Shown one piece after another: positions 1-64,000 of a stretch of DNA of 64,000 nucleotides (its first letter is position 1; every line of letters begins with the position of its first letter). The notes beneath the pieces were generated by a model. That model searched no databases, was not told where the DNA came from, and was given only the letters and a program-made list of their open reading frames with translations. The DNA comes from Calcarisporiella thermophila CBS 279.70 (lineage: Eukaryota; Fungi; Calcarisporiellomycota), in contig NW_027192195.1 of the NCBI RefSeq assembly GCF_041956535.1, forward strand, positions 1,020,287-1,084,286, given 5' to 3'. Made by a program: the position numbers and the translations under genes.

Positions 1-1843
1 AGCGGTGTTGAACCCGTTCTTCTCGAGGTAGAGTCTAAAGTCTTCGTCTTCTCTTTCCAAAGATTCGGGCTGGATGTTTGGAACACAGAAATACGCAACA
101 ATACCTGCAAGAATAGCCAGGCTGCTCGAGAAGAGGAACGAGCCGCGCTCGCCAACCGCGCTCACCATAGGTGAGAAGGCAGCTGTGCCAACCGTAGCAC
201 CGATTTTGCCAATAGCTTTGCAAAATGCACATAGTGAGTTTGCGAACCAAGATGTTACCCCACCACACCACATTCCCAAGCCACACTTACCTGCAGATAT
301 GCCATACGCTGTCCCACGTACCGCAGTTGGGTAAACTTCGGTAGACACCAGCCCAATCTAAGAAAAGGTTAAAACATGGAGTCAGGTCAGATTTTTAGGT
401 TTGCCTTATATCCAATCATACCATATCTCCCGGGCCGAGCTCGCCAAGCATTAGGAAGATGCCATACATGACAACAAACATTGGGAAACAGTTAATTACA
501 AGAAGATTCAAGCATCCACCCAATATCAGACCAACACACCCTTGACTTATAAAACCAAGGGCCATGGTGTTCTTACGCCCTAGTCTATCAGAGAGCAGAG
601 CGCCTGCAATGGCACCCGGCAAATACATTGCATAGAGCAACGTATTCCAACCTTTGAGAAAGAGAGTATTAAGTTAGAGAGGGGTGGATGGCGGGGGGGC
701 AAATGGGGATTAGAATCGCATACCAGCCGTCTGTTTTAAAGAGTTATCCGGCACTACAACCGAGAGAATAGTGGATGAGAATACACCACTTGGATATGAG
801 ATGAAATCGTAAAAAAACCATAACCCCCCCGTGATCAATAGTCGGGGCCAGTACCGCTTGATGATAAGCCAATAGGGTACCTTGCGCTTGAGCGACGACT
901 TCCGGAATCGGGTAGTGTCGGACATCTTCAACCGGACTAAAGAGGGAAGAGAGAAGCATGAGATCCAAACTCGGTTGAGGGTCTAAGCAAACACAGAGAT
1001 GAAATCTTACACCAAAGAACGCTAAGCGGGGGCACCACCCCAAGGCCCAGACACAGGCGCCAGTTTGGTTCAAGCTGCTGCTCACCAAAGATTGCCAGAA
1101 GAATCAAAGGCACGAAGGCCGACACAACGTAGCCAAGGTCAATCACGAAGTTAGTCACCATAATGAATAGTAACCCACGTCTTCCGGGCACCACTTCATC
1201 CGCCGACTCTGCGGCACTGGTACTAGAGCATGGATATTCACCACTAAAATGGATAAAATGTATCGGTCAGCAACTCTTCTCACTCATCTTTTAACAGAGG
1301 GCCAAAGGGCCAAATAGCTCCAACTTACCCTACTCCTACGCCAAGGATACCACGAGAGATGACGAGCATCCAGAATAGACCCTCGGGTGTGGAGCCACTA
1401 CTGGCTGCACTCAAGGCGGCCCCGACGATAACGAGGATTGTGGTAGAAATAAGTCCAACTTTGCGGCCAATTCGGTCACAGATAAGACCAAATCCGACTT
1501 GTCCTATTAGCGCCCCCACGAACAATGCGTAGGAAATCCGAGATGCAACCTCTGGAGTGAAGACATCAGTTCCATATATCAATTTCAAGAGAACTTGTGC
1601 AAAAGAGATAATGCCCGATTGATATCCGTCTGAAAACAATGCGAAAGCAGAGAAGATAGTTACAAATATGGCATTAGAGCGCGAGCGGGATCGAAGAGCT
1701 TGGTTTGCATCCCCTTTCAATTTAGAATCCTCATTTTGCGGGGCAACCGCATCAGCCTTCTTGGGCAGCTCATCGGGAAGGGATGGGATGTTGGGTGACT
1801 GTGTGAAGTCTTTAAGGAGACCACTCTGGCTGGAACTTGTCAT
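1..1843 (-). CDS. GIT1: MFS glycerophosphodiester/phosphate permease (GIT1/PHO84-like), multi-exon, 3' end outside window
   Basis: Exons encode FSAFALFSDGY, GQVGFGLICDRIGRK, SRGILGVGVG|GEYP, LSDRLGRK, ELGPGD and EVYPTAVRGTAYG. These are typical GIT1-type MFS motifs joined by GT-AG introns. Confidence 0.85.
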
Positions 1844-2848
1844 GAGACCTGCAATATAACCCTTTGAAGTAATGCCAATATGGAGAACTGCTGCCCGGGG
1901 GTGGATAAAAGTAAGGGGAAAGCGCTTTTGTATTCTGCAACCTCAGACAAGACTTTTTATATTGTCCCTGATCGGGGACAAATCAATGGGTACAGCATCC
2001 ACTCCAACCAATAAAAACGTGTTGGTTTTCTCCGCGACTGCTTTATGTCATGGAAAGAGATGGAAGTTGAGGTATGAGAGCCTAGCAAAAGAGTCTAAGC
2101 ATGCCTTCCAAGGCTTGCGCTCAGTAGTACTAACATATGGCGACATGCAGCGGGGCCGCGTCGCACCTGCTACGGAGAGCGTGCGGAAAACGTGTCTCAG
2201 TGGGAGGAAGACGAAAGCTCTTGGCTACATTACCTCAGCGGGTTGCGATCACAGCCAAGACATCGACATGTAGGGAAAGGAGAGGCAGCACACCTCGATA
2301 GCTTTTGATTGCACACTCGGTTTCCTCCGAGTAAATGGAACCGCCCACGTGCTGATGTAACTCCACGGGGGTGGAACTACAATCTATTGCGAATTCCCTT
2401 TCTCTTCCCCAGGCTGCTTCTGAGTAGAGGGGAATGGCATGGGGCCTCGGAGGGGGCACGTCATAGAAACGCCTGCATCCCATTGGATAGGGACGAAGAG
2501 AGGAGTCATTGTTTGAGAGAAGGGGGCGAAGCCCAAGAGGAAACCCGTCATGGTCTCTTCCCATCATGCAAGTCGCTGCAACCCGAACCTTAAGAGTAGA
2601 ATCGGATCATATTGAACCTTGCATTGCCTCTGGAACAATCCAATTTCGATGACGCTTCTGTGACCAGTTCCTTCCCCAGCCATAATTCATTGGGCCGCCA
2701 TAGAACCCTTTCCATATGCGAACTGGGAATTAACCCTATTTCGGAATCATGATCATTCGGGGATGGACCAAACAGAAGATATGGAACTTAAGCCTTCAGA
2801 CGCATTTTATTGAATAATACAAGAAGCAATGGAAGCGGAAAAATACAC

Positions 2849-3561
2849 TTATGAACTAAAGAAGTTTTGCTCGGTGAGGCGTTGCACAGCCTTGGTGCTC
2901 TTCACGGCCTCATTGAGTTTGACCAATGCCGGGGTCTTTTCGCTGTTGACAATGGTCTGGAATACTTCCTCGCCAAGGACATTCTGGAGCAATCCAAGGA
3001 TGGCAAACGCATGGATGTCAGCGACAGTGAATTTGTCCTTAAGGTAGTGACCATTGCTGGAGTTCTTCTTGAGGAGGCGCTCGTGATAGGGAATGAGCTT
3101 CTCAGCACTTTCTTGCAGAGTCTTCTTGCCGGCTGCCTTCTTCTCCTCCTCCTTCGCAAAGAAGACATGATGCAATGCGGTGGCAAGCAAGTCATTCAGC
3201 GAATCAATCACCGACTCCACAAAGGCAGTTTCATCGCTATCGTCCCCGAGCAGGCCGTGTTCACGCGCGAGATACCGACTGATGGCATTGGATTCGGCAA
3301 TTTCAACGCGCTTGCCATCGGGCTTGGTGACATAGAGGATAGGGAGACGGCCGAAAATGGTGTCGGGTTTCTCGGATTCCCAGCTCTGGGGATGCTTAAG
3401 GGTATAATCGGCCTAGTAAAAGGAGGGAAGCGGAATTGGTGGTGTTGGAAAGGCAGTCCAATGAAAGTAAATACATTAACGGTCTCAAGGAGGATGCGAA
3501 TGGTGCGAGAAAGGCCAGCAACGTTGAAGTAGTAGAGCTCGTATTTGTTTTGAGAAGCCAT
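2849..3561 (-). CDS. Glutathione S-transferase (2 exons)
   Basis: MASQNKYELYYFNVAGLSRTIRILLE, then an intron near 3473-3412, then FGRLPIL..IAESNAISRYLARE..YLKDKFTVADI. Both GST N- and C-terminal domain motifs are present. Confidence 0.9.
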
Positions 3562-4324
3562 TGATATTATTCTTTTGGTTCTTTTGTGAGGATTGGATGG
3601 GGGAAAAAATACGCAAACCCAAGGGGGGTATTTATAGCTAACTAGAATCCATGCAAAAAGCTCGGATCTGGATAAAATCAAAAGCCAGTAATGATTATTA
3701 ATGCAATGACAATTCATTTTCACGGCCACCGTAATGAATCCATTTGAAGGACGCTTCTTACGGTAGCACAGCGTAGGAGTCCATCTTAAATCAAAAAAAT
3801 ATTGGATATTATTCCCCAGCGTGGTTTGCTCTGAAATCTGTCTATACAAAAGTCTAGAGGGTTCTTCGGTGGATTAGTAATAAGATTTAATGACGCAGAT
3901 AGTCACAAGCGAGAAATTATCCCTTTCTTCAAAGCTATGCAAGAGAGTTTCTTGACTCACCCTTTGCATAACCCCCAACGTTGAGAACGCTTTGGCGCAT
4001 TCGAGTTTAATTCCACTTTGGATCTGAAGAGTTACTTCAAGGCTCCAAACTGGATTTTGTATGGTTATTGTTTCAATATATGGTTTGGAATGTTGAACAA
4101 GTTTGATATTCCTCAATAAGAAGGAATTATGCACTGTGCTTTGTGGAAGAGTGCTGTTCTAAAATGTAAGGAGGTGCCTGAGGAGAGAAAATAGGCACTA
4201 GGTCCTTCACACTACCATGGATATTGACCTTTGGCAAAGTGAAAACAGGTCTCCTTAGAGAAAGAATTCCCAATTCAGATACATCGCGTTTTTGTAAAAG
4301 AATGGCATTTGTATTTACATTATG

Positions 4325-4350
4325 ATTCATTCATTCATTCATTCATTCAT
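4325..4350. repeat. (ATTC)6 microsatellite
   Basis: Read directly from the sequence. Confidence 0.9.
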
Positions 4351-6009
4351 CCTTTCATTACAGGTACCGAGCTATTTGCCTCGGTACATTGGTCAAGGTG
4401 GTGATTTTATACAAGCACTGACCCCTACGACATAAATGAAATTCTAATGAAGGTACTTTTTAAGGAATCGGGGTTGTCCAAATAGGATTAGTAGCCGCAT
4501 AATCCGTGTAGGTTTAAAATAAATTGGATATCTACAAATAGAACGAGTTTGCTGGCTTGTGATGTTTTCATTGGCTTCTATAGCCGTAGCTACTAACAGA
4601 ATGTACGTTATGTATTCAACGATTTGAGCCCATAGCAAGTTCGCCTGGCTTATTTCTAATAAAACAGGCGTGCAATCATCCTCTTGCAAATATCCTTTCG
4701 AATATCATCTCATTTAGTCATCTAAAAACTACTTTACGCGCTTTATTAAAATTGAATCGAGCAATTTTCATTAGCATACACAATATGTATTCTCCAGATC
4801 AATATGGCTTGGTAATTAGCTAATTTCGAAGCTCTCTTCAATTCTCTATCCGAAATATCTAGCCATATTCTTCGGTTAGTTAAAGCCGTAGTAACAGATA
4901 TAGAATATTAAACTAACTTGAGATCTTGGGGGACAATTTTAAGGGAAAGATCTCCTTACCACTGTTCTTAGACTATTTATACCTCATCCTATGACTTCTT
5001 CAATGTGTAGCCTCTAACACGAGTGAGGAGGTGAAAAAAATAATCTTATCTCATTGAGAATGGTGGCTAATATCTCGCTATCGCATTATCTGTACGGGAC
5101 CGACGTTTCGATGGTTGCGAGCAAAGTATATTCAACTTAGTCTTATTGCATTGTATTATAGATTTGTATCTCCAGAAGGAGAAATACGAGCTTTTTGCGA
5201 ATACCATCTATTGTAGCAGGCAACCAAGACCAATCCCTAACACACTAAGGGATAATGAAGATTGGTTTGGTTACGCAATAACGATGATTTGGATCGGATC
5301 GAATGCCAGCCCACGTCTGAGAATGGTCCCGTAAACATGGACTCTTCTCGTGCTTGTAACAGTTATTTTGAGTACATCTTTTCCTAAAGGAATAAAATCC
5401 ACTCTCAAGATTCTTCAATTTAAAGTAAGTTTATCACATCCGTTGGTTAGCACTTTATCTAAATTAGCGGTAGCATAAATTTGTCCATAGATTCAACATC
5501 GCTCATCAATGCGATGGTACTAGATCCGCATATATGCCAATTCAATCGACCATTTCATCTAGTATTACTAGCATTAGTACCATGGTTTTTGGAGATTGCA
5601 AGATTCACAGCATTCACTGGCCCAGCTGTGTATATCAATAAAAAATGTGGAAAGTAGGATATTGCTAAAGCTGATAGCTATTCAATGCTGCATCCGTCCT
5701 TTTTCTTTTATTTTCTGAAATTACTGGAAATGGAATTCACATTTGCGACCAAGTCCATTACTGCAGCGCAAGTGAATTATGGATCAAATATAGCTTATAT
5801 TTTGATATGACGCGCTTGAAAAATTAAACGCGTTAGCACTGTCCGCAGCACATTGGCCGGAGAATCTTACTATTTTCTCGAATCACTTAACCACTCAACT
5901 TACAGAACTTGCATAATTATTTCTTTCCTCACTGTTTTTTCTCCCTTCCCCCTCCCCCCCCTCTCTCCATAATCACAAACTGTCATATCAAGAAATAGCA
6001 GAAAAAAAT

Positions 6010-6634
6010 ATGCCAGCCGGGATTTCTCGCAAGCGCTCCTCTCCTCTCTCCCTTTCTGATAAATCACCAATGTCTTGGAAACGCTTCCATCATGTGGCTG
6101 CCGAATCGCTCGCGAAACCTCCTAAATTTCGCAAACTCGACGAATCCGATAGCGAGTCTGGGGATGATGGGATGTGTGGTAGGTTTCCGCTCCGGATCTC
6201 CCTTAATCACTCTCGAGGTGGACATCCATTGATCAAGACTAATGTTCTACTCGATCTAATGTATAGATGAACCAAACCGTCTCCTCCGCATTCCAAAATC
6301 GCGATCTCATGCCCGCTCGCCTCGCATTCGTCCCCAGCATCCTCACATCCCTTCTAAATTAAATGGGGCAACCAATTGTGCAGTTTGTTATCGTCAAAGG
6401 TTGTTTACGGCCACATTTACTCGCTGCGATAAATGCTCAGCTGAAGTGTGCATGGTGTGTGTGCGAGGCTGCGATGCATGCAGGGGTGCTGTATGTAGTC
6501 GATGTTGTGTGGAGATTCCTGAGTAAGAAGCTTATATAAAATCACTTTAAATGAGACGCTAATCTTCTTCCGTAATGTATAGAAATGACGATGTGCTAGT
6601 ATTGTGTCACGGGTGTAAATTAGCTCAGTCTTAG
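6010..6634 (+). CDS. SIVA-like cysteine-rich zinc-finger protein (exons 6010-6178, 6267-6522, 6583-6634)
   Basis: The spliced product ends CAVC-x11-CDKC-x4-CMVC-x3-CDAC-x4-CSRC-x13-CHGC-KLAQS*. Both introns are GT-AG with CTAAT branch sites. Confidence 0.8.
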
Positions 6635-7021
6635 GCGATTGCTCTAGGCGCTTAAATGTTAGTGGAACGCGTGCCCCCTTTTTTGTGAAGTTTATCCCTC
6701 TTATCCTTAATCCTCTTCTCTTCCCTCCAATGCCCCAATTACGCTCTTTTCTGTATATCCCCACTCCTTACCTCTCTGTTTTCTTTTCTCCGGGACTTCT
6801 TGTTGATCCGTTGCTATAAACCCTTTTTCTTTTCTTTTCTTTTCTCTTTTTTTTTTTTCTCTCTTACTCTGCATTATATAATACCAAACACAATATAATA
6901 CATATATGTATTGAAATAAAATATTCTTTGTATTTATCCATTTTAGCATGGAAATAGCGAGACAGTCACAATGGTCTAATATGGAAAGCGTATAATGTAG
7001 AGGGAATGGGAGAGAGAGGGA

Positions 7022-7976
7022 CTATGAGGTTGCCCGGTAGGGTTCATAGCGATGCCGAGTCATTTCTGGATCATCTCTGGGATGCCCTCCTCGAAAACAT
7101 TCGTTACAATACAGATCACCGTCACAGTCATGACATCGAATGGTTGCGTCTTCGTTACATATACCTAGGGTGTCAAATGATTTGAAAGAGTAGATGCTTC
7201 GTAAGTCCATGATCCCGCCTCCGTGAATATGCAGGCTTATCTTCAAGGCAAGATAACTTACAACACCAAGTATCAACCTCATTAGGTCGTATCTCCTCTA
7301 TATCCAAAGGCTCCGGAGGAGGTCCCAACTCGCTGCCATCTCCGACTTCTTTTTTACCTCCACCTACCCGTGTTGCAGCAAAAGTAGGGGTATCTCTGAA
7401 AAGTTTTTGAAATCGTTCGGCCAGCTCATCGTCTTGTTTCTCTGCAATATCCTTGTATTTCCTTTCGATGGCCACCTCATCATTTGCTTGTGCAAGAATC
7501 TCAGAAGTCTCATGGTTATCAGCGCTGTTATTAATATCTTCACCTAGAAATGTTTCGATAGCGCGATCGAGCTTCGAATTAGGGGGATGGGTAATGAGCT
7601 CAGAATCCAAATCCTCTAGCAAAGAAGAGTCGGAAAGTAATCTTTCAACCTAAAATTGGATGGAATTAAAGACTCTTAAATAGTAAAATATCCAATTTCA
7701 GACAGTATACCTCATCTAAATCCTCTTTGTCGGCCTCTGGAGGAGTCGATTGAGTTTTCGAGTTGTTAGGCTGTGGGCCAAAGAGCTTGGTAAATCGGTT
7801 TATCAATTCATCATCGCTACATGTAACAAAATTAAAAGTATAAATTAAAACATCCAATACGTAGCAAAAAGTGAATAGTTAAAACACCTGAGTTCTATAG
7901 GTTTACCAGATGAACTGGTTTGCACGTTAACCACTGTTAATTGCTCTATACGCCTGCGGAAATCATCATCAGACAT
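7022..7976 (-). CDS. ZFYVE19/ANCHR-like B-box zinc-finger protein, no FYVE domain seen
   Basis: The spliced C-terminus [30 protein letters not shown] matches the ZFYVE19 C-terminal finger. The start is MSDDDFRRRIEQL at 7976. Confidence 0.8.
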
Positions 7977-9924
7977 TTTAATCTTAGAGTGGCAAAATTG
8001 AGCAGGACTAAAATTTTACGGCAAAATTATTTTGCTCCAGCTTCTCTCTCCTAATGAAACACAGACTATGTAGTTTTGACGAGAGTTCACCAACATATAG
8101 CGGGAAATGCAATATGGCAAATATTATAAGAACAAATAGCCTCCTTTTTCTCAGGTATACAACAGAATCCCCCAATATGAATAATGTATTCTCGATCATA
8201 CTGACCTACTTACTACATTTTGGGTGGATTATCGAAGCGAAAAGAACCACTCTGAGTCGGTAATACTTAGCTCGTGTCGCCTCAGCATATACACCACAAA
8301 TTTCATCTAGAGAGAATACACTACTCGGGATGAGTGCTGTAAATGATCCCGACTTACTCTCCTTAAGTGATTAACTGTTTTGTAAAACAAGATGCAAAAG
8401 ATACTCCATACTCCAGACAGAGTAGGACCAATCAAGTAATTATATCGGCCTTGAATAGCATCCCTATTCTCTAGAAATCCAATGAAGTAGCCAAGTGAAG
8501 TCTCTTCAAAGAAGTTGTCATCGTGTACCCAATTTAACTCTCAGGTCGCTTTCCTTCGCTATGACTCGGTCCATATTAATAAAAATTGTAAAATCATTAA
8601 ATATATTCGATTGCCAGTGTATCGAGGACCGTGAACTTATACCAAATGTAGTTTCCTGAAGAAGCATAGTAAAGAGCAACAATATACTAAAATAGATTGA
8701 AGGGTATTGGTCGTATAATTTTTATAGCTGGCATTATTAAGGTATACGAGAACACGTTTAATCTACTCGGCTCTACTATGCTCTGCTACATCGTGCTACA
8801 AAATTAGCTCGAAATCTCTCTTCGTATTGTTCTCTGATACCCACGATTCAAAAACATAAAGCATATCCATGCGAATTTAAGTTGGAACGGAGAGCTTAAA
8901 AAAAATCTATCAAGTCGATAATAAGCTGCGATAAGATAAGAAAATGTTTGCGTGTAAGAAGAAATGCTAGCTGTTAATACTTGAACAAGGCGAGCAGATA
9001 AGGAAGCATTAAGATGAGAGCAGATTAATGACCTTGCCAATCTGTAATCAATTATTGAAGCTGGCTAATGGAACAATTTCAGAAGCAAAATGTGAACAAA
9101 AAAAAATGACCTAATAAGTCGACATCGGTGTGCTATGGTGTCAATTGTATCCAAAATCGAAAAGGAAGCCAGATGCAGTCGCTACTAGAGCAGCCGAATC
9201 CGACCATTTGCGTCCGGTATTAGGGAGAAGAGGGATCGGATGTACGGAGCACCACGATCAACTGACCCTGGATAATTTACATAGGACGATGAAGCCATCC
9301 CAGAATAGTCATAATGAAATAGAGTGTGAGTTCAGTTTCTATTTTCGTCTGCATTGAGCGCAATTTTCCCCGCATGTAATGAAAGAGGTCTCCAAACAGG
9401 CTCTGCCAAGCCGTCGGATCGCGCCTCTATTTTTTCCTCCAAAGTTCTACGGGTAGGGTGGGAAATCGTGGCAGCCGGATCTAGGCGCGAAACGTAAACT
9501 TGCTGGCCATGATGAAACCACGCATTTGTTGGGCCCGCCAAGTGCCGTGGTGCAAGTCATTACGTGTATGCCCAGCATTTCTCAGAAGTTGGGCTTAGTA
9601 GCTGGGGCTCATTGGAGCCAAAATAGTTGAGGACAGTTTGATCATTTCCTTAGCCTCGTGACTTTTGTGATATTGTCAAAGGCATAGCCGAGAAAAACTT
9701 TCCCGGTTTTGGGCAGCGGTTAGTTTTCCCTCTGTTCTCTCTCCTTAGCCGTGAAGAGGCAGTGGTATACCAGCTCTCCATTACTTCACAGATGTCATTT
9801 AATTTATTATTCGCATTTCATTCTCCTGTTGTTCTTTTTTAGCGCCATAACTTTGTCTTACTAAACGCATTAAGTAATTTTTAACTAAAACGACTCGCAG
9901 TTACTTTTTCCGGTAGAATCCATA

Positions 9925-12423
9925 ATGTCGATTCCGTCGATTCGAAAGTGGATGCATCCGGTACGTTTTTTCTTGGAGATGAATGGATTTTACTACTCTG
10001 GCCGATTGCTGACCTTCTTGCTTATAGGCTCAGATACCCACCAGCAAGTCCATCACGCCACCGCTGGAAATTGAAGCCCTGTACGACCCGAACGAAAAGT
10101 ATTTTGGACTTGAAAATGTAGCGTAGCTCGAATGCATGTTTTTCCCCCAGGGCATTATTTATCCTAATTCTTTCTTGTATTAATACTGGATAGTTTGGCA
10201 ACACATGCTACTGCAACTCCATTCTTCAGGCTCTCTACTATTGTGTACCCTTTCGGGATTGCGTGGAAAATTATCCATCTCCATTACCTCCACCTTGCTA
10301 TCCTGCCGCCTCGCCTCCCCTCAGTTCTACCGCAGCACCTCCCCCACCAGCAGCAACTAACGGGCACATGTACCTTCCTGCTTCCATACTCTCTACTCCC
10401 ACGATTCCTGCGGTAAACGGGAAAAAGCCGGTGCCCTCAGAGCAAGAGACCGCAACCGATACCCCATCGTTGAGTGTAAAGGGAATGGAGGACGGTCTAT
10501 TTGTCGCGCTAAAAGATTTGTGGTGGCGAGTGAAGAGTCAGCCGTCCAGAACAGGTGCCTTCGCGCCAAGAATGTTTATTTCAAAGTTGCGAAAGATGAA
10601 CGGTGAAGCATCGAAGCTCTCTATTTCAAATACATAAATCTAATCATATCATCTCTATTCAGAGATCTTTAGTGGTATGGCCCACCAAGACGCTCACGAG
10701 TTTCTCATGTATATTCTCAATGCGGTAGCTGAAGAGGTTGAGGCCTATGAGCGGGACTTTGCTGCGGAGCTGCAAAAAATGCGGAGTCATACCCTGAAGC
10801 AGCAGGAGAATTTGAATGGCTCTCTTACGCCCGCTAACGAAGACAACGTCAAAACCGAGAGTGTTGCTTTCGGTGTTGAACACAACCGTACCACTGCGAC
10901 CTGGATCCACGACCTGTTCGCGGGAATCCTTACCAACGAGATAAAATGCCTCACATGCGAATCTGTCACGAGCCGAGACGAGACCTTTCTCGACATTTCG
11001 ATCGATATCGAACAGCACACCTCGGTCACCTCGTGTCTGCGCCAGTTTTCCGCCAGCGAAATACTCTGTCACCAAAATAAATTTCTGTGCGAAAACTGCG
11101 GAGGCTTGCAGGAAGCTGAGAAGCGAATGAGAATCAAATCGTTGCCGCAGGTCTTAGCTCTGCACCTGAAGCGGTTCAAATACGAGGAGAAGGTGCAAAG
11201 GTTCGTTAAATTGTCCTACCGAGTGGTGTTCCCTCTCGAGCTGCGGCTCTTTAACACAGTAAGCTCGTTATAAAAACAAACCGTCTCTTGAAACTCAAAA
11301 TGACTTCTTGGCGGTTTTTTCTTATAGAGTGATGACTCGGTGGATTCAGAACGACTTTATGAACTCTACGCAGTCGTAGTCCATATTGGCAGCGGCCCTC
11401 ATCACGGTCATTATGTTACCTTAATTAAAAGTTTGGGACAATGGCTTATCTTTGACGACGAAACTGTGGAGGTAACTCGATAATTTTTTATTTTACCACC
11501 TTTATTTGTCCTTAACAAATCGATAATTTTATTTAAAAAATAAATAATAGACGATCGAGGAGTCCGATATCCCCAAGTTCTTTGGTGATCGAGCGGGCAC
11601 GGGCTCTGGATACTTATTATTTTATCAGGCCAAAGATCTCAATATTTACTCACTCAACATTCCACAGACTTATTGGAGTGCAAAGGAAACACAATCTACA
11701 ACTGAAGAAATGGCTGGGAATAAAAAAGAAGACTTGGAAACAGGGGAAGCTTGTGCAAGCAGCTCTGCTTCATCGACCATCGCGACGGCTACCCATATTT
11801 CCACTACCGATGGAAATGGAAAAGAGCATCTATCGAACAGTAGCTCTACAGAGCGTGAGAAGGACAAGGAACCAGAGCGGAGCAGGGAAAAGGAGAAGAC
11901 CAAAAGTAAAGATGTTAGGCAGTGGTTCTTACGCAAGCAGAAAAGTGAGCATCGTCGTAAAACCGAGAGCCCACAACCGGTCACAAGCACGCCTAATGGA
12001 GGTGGGGAGAGGAAATGGTTCCAGCGCAGCAAGAGCATTACAGGAAATGTTCGGGGCACCGGTTCCAAAGAAATGGGGGATGTCAAGGAGAAAGCCGACG
12101 AGAAGCCGCGCTCTGCTCCTCATTCCGTACGCTCCAGCGCATTTACCTCCCCATCGAAAGCGCATGAATCCCAGGCTCGCGAGCTGCAGCCGCCATTTTC
12201 GCTTCCAAAACACAGATTTTTGGCAGAGGGGGCGACGGTAGAGGGATTTTTGACGGGAAACAAAGCTGCCGCGACCCCACAATATCGAATCTCGGCGTCC
12301 GTCCATAGCCGGGGACTTGCGATGAGCTTAGTAGGGGGAGGGGAGAAGAGGAGGGGGAGAAGAGGAGGGGGAAGGCGCTTCTATACACTGTCCGTCTGCG
12401 TATATGTACCATTTTATTTATGA
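9925..12423 (+). CDS. creB: Ubiquitin C-terminal hydrolase, USP12/USP46 (CreB, Ubp9/13) family
   Basis: Cys box FGLEN|[33 protein letters not shown] and His box [15 protein letters not shown], followed by a low-complexity tail. Confidence 0.92.
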
Positions 12424-12644
12424 TTCGTATTTGATACCGTGCTTTTATTTTCTTTTATTTATTTATTTATTTCTCTCTTTGCTTATTTATTTTATTCTCT
12501 TGGAATGAGCTAGGGAATGTTTTTACTCGAGTTGAGAATAATGCTATCATAATAATAATAGCCTGGTATTGATGGATGCTAAATAGTGGTGATCAGCTGC
12601 AATTCGGCAAACCAAATAATGAAAGTATAAGAGGAGGGGCCGGT

Positions 12645-13571
12645 TCATGGGTTCACTCTCTCCTCCTTCCAGCTCCCATCCGCGCCTCGAGTGAATAGCC
12701 TCCGTTCTGGAGGAAATTGCCACAGCTTTACCCAGTCGACTTGCTCAACCTCCACCAACAATAGCACAAATTGCTTCAGAGCCTCTTCCTCCTGGTCTTC
12801 AGCCAGTTCCTTTGGAAAATGATGCTTCTCTACTTCTTTGTCATTATAGTCGGTAGAGAAAGGTTCTCCTGGAGGAGGATATAGAAAAGAGGCGCGAAGG
12901 AGAGGAGTGAGATCTCTCCAGAGTCGGAGGCGCTCGGACTCAAGCGCTTGAGGAAGTGGCTGCGCAAGATTATCGGTATTGGGTCTGGTATCAATGTTGG
13001 GATCGGAATGCGTGAATTGGCGAGAGAAAATATGTGCTGGAATGAGGTCGTGAGGGAGTGAGGAATAGGGCTGCTGTTCTTTAGATGCAAGGAAGTGGAC
13101 ACGACCCGAGAGACGGTATTGTTCACCAGTCACAGGTAGCCACCTAGTATATTAGTGGAATTTAGTGGTTGGATAAGGGAACGGGCCGCGGATCACGACA
13201 ACAATGAAATGTTGGTGTGACTAAGCAATGAGGGCGATGTATTACCAACATAATTCAACACTATTGTCAGCTTGAAATTGGGCAAGTTTTGGCGTACGGG
13301 CGTCAGTGGTTATCAGGAGTAGATCAGTTTCCAGAGACGAATGAGTATCAAACAGAAAGCCACGTGCGACCACGCTACGATTTCTTGGTCTTTTAGTAGC
13401 TACATCGAGAGTCGCCAGCTGCACAGTCTCTAAGGGTTAGCGACGTTAGAGCAGTGAGGAAAGTAAATGAAGTAGAAACCTCTTACTTGCATGAGCGTAA
13501 GTTTGGAGATTGGAAGCAACGCTCTCTTCTATAAGTTGCTTCCATCTAGGACACTTTGCAGAGTGTAGCAT
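12645..13571 (-). CDS. Pyridoxamine 5'-phosphate oxidase-like FMN-binding protein
   Basis: QLATLD..PRNRSVVARGF..TTDARTPK..VELCW|WLPVTGEQYRLSG..VEQVDWVKL..WKEERVNP. Confidence 0.85.
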
Positions 13572-13623
13572 TTTTATCGCCACTCTATGATAAGGTTATT
13601 CGAGTCTGGTCCAAGCAATTAAA

Positions 13624-13644
13624 TGAAGAGTGAAGAGTGAAGAG
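13624..13644. repeat. (TGAAGAG)3 tandem repeat in a divergent promoter
   Basis: Read directly. It lies in the roughly 160-nt gap between the PNPOx-like and PEX10 start codons. Confidence 0.7.
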
Positions 13645-13733
13645 TGAGTTGAGGGCGTACTAATGCATATGAAAATGTGAATTTCACGTTTTTTTTTTTC
13701 GACATTCTCCTCATTCCATGTTTTGAAACCGCT

Positions 13734-15039
13734 ATGGCGACGCCAGTGGAGCCCATATCGCTACAGGTGGCAGACGAGGCCGCATCACTACAGAATGCGC
13801 AGGATCAGTCACAATCACAAGCTCAACCGAACTTACACATAAGGCGGCATTTGCCCAATTTTAATCTCAACTTTCCCTCTGCAGCCCAACCTGATATTAG
13901 TATGGCATCTAAATCCAATCTGTTTTAAGCATTTTAATCCATGGTCTAACCCGCCTCCTGACAGTTCGCTCCAATCAGAAAGACGTCTACTACCAGTCTA
14001 TCCTTCAAGACCAAATTTCCTCTATTGTCCAGCAGCAGTTCGGCACCCAGTTCCAGCACAAATTTCAAAATGAGATCCGCATGCTCTCTGATCTATGCTA
14101 CTTTGGATTAACAACCCTGGCCGGCACACAAACTTTAGGCGAGGAGTATTGTGGGATCATGCAGGTGCACGAGCGGACGGGTGTTTACCCCGGAATCAGG
14201 GTGAGAATATCTTCCTTTCAAACCCTAGTGCGGCATTCTGTATTCATAATGGATAAACCATTTTAGAGACGCGCCACCCTCATCTTCTTTCATACCTTGT
14301 TTCCCTATTTATTAACGAAAACGATCCTTGAGCTAAAGAAACGTGTCCGCAAACCTCTTCCCCCGCGCCAGGCGCGCACTCTCACTACCTCTTTGGCTCG
14401 CAAGCGTCAGTTACTTTCCGAACTCGTGCACAACGCGTTACCCAGGCTTCAGACGTTCTTTAAGGAGCACGCGCACCCTATACATCTCGCAGTGTTTTAT
14501 TTCTTTGGGGCATACTACCATTTGGCTAAGCGAGTAACGGGAATCCGATTTATATTCACGAGGGTATTAGGGCCTGGAGAGCAGAGGATAGGTTATGAAG
14601 TTCTTGGGGTATTGTTAGTGTTGCAGCTGATAATCCGCGGGATATTGCAGCGAAGAGAGCGAGCGAAAGAACAGGAGAGCAAGAAAGACCAAGGAGAAGA
14701 CAGGTGAATCACGACTCTATGTTATAGCGCTGACAAAATACAACGTTTTTGCTAAAGCATTATATGTTATATTGTTCTAGCGAAGAGGAGGGGCTATTAG
14801 GCCAATCCTCTACATCTTCCTTTGTCGGTGACCAATTAGAGTCCAATCTGACTGCCGAGGAGATGCAAGCGCGAAAATGCACATTGTGTTTATCGCCACG
14901 GTCACAGACCACAGCAACGCCGTGTGGCCATCTCTTCTGCTGGGATTGCATTATAGAGTGGTGCCAGAACAAGGCAGAGTGCCCTTTGTGTCGACAGAGC
15001 GTGATTCTCTCTCACCTTCTTCCATTGTATAATTACTGA
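13734..15039 (+). CDS. PEX10: Peroxin 10, RING E3 ligase
   Basis: FPSAAQPDI|IRSNQKD, TLGEEY motif, [17 protein letters not shown] and a C3HC4 RING ([22 protein letters not shown]). Confidence 0.95.
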
Positions 15040-15104
15040 GCGTTCTTAACTTCATTTTAATCAAATAAATAAAGCCTCTATTTACAATAATACAATCATG
15101 GTTG

Positions 15105-16251
15105 CTAAAGAGCAGGGTCTGCTGCTAGTTTTCGTATTCTCGCCACAAAAAATCCCGAGGTGTTTGAGATCAAGGGGTCAAACCTTCTTACCGCACTCAA
15201 GTCAATATCTGGGAATTCCGGAGTCAGTTTGGGGGGAGAGGGAACTATCGATCCACAATGAACGGGCTCCAATCTTGCACTCTCCCGATGATTTGACAGA
15301 AACCACGCAATCACACACTCGTTCTGAACCTTTGACAGAGAACATGTGCTATACACAAGGATCCCGCCAGGCTTAAGCAGTCGCCAGCCATTGGCAAGCA
15401 GATTTTTCTGTAGCTGCTGAATGGAATCGATGCGAAGGGGGTCAAGGACTTGGCGTTCAAAGGCGTCGAAGTCCCAGCCTTCACGACACGAAGTATATTT
15501 CCAGATGTGTACGAGCGAGCCATCATGTGTGCACTCGGCATCCACCAGTACACGGTCGTAAAGGCGCCCCTTGAGCTGGGGATCGTTGCGTATTAATTTG
15601 GGGGCATAGAATGGTTTCACTAATGCTTCCTTGGACTCTTCGCGCTCTCGTTGTTTACGGGACACGCCTGATTTAAGCGCGGGAGCATGGACGTCGAAAG
15701 TGGTGCCATCCGCTACGAATATGCGTGCCCGAGAGCTGCGATGTTTTTTGAGTAGACTGCGACAAGTTGCGGCACGATGGGCCGAAATGTCCACCCCCGT
15801 TATAGTGCCTTCCCCAGAAGTGCCCACTAAGGAAGCAAGCATGCAGAGCTTGGCACCGGGAGCACAGCATATGTCAAGAATATGAGAGTCTGGCGTCGGT
15901 TCCAGAGCATAGACGGCAATAGCGGAGCTGATGTCCATACCGAAAATCTAAGATAATGCAAAAATCAGTGAGCACCGTACCATTTTGGCTGTCCAGAGCA
16001 ATATGTACTTTTCCATCCTTGTATGCTTGGCATCCGACGATTTTCACCCTTCCATCTAATCTCCAAAATCCGTCAACCCCTTCGACCTTTTCTATATGCG
16101 CTTGTAGTTGGTGCTCCACCTCCGATGCGGATATCTCATTCTCATCAAACCGAATAAAGCGTGGCAGGTCTGTGATGGTGTATATACGAGGATCTATGTC
16201 ATTAGCAGCTAGAAAATCTATAAATTTTTGAGGTAGAGCAGCTAGATCCAT
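15105..16251 (-). CDS. NOL1/NOP2/Sun (NSUN/RsmB-F) RNA cytosine-C5 methyltransferase
   Basis: Motif I LDICCAPGAK, motif IV VLVDAECTHDG, motif VI LVYSTCSL..QNE and GFFVARIRK. One intron near 16008-15944. Confidence 0.9.
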
Positions 16252-17486
16252 TAAAGAAATGGAGGTAGAGGGTACATTTTTTCTTGAAAGTCACACTGAC
16301 TGTAATCAATCTGACTTTGAAATGATTTATCTAGCTTAAGCTCTCTCAAGTATGCCAGGTACATATGAACGTTATAGGATTAGTGCAAGAAAAAAAAGTT
16401 GGTCAATTCTATGTAAAGAACTGGGCATTTTTACGCGTGTAACAGATGCGAGTTAGGGAAAACTTATGTTTGGTTAACCCGTGTGAATACATATATATAT
16501 ATAAAGTAGCATCAATGGCGATTGTTGGGAAATTTATAAATCCGCGTTACTCTTCTCATTTTAATTGCTGAATGTGCACATTGTGCAGGGATTTTACTGG
16601 TAGGATTGTGGTTTGACGAAGACGTGCAGGTATCGACACATATTCAGTATCAATAGACAGTAGCAAATGTTAAATTTATGGGCATTGATCTAGTCATCCT
16701 AAGATAGTTGTGATGATACATAGGCAACAATGGTATCAGCACATCGTACAGTCCTTCCCTGGTGAAGGGGATTCCGGGCTGGACTTTGGGTTGAGTTTCG
16801 ATGATCAAAAATCGCCCCAACCTTTTTTTCCTGTTATTTGTATCCTCGATTCTCAATTTTCTTTTGTTGTCGTGTTGTTGTCGTGTTTCGTGACTGCCCC
16901 CCATTTTGAAACACGAAAGCAAAACTTTGCAGGGGGCCGATCCATGGCTGAAGCAAACCCATTTATTTCTCATTTTGGATGAAATTTCCCTTGCAGCCCC
17001 ATAGCTTTCACTCTAGCTTCCTAGATGTCCCCTCATGCTCTACATTGTAATCCTCAAATCTTCATAAACCTCCCATGCCTGACTCATCGGCTTTTCTTAA
17101 CTCCTTCTGGCTCATACAATCGCACAGCATCCCAAGTCTTTCTTTCTCTGCTTATCCTTTGTCGTCATTCGGACTAAAATCAGTAGAAAGCCGCTTTCAA
17201 AACTTATTTATTTATTGGACCCCTAACCAAGCCCGGGCCCAAATCAGATAATCATTCCCATCTCCGTCCTCAATTCCATGCCCGTGGCATTAGATGCTTA
17301 ATTCTTTCATCAAAAATCAGGGAGCACTAGCCATAATATGTATGGGCTTTGGGCTAAATTGATAAAAGAATGGAAAAGAACCAAACGTGAAAATTGTAGC
17401 GGGAGATAAAGGATTTGGCAGCATCTGACTGGTCGAAGGAGTTTTTTTTTATTTGTACCACAGCGTGACTGCTCGACTTCTGACAG

Positions 17487-17494
17487 TATAAATA
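17487..17494 (+). promoter_or_regulatory. TATA box candidate upstream of TBP
   Basis: TATAAATA about 200 nt upstream of the ATG at 17692, followed by a pyrimidine-rich leader. Confidence 0.5.
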
Positions 17495-17691
17495 GGGGAG
17501 GGGGAGAGTCGAATTTTTCAAATTTTTTTCACTTTTATTGAAGTCTTATTTTCATTGGTTTCATTTTCTGTGACGTCGTCATCGTAAATTATCCCCCCCT
17601 CCCGGAACCTTTTGCCCCTCCGCCTGATAAAACCTACCCCATCCCACCCTCAACACACATTTTTATATATAGAATCATATACTTCATCATA

Positions 17692-18653
17692 ATGTATTCT
17701 TCCCCCCTTCAATCCCTTCAAACCCCCCAGCCGGTACAGAACGGAAACGGCCTGTTGCAATATCCAGTGTCGATGGGTACGCCTGCCCCCTCCTCAATGG
17801 AGGTGAAGGATGCACCAACACCTGGAGGTCAGCCGCAGAACCCGTACTCTGTCGCCGGCATCACCCCCACACTACAGTAAGTTATCATCGATGATCGCGT
17901 TTGTATATATCTTGTATAATAAATGTATTCGTGCAGAAATATTGTTGCGACAGTCAATTTGGATTGCCGCCTGGACTTAAAGACGATTGCGCTCCACGCG
18001 CGCAACGCTGAATACAATCCAAAGGTACAGACTCTTGTGTCCTGTATTCCTGCATGACCTTTTATTCAATACTTTGAATCTTTTCTTCAAACTCTTTCCC
18101 ACTTTCCTCTTGGCCTCCCCTCCACCTCGTCTCCCTTGCACACTTTTAGCGTTTTGCTGCAGTGATTATGCGCATTCGTGAACCGAAGACAACCGCACTT
18201 ATCTTTGCGAGTGGCAAGATGGTGGTGACGGGAGCCAAGTCGGAGGAGGATTCACGGCTTGCCGCCCGCAAGTATGCCCGCATCATTCAGAAACTTGGCT
18301 TCAACGCCAAATTCACTGATTTCAAGATCCAAAACATTGTGGGCTCTACAGGTTTGTTTCCTCTGTGTTTCCCACCTCTGGCACCCCTCGCTAACCACGT
18401 GATCTCTGCCCCCCTCTTTCTAGACGTGAAGTTTCCCATCCGTCTCGAGGGTCTTGCCTACTCCCACGGCCACTTCTCTTCTTATGAGCCTGAACTGTTC
18501 CCCGGCCTCATCTACCGTATGGTGAAGCCGAAGATTGTGTTGCTCATCTTCGTCAGTGGCAAGATTGTGTTAACGGGTGCTAAAGTAAGAGAGGAGATCT
18601 ATCAGGCATTCCAGGCCATCTATCCGGTGTTGACCGAATTCCGGAAGCCTTAA
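17692..18653 (+). CDS. TBP1: TATA-box binding protein (4 exons)
   Basis: GITPTLQ|[15 protein letters not shown]|[45 protein letters not shown]. Confidence 0.98.
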
Positions 18654-19227
18654 GGAGAAGGAGGCCTTGAGGTGGCCGATGGCTGTTACTTGCGGGTTCT
18701 TTGTTGCACCGTCGGTGTTCTTCCCCCACCGCCCCCCCCCCCCCTGCCTTGTTAAGCTTGACTCGCAAAGGCATGCGTTATGAGCGGACATTCTTATCTC
18801 TTCTATGCTTATGCTGGTGGAAATGGTTCGGGATTATTCTCTTATCTCCTATTCCTTCTGGGTTTTTTATGAACATTTGCGATGACTTCTCACAGTGACT
18901 TTTTCTTATTCGAGCTCTTAATAGTTTATAATCTTTTCTCTCTCCTCTCTCGTGTACTATAGTTTATCGTTATTGCATTGCTTTCCTCCTTTTTACCATT
19001 TGCGCTACCCATACTGCTTGTGATGCATGGGGTTTTTTTATTATATTCTGTGTATAGTCCTTTTTCCTTTATTGCTCTCGTATCACATAGCCCCATCTTG
19101 ACATGCTTGTGTTGGTAGCCACAAAAAAAATACATTTCTTACACAGCGTTTATTCTCTTCATCCATCTTGTGCAAATTCGGCGAATGACCCCTACTATTA
19201 CAGAAGGGGAGGGGAAAATCGATGGGT

Positions 19228-19643
19228 CTACTTTTCGCCCACCAAGTAGCGGCAGCCGTTCGGGCCCATCCAAGCCTCATGGAGCTCTTGGGCCCCGACG
19301 TCGGCACGGTCACCCGCCACAAAAGTGCGAGTTTGGCCGTTCATAGCCAGCGTGAGCTCGCCCTCCAGGATGAGGTGGGTGGTCTCGGTGGAGTGGACAT
19401 GAGGGGGGTAGTGGGCGTTGGGGGGATCGGACCATTCGAAGATATGAGTGTAACCCTTGGATGCATGGAAGGAGGGGAGAGAATGAGTAAAAGACCGATG
19501 GAATGCGGGAGGGAAAGATCATGCCAGGGGGGATACGAGGGAAACAAGCGTGATGCTGAAAATCTCTATCTGAAAAAGGGGTGATTCATTACCTCGGTTC
19601 GAAGTTGTGCTTCCTGCTCGGATTGGTTCGGCTTCGACGCCAT
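19228..19643 (-). CDS. Small cupin-domain protein (exons 19643-19593, 19455-19228), absent from ORF track
   Basis: The spliced product is MASKPNQSEQEAQLRTE|GYTHIFEWSDPPNAHYPPHVHSTETTHLILEGELTLAMNGQTRTFVAGDRADVGAQELHEAWMGPNGCRYLVGEK*. It carries the cupin HxH..E and GD....H motifs. Confidence 0.85.
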
Positions 19644-19855
19644 GCCGGTGTTGCGATCTTCACATGTAAGTAAAGGAGAGCGAGGGAGGGGATACTTGTG
19701 CCTTGTAGGGCCAAAGAACAAACGAGACTCTTGTGGCAAACTTCAAATTGAAAAAAAGGCGTCATTTGCGTGGCTGGGGATTTGGCCACAAAGGAATACT
19801 AGAGCGCGGCCCAGCTTTTCCTCTACCCTGTTGCCAAGATCCGAGCCATCGCAAG

Positions 19856-20649
19856 ATGAATTTTGCGCCGTACACCCCCTCACCTGATGAATCCAAGCGT
19901 GGTCGCAGCGGCTACCAGCCCATTCCTTCCTCCTCGTCCTCCTCAGGGCCAAGCGGCATCGCGGGCTCTTACCAGAATCCATCGACCCACGCCGGGCTTC
20001 TTGAGGAGGGAGAAGCCGCCAACACGGTTCGGGTGAATAAATACGAGACGTCCTTGCCGATCCGGGTGGACATTGAGGCGGCACTTACCTATTCGCTGGG
20101 ATGTGTCACTGGTAAGATTGCGTCTGCTGAATGATGAGGTGGCCCCTGTTTTTTGCCCCCCCCCACCCCCCCCCCAACCCCGCTTCGATGGACTAATTGT
20201 TTTCTGGGACGGGCGATGGCGGACATAGGTGTACTGTTCCTAATATTAGAGCAAAAGAATGATTACGTGCGCTTCCATGCATGGCAGTCGTCCCTGTTAT
20301 TTTTGGGGATGCTTGTAAGCCTGAAGATGTCACCCTTTGCCCAGTGTTGGCAATACTGACGGTCCATTTGCCCTCTTTCTCTCTTTCTCTCTCTGCGTTT
20401 AGGTTATTCAGTTCATCTTCATGTTCATCTCGACATTCCTCAGCTGGCTACTCTTCTTTACGGAGATTTTCCTCATCGGATATTTGAGGTATGTGTGCAA
20501 ACTCGCGCTCACTTATGATAGACTAGGAAACCCTAACGCGTGTCCCCCTCTTTCTCAGCTACCGCGCCTACCAGGATGGGGCCACCCTGGAAAGATATGA
20601 AATACCCTACATTGGTCAATATGCGGCACAGTGGACAGACGAGGAATGA
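19856..20649 (+). CDS. Small membrane protein, UPF0132/DUF4870-like (4 exons)
   Basis: MNFAPY..YETSLPIRVDIEAALTY..GVLFLILEQKNDYVRFHAWQSSLLF..YRAYQDGATLERYEIPYIGQYAAQWTDEE*. Confidence 0.8.
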
Positions 20650-21743
20650 TCGGATTCACCACCCCTCTAATGCTCTTCGCCTTCAACTCGCTCCCTCCCT
20701 TCCCTCTTGTTCCATATTCTCTATATAAATATATATAATTTCTTTTTTTTCACCCTTCTATTACTGTTGGTTTTTCTCTTTCTTTTTTTTCTCCTTCCTG
20801 TTGCTTATATCTACTCCTGTTTCAACAACCGCTTTTTTAAGAATATAGTTGATGCTGAAGCCGAGGCCAAAGTCTCCGAATCCAATGCGCTCGGTTCGTG
20901 TATGCACACTATTGCAAACTCGATGGTATCTCTCTCTCCTCTCCTCATTTTCCCCCGTTCTTTTTGGCCCCAAAGGAAAAAAAAACTACAACAAAAGGAG
21001 AGTGGGTGTTGACCATGCAATTTGACTAAATAGACAGGATGGGAGAGAGATAGCCTATCCATCTGCTCATCATCGGAGGATATCTGCCCTCTCGAAACAG
21101 GGAGTCGGTGCGAGCGAGAAGAGAGGGATGGGGGGAGGGGGGGCGGAGCTTGGATTATACCTGCACACTGCATCGGACCTTCTTAGCGTGCAGGCAAGGC
21201 GTTTCGGATGCACATCCACCAATGTGGTAAGCAGTGAAATCTCGAGCTGACTTGTTCGCCAAGGCATTGCTTATGCTAGCACCATGTACATGAGATGCAA
21301 GTAAGGGGAGAAGAAAATGCATACAATTATTTTTGTTGCAGGGTGGATAAACAAAAATTTAGAGGAAAAAAAAACGGAATCAAACATGTATTTTAGAACA
21401 ATACAACAATACAAAAAAAAATTAAAAAGGGGGGGAGAAGTGTTTTGAAATGACAAGGATAAGATGAAGGGAGAAAAATAAAATAGAATAAAAAAAATGG
21501 AATGAATAATATGTACGATGAGGGGAGAGGAAGCATTGAAAAGAAACCACAAGATCAACAAGACCAGAAGCAAATTAGGACCTTTAAGCATTCAAAAAAC
21601 ATAGGGGGAAAATAGAGGAGGAAACCGCTGTAGTGCATGGTAAAAACAATTTAGTATACCATAATGGTATGAAAGACAAGGTTGTGTGTCGGTGCAAAAT
21701 AAAATAATAGAAGGTGAGGGGGGGGGGGGAGAGAGGGAAGAGT

Positions 21744-23402
21744 TCAGTTGTTTGACGTGTTATCCCGCTCAAGCCCGTCCACGCGAGCCAAGTAGGCAAA
21801 CAAGCATGTCCAGAACTCCATCTGTTCGGACCGGCCCTCCCACAGCGGTAGCAGGGAGATGTGCGACATCGCCGGGACTTCGTGCACCTGCCACCGCCCG
21901 GGCTTGGGCACGATGTGGTGGGGGTTGAATGCATCCATCACGCGGGATTTGAGGCCACCCCGTTTCCCCTCCTCCCTGAGCAGGTGGGGTTTGACGGAGG
22001 GGCAGATGCCGGTGAAGTGCTCACAAAACTCGTAGCGGCAATCGCCCGGATGGTACTGCGAGATCTTGGGGCACACGCCGTCGTTCTCCCACCAGTCTTC
22101 CTCCGAGAACCACTTCATGGAGGGGGGCTTCGGATGCATCTGGTAGCGGCCGATGAGGTAGGAGAGGACGGTGAGCGGGATGGTTTTGGCCTGCGAGAGA
22201 AGAGGGATATGGAACTGGTAACCGCGGGAGGGCTGGGTCTAATTCGAAAGGAGGAGGAGAAGGGGTGAGAGGGTTAGCCGCCAAGTATTCTCTCGAGCCA
22301 CCACACGGTCGAACCTACCATCGAAGTGGCGATGCTCTTGTAGTATGTGCAGGGGAAAGTCTTGCTTTCCGCGTTTGCCCTCGATGCCTCGTCCAGCGTC
22401 AGGTCATAGGGGGGGTTGTCGGTGCCCTCGGCCCACGGGCTCTTCTTCAGGCACCGCTTCAGGGAATAGCGGCTCCCGATCTCCCAGTGGTCGATGTTGA
22501 AGTCGTAGAAGTACGACTTGAGCCAGGCAGGGGCCCATGCGTCGTAGAGATGCATTCCGCGATATATGATTCCTCCCCATGAGAAAGGGCGCACGTCTCC
22601 GGGAGAATGGTGCTTCTCGCCAAGGAGATAGACCGCGGTTGTTCCGCGGAAGGGCGAGCTCACCGCGGTGAGAGAGCGAATCCAATTCTCGCTTGTGTCA
22701 GGGTGAGTGGAGAAGAAGCGGTCGGCGAGGAGCTGCTGAAGGCGATAGATGGTGTTGCCTCCCTGTGAGGAAAGAGAGATGAAAGGAGAAAGATTTAGAG
22801 ATCAGAGAAGGGACGGGGGAGGGGGGTGGGGGGTGATAAAGAGCTATTTTTCAGGAACCTACCAGAGAGTGGCCCAGGAAGTGAAGGGGATGCTTTGCAC
22901 TCCACTGTGGGTAAAGGCCTATCCAAGGAATCCAGGATTTAGTCATGGAAAATCGGGTCGACGATTTATTTTCAATGGGGAGACGAGTGCCGATGCAATA
23001 CCTTCATACACGCGCCCGTACCTCGAATGTCCTTTCTCAGCAGAGTGTTCTTCTCCATAGTCCACTACGGCGAAAACAGAACCAATACGACCATCAGCTT
23101 CTGCCAGACACATCCAATTCCAATTTTCTTTTGCGCTTACCTCTGCCGCCTTTCAGTTGGTAGAATATCTCGCAGGCGCGGTCGTGTAGGCTTGAGCAGG
23201 GCCCGGGGCGAACGTGAATGATACGACGCCTGCGGCCCTGCGGCTGTAATTTGTCTAGGGGGCCCCAAAGCCAGGGCTGGTTGACACCGAAAAGGCCTTC
23301 CACCAAGACGAGCGGAACCTCTGCGTCCTGGTCGGGCAGAGGGGATGGCGGCAGCGGGGAAGCCGGGGCGGTGGGAGCAAAGAGTTCTGGAGAGCACTGC
23401 AT
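21744..23402 (-). CDS. Alpha/beta-hydrolase lipase resembling bacterial family I.5/I.6 lipases (multi-exon)
   Basis: PLVLVEGLFG, SSLHDRACEIFYQLKGG|VDYGEEHS..GHSRYG, nucleophile motif HFLGHSL|GG, SSPFRGT, WWENDGVCP (Asp) and MSH (His). Confidence 0.85.
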
Positions 23403-23537
23403 GATTGGATGAGATGACAATGGTGCGCGGGGGCTGGAAGCAGAACAAAGAAAGCTCGGTTGCAGAGAGAAGAGCGCAAGGTGGGGAGGGGGTTGTGGGT
23501 GTGAGGGCAGAGAGGCAAGAAGAGGTCGAGAGGCAAA

Positions 23538-23564
23538 GAGGAGGAGGAGGAGGAGGAGGAGGAG
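23538..23564. repeat. (GAG)9 microsatellite upstream of the lipase
   Basis: Read directly from the sequence. Confidence 0.85.
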
Positions 23565-25213
23565 AGAGAAGAGCTCCAGGAACCAAAACGGCCTTTGGAG
23601 AAAAAAGTCGGAAGCTGACACGTAATATATAGCGCTGCCAAAACGGAGGAGGGGAATGAGCTGGGATTCAGTCTGGGCCAGTCCTCGTCTTGACCATGCA
23701 AGGGAACCTTGATTTGTGCTCACGATGAAGGCCCGCCTGCACATTTAGAGTGGTTCCACTAATCTGTCGAAACAGTTAGTGACAAGACAAGGTTTTATGC
23801 ATTTAATACATGCCTTATATGGGCGAGTTTCACGAGACCTTCTGCGCGCGCTAAGTCAGGAAGGATGGCGCTGGGTGTTTTGTTCTGTCCTCTTCCCTTT
23901 TCTACACCCTCCGAACAAACCAGTGGCTTTATTGCACGGGAAACCAGTCTCCTCTCTGCCGCGCCTGTTCAATATGGCAAACCGCGCTCGCGATGCCCGT
24001 CTCCCCATACATTGCATCCCCTCGCTGCACGGCGGGCGTGCTCGCCCTTCCCCCCCCTCTCCCCGTGCGTGGCCTTGCAAGCGGCGGCGGCCCAGCGTGC
24101 TCGCTAAATGACGCCAATCCTGCTCGCACAAGGTTCGTCGCGGTTGGCCCCTGCGGCGGCCGATTGTACTAGGGAAAAAAGGGGGGGGAAAAAAACAAGC
24201 CGGGCCAATTGCCCGGCCATTTTGGGGGCGAGTGGGAAGGGGGGCCGTGGGGAGAGGCCGCCGAACCTTGATGGGCAGGCCAGGTGACAAGAGGGGGCGA
24301 GGGGTGTGCGCAAAAGCCCCTACTATTCAAGCTGAATAGGGCGATTTCACCACGGGCCCCGCGGGCTTGTCGCACTCCCACAACCATAATTTCCAATCGC
24401 GGCAGAATCTCATTTATCCCATGTTATGTCTTGCCTCGCTTAGAAGCAGCATATTTCCGAACATAGCGAAAAAGTGGAAATCTGACACATCGGTTCCTGA
24501 TATTTTTAGAAGGCCGCGAGGGCCCGGCGGCCTCTGGCTCGCGGCAATTTTTCTTTTTTCATGAGTGCTGCGGGGGACGGGCGTGTCGAGGAGAAAGCAG
24601 CTCTGACAACGGGGCAATTCATGCGACACCGCCGGCTTGTTTCTGATGCGCTCGCCCCTTTCCTTATCCTCCCTCCCGCCGCCTTATCGCCCCCGCGCAC
24701 ACGAGCATCGCCTCCCCTTGCCGCCTGAATCAGCCAGGGCTGAGATTAGGCTAAATCACGTCAGTGTTTCTTTTTTGTGCCCTTGCGTTTCTTTATGGGT
24801 GGGTGCGGGCCTGATCTGCTCGCCAGCAGAGGCGGGCCCGCAGCTTGTCACCTTCTTTTGGGCGGGTGCGAGGGTGGTTCCAGGCCCGCCTGCATTAGAG
24901 TTTTTCCTTTAGAGTTTCCCGGCATCTATGCGGGCGCGGAGCGCATTTTTCCATTTTTTTCTCAAGGGGCACGGCAGAGTTTCTGGCCGCGAAAAGCTCC
25001 GGGGGAGGCGCGGGCACCGTAGCTGCTTCTGTCAATAGCTAGTCTGCTTTATTATTTAGTCATGGACCACAACAAAATAAAGCAGCAATGGAAGAGCATA
25101 TGTGCTAAGAAGAGGGGGGAGGGGGGAGGGGGCTTCAAGCGGGGCTTATCCCAAAAACAAGGTCTGAAATGGGGGAGGGGGGCTCACAAGACAGCGAGTC
25201 TGGGGATGGAGCA

Positions 25214-25408
25214 TCACTCCGCGAGATAGCAGTGGAGCCGGCAGCTCATCCATCTTCGCCTACAGGACTCGTAATCCGGGTCATCTTTGCACTCAGTTGA
25301 GCCGGGATCGCAGTTTTTAAGACATTCCGTTGGTTCGGCCATGACGATGGGAAGGATGAGGAGCAGCGCAACTAGCGCAAACATAACCAGATGGTGGCGG
25401 CGTTTCAT
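25214..25408 (-). CDS. Small secreted cysteine-rich peptide (64 aa)
   Basis: Signal peptide MKRRHHLVMFALVALLLILPIVMA, then EPTECLKNCDPGSTECKDDPDYESCRRRWMSCRLHCYLAE with 6 Cys. Intronless. Confidence 0.7.
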   Translation of the reverse strand: MKRRHHLVMFALVALLLILPIVMAEPTECLKNCDPGSTECKDDPDYESCRRRWMSCRLHCYLAE

Positions 25409-26831
25409 GGTCACGGTTCTGCGATCGAGCAGAGGATTCAAAAATAAAGGAACAATAACAAAGCTAGGGTCCCTCAGAGGGGAGAGGGGGGAGGGGGGCT
25501 GTCGCCCCCATTAATAGAGTAAACCGGTCTCTGTGGGAGATATGCACTCTGTCTGCAATGAATTATTGACTGTTTTAATTGTTTGATTTTCTTTCATTCA
25601 TTTCCCGTCCTAGCGAATCCAAATGAAAAAGCCTTCATAACGAGGTAATACCCCTCCCTGGCTCCAGAGGCTGCAAACAGCTTCCGGCCGCTCCAAACCT
25701 GCCATTGGAAGAGTAGAAGCCTGGGGAGAGCTCGGCAGCTACGCTGGAAATAAGGCTGTGAAAACTGCAGCCTCAAAGGCCCTCCTCCTCTTCAAGGCGT
25801 CCTGCTCTCCAATTCAATTGTGCCAAGCTCCCGTCCTAGGTAAACCCAAGGTGAGATCAGTTGGAAGCCGTCATTTCGAAGGAGGGATTGAGATATTGGC
25901 TCGCATCTAAAATAAATGCGATGCGTGGAGATTGCAACTCAATAAAATAGATTGAATAGATATATTCGCGTTGATTTTCCATCCCAAATAACCTGTCCAG
26001 GGCAGCTTGGTTTGCAGCCTTCTTGCAAAGCTCGAATCCACACCCTCATTTTCACGCTTAAAGTTAATAAAAGTGCAGAGTTTGCGAGGCTCTGCATGTG
26101 GGTCAATATGCTCGCGCCATAGCAATTCTTGAGGGAAGGCCCACTCGGGAGGGCGCAAGAGCAATTACGGGAAATAAATTGACTTAATTTCCCGACTTTT
26201 CTCCTCTTTCTTACATGCACCCCCTCTCCTTGACCGATCCGTCCGATTCTTACGCGACTTTTAGCGCATGGCAGTCGGCTTTCTATCTGCACAATCATGC
26301 CGAATCTATATGAGTTGCTATGTAGCAAGGGGAGAATATTAGCTACATTGGCATTGTGCAGCAAAAAGGAAATGAATGGACACAGGGATGGATAAAGACT
26401 GCCATGGATTAAGCCGTGCTCCGTGCAGAGTAGATGAAAAAAAATGGATTGCCTGCAGATGACGGCCCATACGGTCAATCGGTATGGATCAACATAGACG
26501 AGGCGGGTGGAAGTACGGGGGGAGGGGCATGTTATAGCTTGAGAGTGGGTCTGATCGTCAGCCGCTTCTTCCTCTTCTCTCGTTTCTCTCCCGCCGTTGC
26601 CATAGCGTCTTGCTCTTTTTCAATGGATGCCGCCTCGAATCAGGGCCTTGGGTTGAAGAACTGAGCCACACAAGTGGCTTCACCTCGATTGCTGACGTAA
26701 ATATGAAAAACGGTGACTAGATTTTTCGCAAGTCCAACTTCGTCAGTTGACGGTGCTGAAGTAGACCCCGCACTGGTTAATTCTAAATCACTCACCGATC
26801 AACCCGATCAAGAGATTAGTCGAGTTCGCAC

Positions 26832-29800
26832 ATGGGTGTGAAGGGATTGTGGTCGCTGGTTGAGCCAGCGGCACAGAGTACCAAACTCGAGACTCTGGCG
26901 GGCAAGAGATTGGCAGTCGACGCCAGCATTTGGCTGCATCAATTTCTCAAGGCCATGCGCGATAAGGAAGGGAATCCTATGCGCAATGCCCACATCATCG
27001 GATTCTTACGCCGCATTTGCAAGCTGTTATTCTACGGTGTCAAACCGGTGTTTGTGTTTGATGGTGGAGTGCCCGAGCTCAAGCGTCGCACCGTGGTAAA
27101 GTACCCTCGTTCCCCTTCGTTGCTTGTTGAAGGGGGGGGGGACTGTCCCCCTCCCCTTTGCGTGCCTCTTCTAAACACGTATTTCTCTCCTTTTGTTGAT
27201 CCATGTTAGACCGAGCGCCGAAGACGGCGAGCTGGCCATGTGAACAATTTGCAGAAGACGGCTGAGAAGATCCTGCGTGCTCAGCTGCAACTGCATGCAT
27301 TAAAGTCCGCCGAGAAGTAAGTCCATTAATCTCAGTGAATTCCTTGATCAGGCCGTGCTCATATTGCACCTGTAGAAACAAGAACAATGACGCGTCTCCC
27401 CCCATCGCTGAGGTTATTACGGAGGAAGTCACGGCCGCGGATTTGAATTTGAATTCGGATCTCAAGCGGCAAAAGAAAGACGAATACGATTTGCCTCCTA
27501 TTCCTGGAATAGAGTAGTCTATGCCGCTAGAAGCGTGATTAGGGGAGACTAGACACTGACGCTTGGCTTTCATGTTTAGGAACATGGCCAGGAAAAATGA
27601 CCCTAGGTTTGCTTCAGAGGAGGAGCTGGTCACTTTTTTCGAGGATATCAAGGTTAGAGGATGGGGTGATCAGGGAGACAGGCTTCAGTTATATTTAAAT
27701 GCCACTCTTTTTTCTCTATATCTTTTCCCCTCTCCTGTAGGACCATCATCTTGAGAATATCAATATCGACTCGCTCGACTTCCAGACCCTCCCACCCGAA
27801 ATCCAATACGAGATCATCACCGAGCTCAAGGTCAAAAGCCGCCAACCTTCGTGGGCGCGCCTGCAGGAAATGATCCGCCACTCTCGTACCCCCCTCGACT
27901 TCTCCAAGCAACAAATAAAATACCTCGCCCTGCGCAACGATCTTACCCAGAAGCAGTTCAGCGTCACCGAGCAGACCAAAATAGCCACTTCCACGCCTCT
28001 GCGCATTGCCTCCGAGCGAAACCGGGAATACATGCTATTGAAAAACGAGAACGTGAAGACGCAGCTGGGATGGAAGCTGCCGGGACTGAAGTCGCAGCAG
28101 CAAAGCGGGAGCGAGAGCGCGAACGATGAGAAGGAGGTGGTGGAGTTGAGGAGCAGCAGTGTCGTGGGGAGCGAGATGGACGAGTGCTTACCGCGGCTGC
28201 TGCGGTTTGATGAGGATGAGGAGGGGGTGCCCGAGGTGGAGCCTGACTTGAAGGAAAAGCGCCAGGTGCTAGGAAAGCGGCTGATGCACGCCGCCGATTT
28301 ACCCAAGTCCAAGGAGCAGCGCGCCAAATTGCCCGCGGCCCCCCTCGGTGCGGTGGACGAGGAGACAACCAAGGAGAATCGCCCCCCTTCCCCCCCGCCC
28401 AATTCCCTCTTCCTCCCGGGCGCCTTTGTCCGCGAAGCGGACCCTGCCCACCCCCCCGGCACCGCCGTGGACGACTCCTCCCTTGTGGATGACTTGTCGG
28501 CCTACGCTGACGAGAACGAGTCCATCGACAACATAATGCAGCGGTTCCGTCGGCTGGAGGAGGAGAAGAAGAAGAAGGAGGGAGGCAGGGAGGGGGAGGG
28601 GAAGGATCGAGGCCAGCCTCAAGCCCCGGCCATCGTGAAACCGAAGCCGCTGCGGATCCTATCCTCCCCGGACCGGGAGGTGGCGCTGAGGTTGGACCGG
28701 GAGGTAAGCTCTGACGAAGAGGAGACGCTCCAAGATCCGCGGCGGAATCGGCCGCGCCTTGTTCCTTTGGCGCAGCGCAAACCAGCCGCACAAGAGACGG
28801 CGCAGCCGTCGCAGCCGGACACTACCACCCCCGACGGACTCCTTGCCAGCTGGCAATCGCGCCTCCCGCCGGGGTTCTCTCGCGTCTACCCCGATCACGA
28901 CGAACTGATGCAAGAGGCTGTGAGCGATGAATGCAACGTGCCGGAGTTAAAGGTGCGTCAGGTGCTGGCTCGTCGCCGACTCGAGAAGCTGCGATCCGAC
29001 GATCGCGAGGCGGTGGGAGCCGTCCAGTTTTACCTCGACTTTCTGCAGGCCGTCTTGCAAATGAAAGAGAGCATGCCGGCCCCGGCCATCGAGGCCAGCC
29101 TCGCAGGGGGTGAGCCGGAGGAGGTGGAGGACGACGAGATCACTTCGGGAGGAGTTGACTTGAGATCCTCGCCCGTGCTCCTTGATACGTTGACCGAGGA
29201 CGTCGGCCTGGTCCCCGAAGGCCATCCAAATTCCGAGGGTCTGGATCTACACGCGGAGCTTGGGGCCGACCTGGAGGGAAGGGTCCCTGTGACTGAAGTG
29301 GATGCTCCGGTGGAGAGGATGGACGCCCCTCAAGCTCAGCCGGCCATCAGCGTGAGCATTCCTGTCGAGCGGGTCAAAAGGTCGCCCCCCGCCCCCGTGC
29401 TCTCACCCCAGCTGAGCGAAGCGGAGGGCCGGTCTCCAGTGGATGCTCCCAGGGACGAGGAGGTCATCCTGCCTGTGGTGCTGGACTCCAGTCCCTTGTT
29501 ATCCCCACAAGAGGCCCAAGGGGCTCATGAGTTGACACCGCGAATCCCCATAGGTGACATGCTGGAGGTGACGGAAGGTGGGATTGCGACCAACGGCGTT
29601 CTATCTGAGCAAGTCGCCCAATCTCTCGAGGAGCTGTCCTCCTCCGCCGAGATGCAGCAGCTGGAGTCGCCCTCCAAGGACTTCGTCGTCATCTCTGATG
29701 ACGAGGACGTGCCCGAGGACTTGTCTGCGGAGAACACCGAGTTTGCACGCTTTTTCTCCGAGCTCAGCAGCAAGGACGCGTCCACCGTGCGCTCGGAGCT

Positions 29801-31315
29801 GGACCATGAGATGAGGCAGCTTCGTGAACAGCAGCGGCGCGATGCGCGCGACGCCACCTCGCTCACGGACCAGATGATAGCGGAGACGCAGGAGTTGCTG
29901 CGCATGTTCGGCATCCCCTACACCGTGGCGCCCATGGAGGCGGAGGCGCAGTGTGCTGAGTTGCTCCGGCTGAAGCTGGTGGACGGGATCGTGTGCGACG
30001 ACAGCGATGTGTTCCTGTTCGGAGGATCGAACGTGTACCGGAACCTGTTCAACCAGCAGAAGTACGTGGAGTTTTACACGAGCGCGAACCTGGTCAACGT
30101 GATGCAGCTGACGAGGGACCGCTTGGTGGACCTGGCGCTGTTGCTGGGCAGCGACTACACGGACGGCGTGACGGGGGTGGGCGGGGTGACCGCCATGGAG
30201 ATCATCCAGGAGTTCCCGGGGGAGGAGGGACTCCGGCGGTTTAGGCGGTGGTGGGAGCAGGTGGTCAAGGGGGAGAAGGTCGACGTCGAGACCCCCACCC
30301 AGCGAAGGCTGCGGAGGCAAATACAAAAGCTGGAGCTGCCGGATGCGTTCCCGGATCCGCACGTGCGAGAGGCGTACATGCGGCCGCTGGTCGACGACTC
30401 GAAGGAGACGTTTGTGTGGGGATTCCCGGATCTGGACGTGCTTCGCGAGTAAGTTTCCCTCCCCGACCCTGGAGGCAGAGGGGGTATGCCAATCCCCCAC
30501 TGTGGCGCTGGTGCACAGCTCTGACACGCTTTTTCTCACCTTTATTTCATTTTGTCTCTTCTCTCTCCGATAGGTTTCTCATGGAGACGCTCCCTTGGTC
30601 ACAGGAGAAAGTGGACGAGACACTTCTCCCGATCATCAGACACATGAATTCGCGAATGGTAGTGTTTGTCCAGTCATCTTATTTTATCTCATCTCATCTC
30701 ATCTCATCTCATCCTGTATCTTGTTTATTTTTGGATGCTTTTTAGGCGGTACAAACCACTCTCGATACCTACGTGCTTGCCCCCAAGTCCAAGCAACACT
30801 CCAGCAAACGTGTACAGAAAGTGGTGGCGGCAATGCGCAAGAGAAAACGAAGCCGTTCCGTAGCATCGACCGCCAGCAAAGGCTCTGGCTCCTCCTCCTC
30901 CTCCTCTGCAACTTCTTCCTCCTCTGACGAGTCAGGGGAATCCGAGGGAGAATCCACACCGAATGTCGCCTCTAGCCAGGGGCCTAACCGGGGAAAGAAG
31001 CGTGGGTTTGCGTCGGGCAGTCGTCGGCGGGGCGCCGCAAAGAAGAAAACTCGGGGAGGAGCCAGGGGGGTGAATGGTGAGGCGGAATTGCACCATCCTT
31101 CTGCGGTGTTTGAAACAAGCACTGATCGTGCTACCCAGCCTTTTCGGGCTCTCGGAATGAAAGGAGGGAGGACCAAGAGTTCATCTCGGGATCAACTCAA
31201 AGGAGGGCGTGACGAGGTGTCAAAGGGCATGGAGCTTCTGCCGCCGGCCTATCCGGCGAAACCGCGGGCAAAGACCACCTATACCGGGAGGGGAAAGAGA
31301 AAAACCAATCCATGA
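26832..31315 (+). CDS. RAD2: XPG/Rad2 structure-specific endonuclease (multi-exon)
   Basis: N-domain [28 protein letters not shown]-domain [33 protein letters not shown], and a basic C-terminal tail. Confidence 0.96.
30686..30713. repeat. (ATCTC)5+ microsatellite in the last RAD2 intron
   Basis: Read directly from the sequence. Confidence 0.9.
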
Positions 31316-31880
31316 CGTCTGCTGTATTCACGATCTATCTCTTCTCCTTTAATGGCGCTGCTATCCTGCAATGTTTGCACGACAAGAGGAGGGGGGAAGA
31401 GGAGACTAGCTGTTGCTACCATACATATATATATATATTGTATATATACACCATCGATGTTGTTTTATGCTAAAGCAAAGAAGAAAAAAAAAATCTAAAA
31501 TAAAGCGCTGGCTTCTCCTGATAAGCAAAGGCTGGCTGCACCAGGAATTGTGTTTCCGTTGGGGATCTCAGGCTTCCGGTCCACTTTATCTCATGTTAGC
31601 TCTCCGAATGAAATTTTTGAGTTCGCGTTCTGAGTTCGATGTTTACGATTTGAGGCAGGGGGCCAATCGATTGCGCAGAAGCCTCCATATCACTCTATTT
31701 CATCTTGCCTCACCCTGACCTTTGGTAGGATTTTTATTTACTTTGTTTCTCCGGTGAAAAGACCTCTTCTTCCCCCCTCTTCTTCCTCTCTCCCCTGTCT
31801 CTCGACTTGAGTCTCTCTTCGACTGCTTCTTTCTCGCTTTTTCTTTCAAACCAGGCCGTCTTTGATTTGCTATTGCCAAC

Positions 31881-33632
31881 ATGACCGTTGCCGCCTCTGC
31901 CGATGCTTGGGTAAGTGCATCTCGTCGCCTCGCTACGAGGCCAATTCGATAGGGCCCTCTGATTTAATATCCTCTAATGCTTGGGTTCTTCTTATTGGTT
32001 TTTTTCTCCCCCCTCCTCTCCCCTCCTTTCTGACATGGTCGGACATTAGAACTCATGCCTCAACACGCCTCTAGAGCAGGAGGACAAGGAGATCTACGAG
32101 CTCATCCAGAAGGAGATGTACCGGCAGTACAGCTGCCTGGAGCTCATTGCCTCGGAGAACTTCACCTCGCAGGCCGTGATGGAGGCCAATGGGTCGGCCC
32201 TCACCAACAAGTACAGCGAGGGGCTGCCCGGCGCGCGCTACTACGGAGGCAACGAGTACATTGATCAGGTGGAGGACCTGTGCCGCAAGCGGGCGCTCGA
32301 GGCCTTCCGCCTCAATCCCGAGGAGTGGGGGGTCAATGTGCAGCCCTACTCGGGCAGCACGGCCAACTTCGCGGCGCTGACCGCGCTGATCCAGCCGCAG
32401 GACCGGCTGATGGGGCTGGATCTGCCGAGCGGCGGCCATCTGACGCACGGCTACCAGACCGCCAAGAAGAAGGTGTCGTCGTCGTCGATCTACTTCCAGT
32501 CGATGCCGTACCAGGTGGACCCGCGCACGGGGCTGGTGGACTACGACCGGCTCGAGGAGAACGCGGCGCTGTTCCGCCCGCGGCTGCTGATCTGCGGCGC
32601 CAGCGCATACCCGCGCGAGTGGGACTACGCGCGCCTGCGCAAGATCGCCGACCAGCACGGGGCGTACCTGATGAGCGACATTGCGCACATCTCGGGGCTG
32701 GTGGCGGGCGAGGAGGCGCAGTCGCCATTTGCGTACTGCGACGTGGTGACGACGACGACGCACAAGACGCTGCGCGGGCCGCGCGCAGGTCTGATCTTCT
32801 TCCGCCGCAACCGCGGCGACGACCTGGAGAACCGCGTCAACCAGGCGGTGTTCCCGTCGTGCCAGGGCGGGCCGCACAACAACACGATTGCGGCGATTGC
32901 GGTGGCGCTGAAGCAGGCGGCGAGCCCCGAGTTCCGGCGGTACGCGCAGCAGGTGCGGGCGAACGCGCGGCGGCTGGCCGAGCACCTGGCGTCGAAGGGC
33001 TACAGCATCGCGACGCAGGGCACCGACAACCACCTGGTGCTGTGGGACGTGCGCCCGCAGAAGCTCACGGGCAGCAAGGTGGAGAAGATCTGCGACCTCG
33101 CCTCCATCACCGTCAACAAGAACTCGGTGCACGGCGACAAGAGCGCGGTGACGCCCGGCGGCGTGCGCCTCGGCACCGCGGCCCTGACGTCGCGCAGCTT
33201 CAAGGAGAAGGACTTTGAGCAGGTGGCCGAGTTCCTGCACCGCGCGGTGCAGATTGCGCTCCGCATCCAGGACAAGAGCGGCAGCAAGCTGATGAAGGAC
33301 TTTGTGGTGGCGTGCGAGGGCGACGAGGAGATTGCCGCGCTCAAGCGCGAGGTGGAGGCGTTTGCCACGAGCTTCCCCATGCCTGGTAAGCATCCCGTGG
33401 GGGGTTTTTTTTTTTGGAGGTGCAAAGAAGGAGACGCCGGTGGGGCGGCGAGGAGGAGGAGAGAAAGAGGACGGGGTGGTGGGAGGTTTCTCTTTCCGTC
33501 CTTTGTTCTCCTTCTCCTTTCTCTCTTTTTTGGTGCTGTTGTTGTCTGATTCATCCTTCATTTTTGGCTGACCCTTTTTCCACACTCTATTTAGGCTTTG
33601 ATCCCTCGAAGCTCCAGGCCCCGACTCACTAG
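31881..33632 (+). CDS. SHM2: Serine hydroxymethyltransferase, cytosolic type (3 exons)
   Basis: [26 protein letters not shown] and the PLP-lysine motif [12 protein letters not shown]. The N-terminus is short, with no presequence. Confidence 0.96.
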
Positions 33633-35803
33633 AGGAGGGCAAGCTTTCCCTTTCCCCCTCCTCCCCCACAAATTTCCAAAACCAAGCCTTTCTATGTATA
33701 GAATCTTTCTTAAAGCCGCCGTCTACGGAAGAGGAAAAAGTTGGAGAAGGAAAAAAAAAATAGTTATATGCCATAGGAAAACTACCCAAAATCTCCCCAT
33801 GTATGGAGGTGCAGATGCACCTGTTCTGTGACTTTGTTCTCTCTTTTTTTGTACGGTTGGACTTTCTCTCGTTCTTTTATTGTCAGTGCTTTAGTTCTAT
33901 TCTTATTTTGTAAGGGGGCAGATCGGTGCTTCCTGGTAGCTTAGTAAACATTTTCAATTGGAAGCTGGAGAAGCTGGGCCGCCAGACAGAGAAAACAAAA
34001 GAGCGGGAGAAAAAGGGAAGCCCGCAGGCGGAAACCCCTCGGGGCACAAGCACCGCAGGGGGGCGATGGTGCATGCCTTGCAGCGAGGGCAGCCGCTGGC
34101 CGGGGGCGAGCTGGGACGGTGGAGGAGAGGAGGGGTGGGGCGGCGGAGGATCGATCGCGGCCCAAATAGAGTTTGACGTTCCATTCACAAACGCACGGGG
34201 GCGTCTGAAGGCAGGCGGCGAGGGGGAAAAAGGCCGAGCTCGCGCCAAAAGCGGGCCGCCGGCAGAGAGGACAGAGGGCGGATGATTCGCCTTGCAGCGG
34301 GCCGCAGCTTCCTCTTTCTCTCCCCCTTCAGCCCAAGCTGCAGCGTCAGGGCGGATTTGGCGCGGGATTTTCCTCAGCGCCCATTGGCAAACCGGACCCC
34401 CGCTTGCCCCCTCTCCTCGAATCGGTCGATCCCTGCCCCCTCCCTCCTTCCTATTCCGAGCCCCGGCGCAGCTCGGCTTCTCACGCACAAGACCACACCT
34501 CCACCGGGGGGGAGGCGGCCCACAAGCCTGGGCGAGGGCTGGGCGACCGTTGCAAGCGAGGGTGCCGAGCGCACCGCGGGCTCGGGCCGGGGCTGGACAG
34601 CGCAAGACGATCGTGGGAAAGGAAAAAAAAAAGCCTAACTTTGCCCGAGGGAGAGAGGGGAGGGCGAGATGAAGGCCGTCTGATCCGAGGCTGACTGAGG
34701 CAACTGCCCGTCTCAGCGGGCCCTGGGCCTCTGCTTCGTGGAGGGGCGAGGGCCGCCCCAACCTTCTCTACGGTTGGCTGCGGGAAAAAAGAATCCGCAA
34801 AGCGTCGAGCGCGCAAGCACATTGGGCCCGGCGCTGCTATGCAAGGCTGAAGCCTTTTTTTTTCCGCAGACGTGTCTCCTCTTTCTGCATGCACGGAGTA
34901 GAGCAAGTTTAGAATTCTGCGCTGAATTTTCTTTTCCGCCGGGTCAGGATGGGATTACGTGAGTTTTTTTTTTTCTCACTCTCGCCCGCGTCTGATTTTC
35001 AAACTCCCAACTTGCCACCCTAAACTCTCTTTTGCCACTGGCCAGAGGCTTTTTCTGCCCCCCCTTTTCCCCTTTCGACCGCTCTTCCTGCTCACCAGCT
35101 TTTCGCCTTTCTCCCTCCCCCGCGCGTTCTCCCACTTGCTTCCCCCCACGGCCACACCCTTCAGCCAGCGCGCACTGTGACGATGCCCAGCCTCTGACGC
35201 TTGATGTGATTGGGATAGGCTTGTTCTGATTTTCACGGATTCTCAAAACAAACGGACTCTACCACGCGATTGCTTCGGATCGCCCCCTAGCCCGGCGACA
35301 TCCAGCGCTTCTCTCCCCTGCTTATATACCGCCATCGACTTCCACCCATCGCTTTCTAGCTATAGTTGGCCATATACCGCTTCGCCATCGCTATTCTCCC
35401 GCGCAGTATATATCGTATATACGTTCCATATATAAATACATATATTTTTGGCTGTCTCGCCTTCCCCTCTTCGCCTGTGCTTATTTTTTTTTTTTGCCCT
35501 TGGTTTATTGTACATATCCTGTTGCTGCCGCTGTCTCCACATATATGTTTTCTTATTCTTCTCTCACATCGACATTTCATCTATAAACCCACCTATAAAC
35601 TGATATATATATCTATATATATATATCTATATACATACATATATATACCTATATATCCATTTCTCGATTTTCTTTTTCCCCCTCTTTGTTCCACCGTGGC
35701 CTTTCCTCAATCGGTCTCTTTTTGATTGCTTTACTCCTGTAGCGACTTCCTGCGCTGTTCTGAGTTTATCTCTTTGTTATTCCATTTTGCTCTAGTGCTC
35801 ACT

Positions 35804-37834
35804 ATGGACTTTTCATTTCCAGCTGATGCCTTAGCCCCGCAGGCCACCGTCGCTCCATTCGAGACCGAGGCGCCCGACGAGCTAAAGGCCAGCACCAACG
35901 AGTTCCGCGCCACGTTCTACAACCCCACCGAGGTCAAGCGCCGCCAGCGGCCCTCCAAGTCGCAGCTGCGTGTGCTCGAGAAATCCTTCCTAGAGAACCC
36001 GAAGCCGTCGTCGGCCGCGCGGCGCATCTTGGCCGAGGAGCTGGACATGACCCCGCGCCGGGTCCAAATTTGGTTCCAGAACCGGCGGGCCAACATCAAG
36101 AAGATGCGCGAGGGACGCGGGCGGCGGAGCAGCGGGTCGGAGACGAAGGGGGCGGAGGAGACCGAGTCCACCGACGGAGCCGCCGAGGGTGCCGAGCGGG
36201 GCGGCGCAAAATCGGAGGGAAGAGCGAGGGAAAGGAGGATGAGGGAATCCGCACGAAGGTGCGAGCAAGAGGGACGCGACGGTGAGGAGGAGGGGGTGGA
36301 GGAGGAGGATGAGGAGAGAGAGGACGACGAGGAAGCAGTGGCAGTAGTAGGGGGCGACGAGGAGGTGGAGGAGGGGGAGCTGGAGAAGGGAGGCGAGGCG
36401 GAGGGCGAGGAGGAGGAAGAGGCCGCTGCCGGCACAAAATTCGGATTAGACCGCATCGCACTCGTACTCGCATCCGCATCCACGTCTGCCCCTGGATCCA
36501 TCCCCGGGGTCAAAGCAGCCGAGAGTGAGGCTGCACGCAGGAAAAAGCGGAAAAGGCGGAGAGACGCACGAGAGAGTGCAGTGCACTATGAAGCCGAGGA
36601 AGGAGGAAGAGGTCTGGAGCCGCATGCGCCGTCGGAGAACTTCGCCGAGAACGTGCAGGGGCTCTACCCGATCGAGTTGCGCGCCGAGTCGACCGAGGCT
36701 TCGTCGCCAGAGATGATTAATGACCTGTGCTGGAGGCCGCAGAATAATGCCGCCGCCGTATGGTCGCCGCCTCCTCCGGCCCACTCCTCGCCTCCTCCTC
36801 CTCTCTCCGCCGTGCCACCCCCCCTGTTTTTTCTCCCTTGGGAGGGGATGACGTACGGGGGTTGGCCGGGCGTGGAGCCCGAGGAGCAGCGCAGCCCTGA
36901 CACCACGCCAAAGCCGCCCGCAAGAAGACGGTGCAGTCTTGGAAGCGGGAGCGGTGGAGGGGGCGGGGCAGGGGGGCCCGCGGCGGTCGGCGGCTGCGGA
37001 GGCGGAGGAAGGCGGCGGACCAAATCCGCCATCACGTCGGAGCGGCCGCGAAGGAGAACCCAGCCTCTTCAGCAGCCTCCGCCCCAGGCGGCAAGCACCG
37101 CCGCCGTCCCCATCGACGCCGCGTACCCTCCACCTCCCTCCTCCGCCATCCCCCTCACCTCCGCCGATTTCTACCCCAACCCGCGCGGCCCCCTGCAGAT
37201 GCCCTCGCAGCCAGGCCCCCCCGACCCGGCTTCCTTGCAAGAATGCCCCCTCGCCTCGCAGCCTCCTCTTCCCCCGGTGCATCTCTGGCCTCCCCTCATG
37301 CAGCCCGCGGGCCCCGCCCCGTCTCCCTGGATGGATCCCGAGCACTCGGGCACTTTTGCCCAGCACGCTTACAGCCCCGAGATGTATCAGTCGGCCACCG
37401 CGGTGCACTCCGCCACTGCCGCCGCCGCCGCCCCCCACTCTACCCCCATCCCCTCCGACGTGCTCACCGATCACATGATGTCCCCGTGTGCGTCGTCCAT
37501 GACCGATGCGACGACCATCGTGAACGATGCGATGGGCGGTGAAGGCCGGCGCAACTCATGCCCCGACGGGTTCTTGGAGGAGCTGCTGGGGCTAAGTATC
37601 CATCCGGCGACCACGACGGAGCAGAAGATGGTGCTAGCGCCCATCTCAGAGAGTGACCAGGATGTGCTGATGACCCACGCTGGCTACGTGGTAAGCTATT
37701 CCCCCTCCTCCTCTCCCTGGCTCGGCGATGCTGATACATGGACTGATGGCGCACTCTCCCTCCCCCCCTTTGCTCTCCTTCCCTCCCTTTCCCATAGCCT
37801 CTCCGGCGCCGGTTTTCCGTTCCACAGTCCATAG
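35804..37834 (+). CDS. Homeodomain transcription factor
   Basis: FRATFYNPTEVKRRQR..QLRVLEKSF..LAEELDMTPRRVQIWFQNRRA, followed by acidic and Pro-rich regions. Intronless. Confidence 0.9.
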   Translation: MDFSFPADALAPQATVAPFETEAPDELKASTNEFRATFYNPTEVKRRQRPSKSQLRVLEKSFLENPKPSSAARRILAEELDMTPRRVQIWFQNRRANIKKMREGRGRRSSGSETKGAEETESTDGAAEGAERGGAKSEGRARERRMRESARRCEQEGRDGEEEGVEEEDEEREDDEEAVAVVGGDEEVEEGELEKGGEAEGEEEEEAAAGTKFGLDRIALVLASASTSAPGSIPGVKAAESEAARRKKRKRRRDARESAVHYEAEEGGRGLEPHAPSENFAENVQGLYPIELRAESTEASSPEMINDLCWRPQNNAAAVWSPPPPAHSSPPPPLSAVPPPLFFLPWEGMTYGGWPGVEPEEQRSPDTTPKPPARRRCSLGSGSGGGGGAGGPAAVGGCGGGGRRRTKSAITSERPRRRTQPLQQPPPQAASTAAVPIDAAYPPPPSSAIPLTSADFYPNPRGPLQMPSQPGPPDPASLQECPLASQPPLPPVHLWPPLMQPAGPAPSPWMDPEHSGTFAQHAYSPEMYQSATAVHSATAAAAAPHSTPIPSDVLTDHMMSPCASSMTDATTIVNDAMGGEGRRNSCPDGFLEELLGLSIHPATTTEQKMVLAPISESDQDVLMTHAGYVVSYSPSSSPWLGDADTWTDGALSLPPFALLPSLSHSLSGAGFPFHSP

Positions 37835-38833
37835 AGCAGCATTTTGCCAGCGTGCGCGATCCCGCCCTGGCCCCTTCCTTCGTGATCCCACCGTCCAGCT
37901 CCGACCTACAGCAAGGAAACCTGGACCAATATGGGGCGGGCGGTCGGGGCCAGTACGTCGACTTCCAGGGACTTAGCTCGCACCAACTCATTCGGGGCTA
38001 TAGTTGGGACTCCGTTTTTCAGCATTGACACATCGCCCTATGACAGCTATAAATTCCATGGTTATAATACTATCCCCATCTATCTCTATCCCTTTCTATC
38101 CCGCTCTCTTGCCCTTTCCCTCTCCCCTCGCCCCTCTGTTACATAAATATACACATCTTACATATACCATTATGGTTCCTTTTGGTTTTTTTTTCCTCTG
38201 TCCCTCTGTTTATTGTGCCAAACACAAAAAAAGCTCTTTTTTTTTCAGTTGTTGTATATTTCATGAAGAATGCTATAAAAATTGCCTACATTTTTTTTTC
38301 GTGGGAAATAACCGTAATCTCAGCCCGCTTTTTATTTTTAATTCTGTGAGCATATTGGGAAAAATGCAGGTTTCCTGGTTTCATTCATAAACTTATTTCC
38401 AACGCGGTATGCCTGGGGATGCGGTAGCGATTCCGGGGGGACTATGTGGGCGGGGCAGAGGCAGGAGGGGGGAGGGATGTGGGAGGAAGAGCAGGGAAGA
38501 CAGAGGAGGCGCGGCTAGGCCCCCGGATGCGGCCCGCCACCCCTCCCTCCCCCGTCCCCAACCGGCTAAGAAAATTGAGGAAATCATGAATTTTGGGTTC
38601 ATCATTCTCGGCTTGTCTTTTTTGAGCCTCTTTGGATTTGAGGGATTTATGAAAATTATGCCCGATTTTCGGCGGGATCCTAATTTCCATGGTTTCGTGT
38701 GTCTCGTGTGATCCTTAGTTCCCCGCGTTTTTTCTTCCACTTTGAAATACTAGTTCCTTTTTTTATATTTTTTTTTCCCATCGTATTCACCCCTCCATCC
38801 CTCCCCCCCCCCCCTTCCATTCTATCCCATCCA

Positions 38834-40645
38834 ATGTTATCCCTCACAAGACCCCTTGCAAGCCTTGCGCAGCGCAGTCTGTTGCATTCGCGCGCCGCCG
38901 CTGCCACCAAGACCACCACCGCCGCCGCCGCCTTTCGCGCGCGGCGCCCCCTCCCGCCCACACTATACCGCGGCTTCATTACACATAAGGGTGCCGCGCT
39001 CTCCAGCGTTGGGGCCGGGCAGCTCCACCAGCACCAGCACCACCAGCACACGAAAATTGAGGAGGAGCTGCATCAGAAGGCTCACATCGACTACGACAAG
39101 GTCAGCATTATCTGGAATCCATCCGTGCCGGTGCTCATTGAGCATGCGGTGGAGTTCGAGCCTGGGACGGTGCTGTCGTCGACAGGGGCGCTGTGTACGA
39201 GCTCTGGGCACAAGACGGGGCGGTCGCCCAAGGACAAGCGCATCGTGGAGGAGCCCGATTCGGCGGGCGACATCTGGTGGGGCCCCGTGAACACGAAGCT
39301 GTCGGACCACGTGTTCATGATCAACCGGGAGCGCGCGATCGACTACCTCAACACGCGGGACCGGCTCTACGTGTTCGACGGGTTCGCCGGGTGGGATCCC
39401 GAGCACCGCCTGAAGATCCGCGTGGTGAGCTCGCGCGCGTACCACTGCCTCTTCATGCGCAACATGCTGATCCGCCCCACGGAGAAGGAGCTCGAGAGCT
39501 TCGGGGAGCCGGACTTCACGATCTACAACGCGGGCGCGTTCCCCGCCAACCGGTACACCACCGGCATGACGTCCACCACGTCCGTGGCCATCGACTTCAA
39601 GCGGCGCGAGATGGTCATCCTCGGGACGGAGTACGCGGGCGAGATGAAGAAGGGCGTGTTCACGGTGATGCACTACCTGATGCCGAAGGCGGGCGTGCTG
39701 TCGCTGCACACCTCCGCGAACGAGGGCCCCAAGGGCGACGTCACGTTGTTCTTCGGCCTGTCGGGCACGGGCAAGACCACGCTGTCGGCCGACCCCAACC
39801 GCAGCCTCATCGGCGACGATGAGCACTGCTGGTCCGACCGCGGCATCTTCAACATCGAGGGCGGCTGCTACGCCAAGTGCATCGACCTGTCGCCCGAGAA
39901 GGAGCCGCAGATCTACGACGCGATCCGGTTCGGCAGCGTGCTGGAGAACGTGGTGTGCGACCCGGACACCCGCGTCGTCGACTACACCGACAAGTCCGTG
40001 ACGGAGAACACGCGCGCCGCCTACCCGATCGAGTACATCCCCAACGCCAAGATCCCGTGCGTGGGCGGGCACCCCAAGAACATCATCCTGCTGACGTGCG
40101 ACGCCTTCGGGGTGCTGCCGCCCGTCGCCAAGCTCGACCCCGCCCAGGTGATGTACCACTTCATCTCGGGCTACACCGCCAAGATGGCCGGCACGGAGGT
40201 GGGCGTGCTCGAGCCCGAGGCCACGTTCAGCGCCTGCTTCGGCCAGCCCTTCCTCGTCTGGCACCCCGCCAAGTACGCGCGGATGCTCGCGGAGAAGATG
40301 GCCCAGCACAGCGCCGACGCCTGGCTCATCTCCACGGGCTGGACGGGCGGCCCGTACGGGGTCGGGCAGCGCTTCTCGCTGCGCCACACCCGCGCCATCA
40401 TCGACGCCATCCACAGCGGCGCGCTCTCCCAGGCCGAGTACGAGCCCTTCCCCGTGTTCAACCTCCAGGTGCCGAAGGCGTGCCCCGGGGTCCCCAGCGA
40501 GATGCTCAACCCGATTCGCGCGTGGAAGGACCAGGGCGCGTTCCAGGCTCAGGTGCGCAAGCTCGCCGGCCTCTTCTCGAAGAACTTCGAGCGGTACCAG
40601 ACCGAGGCCTCGCAGGACGTCGTGAACGCGGGGCCAAAGTTCTAA
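38834..40645 (+). CDS. PCK1: Phosphoenolpyruvate carboxykinase (ATP) with an N-terminal extension
   Basis: [21 protein letters not shown]-loop [18 protein letters not shown] and [10 protein letters not shown]. Intronless. Confidence 0.97.
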
Positions 40646-41572
40646 GTTGGAGGGGCGTGAGCCGGAGGTGACTCGCCCCCCCCCCCTTTTTTTTGGTTGT
40701 CTACCAGCTTGTTTGGCGGATCGCTTGAATGATGGTGTGTTTGTAACTATACGCTTCCTCTAAACGCGCTTCTTTTCTTCTTCTTCCTTTGTTCGACTCT
40801 CAATGGATACAGATTTTGCCTCCTTATTTTTATATATCGGTTTTGAGATATACAGAGGGAAGTGAATGGGGATGCATTGTGTTTTATTTTTGAGAAAATC
40901 ATGTCTTAGTAATAAAGAGCCACTTTATCTTCTTGGTCTCGAGTCTCCATGGAATGCAAGTTACTTTGCCACCTAGCTGGAAGCTTCTCCACATGACGGT
41001 GTCAGTTTCAACCGGACCCAAGTCAAGGCTATCGCAATGGTCTCGTGGTAGGGGAAAGCTTGGGGCAACGGTTTGGGGGGGGGGGGGAGGGGGGAGGAAT
41101 TGACGGAAGTTGCCTCGTCGCATACACTTTTCTGCGGACAGATCGATAAGATTCGAATAGACTCCTGTTTAGGGTTAGGAATTCTGTCCTTTGGCATGCA
41201 TAAGCAATTGAACCCCGCGTTATCAAATCAATCTAGCGGTAGGGTTATCCTTTGGCAATGATCCCACTAGCGTGGTAAGGACATCCGTTAGAAAATGGAC
41301 AAAAAAACATTGCCGCCCTTCCTTCCATTTATCTTTGTTATATAGTTATATAGTTATATAGTCGTGTTTTATTTTTTTTATTATTTTTTTTGGTCTTGAA
41401 ATCAGGATGTAGATTAGGAGAGAGATGCTGCGCCGCTTGGAAAGTCACGGAGTAGCAAGGCCTTGGGTTTTCTTGTCCCTTGGCAAACCTCCCATGATCT
41501 AGTTGAAATCCTGCCTCCTCTCACACTCACCCCCCTCTTATATTGTTAGTTATAGATCATCATTAATCTTGT

Positions 41573-43230
41573 ATGGGCGCTGCACTCAGTTTCATGGGAT
41601 TTGGCGCGGCCACGTCGGTGGTGACGTGGGCTGCAGCCTGCTTCTCGGGCGCTGCCTGCTCGCTCTTCACCAAGTCTTGCAACTGCAATAACTCGGTTGC
41701 GACCCGCGTAGGCTATGCCATCCTATTTCTTCTCAATTCAATGGTGAGGATCATCTTTCAGTTTGGCCCCGGCGATGCACAATACAGATAGGAGCAAGAC
41801 ATCGGATGCTAATGGGTTCTTTTTATATTAATCATGTTTAGCTGGCCTGGATCATGACATCGGACTGGGCCATCAAACAACTCCAACATATTACATACGA
41901 TTATCTCAAGCTCAATTGCCCATCGGGCGAATGCTATGGGCTCCTTGCGGTGCATCGCGTCTGCTTTGCCCTTACACTGTTCCATACCATTCTCGCCTGC
42001 ATCCTGATTGGGGTGCATGACAGCCGGAATAAGCGGGCTGCGATCCAGAACGGGTGGTGGGGTCCCAAGGTCCTCGCCTGGCTCTCGCTACTTGTGGTCA
42101 CGTTCTTCATCCCGCACGGATTCTTCAGCTTCTGGGGAAAATATGTGGCGCTGATCGGGGCGGCGGTGTTCATCCTATTCGGGCTGATTTTGCTGGTCGA
42201 CTTTGCGCACACCTGGACGGAGGGGTGCCTGGAGCGGTGGGAGATGGCCGAGAGCAACTTCTGGAAATATGTGCTCATCGGCGGCACCTTGTTCATGTAC
42301 CTTGGCGCCATCACGCTCACCGGCCTCATGTATGGGTTCTTCGCGGGGAGCGGGTGCCGGCTGAACCAGTTCTTCATCAGCCTGAACCTCGTCTTCGCGA
42401 TCCTCCTCACCGCCATGAGCGTCTTGCCCGCGGTGCAGGAGGTGAATCCGCGCTCGGGGCTGTCCCAGTCGGCGATCGTGATCATCTACTGCACCTACCT
42501 CGTGCTGAGCGCGGTGGTGAACGAGCCCAAGGACCCGAATGGGGGGTGCAACGGCTTTGACCAGCTGCATGGGTCGCGCACGACCTCCATCGTGCTCGGG
42601 GCGGTGTTCACGTTCCTGGCGATAGCGTACTCGACCTCGCGCGCGGCCACGCAGGGCAAGGCCCTCATCAGCTCGCCGTCTGGGGAGTACCAGCAGGTGG
42701 CGCAGGACAACGTGCCGCTGGTGAACAACCAGCAGCCCAGCGGCGTGAACGCGCGGCACGACGCCCTGGTGGCCGCGGTGGAGCGCGGGGCCCTGCCGGC
42801 CTCCGCCCTGCACGACGACGACGATGACGAGGACGAAACCGACGTGAAGGACGACGAGAAGCAAGGGTGCGCGTACAACTACTCCTTCTTCCACGGGATT
42901 TTCGCCATTGCGGCGATGTACGTGGCCATGCTGCTCACCAACTGGAACACCCTCGAGAGCGGCACGGAGGAGGACCTGGTGCGCGTGGGCCAGAGCTACG
43001 CGGCCATGTGGGTCAAGGTGGTGTCGAGCTGGATCTGCGTGGGGCTGTATGGGTGGACGCTGGTGGCGCCTCTGGTGATGCCCGACCGATTTTTGGTAAG
43101 TTGAAATGGAAATCGAGCCGTTGGCGTCTCCCTCTTTTCCACCCCTCACTATAAAGCTGTAGAAGATACCCTTGCTGACCTCTTTCTTTCTCTCTCCCCC
43201 CCAACTTTTTCGGTGCAGGAGTACTATTGA
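41573..43230 (+). CDS. TMS1: Serine incorporator (SERINC/TMS1) membrane protein
   Basis: MGAALS..CNCNNSVATRVGYA, RAAIQNGWWGPK, LILLVDFAH, NPRSGLSQS, YNYSFFH and WVKVVSSW. Confidence 0.95.
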
Positions 43231-43965
43231 ACCCGCGGTTGTCTCTCGTAGCTATTTCCGCAAGAATGGAGGACTCTTTTGTAAACCTTGAACCCCCTCT
43301 TCTCAGCACGTGTAGTTTTCTTTTTGTCCTATTTTTCATCTCTTTTCCCCCCTTGTAATACCTGCATGCCTATTGAAATTTATAAAGCGTTGAGCCACAG
43401 CACTCATCAAGGCGTAGCCCAGTCTCTATGTGGTGTGGAAGAGAGAGTTCTTAGGTGGGGGAGAGTGTAGATGGTTTGATCCCCTGACTGGGAATTCCCC
43501 TCCCTCAACCCTTCCTCCTCTCCCCTCATTGCTGCCCTTGTACTATTAAGTGGCATGCCAGAAAGTCAGGGAGAGCGAGTGAGGATGCCAGTAGGGTCTA
43601 TTTGAAAAGTCCGTTGGACTGATCGGTAACGAAAATAATCCTCCCGTTCATAAGTATTAAAATGGAATAAGCGCATTTTGAAATTGACTCCGAAATCAGG
43701 CATGTCATTGCCAATGTGCACTCCTCGCCGACCTCTTCATGGGAACAGCAGCCGGTTGGAACCTGTGGCCCATGATCGCCATTGTATTACCGTTGCTTTG
43801 ATGAATGCTCCATGTCGCCTCATCCGCTTCTTCCTGGTGGAGTCTCGAATGTGATGGTGAGCGAGAGTAGAAATGAAAACAGATTTATTATGTGACAAAG
43901 AACCTTGGGCCGGCCCCAATAGAATAGTAACAAACAAGATAAAAAATGAAAATGCGCAGACGTCT

Positions 43966-46741
43966 TCACTCGTCTTCATTGTCGTGGAACGCGTCCTCTA
44001 AGGCCACATCACTATCCGCCTTTTCCTCCGTACTCTCTTCCTCTCCGTCTCCATCGTTTGTCTCGTCATGGCTCTCCCCATTGCAGCCCGAATTTTTTGA
44101 TCGTCCCCGCCCACTCGAATTTTCTCCTCTCGACACTCCCTCTTCTAACTCTTCGTCATCGTCATCGTCGTCGTCGTCGTCATCCTCTTCGCCTCCTCGC
44201 TGTCTTTGGTTACTCCGACGCGAAAAGAAATTCGCTAACTCCCGCACTTCATCGATACCGATGAACATGGCTTCATCCTCGTCCGATGAATCCGATGCAT
44301 TGAGGTTATGCCACTCGAGCCCATCATTTTCTTCCTGGGCAAGCAGCATGTCGAAGAGCGCAAGTGTTCGTACATCTTCTCCCGAAGTCTCTCCCTCATC
44401 CGATGGAGGTGATTCATCGCCCATGAACATAATGAGGGGATTGAGAATACTATGGCGCATCTCGCGATTGGCGGGGAACCGCTGCCGAACATGGGCGGAG
44501 GAAGTGGAGGAGGAGGTTTCATCTAAAGTAAAGTCCAGTTGGGATGAAATGGAGCAAGAGAAGGATAAAAAAATGGGAAATTACCTTCATTCCCAAAGGG
44601 GAATATGGAATGCACCTTGATGATTTTTTCGACACCTAAGCGTATCCAAAATCAAGCAGTCAGTATCGCGGTGAACAAAACCAAAGCTTTGGAGGATGGG
44701 GGGATATAGAAAATAAAAGAGGATTTTACCACTTGAGAACAATAGGGGAAGGTGCGGGTGCCATCGGACTTGGTTCACCACCGATCGATGCCCTGTTAAA
44801 ACGGCAGAAAGAGAACCATGAGGCGCTTCTCAACTCCAACTCGCCACGGAGGAGCCACTCACCTGACAACACAAAGGCCGGGTCGCCCACGTTGACGGGA
44901 TGGTAGACCGATGTTTTGTCCGTGCTCTCATCCTTCCCCATGTACAGCACCTTGTCCACGGGGGGTCTTACAAATAGGTCGGCGGAGGAAGACGAGTGCG
45001 CATCGGAAGTAAACGTGGGCATCTCATCGAGCGACCGTGCGGGCCCGAGCAATTCAGGGACATTCCACGCATAGATTCTGAAATCATCGCTGCCACTGAG
45101 GAAGTACTCGTCGTCAGGACCGCCGAAATTTCCGTGCTACCGAGGGGGAATTAAAGGGCGCATGGATGCCTTTCGGGGTATTGCTCTGCTTACCTTGACG
45201 GTGCAGCTATTCTTGTACCCGTGCTTCCTGCTCATGGGACTCGAGAATATACATACCGGAGCGGGATCATTTGTGTTGTAGAGGGTGGGCTGAAATCGGT
45301 GGAGGCTAGCACACAGCCGTTTGCCGTCACGCGAAAAGCTCACCGAGGATACATCGGGAATCGTATACTGGTTGTTGTGAACGAGTTTGGTTGCATACTA
45401 AAGATGGAGAGGGAACAAAATTATAATTATAGGTAAGTAGGCGGCGGCGGATTCGCTCTGACTGGCGGATCAGCTGCACACTCACTCTCACGAGAATGCT
45501 CGAGTCGTCGTCTCGTGTGGGCCGCCTTGCCCTATTCTTCTTGAAGGACATCCGCAGATCTCGCAGCCTACCAGGCAGAAATTCAGCAACCAACTCATTC
45601 ACATCTCCAGATAGACACACGCATTACAAGATCTGGCCTTTTGCATCGCACGACACAAAGTGATTCGGGATGGTGGGATTAAACTGCACCCCGCACATTT
45701 CTGCCCCAAACCCGCGATACCGGTTGTAAAGGGTGTCCTGGCACATACTAGAGGAACAACGCAAATCCCAGAGTTTGATGGTACCTGTACGAGCCGGGGG
45801 AAGTGGAGGTATAAGTATCCACGTGCATATGATGTGGAGAACTGAAATATTCATTTACCATCCTGACTGTGGGATCAGGGATCGCCGGCAAAAAAATAAG
45901 TTGGTCAATACCATCTCTATACCGGAGAAGGAGCATAGGAAGTAGGAGTTTACCTGGCCGAGAGTAAGATGTCATCATTGTCCGGCGATATGCTCACTTC
46001 TTGTACCGACGCTTCGTGCTCCATCAAGACCTCGTTGGGGGTGGCCGCACCCTCAAGATCATAGCGAAGAATGAGGCCATCGTTGCCACAAGATATGATA
46101 TGCCGATTGCTATTATCGAAAACAATGCAGAATATGATGCTCTATCGTTTCCGATTAGAGAAAGATGAGAATTAAGAGTGGAGCCCCGGTGAGCAAAAAT
46201 GATGAAAGGCTCATTTCAATGTAATCATAGTCACCTGATGCCCACGAAAATGCTTAATCGGCTTGGCATTGGAGAGATCGCCATACATGTCCCAGAGCAA
46301 GCAGCGCTTATCTAACGGAGGAGAAGAAGGTGTAAGGTGTAAGGTCCAAGCAAGGTGATTCTGGAGAACAATGATTAATAGGAACCATCTCCGCCAGACA
46401 CCAGAAATTTCGCGTCTCCATGACTGAATCTATACGCGATAAACGGAATTAATGCATTTGAGGGAGAGCAGAGGCACTGAGCACAAGAGTAACCCACCCA
46501 AGGGTGTTCACACAGGAGTAGTGGCCCTTCATGTCCCTGCCAAATGAGATCAATAGAGAAATCATCAGAATCACGGCACTCCATGATTAGCCAAGAAGAC
46601 GAAGAAGGACACTTGCCGCCAGTGCTTAAACGGGCCGGAGTCGTGGATGAGGGCCTTGTAGACATGTTTGGTGGGCACGGAGTCGAGAGTTCGCCTGTGG
46701 ATCAGGCCTGGGATTTCGAGTCGTCGCCGCTTATTTGACAT
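43966..46741 (-). CDS. DCAF5: WD40 protein, DCAF5 (WDR22)-like CUL4-DDB1 substrate receptor (many exons)
   Basis: Spliced motifs DMKGHYSCVNTL, LVSGGD|DKRCLLW, LSASQDGTIKLWDLR, GYKNSCTVK|HGNF..SGSDDFRIYAW, GHRSVVNQVRW, SSG|VEKIIK and EDVRTLALFDML, then an acidic tail. Confidence 0.85.
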
Positions 46742-47509
46742 TATTGCCGGGTTTTAGCGCGCAGTTCATTAACAGATTTCGCCTATTTTGAGCTAAATTG
46801 GCGGGGGTAACCTGACAACCTAAGGAGTATGTGACTTCGCTCCCTCTATCGCATGAGATAATAATCTGGATAGCTGTCCTCCGGGCTCAGGAGGCGATGG
46901 TTTGGAGACGCTTCAGCCACCGCCGGTAGGCTCTCATGCCATTGGCCGTGGGAGAGGAGGGGGTGGGAAAAGGACGAAGCAGGAACAGCCATGGAGAAGA
47001 GCCTGTGATTGCGCTAGAAAACTGGAAGAGTAAATAGAAGCTTGGGGGCTGCCAGCGAACGGGTCACCGTGGACATTAGCGGGGTTCATGAGCACGGCGG
47101 GCAACGGCGGGCCGCCCGAATGCACCGCAGCTGTCTTGATGATCTAATCCAGGGAGCGCCGTCGTGGCCGAACACAAGCTTCGAGTCTAAAGGCAATCGA
47201 GGCCGGTCAAAGTTTTGCTGCAGTCATCATCTCCTTTTATGGAGGAGGCCAGCAAATCAAGGTCACGCGCCCCCACCTGTGCTGGCCCCAACTTTCTGTT
47301 TCTGCCCGCAGAACGAAATTAAGTAGGATTCTAAGTGTGCTTATTCTGAACGACTTTCTAAATCGCACAAGCTTGAAAACTCTCCTCTTTGCTTCTCCCC
47401 CTTTCCCTGCTTAGTTGCTGATAGTAGAATAGAATGTGCTCATGCTCGACTTTATCTGACTGCCTTCAGTTGTATTACTTGTTCTCGTGTAATTAATACT
47501 GAAAACATC

Positions 47510-48765
47510 ATGACGGTCGAAAGCCCGTTCTCTTATCTCTACCCCGCTGCAAGTGGCACAAGCGCCAGCGGCGGCGGCGATAATCACGACGGGAACTGTA
47601 GCAGCGGTGACTGCAGTAGTGTTCGTAGAGTAAGTCATGATCATTGGGTTGACCATAAGGATCAAGGCTCGAGAAAACTAACCCTGCTCCTCTCGACCTT
47701 TGACAGAAAAGTAACTCGATGACAGTAAACAAAACCTCATCCCGCCCGATCGACATTCCTAGTCCCAGCAGCATTCTTTCTTTTCTCTCGCCATTGTACA
47801 CCAAATCCCCACCTTCGCTGCCCCAGGTCCAAGACGACCCAATCTCCGTGTCAATGACATTCTACTACAGCAAGCCGCACCCCAGCTCCACCTCCTATCC
47901 CCCCCGACTCTCCGCGGAAATGCCGGCCCCGATTCCAGCTAGAAGCGCGAGTTTATTACAGAGAAAGCGCGTCCCAAGGATTAAGGACACCGCTTCTTCC
48001 CCGCCTTCACCTCCAATGACAAAAACCGAGAGGCTCTTTTATATGAGCGGAGAAGAAGCAGCACCTAGTGCAAGACGGTGTCCCCCTTTACTGCCCTCCC
48101 CTGTGGCATCTTCTCCCTTCTCCTTCGTCTCTTCCTCCTCTTGCTCCGCCTCTAGTGCAACCTCATCAACCTCCGCCCGAGAAGGAAGACTCTTCATTCT
48201 CGACCGAATGTACGCCTCCCATGATCCCACTACCCTCCACTACAACCCGATCCCGCCGCAGCTCTCGCAGCTCGACTTCCTGGCCCCCTCCGAAGAATAC
48301 GAAATCCCGCTCAACACCTTCAAGTATCATGAAACGCCCCTCGCGGAAGACAATACTCTCCGCGCGGCCGAGATCCTACGAGAAGCAAGAAGGCGGTTGC
48401 AGGAGCGGTCGGGTCTGCTGCTGGCAGTGTACCCGCCCCAATCCTCTCTTTTCTCGGAAAGTGTAGAGCGGCCGAGGGGCTATGATCCGCTTGTAAGAGA
48501 AGTGCGTGCAAACCCCGACTTTTTGCGGATGTTGTCGGCCGAGACAAGGATGATCCGAGCTCGGAAACTTCGATCGCCCCTAAAGATGCGGCACTATTTG
48601 CCGCGGAGGACGGATGGGTTCTTTCCCCGGCCGTCGCGGTTACGGCATGTGCTGGAGATCAATTGCTCCTTGGAGGGCGGGGGGGTGGAGGAGGAGGAGG
48701 GGTCAGAGGCATCGCGATATCGTGATGAAATGGAGGGGTTTTTTGGACACTTAGAGGAGCCGTGA
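47510..48765 (+). CDS. Ser/Pro-rich hypothetical protein with an ordered basic C-terminal segment
   Basis: Exon 47510-47629 splices in frame (GTAAGT..CAG, 47630-47706) into the 348-aa ORF. Confidence 0.7.
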
Positions 48766-49054
48766 AGGCCTCTTCTTTTCTGATTCAAATGCATTCCACT
48801 GTAGTATTATAGTTGTTGTGTTTTATTTTATTTTTGTGAGATCATGGCATTATTCCCATATTGGTTCAGCATTTGTTTCGGTTTTTCTCACTTATCAAAT
48901 AGAAGGATAATTTATAGGGTATTGTAATCGGGTTGAATCAAAGACGTGAGGGTGACAGGGTAATGGGGGGGGGGGGAATGAAAAGGTGGGAGATTAATAT
49001 ACATGGGATGAGTGCTGGAAGGGCTAGGAGGGGGCTGGGGAGGGCGTGTCCTGC

Positions 49055-49810
49055 TTATGGGCCTCGACTTTGGCTGGTTCCCTCCATTGGGTCCTCCGCA
49101 AGATCATCTACCGCGTCTATTCTCTCGCTTTGGGGGGTTTGACCTCTTTCCGCCAACCCTATATCGTTGCTGACCGACCGTCTTGAATCTCGCGACCTCC
49201 TCTCTCCTGAGACCGCATCCCCGTCGGGAAGACTCCTTCTATTCCTTGCTCTTGCCTCCGCCGCCACGCGCCTCTCGAGCTCTGTCCTTTTGTGCGCGCG
49301 ATACGCTCGCCATAGAATGGCCGTCCACACCCCAATTCCAGCCCAGCCCACCGCCGCACTGCTGACCAGCCCAATACAAAAGCCATGAGCCATTCTCAGT
49401 ATGCCCGCCGTCATGGGCGACTCTCTCTCGTATGCCTCAATTAGCTGCGCGTAGTGGGCGAGATTCGGGCGGCAGTCGAACTGGAAGAGAGGAGTGACGG
49501 TGGCATCGACGGCCACGCAAAACCAGAAGATCAGGAAAATGATCGAGAGCGCAAACTGCCATCGCGTGTTGGTCATCACGTGATGCAGAAGCCGGGGGCG
49601 GAGCGGGGTTGGCAGGATAACGGAGAGGGAGAGCGGAAGGGAGTACATCACCGTGAGGATGCCGATCACAAGAAGGAGATTGAGCGCGTCATGAGACACG
49701 CCGCTCCCGTACAAAAGAATGTGTATTGTGAGGACCGAGAATGCCAACAGGACAAGGCCGAGGAAAAAGGCGAGCGGAGGGAGAAGGGCGTGCAAGTAGT
49801 TTCTGTTCAT
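49055..49810 (-). CDS. Four-TM MARVEL-like membrane protein
   Basis: Four hydrophobic helices, two Cys in the last loop, a C..AAVGW motif and a charged C-terminal tail. Confidence 0.7.
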   Translation of the reverse strand: MNRNYLHALLPPLAFFLGLVLLAFSVLTIHILLYGSGVSHDALNLLLVIGILTVMYSLPLSLSVILPTPLRPRLLHHVMTNTRWQFALSIIFLIFWFCVAVDATVTPLFQFDCRPNLAHYAQLIEAYERESPMTAGILRMAHGFCIGLVSSAAVGWAGIGVWTAILWRAYRAHKRTELERRVAAEARARNRRSLPDGDAVSGERRSRDSRRSVSNDIGLAERGQTPQSERIDAVDDLAEDPMEGTSQSRGP

Positions 49811-50239
49811 GATGGGTGCTAGCCCGGATGGTCGGATGGTAGGCTCTCTGAACTCTATACCCACAAAACCTGTAAACCAGCTTTGCCACCCTTCATGCAA
49901 GGTGTTCTCTATGCCTTTTCTGCATTTTTCATGCCTCTTCTCCCACTTAGATTCTGCTGTTTTACTTGGTTTCCAGGAAAAAATAACGGAAATGAAATAA
50001 TAAAAGTAGACGGTATAGGGAAGTAGGAAGGGTTTAAGAATGAAGGGTAACAAACCAGACCGAACAGCTAGATATAGATATAGATGTAGATAATAAAAAA
50101 CAAGTATCAAGCCATTTTCCCCTCCCTCCTCTCCTTTTCCTTCATTGCTATCACAAACAAAATAGATCCTTTTCTTTTTTTTTTTGAACTGCTCCCTAAA
50201 CTAATGAACAAGGCTGGCCTCCAACCTCCTAGGTGCTAC

Positions 50240-52222
50240 TCAGTTTTCTTGAGCAACCCCGTTTGTAGCGGGGCCGGTAGGCTGCTGATGGGGCTGCCGA
50301 CCTCGACGATTTCCGCCATTCTCTGCGTTCCGGCGATCACCTCCCTGCTGCTGTGGCTGCGATGGGGGGTGGCTGGCCTGCTGGCCTCTATCTCCTCTTC
50401 TTCCCCCACTCCTACGATATCCACCCCCGCCCCCTCCTTTCCTAAACCTTCGCCGACCGAGGTCAGCCTGCCCAAACGTCTCCAAATTCAGCTTCCTCTC
50501 CTCGTTCATTTTAGCCCGCCTCTCGGTCTGGGAGAGCTGGGATTTCCTCCCGGCGCCCTCATTGCCATCACGCACACGCTCCTTCAGCTCGCATGATATA
50601 TTGTCGAAGAATGATTTCTTTTTGTCATAGAAGTTTTCCGAAGGAATGAGGACGACTTCGCTCTCATTCTCGCGCACCATCTCCTCCTTGTTGAATTTGG
50701 CGTTGGCAGACTCGAAGTCGAAATCAGAATTCGGCACTTGGGTTCGCTGGGAAGGTGCCTTGTGATTCTGGCCGGGGGGACGACGCGGACCTCCTCGGGA
50801 GGGGCGGCGGGGATTCGATTGGCCTCGCTGATTTTGAGAAGGGGGATGCTCGGCTGGTCGGGTATGCTGATCGGGTGTATCTGTTTCCATAGGAATAGTA
50901 GGGAGGGTAAGCAATAGCAATACTTTTAAGCGATCACAGTGGCGTTGGAGGGAGGAGGTTCATCATACTTAGTGATACAGACCTTTGTTTCCTACGTTAA
51001 GCTTACTGACACGCTTTGCCAACTGTTCAATTGACTTGGCAGTGGGGGTGTCCTTCTGCGACTGTGGTGCCACCGTCTCCTGTTTCTTCGATGGTTCGCC
51101 TGCTTTTGCGGGCCCTGGAAGGTCCTATATTCGACATCACCAGAAAATGAGCGGTTAGACCATTTTGAAACACGAAAGAGTAAAGAGTATAGTCATCCAG
51201 TGAGGACAAGAGACAGCATCAGAATATTTAGAAAGCATGCTGGCAATAGTAGAAATGAAGAGAAGGTATACCGATGGTTTAGCGGGGGTCGGTGGGGAGG
51301 GCTCGGGCTGGTTCCAACCTCCCTGTACGCCATTGTAGGAATATTGAGGTTCATGCGTAGGCAGAGAAGAAGAGTTGTTCGCTTGCTGGACTTGCTGGGG
51401 GACCGAAGCCTGGAAAAATAAATATTGACAAGTCAATACTACTCATACACAAAGAGAATTGCAAAGGACGCATACTCCAACAATGGCAGGGTCATTGGGT
51501 AACAATGAGGCGGGAGGAGGTGGAGGAGGGGCTGGTGACTCAAAAACCTGCAGATCCACTACATCCGCACCGCGGAAAACAATAAACTCGAATAGATTGT
51601 CGGAAGGTGGGATCTCCTCGGCGGGATTGCCTTTTCTTCCTTCGGTGCCAAAGGAACGGACTAGAGTTTATAGGAGATCAATAGTTAGTCCCAGTGCAAA
51701 AAACAGGATGCAATTCCGTGCTCGAAAATATATTGCTAGATAATCAAACGCCATATCTATATACATTCTCATCAAGAATAAAATCTGTAAAAACAGCGGC
51801 TTTTCTCGGCTCCCTTCATTATTCTTTCCATTCTTCCCTCCTCTTTTACATCAATGCTCGTATAGGATAGGCAACCATGGATCGATTTTCATCAAGTTGT
51901 GCATTAAAAAATCGATTTCTGACTCTGAGAAATCGCGAGAAATGGCTCGCCATGGTAGAGCAGGTTCATATACAAATATTGTCTAAGTTGCACGTATATC
52001 CATGGTGTTGCCCGAGATTTTACACCCCTTCTCCATAGCCGATTGAAATTGCCACCGAAATGAAACAATAGAGAAAAGGGAGAAAAAAAAAAGAATGCAA
52101 TAGTCACCTTGTGCCAAAGAAACGGTGGATTTTTCCGGGTCGATGGAGTGCAGAATACCGACGTAGCGTATCTGACTCCTGGAGATGAGAGAGATTTTGG
52201 ACCCAAGGAAGGAGGAGCTCAT
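50240..52222 (-). CDS. SCD6: LSM14/Scd6/RAP55 mRNP (P-body) protein
   Basis: Lsm domain [20 protein letters not shown]..|[40 protein letters not shown] and RGG repeats. Confidence 0.93.
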
Positions 52223-52511
52223 CTCGTGCCCTTTGCGATAGTCAGGAGAGCGAGGGATTAGTGCGCAGGGGAGAATGGGGAATGAATGAGCCGATAATGG
52301 AGATGATCCACAATCCGAATATATGAACCGAGGTTGGAGAGGTGGCCGTCCTTTTCGGTGTCTGAAATAAAGCCGTTCCAAGCCATCTTCGCCCGCTGAT
52401 TCGCGTTGTAATTTTTTCTTGAAAAACCCAATAGAGTTTGTCTTTTAAGGTATTGTACCAGCAGGATCAATAAACACAAGTTTGCTTAATTCATTTCAAA
52501 ATTAGCGCTAG

Positions 52512-54894
52512 ATGGAGACTGAAGTGGCCAGAGCCGAAAAGCTTCTAGCAGCCCGCAAAAAGGTAATTTAAAACCATTTCTTTGGCCCATGTTTGAAAGC
52601 GCGGATCACCTAACCCCTGCCTCCGTCCCCATGCCAGCTCAAGAAATTTCAAATGAAGAAAGAAGAGCCTCGTAGCAGAACTCCCAGTCTGGCGTCCGTA
52701 TCAAGTGCCGGCACTGCGGATGACCTCACGCTCAACCACACCTCTCCCCCCTCCCTAGCGACCTCTCATCCCCCTCTCCTCTCTCATCATCACCCATCCC
52801 CAGGACTCGACGCTAAATTGGAACCAATCAACCCCGCTCCCCCTTCGATCAGAGAATATGGAAGCAGAGCGTCAGACGATTGCAGAATGTTACCTCCATC
52901 ACCCCCGGCTTACCCTGCTGGAACCAGGCGAGAGTGGGGGCAGCTCCCGATCGAAATCGATCCTAACAGGGAGAGGACAATGGAAGACATGTCGAAAGAC
53001 TTGGAAAGAGAAATGGCACGATTGCGGTACGAACTGGAGAACAGCTTGCGCAAGCAGGTACTGAAATGTCAATTCTCCCCTCGTTCGTAGGCGTATTCCC
53101 ATTAACCTTGCCTATTCTTCATCTTAGGAGGAGTCTGAAAAGCACCACCTACTGGAAAAATCGCACCTGGAGAATCAGCTCAATGTGCAAACAGAAACCA
53201 TAACACGGCTTCGGCGCGACGTATCTAACGCAGAGCTTCGTCTTGCTCAAAACGAACAGGAGCTCGCTTCCCTTACCCAGGTGCACCAACAAGAAAAATC
53301 TCGCCTCACCCATCAGCTGAGTGATCTTAACGCTATCGCGGATCAGCTTCGCGAACACCACGCCAGCGCAGAGCAGCTAATAGCACGCCGGGATGAAGAG
53401 CTGGCGGCGCTCCGCCTCCAAATCTCGGAAAGCGAGAATCGCCTGGCAGAGATGACGGAAGCAACGGAGAAAATGCAAGCTCTTCGTGGGGCAGTGGACG
53501 GGCTTCGCGAAGAGAACGTGGCCCTTGCTGTTCAAATTCAGGAGACGATGGCCTCCATGGCGAAAAAGGAGAACCTCATTGCCGAGCTCACCTCAGAACG
53601 TGACTCGCTGCAATCCAACCTGGACAGTGCACAGATGAGCACGGCAAAGCTGGCTCGAGAGGTAGCGAATGCAGGCGATCATATTGAACGGCTGGAGATG
53701 GAAAACCAAAGATTGCAGGCCGAGGCCGAGAAATGGAGAGAGAAGGGCGAAAGGGTGGGTGAGACGCTGCAGATGGTGGAGGAGAAGTTGCAGAAGGAGC
53801 AGGAAAGGGCCGCTCTCCTAGAGAGAGAGCTGCACGAGCAAAGGGAAGACAACGCCGGAGCTTGCACCCACCGTGGAATTGTGCTACCCATTCAGAAGAA
53901 AGGCGTGCCGCTTCTCGAGCTGAGCCATGGGACTCCGGAGCGCAAGCCCACCGCTGACCAAGACGCCGAAAAGGAGCGTGCCCATGTGTACTCCCAGCTC
54001 CTGGCCGAACGCGAAAAACGCAGCGAAGTCGAGCAGAGGCTGGATATCCTTCGCTCGACGTATGAGGCCATGGAGGAAGAATTTCGAGTGGTGGTGCGCG
54101 CCAATCGCGATCTGTCTCGGCAGTTGCTGGAAGCGCGGTCCAGCTCTGCGTCTTCCAGCAATGGCTCCCTCGGCGGAGCTAATATGCCCGGGAGCGGAAA
54201 CGGGAATAGCATGGGTGCGGACAAGCGACCCGCGTTGGGCGCAGGCGGCCTGATTTCGGGCGTCTCCTCGCGGTACAGCTCTCACGCCAAGTCCCGCATG
54301 TCCATGCCCATTATCCCTGCTCACCAAATTGCGGCGTATGCATCCGCCTCGGGACACCAACGCGGCGCGAGTATGAGTATGCACCAGCCCCAGAACCCGC
54401 TCACCCCCACCGGAAACAAGGATCCCTTCGAGGAGCAAAAGCGCCTACGGAGATCGTCCTCCTCCAATGTCAGTCAGAACTACATGATGGGAGGAAGGAG
54501 GAGCATTGGGAGCCAGAGCTATGTTTCTCACCGCACCTCCTTCTCCACCTCTCCCTCGCAGCCATCCTCCCCCCTCCCTCTTTCGCCCACCTCCGCCACC
54601 ACCACCCCAAACTTTGCTAGTTCCCATGCCGGCACCGCACAGGGAATGACCCCTTCGTCCCTCTATCAAATGAGGCAGAGCCAGATGAGGCGAATGGCGA
54701 CAGACCCCTATCTCGCCTCCTCGTTGCAGTCAGCATCAGCTCAGAATCACTCTCCACCACGGTCTGCCCCCTTGTCTACCGCATCACCGCATCGACTCGG
54801 GGCTTCACCCGACCTGGGGCTGGGCCTAAATCTGGTGAAGAATACCGGTGTGCCACGATGCGCAGGATGCAGTGCACAGGTCATCGAAATCTAA
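52512..54894 (+). CDS. Coiled-coil golgin-like protein
   Basis: N-terminus AEKLLAARKK|LKKFQMK, long heptad repeats, a Ser-rich tail and the C-terminus RCAGCSAQVIEI*. Confidence 0.75.
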
Positions 54895-55313
54895 TTTCTC
54901 CCCTCCCCCTCTCTGCCCCTTTGGCCCCTTATTTATTGTCGCCAATATTTATTATAGTATCCTATATAAATAGTTTCTATTTACTGTATAAATCCTTGTT
55001 TACTTTTTTATATTCTACTCGCCGTTGGATGTGTCTCGCCCTTTCCCTGTCCCATTTCGTATACCTCCTATTTATCGATATATGGGCGTGAGTGTCTTTG
55101 TTTTTAGCTCCATCGAACCTTTCTGGTAAAAGAGAATATCTCTAAGTAGTGTTATTTTTTTTTCTTTTCAATAAACTAACATATACAAAGTATAGTTAAC
55201 AAAAGAAAATCATATAAAAATATATATATAGTGAGAAGAAAAAAAAAACAAAACAGAAAAAAAAAACACAGCTCATTAATGATTAGAAAGCAACACAATA
55301 AATATTAAACACT

Positions 55314-56402
55314 CTATGTGAGATAAAGTTTATTCTCGTGGATATAATTGATGACTGAGTTGGGGAGAAGATACCGAATGCTCATGCCGCGCTTGACAAA
55401 CAGGCGGACACGTGTGGAGGAAATGTCGTTGTAGATGAGCTGCTTGATGACAAACACATTCCGGCGGTGCTCATAAAGAATATCGTGTGAGAGAAGGAAT
55501 CCCCAAACGTCGGATCCGGTGCGTTCTACGATGAGGCAGCCGTAGTCGCGGAGGATGTGGTGAAGCTATCAAGGATTAAAAAGGGGGGGGGAGGAGGGGT
55601 GGGGGTGAGGCTTCAGTGAACCGTAGCTTGTTGAAGCTATGGAGGACTTACATCTTGCGGGTCCCATACCCCAGGATGGCCGAAGCTCTCGATCAAGTCC
55701 CCACCAGCCAAGAGCATGATCTTTATCTTTCGCATTTCTCCATCCACCGTGAGGATCCCGCCCCCCTTGATGTTCAGCTCTTCGTCAAAATGGTCCAGCG
55801 AGACGGCAGTGCGTTGATATTGTTTCTGGCGTGCCTCCCAGTTGTCGACCATAAGCCAGTCGGAGGTCTGGGCAACAGCCAATTCGCACATATTAACCCG
55901 ATGATGGGCGGGGGCAAGGCCCTCTTTTTTATAAGCATCGCTAACAGGGGAGTAGTAACCCCCAATAATTTCGAATTCTGGAACATTCTCCTCAATATAG
56001 TCTCTTGCCATTTCTAATAGAAGAGTAGACAGGAGTGTTAATTCGATGATGAAGCGGAATTAAAGTGAAAGGACATCCCCGTGGGTCGAATAATTTACCA
56101 AAGATTCTCAAGTGAAGATAGGTTATAGGTGAGAATGATCCACATGCCACAATCACCAGAGGCACCTTGCTCGCATCTAAATCATCGTTTTGACAGGTGT
56201 GAAACCGACTTCCGCCATTTCTAATCATCATTAATCGCATTTAGTGGATACCTTTCATGACCTTTCGCAATCTACTCCGCGGAAACTCGTACTCTGACAA
56301 CTGAAAATTATGGTAAAACATCCCATTATGGTCTTTACCATTCGCATCAATAATTAAGGATGAAGGACAATCCGCTAGATCGTTGAACTTTTCAAGAAGC
56401 AT
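55314..56402 (-). CDS. NMA1: Nicotinamide/nicotinate mononucleotide adenylyltransferase
   Basis: VACGSFSPITYLHLR, YSPVSDAYKKEGL, WLMVDNWE, MLLAGGDLIESF and NDISSTRVRLFVKRGMS. Confidence 0.95.
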
Positions 56403-57242
56403 CGCAGCTTTTGAAATCCCTTTATCAATGAAAGGAGGGAAAGAGGGTGGAAATAAAAGGAATGATGCTAATAGTAGATGCCAGAAGAGGATAGAGGAAG
56501 GCGGTATTCCGGGATTCGACCAGGGAGAGCCGCAAGAACAGAATCAATGAAGTGGGAGAAAGGGAAAGTGGGAGATACCGAGATGTCAAAAAATCAAGAT
56601 CAACAAGATTAATACGGCATGATAAAAATTTTTCATAAGCCACACACACTTGCATATCTTCCCATTTGCCATCGATGAATGTATTGAAACTTTACGTTAA
56701 AGCTGAGTAATTCTGAGCTCTATTCCGCCTGATATAATTATTTTGAATCAGATGCCAAGCCACAAGTGGTGGGTTATCAAGGCCCTTTCTATCGCGCGTC
56801 GATAAAACCCTAGGCCTATCTATCTCCAAACCCTATCCATGACGTACATGATTAGATGAAGGGCCGTATTCACGATGCAACTCCTTTCCAGGTTCCATTA
56901 ATGCCATGAATAGGTATGGCAATGTGTATAAAAATGGAATAACGTGCTGGATATATAGGATGATAAATTCTCTTCAATGATGAAAGGGTTAAACCCGGCT
57001 AGAAAAAAATAAGCAAAGATTTGCATGGTTATATGCTAAAATACTATGATCTAGTTCGTTTCGCTCTGCTACTATGAGCCAGGTTTGATAAATCACTTCC
57101 AACCCAGAGTTCTATTATTCATAGCTGCTGTGAGACCACAATCCTGGCGAAGAAATTGCCCATTGATTTCTGGGGGACTGCAATTTTTGAGACACGTTGG
57201 ATAATTTTTTTTTGATCTACTTTCTGCTACACGATCATCGAA

Positions 57243-58084
57243 ATGACAGCAGGATTAAGAAGTAAGCAAACAGATTATAAAACACTGTTGCAATGGACCT
57301 GACTAATATTCTTCGTTTTGCCTGCTGCAATCACTTTTGAATTCAAAAGCGTAAATAAATTTCATCAAGATGTCTTTTTAGATGCTAATACTCAATGTGT
57401 CCTTTTCTTTCCATTAGAATCATCACACTTTCATTTGTGCTGGCATGTGGATTTCTACTCGTCATTCTCTCCTGCGCATTGTACAAGTAAGTCGAAATAT
57501 TGTGAATTCTTAAATTTTCTCTTGTAATAACCTCTTCTCCCACCCCTGTCCAAAGTAACTGGTGGCCACTCTTTGTCAGTATGTATTATTATTGGCGATG
57601 ACTCTTTCTTCTTACTTTTTGAATTCCTAATCATGTCATATATCTTTATATAGTCGGGACATACGTGGTTGCTCCTATTCCCAATGCAGTCTGTGCCAGG
57701 TGCGGAGGAAGTAACGATATTATGTCGGATGAGTCCAAGTATGGACCTATATTTTATCGCCTTGCTCTATATCTATTGTTAATGGTTTGAGGGCCCTTGC
57801 CTGCTTTTCTTTATTAGCACTGGCTTGCTAGATCTTGGGCGTTTCCTAACCGGCATCCTCGTCATGACCGGATTCAGTCTTCCGTTCGTATTGGCACATG
57901 CAGAAGTCATATCCATCCCGGCCATGATCATGAGCATTGGGGGCGGGATCTTGGTGTATACAACGAGTGAGTGATTGTGCGAGATGCTTGCTCCTAGAGT
58001 AAACTCTGGTGCTAACTCTTTCTCCCTCTTTGCGCAGTCATCACCTACGGAAAATTCTTCGCCCAGGAGGAGGACGAATTCTAA
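57243..58084 (+). CDS. VPS55: Vacuolar protein sorting 55 (LEPROT family), about 7 exons including a 1-nt exon at 57350
   Basis: The spliced product is MTAGLRTIITLSFVLACGFLLVILSCALYNNWWPLFVIGTYVVAPIPNAVC..DLGRFLTGILVMTGFSLPFVLAHAEVI..MSIGGGILVYTTIITYGKFFAQEEDEF*. Confidence 0.92.
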
Positions 58085-58927
58085 AACTGCATTGCTATCA
58101 TGCTGCCTCAAATTTATCCAAATTTACACATGGCCTTGCCTTTCTCCCTTATGCCTGCTGGCTTACTTGATTGAGACTAGCTTATTTTTCCCCATTTACT
58201 CTTTCACAAAATCGTCATTATTTGTCGGCGGTGAAACAAGTCCAAAAAAATTCGCATATTTGAAAAAATGGGAATTCTTGCTCTGGTGGCGAAATCTGGA
58301 ATCAATCCATAAACTTTCCGCATTTTTTTTTTGCTGGGTGGAGAAATAAATCCTGTTTTTCAAATTTTCCCATTTTTTACCATCAGCATTTTAGGCTCCA
58401 TTGTATATCAGACCTGTCTTGGAACTTTAGAAAGCATTTTGTGCAAAAACGCTTCCACTGAGTCCTTTGTCTACAACATTTTCATCAGCAACCCCTTGCC
58501 TTGCCATTTATTTTCTAATTAGTAACCCTCCCGAGTTTTACCCACCCTTTCATTTTCCCCGGTTGCATTCAATTACCTTCGTCTCAAGACCTAAAGTAAA
58601 ACGACTAACTAGCTGTGAATTGATGCCCACCCATTGCCTCTGCTATCCTTCCTTACACGGGCTCGCGGTTCTGGATTGTCAATTCTATAATATTTGCAGA
58701 TACCAAAGAATTTTTTTTCACTTAATTTGACGAGGTAAGGAGCAACGTCTACCCTATTGTGAATAATTCTCTCCTACAAAGAGCCTTCTCTTCGAACAAA
58801 CACACTCCCTCTTTTGTTCAGTACAAACTCTAACGGCTTGCCATTGAACCTCTGTGGCTTTTTCATAGATTTCCGCATACTCCAAGACTGAAACACGCCC
58901 CTCACTATCCATACACGCGATATATCG

Positions 58928-60305
58928 ATGCAACAGCCAGCGGATGTCCCGTCTGTAGGGCACAAGCGAAAACGTAGCTCCAATAACTTGAAGGTGTCAA
59001 CAACCACGCCAGTCGGGTCCTCAGCAATCGAGAGCCCGCTTATATCGCCCCAAAATGCATACGAATATCTAGAATTCAACCTACCAAAGCCGCCAGAAAA
59101 CCTGAGCGGTGAGGCCACAAGAACTCCACCCTATAGGGGATTGCCCGCCTTTCTGAGTAAGCTGTACAGGTGAGGCATTGTTGATCGGTCTCCTCTTTGG
59201 CTAGCCCTACCTAATAAGTTATATATTACTAGTATGGTGACCGATGCATCGACCGATTGTTTTATAAGATGGACGGAGACTGGGACTTCCTTTATCGGTA
59301 TGTTTTGGATTGCTTTGACTATTAAGGGCTCATGCACTTATCCTCAATATAAGTTACCAACCCCGATGAATTCGCCCGCGTGTTGCTTCCCCGCTATTTC
59401 AAGCACTCTAACTTCTCGAGCTTCGTCCGCCAGCTAAACAAGTACCATTTCCACAAAGTCCCTCATCTGCTTATCGACGAGAATTCCAGCGAAACCTGGG
59501 AATTCAGCAATCCCAACTTCATGTCCGATCGAATAGATCTTCTATACTTTGTGCCGCGGAAACGCGAAAATAGCTCGAACTGGGCCGTTTCCCGCTCCGG
59601 CGCAAGTGGTGGAGAAACGAGTGAGATGGAGTCCTCAATGCTCAAGGATGGAATCGAAGTATCTCAAAGCCTCCAATCGAATCTCCAGAGCGAGCTACAT
59701 ATGGTAGAATGCGAGAACCATGCGCTGTGGAATGAGATTGATACCCTGCACAAAAAACACGCAAGCCAACAGGCCAAACTCGATAAAATCGGGAATCTCT
59801 TGGAGATGATATTCTCTGCTGGGGTGCAGTCGGTCTCTTCCCAATCCAGTTATTATTGCTCCCAGATGGAGCGCATGTATGAGGCGGCGAACAAACAGCG
59901 TGAATATAAAGTGAGCGAGGGGATGGAGGGACGAGATACCATTGCGGCAGCCCCGGTGGAAGGCCTACCGATCGTGCCTTCGTTGGCAAGCACCCCATCC
60001 CATTTCTCCGAGTCATCTAGTTGAGTAAAGCAAACTGTTTGTTCATCCGACATGAGTAGTTTTATCTAACTCTTTTATTTCTTCTCCTCGAAGGTTCCTT
60101 TCCGACCCCTATTTATCAGCCATTTAGTCAGCTTACTCCTTCTAGTCTCGACGCAGCTTCCTCCTCGCACGGGGACAACAAGCCTTCTCAGTTGAAGATC
60201 CCGACCTCCACTGCGGATACACTCTGTGCTCCTTTTGAAAATGTATTCAACCTCCCGTCCTGCAATGGAGAGAATCTCTGGCCCCCAGCATTCCCATCGG
60301 GCTGA
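58928..60305 (+). CDS. HSF-type DNA-binding transcription factor
   Basis: PAFLSKLY|..[11 protein letters not shown]|..[33 protein letters not shown], then a coiled coil. The last exon (60094-60305) is inferred. Confidence 0.88.
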
Positions 60306-60785
60306 ATTTAAGGGTAAGAATGGCTGGCTTTACCACTTGTCATAGAGCTATGTCCTGATATGGAGCGTGCTGCAACAATACCAGACAAAGTGAACATTTT
60401 GTGGCTTGCCAGCTGTGTTGTCATATCGCAGAGTAACGTTAAATTCCCGGTGGGTCTGACATTGGCATAGCGATAACAGCTGGGACACTAGCAGTATACC
60501 AACACCACCGCGAGAGCCTCGGAAGTGAATATAGCAAGGAAAAGCATAAGTTTTTTATAATGCAAATGTGGCATGGTGAATAACAATAACGATAACACTT
60601 CGATACTGTATACTGGTTGCCCAGTCAGCATCTCTTTATTTTTAGCGGGGAAAGTTTTTTATTTTTTCAAGCCAGTTTTATAAACATGAAAGGGATTCAA
60701 TAAAATGATCTCTTTTTACGGTGTTTTTACATCTGAAGTTCTTTCCATGAGATGATTTTAGAAGCGATACGGACAAGTTCCGGCT

Positions 60786-63226
60786 TTATTGCTCCTGCTC
60801 TGTCAACAAATCGCCGAATAGCTTTGTTTGGAGCTCCTCCAAACTGACATGTAAAATATCGGGAAAGTCTTTGACTTTACTCGTATGTGGGTGTTCCGCA
60901 AAGCCGGAACTACCACGTATATAGACAATACGAAAATCTTCATCTTCTTTACCGTCCCGAGTGACAATAAACCTCCTGGATTCAGGGTCGATTATAGCTT
61001 TATAACAGCCGTTGCCATCTCTATGTTCGTCACAGCCGCCAAATGCGCCATCCAAATATTTTTCAATTTGGTTTCTTGGATCAAAAGAGCGCGTGGGTCT
61101 AGGTTTGGGATATTCAAAAGCTTTCTCGATATTCGCTGAATTTTGGTTGTGTATGGTAAATTCGGAGATAGATGTTCGAATAAACATGCGCCCAAGGATA
61201 TAATCAAATCGAGGGTACCCAGGGTAGCATCGCAGCAGGGTATTATCTCTAGTCTTAAAGGGAGGATCTCGAAGCATCCTGAAATGTTTAAATTTGATGA
61301 CAACTGGTACTGCTTGATTACCAGCAAGGTCAGTTGCATTAAGAGTTACTTCTGGGTGACGCAATAATTGCTGGAATAGCACGTCCTCAAATTGTAGCCC
61401 AGTCATGTTACCACTTGTGATGGCTAAAGCAGCATCTCTGGGGAGCGGCATTGCCTTATAAATATCGAGGAGAGCACCTTTGGCGGCTTGACATAAAGGA
61501 CGATATTGCACACTGCCTCGGACCTTGAGCCGATACACCAGTCCGAGGTCCATAAACTGATAGTCGAAGTCTTGGTAGTTGAATCCGGGATCACCTTCTT
61601 TTCGGGGAAGAAACATAGCAGCAAGAGCATAACGTTGGGCATGCTGTTGAATAGGCTTGAGATCTTTGTGAAAATATTTATCTGCAATCTTGAAAAACTC
61701 ACGACGCCGATCTTTCTTGAATTGCTTTAATAGGCTCGAAACTTGATCGGTAGTCGCTGTGGTTGCACTTAAGGTTTCCGATATAAACCCTGCCATGTTT
61801 ACGAGCTCACGCGGAACATTATTTGTGATCTCCTTCACTTGGCTTCTGATCTCTAAGTTTGATAGAATAGGACTCATGTCCAACAATTTGTCGAAGATGG
61901 TATCAGATAGAGGAGTGACAAATTCCAGCCAATGCATCATGCCATTTTTAAGATATTCTCTCTCAAATTTTGCATGTGCCGTGCCCGTCAAGACAACCCG
62001 TGTCCCTCTCCTTTCTTCATTCCACGCGGTAAGCTGCATCAGAGGGTTAAGAAGTGGCTGTGTTTTGGGTATTGGCGGCTCCTGGTCAAAGAGTGCACCA
62101 TGTTCATCGACAACCAAGAGAGTTTTCTTTTCCAGTTGGTTGAGTAGATCACCTAAGATAAAGTGAGCCGCACGAGAGACTACTTCGTCCTCTTCAGTGG
62201 GATGCCCGAATGTCATCACTCCGAAGTCAGCGATGGTCAAAATATCTTTGTTAAGGGCTAGAAATCGCTTGCAAATCTCTTCTGCTATCTTGATAGGATC
62301 TTTCCAGGCCAATCTGCTCGCATCCGAAAAATAGAGTAAAAGCCATCCATCGGCATATGCTTTGGCAGCAAGGAAAAGCGCAAGATATGATTTGCCGACA
62401 CCCATAGGACCTGATAGAACTCTTTTGATTGAATGGCGGCTATCTTTTTGAAGCTCTTGCCACAACTCCATCATCTGCTCGGTGACTAGAAATGACATTC
62501 CCTGGTAGCCCTCTCCATAATGCTTGGGCTCTTGACCAAGTGAAGGTAGTTCAATTTGCTGGCCGACTTGTACATTGTCCAGTTGCTGCTTAAATTTTTC
62601 GCGTGACGCAGGTGTGAATTCTCCACTATCAAGCATACTGACCAACATAGGCGGCAAGTCCACAGTCCCATCCTTGGCGTTGTATTTTACCCAGTTATCT
62701 ACGCGGACTTTCTTTGAAACGGGCTTTTCCTCTAATGTTGAATAAATAGAATAAGTGATATGTGGAGGTATTCAATAGAGGATAAATTCAAAAAAGAAAA
62801 TTTATGTGCATAAGTCCGTCGCGAACGTAAGTAATATAAAATGTGAGCACTATTTACCAGTAGCAGCTGGTGAAAGAACAGAAGATGAATAAGCCGACAA
62901 ATAAATATAAATATAATGTTAGAAAGAGAGCAGTTAGTAATAGGGACAGTAGTGGCGATAAAAACGATGCAGTAATGCCATTGCGGTCACGAGCTTTAAC
63001 CGTGTTAAATACATACCAGGAGCAATCGTGTTAATCAAACGAATGAAACGCCGAATATATGCCACCTTATTCTCAGGCAGTTTATAAAATTTTAGAAAAA
63101 ATAAAACAGTTGATATTTTGGAACTATCCTCCGAGAGATGGACAGAGAGAATCTCCATTTCATCCTCTGTCAAATTTAACCCTCTGAGTTGGTCAATAAG
63201 CTCGATTAACTCTTGCTGAAGTTTGT
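60786..63226 (-). CDS. Crinkler-like P-loop NTPase with a C-terminal restriction-endonuclease-like domain (5' end uncertain)
   Basis: Walker A VLSGPMGVGKS, Walker B LLVVDEHG and C-terminal GLQFE..YPRFDYILG. An upstream exon at 63226-63017 splices in frame to 62731. Confidence 0.75.
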
Positions 63227-64000
63227 CTGAAAATTGGAGAAAAGTTTAGGACATTGAAAAATTAGTGTGCAAAGCTGACTACTGTCGTCAGATCGTGCGT
63301 ATTATATCCAAATCAATCACATCCATAAAGTACCTCTATCACTCATTTTTTTTTTTTTCCTTACGATTTTTCGTCTAAGCGAATTGATATTAATATTTGC
63401 CGTCTTTCTTTGTCCTGTTATCAAGATTATACGTGATTTTTTGAGGGATTATCGGCTTTGTAGAATAATGAAAAGCAATGTCGGGAATGTTCCGAAGACG
63501 CAACCATGCGAATGCTGTTCGTTAGCTGCGTCGTACCAAGGGAAACAATATGGGAGATTCCAAACCTGAGCAGACATACTAGATTTAGAAATTGCAGAAT
63601 CAGGGTTTCAGAAATATCTGCAACTGTTAATATATCTTTTAAAAATTCGTTAAATTAAGTAATAATTCTCGAAAACTTTTGCTTTGCATTCTTCATCTCA
63701 TCAAAAATTATATACCGAATTTATACCAGCTTATATACCTATCATATCGTGATTTTATCTTCATTATGGCAACTCTTTCGACTTCCATTCCTCGTTTTAT
63801 TTCCCAGTTTGGGACTCGTTTCTTGCCAAATGCTACACGGAAAAATGGCAAAGCGACTTTAAAATCTACTTCATCTTCTCTTGCTTACAAAGAACAATTG
63901 GATAACATTGCTCAATTCTTTTTTCATTCCAGAGATGGGATGCTTTTGTATACTCATTTACTAGAACACACAGATAATCCTTATCATCATACCCTATGCC

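Follow-up and report, generated by a model that had tools for sequence, protein, structure and literature searches.

A one-nucleotide exon in the VPS55 gene of Calcarisporiella thermophila and its counterparts in other eukaryotes

The VPS55 gene of the fungus Calcarisporiella thermophila raises a question of reading frame: how can its first coding exon be joined to the next large exon when the former ends in phase 1 and the latter needs phase 2? The gene lies in a window of 64,000 nucleotides (contig NW_027192195.1, positions 1,020,287 to 1,084,286 of the forward strand). An earlier note, made from the sequence alone, had proposed that the single C at position 57350 is an exon of its own, possibly a very ancient one that is missed by gene predictors. 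The gene structure, its homologues and the competing explanations are examined here in turn.

Gene structure and protein of the VPS55 locus

The exon and intron boundaries proposed between 57243 and 57486, as well as the phase conflict, hold on re-reading the sequence (Table 1). Direct joining of exon 1 to exon 3 was claimed to shift the frame, and skipping of C57350 indeed leads to a 69-aa nonsense product. With the C included, A+C+A gives ACA (Thr) as predicted, the frame is restored, and the seven-exon model provides a 393-nt coding sequence with no internal stop and a normal stop, which encodes an intact Vps55 of 130 aa and normal length. Both introns are complete and carry the branch-site-like motif that had been claimed for each of them, and the AG at 57349 and the AG at 57417 are each the first AG 3′ of their own CTAAT. 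Their lengths are in line with those of the other four VPS55 introns (69–79 nt). The AAG acceptor of intron 1 and its branch motif, 43 nt upstream, are both somewhat weak; intron 3 (69 nt, upstream of exon 4) likewise ends in aag.

Table 1. Coordinates of the VPS55 features in the window
Feature	Positions	Strand	Remarks
Coding exon 1	57243..57261	+	19 nt; MTAGLR and base 1 of Thr7; ends in phase 1
Intron 1	57262..57349	+	88 nt; gtaagc..aag
CTAAT in intron 1, branch-site-like	57303..57307	+	putative branch A at 57306; function suggested by the motif
One-nucleotide exon, C	57350..57350	+	middle base of Thr7 codon ACA; AG-N-GT conserved in homologues
Intron 2	57351..57417	+	67 nt; gtaaat..tag
CTAAT in intron 2, branch-site-like	57385..57389	+	putative branch A at 57388; function suggested by the motif
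In-frame ATG within intron 2	57395..57397	+	start of the public model (MCPFLSIR...); not conserved
Exon 3	57418..57486	+	69 nt; first transmembrane segment; needs phase 2
Exon 4	57556..57578	+	23 nt; NWWP motif
Exon 5	57654..57738	+	85 nt
Exon 6	57818..57966	+	149 nt
Exon 7	58038..58084	+	47 nt including the TAA stop

Enumeration of all frame-keeping GT/GC-AG joins revealed only three single-intron and two other two-intron options, and every alternative join depends on a non-consensus donor. Only by including C57350 can strong splice sites yield a full-length Vps55 in the normal register. The frame could in principle be restored by a single 152-nt GC-AG intron (57266-57417) or by another weak donor, giving MTAGLRSKII..., and three such in-frame joins do exist. 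Nevertheless, their donors (gcaaac, gttgca, gcaatg) bear little resemblance to the consensus and follow closely on the strong gtaagc; at 67–88 nt, the other introns of the gene are only about half as long, and the product would exceed the family register in length. A second VPS55 copy in the same genome would need yet other weak donors (gttgtt, gttttt, gttatg), while no single join works in Anaeramoeba (see below). We give this explanation very little credence. Still less can be said for a pseudogene or for a base lost in assembly as the source of the phase conflict, a practically negligible prospect given that the paralog and separately assembled genomes of many other species show the same conflict with an AG-N-GT inside.

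The annotated C. thermophila protein, VTP21DRAFT_9542, is 100% identical to our model over residues 8–130, begins at the ATG within intron 2 and misses both exon 1 and the one-base exon. Such a start, on a transcript that retains or begins in intron 2, might be right or might co-exist with the seven-exon form: the ATG shares the frame of exon 3 and no stop intervenes, it is used by the NCBI model (P0227), and intron-retaining isoforms occur in plants (PMC8831610; moss contig L025). However, it has T at −3, compared with G at −3 for the ATG at 57243, and it leaves the well-matching MTAGLR exon unexplained. Moreover, an in-frame intronic ATG is absent from the paralog, Phycomyces, Gigaspora, Piromyces, Dictyostelium and Anaeramoeba, and that of Benniella is unrelated. 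We therefore regard it as very unlikely. Judged from the sequence evidence, C57350 is almost certainly a real and required one-nucleotide exon of an ordinary Vps55 gene.

The protein itself is an ordinary member, of about 130 aa, of the Vps55 / OB-RGRP (LEPROT) family (PF04133), and only the gene structure is novel. Three exons searched singly (3, 5 and 6) match Pfam Vps55, with 56.7 bits for the exon 6 region and 28.5 bits for the exon 3 region against a cut-off of 24.6 bits; the searches were made with single exons or database proteins, and the joined models were assembled separately by script. Residues 3–130 align end to end with Mucoromycota members at 60–68% identity. According to PMC13133770, yeast Vps55 and Vps68 act together in endosomal sorting.

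The neighbourhood of the gene comprises a divergently oriented cytidylyltransferase-like (NMNAT-type) gene at 55300-56240 (−) and, downstream, an HSF-domain gene at 59234-60024 (+). A 625-aa uninterrupted ORF at 60786-62663 (−) shows a weak P-loop NTPase match (DAP3/AAA/NACHT-like); we assume that its product resembles Crinkler-type proteins of early-diverging fungi. GC content is 0.50–0.67 in the part of the window from 22001 to 46000 and 0.37–0.50 in much of the remainder.

The split codon in other fungi, plants, Dictyostelium and Anaeramoeba

The second VPS55 copy of C. thermophila is located on another contig (C7, from 469441 downward, minus strand). It is intact, with 129 residues and 8 introns, and shares 60% amino acid identity with the copy in the window. 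A 16-nt exon 1 is followed by tag-C-gtaagt in the same Thr codon, the one-nucleotide exon being at C7:469301, and the introns flanking the C measure 124 and 107 nt. Intron similarity between the two copies was not above that of shuffles.

Four further lineages of fungi also have this codon split by a one-nucleotide exon: Phycomyces blakesleeanus (C, Thr), Gigaspora rosea (C, Thr), Benniella (T, Ile) and Piromyces finnis (C, Ala). Exact spliced alignment with the split-codon residue left free recovered the exon by itself in each of the four, exact splicing in Piromyces being possible only over the first 30 residues. The public models at these four loci have Ser, Gly or extra residues, or have lost the N-terminus. 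For arbuscular and rumen fungi, short transcript-like records carry Thr or Ala at that residue, while the genome models have patchwork N-termini. The first exon measures 16–25 nt in all homologous loci with the micro-exon. The GTRAGT donor that was described as a plant trait is present after the micro-exon in the paralog, Phycomyces, Gigaspora and Piromyces and absent from the window copy (gtaaat); it does not serve as a test of homology.

Other fungal relatives lack part or all of this arrangement. Spizellomyces, Hyaloraphidium and Cladochytrium (chytrids) and Amoeboaphelidium (an aphelid) have no intron in the codon and keep the same register, and the intron-free homologues of Spizellomyces and Hyaloraphidium are of the same length with Thr at the site. 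In Vanrija, the phase-1 intron alone is retained. These loci provide a reference for the length of the protein and indicate that either or both introns can be lost.

In plants, the VPS55-1 gene is known to contain a one-nucleotide exon in phase 1, validated by RT-PCR in Arabidopsis, with blocks of 19, 1 and 52 (Yu et al. 2022, cluster 2; PMC8831610). The exon is present in Zygnema as well, and has been framed within microexon gain during plant terrestrialization (PMC11096116). The profile searches with Vps55 returned no named plant protein among the matches listed, and plant loci were found by a short degenerate DNA pattern built on a supplement primer, the NWWP motif and one Met codon. The statement in the earlier note that plant VPS55 has such an exon is borne out by the publication and by the plant genomic and cDNA contigs, in which it falls in the same alignment column. 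All 12 plant genomic loci have cag-T-gtrag ahead of exon 3, with a fitting 19-nt exon 1 in nine, and three fully spliced cDNA contigs encode Val7 as G-T-G or G-T-A. Plant Val7 aligns without gaps to fungal Thr7, in one and the same column. The check that the note had suggested, for AG-N-GT at this codon in early-diverging fungi and in plants, was thus positive in Phycomyces, Gigaspora, Benniella, Piromyces and the 12 plant loci.

The plant cluster and the fungal gene have in common the family, the size of one nucleotide, phase 1, a 19-nt first exon and an annotation that misses the exon, and in both the split codon precedes the IL of the ILxC motif by 16 residues. The block pattern of the window copy (19, 1, 69) agrees with that of cluster 2 (19, 1, at least 52). 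They differ in base and residue, C (Thr) in C. thermophila and T (Val) in plants, and a conserved intron-retention isoform like that of plants is not evident in the fungi.

In Dictyostelium discoideum AX4 and in a second assembly, a 19-nt exon 1 is followed by tag-C-gtaaga, giving Ala7 in the exact family register. The public AX4 model appears to be mis-spliced at its N-terminus, taking an AG farther downstream and lacking three residues (L105:964, L106:973). Models of Vps55 from related Dictyostelium have lost up to 18 residues.

Anaeramoeba ignava (Metamonada) is the best test, as both a genome and a transcript-derived protein exist. The genome reads C|gtaaaa, tag-A-gtaatt and aag|A, which gives CAA, and the transcript-derived protein (EukProt, P0376) has Gln8 at the split codon. 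No single-junction join of any dinucleotides reproduces the N-terminus of this protein, while exact GT-AG alignment yields a one-nucleotide A exon. Together with the other groups, the match to Gln means that the exon base tracks the residue: C with Thr or Ala, T with Val or Ile, and A with Gln. The same gene contains a 1770-nt intron (L110:1257-3026) that consists largely of an AT-rich short tandem repeat.

How often would such a motif arise by chance? In the window interval, YAG/AAG-N-GTR at least 40 nt from both ends occurred in 1.8% (loose) and 0.7% (strict) of dinucleotide shuffles, which alone is modest evidence; the cross-species evidence is decisive. The motif is present in 11 of the 11 phase-conflict intervals tested (Anaeramoeba was added later), and the strict form was met in 0.7–23% of shuffles per interval, rates whose product is only a guide, given the relatedness of the loci and the choice of the strict pattern with the data already in view. 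Within an ungapped block of plant, fungal, Dictyostelium and Anaeramoeba sequences, the two introns occupy a single column. The position of intron 1 is common to plants, Dictyostelium, Anaeramoeba, Vanrija and five other fungal loci; in animal LEPROT genes, the corresponding codon presumably carries a phase-1 intron too. Another three intron positions of VPS55 recur in fungi and in either Dictyostelium or Anaeramoeba, which is what one would expect of a gene that is old and rich in introns. Resolution in the Vps55 tree is poor: neither the age of the paralog nor the number of gains and losses can be read from it, and it shows only that the sequences from plants, Dictyostelium and Anaeramoeba do not fall within the Mucoromycota and Dikarya.

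Age of the exon and its splicing

Taken together, these comparisons suggest that the one-nucleotide exon of VPS55 is very probably homologous with that of plants and ancient. Of the earlier proposal of a very ancient conserved exon missed by predictors, both halves find support: the exon recurs in four more fungal lineages, Dictyostelium, Anaeramoeba and plants, and the public models examined miss it. Both introns would already have been in the codon in an early eukaryotic ancestor (at least that of plants, Amorphea and Metamonada), with both later kept, one lost (Vanrija) or both lost (several chytrids, an aphelid).

The rival explanation is that only the phase-1 intron is ancient, and that plants, fungi, Amoebozoa and Metamonada each acquired the second intron, one base downstream, on their own or through duplication of a splice site. 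The phase-1 intron does stand alone in Vanrija, and sampling is thin, with one amoebozoan genus and one metamonad. One-nucleotide exons, which the earlier note had called extremely rare, are moreover not very rare in intron-rich fungi, so that this description needs tempering; 13 are recorded for Coprinopsis cinerea (PMC12230235). Repeated origin nevertheless requires about four independent gains at one exact nucleotide, and the flanking exonic bases vary (A|C|N, G|C|N, G|T|N, A|T|C, C|A|A), such that no shared proto-splice site is evident. Intron loss is common in Dikarya and chytrids, which also counts against it. While somewhat less far-fetched than the rival structures for the gene itself, repeated origin appears improbable; with four major groups and other shared introns, common descent is strongly favoured over parallel gain from the sequences compared.

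Common descent with presence in Archaeplastida, Opisthokonta, Amoebozoa and Metamonada would place the origin in the last eukaryotic common ancestor or close to it. The exact distance hinges on where the eukaryotic root lies and on groups such as SAR and Discoba, the sampling for this ancestry being of plants, fungi, Dictyostelium and Anaeramoeba. [quoted passage not shown]

How might such an exon be spliced? It was argued for APC11 of Arabidopsis that an exon of one nucleotide is too small for spliceosomes to assemble simultaneously on both sides (PMC4674806). In VPS55, two short canonical U2-type introns flank the base, and each could be recognised across its own length by intron definition. 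They would be excised in succession, probably starting with the downstream intron; with such stepwise removal the spliceosome would never have to define the exon. Sequential removal, as the earlier note had suggested, is supported by plant intermediates: in five plant transcript-like contigs intron 2 and the following intron are removed and intron 1 is retained. This fits downstream-first removal, or alternatively stable retention isoforms. For C. thermophila itself, we infer the order of removal from the layout of the introns.

In early land plants, a regulatory role through intron retention was described, and the N-terminus of VPS55-2, like that of bryophyte isoforms, is derived from the intron (PMC8831610). 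Moss-like contigs (L025, L015, L066) have an in-frame N-terminus from inside intron 2 (MADCGAYG...), which resembles the intron-derived start of plant VPS55-2 (cf. PMC8831610). When intron 2 is retained, translation ends immediately behind the split codon at each of the eight loci compared; the stop follows from a GTAA or GTGA donor in phase 2 and hence is no evidence of regulation. The fungal loci lend no support to retention-based regulation, and their intronic start codons are not conserved. The intron pair most likely persists because of its location, 16–25 nt away from the start codon, a region in which introns are seldom lost; in addition, a point change in either inner splice site would shift the frame of the gene.

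Known one-base exons and significance

One-base exons as a kind are already known. In Arabidopsis APC11 (Guo and Liu 2015, PMC4674806), a different gene, a one-nucleotide exon follows a 19-nt first exon as in VPS55, with a putative branch point about 44 nt upstream, and stepwise removal by intron definition was proposed. APC11 of C. thermophila (C7, approximately 927863-927690, minus strand) has the layout of the plant APC11 cluster, with a 19-nt first exon, tag-G-gtaaaa and Ser7, the one-nucleotide G being near C7:927762. In CYP621A of Fusarium, one base between canonical introns is likewise the middle base of a codon and required for the frame, and the exon is reported from Fusarium only (PMC12940212). 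No cross-supergroup conservation is reported for the CYP621A or Coprinopsis exons in the accessible portions of PMC12940212 and PMC12230235. For VPS55, no report of the exon outside streptophytes was found in the openly searchable literature, by which subscription journals are largely uncovered. By its alignment position, the VPS55 exon of C. thermophila is the counterpart of plant cluster 2.

One-base exons have so far been treated as lineage-specific curiosities, and the present comparison would shift the origin of the VPS55 exon to near the eukaryotic root. Vps55 N-termini would be corrected in many public models, including those of D. discoideum AX4 and C. thermophila. Dictyostelium and Mucorales offer tractable models for the order of splicing, and for whether the exon is kept by selection or for want of a safe route to its loss. 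Together with APC11, VPS55 may represent a small class of primordial one-nucleotide exons just past the start codon, whose two-step splicing is possibly a control point. An exon of this age would imply that the ancestral spliceosome was already able to remove two introns one base apart.
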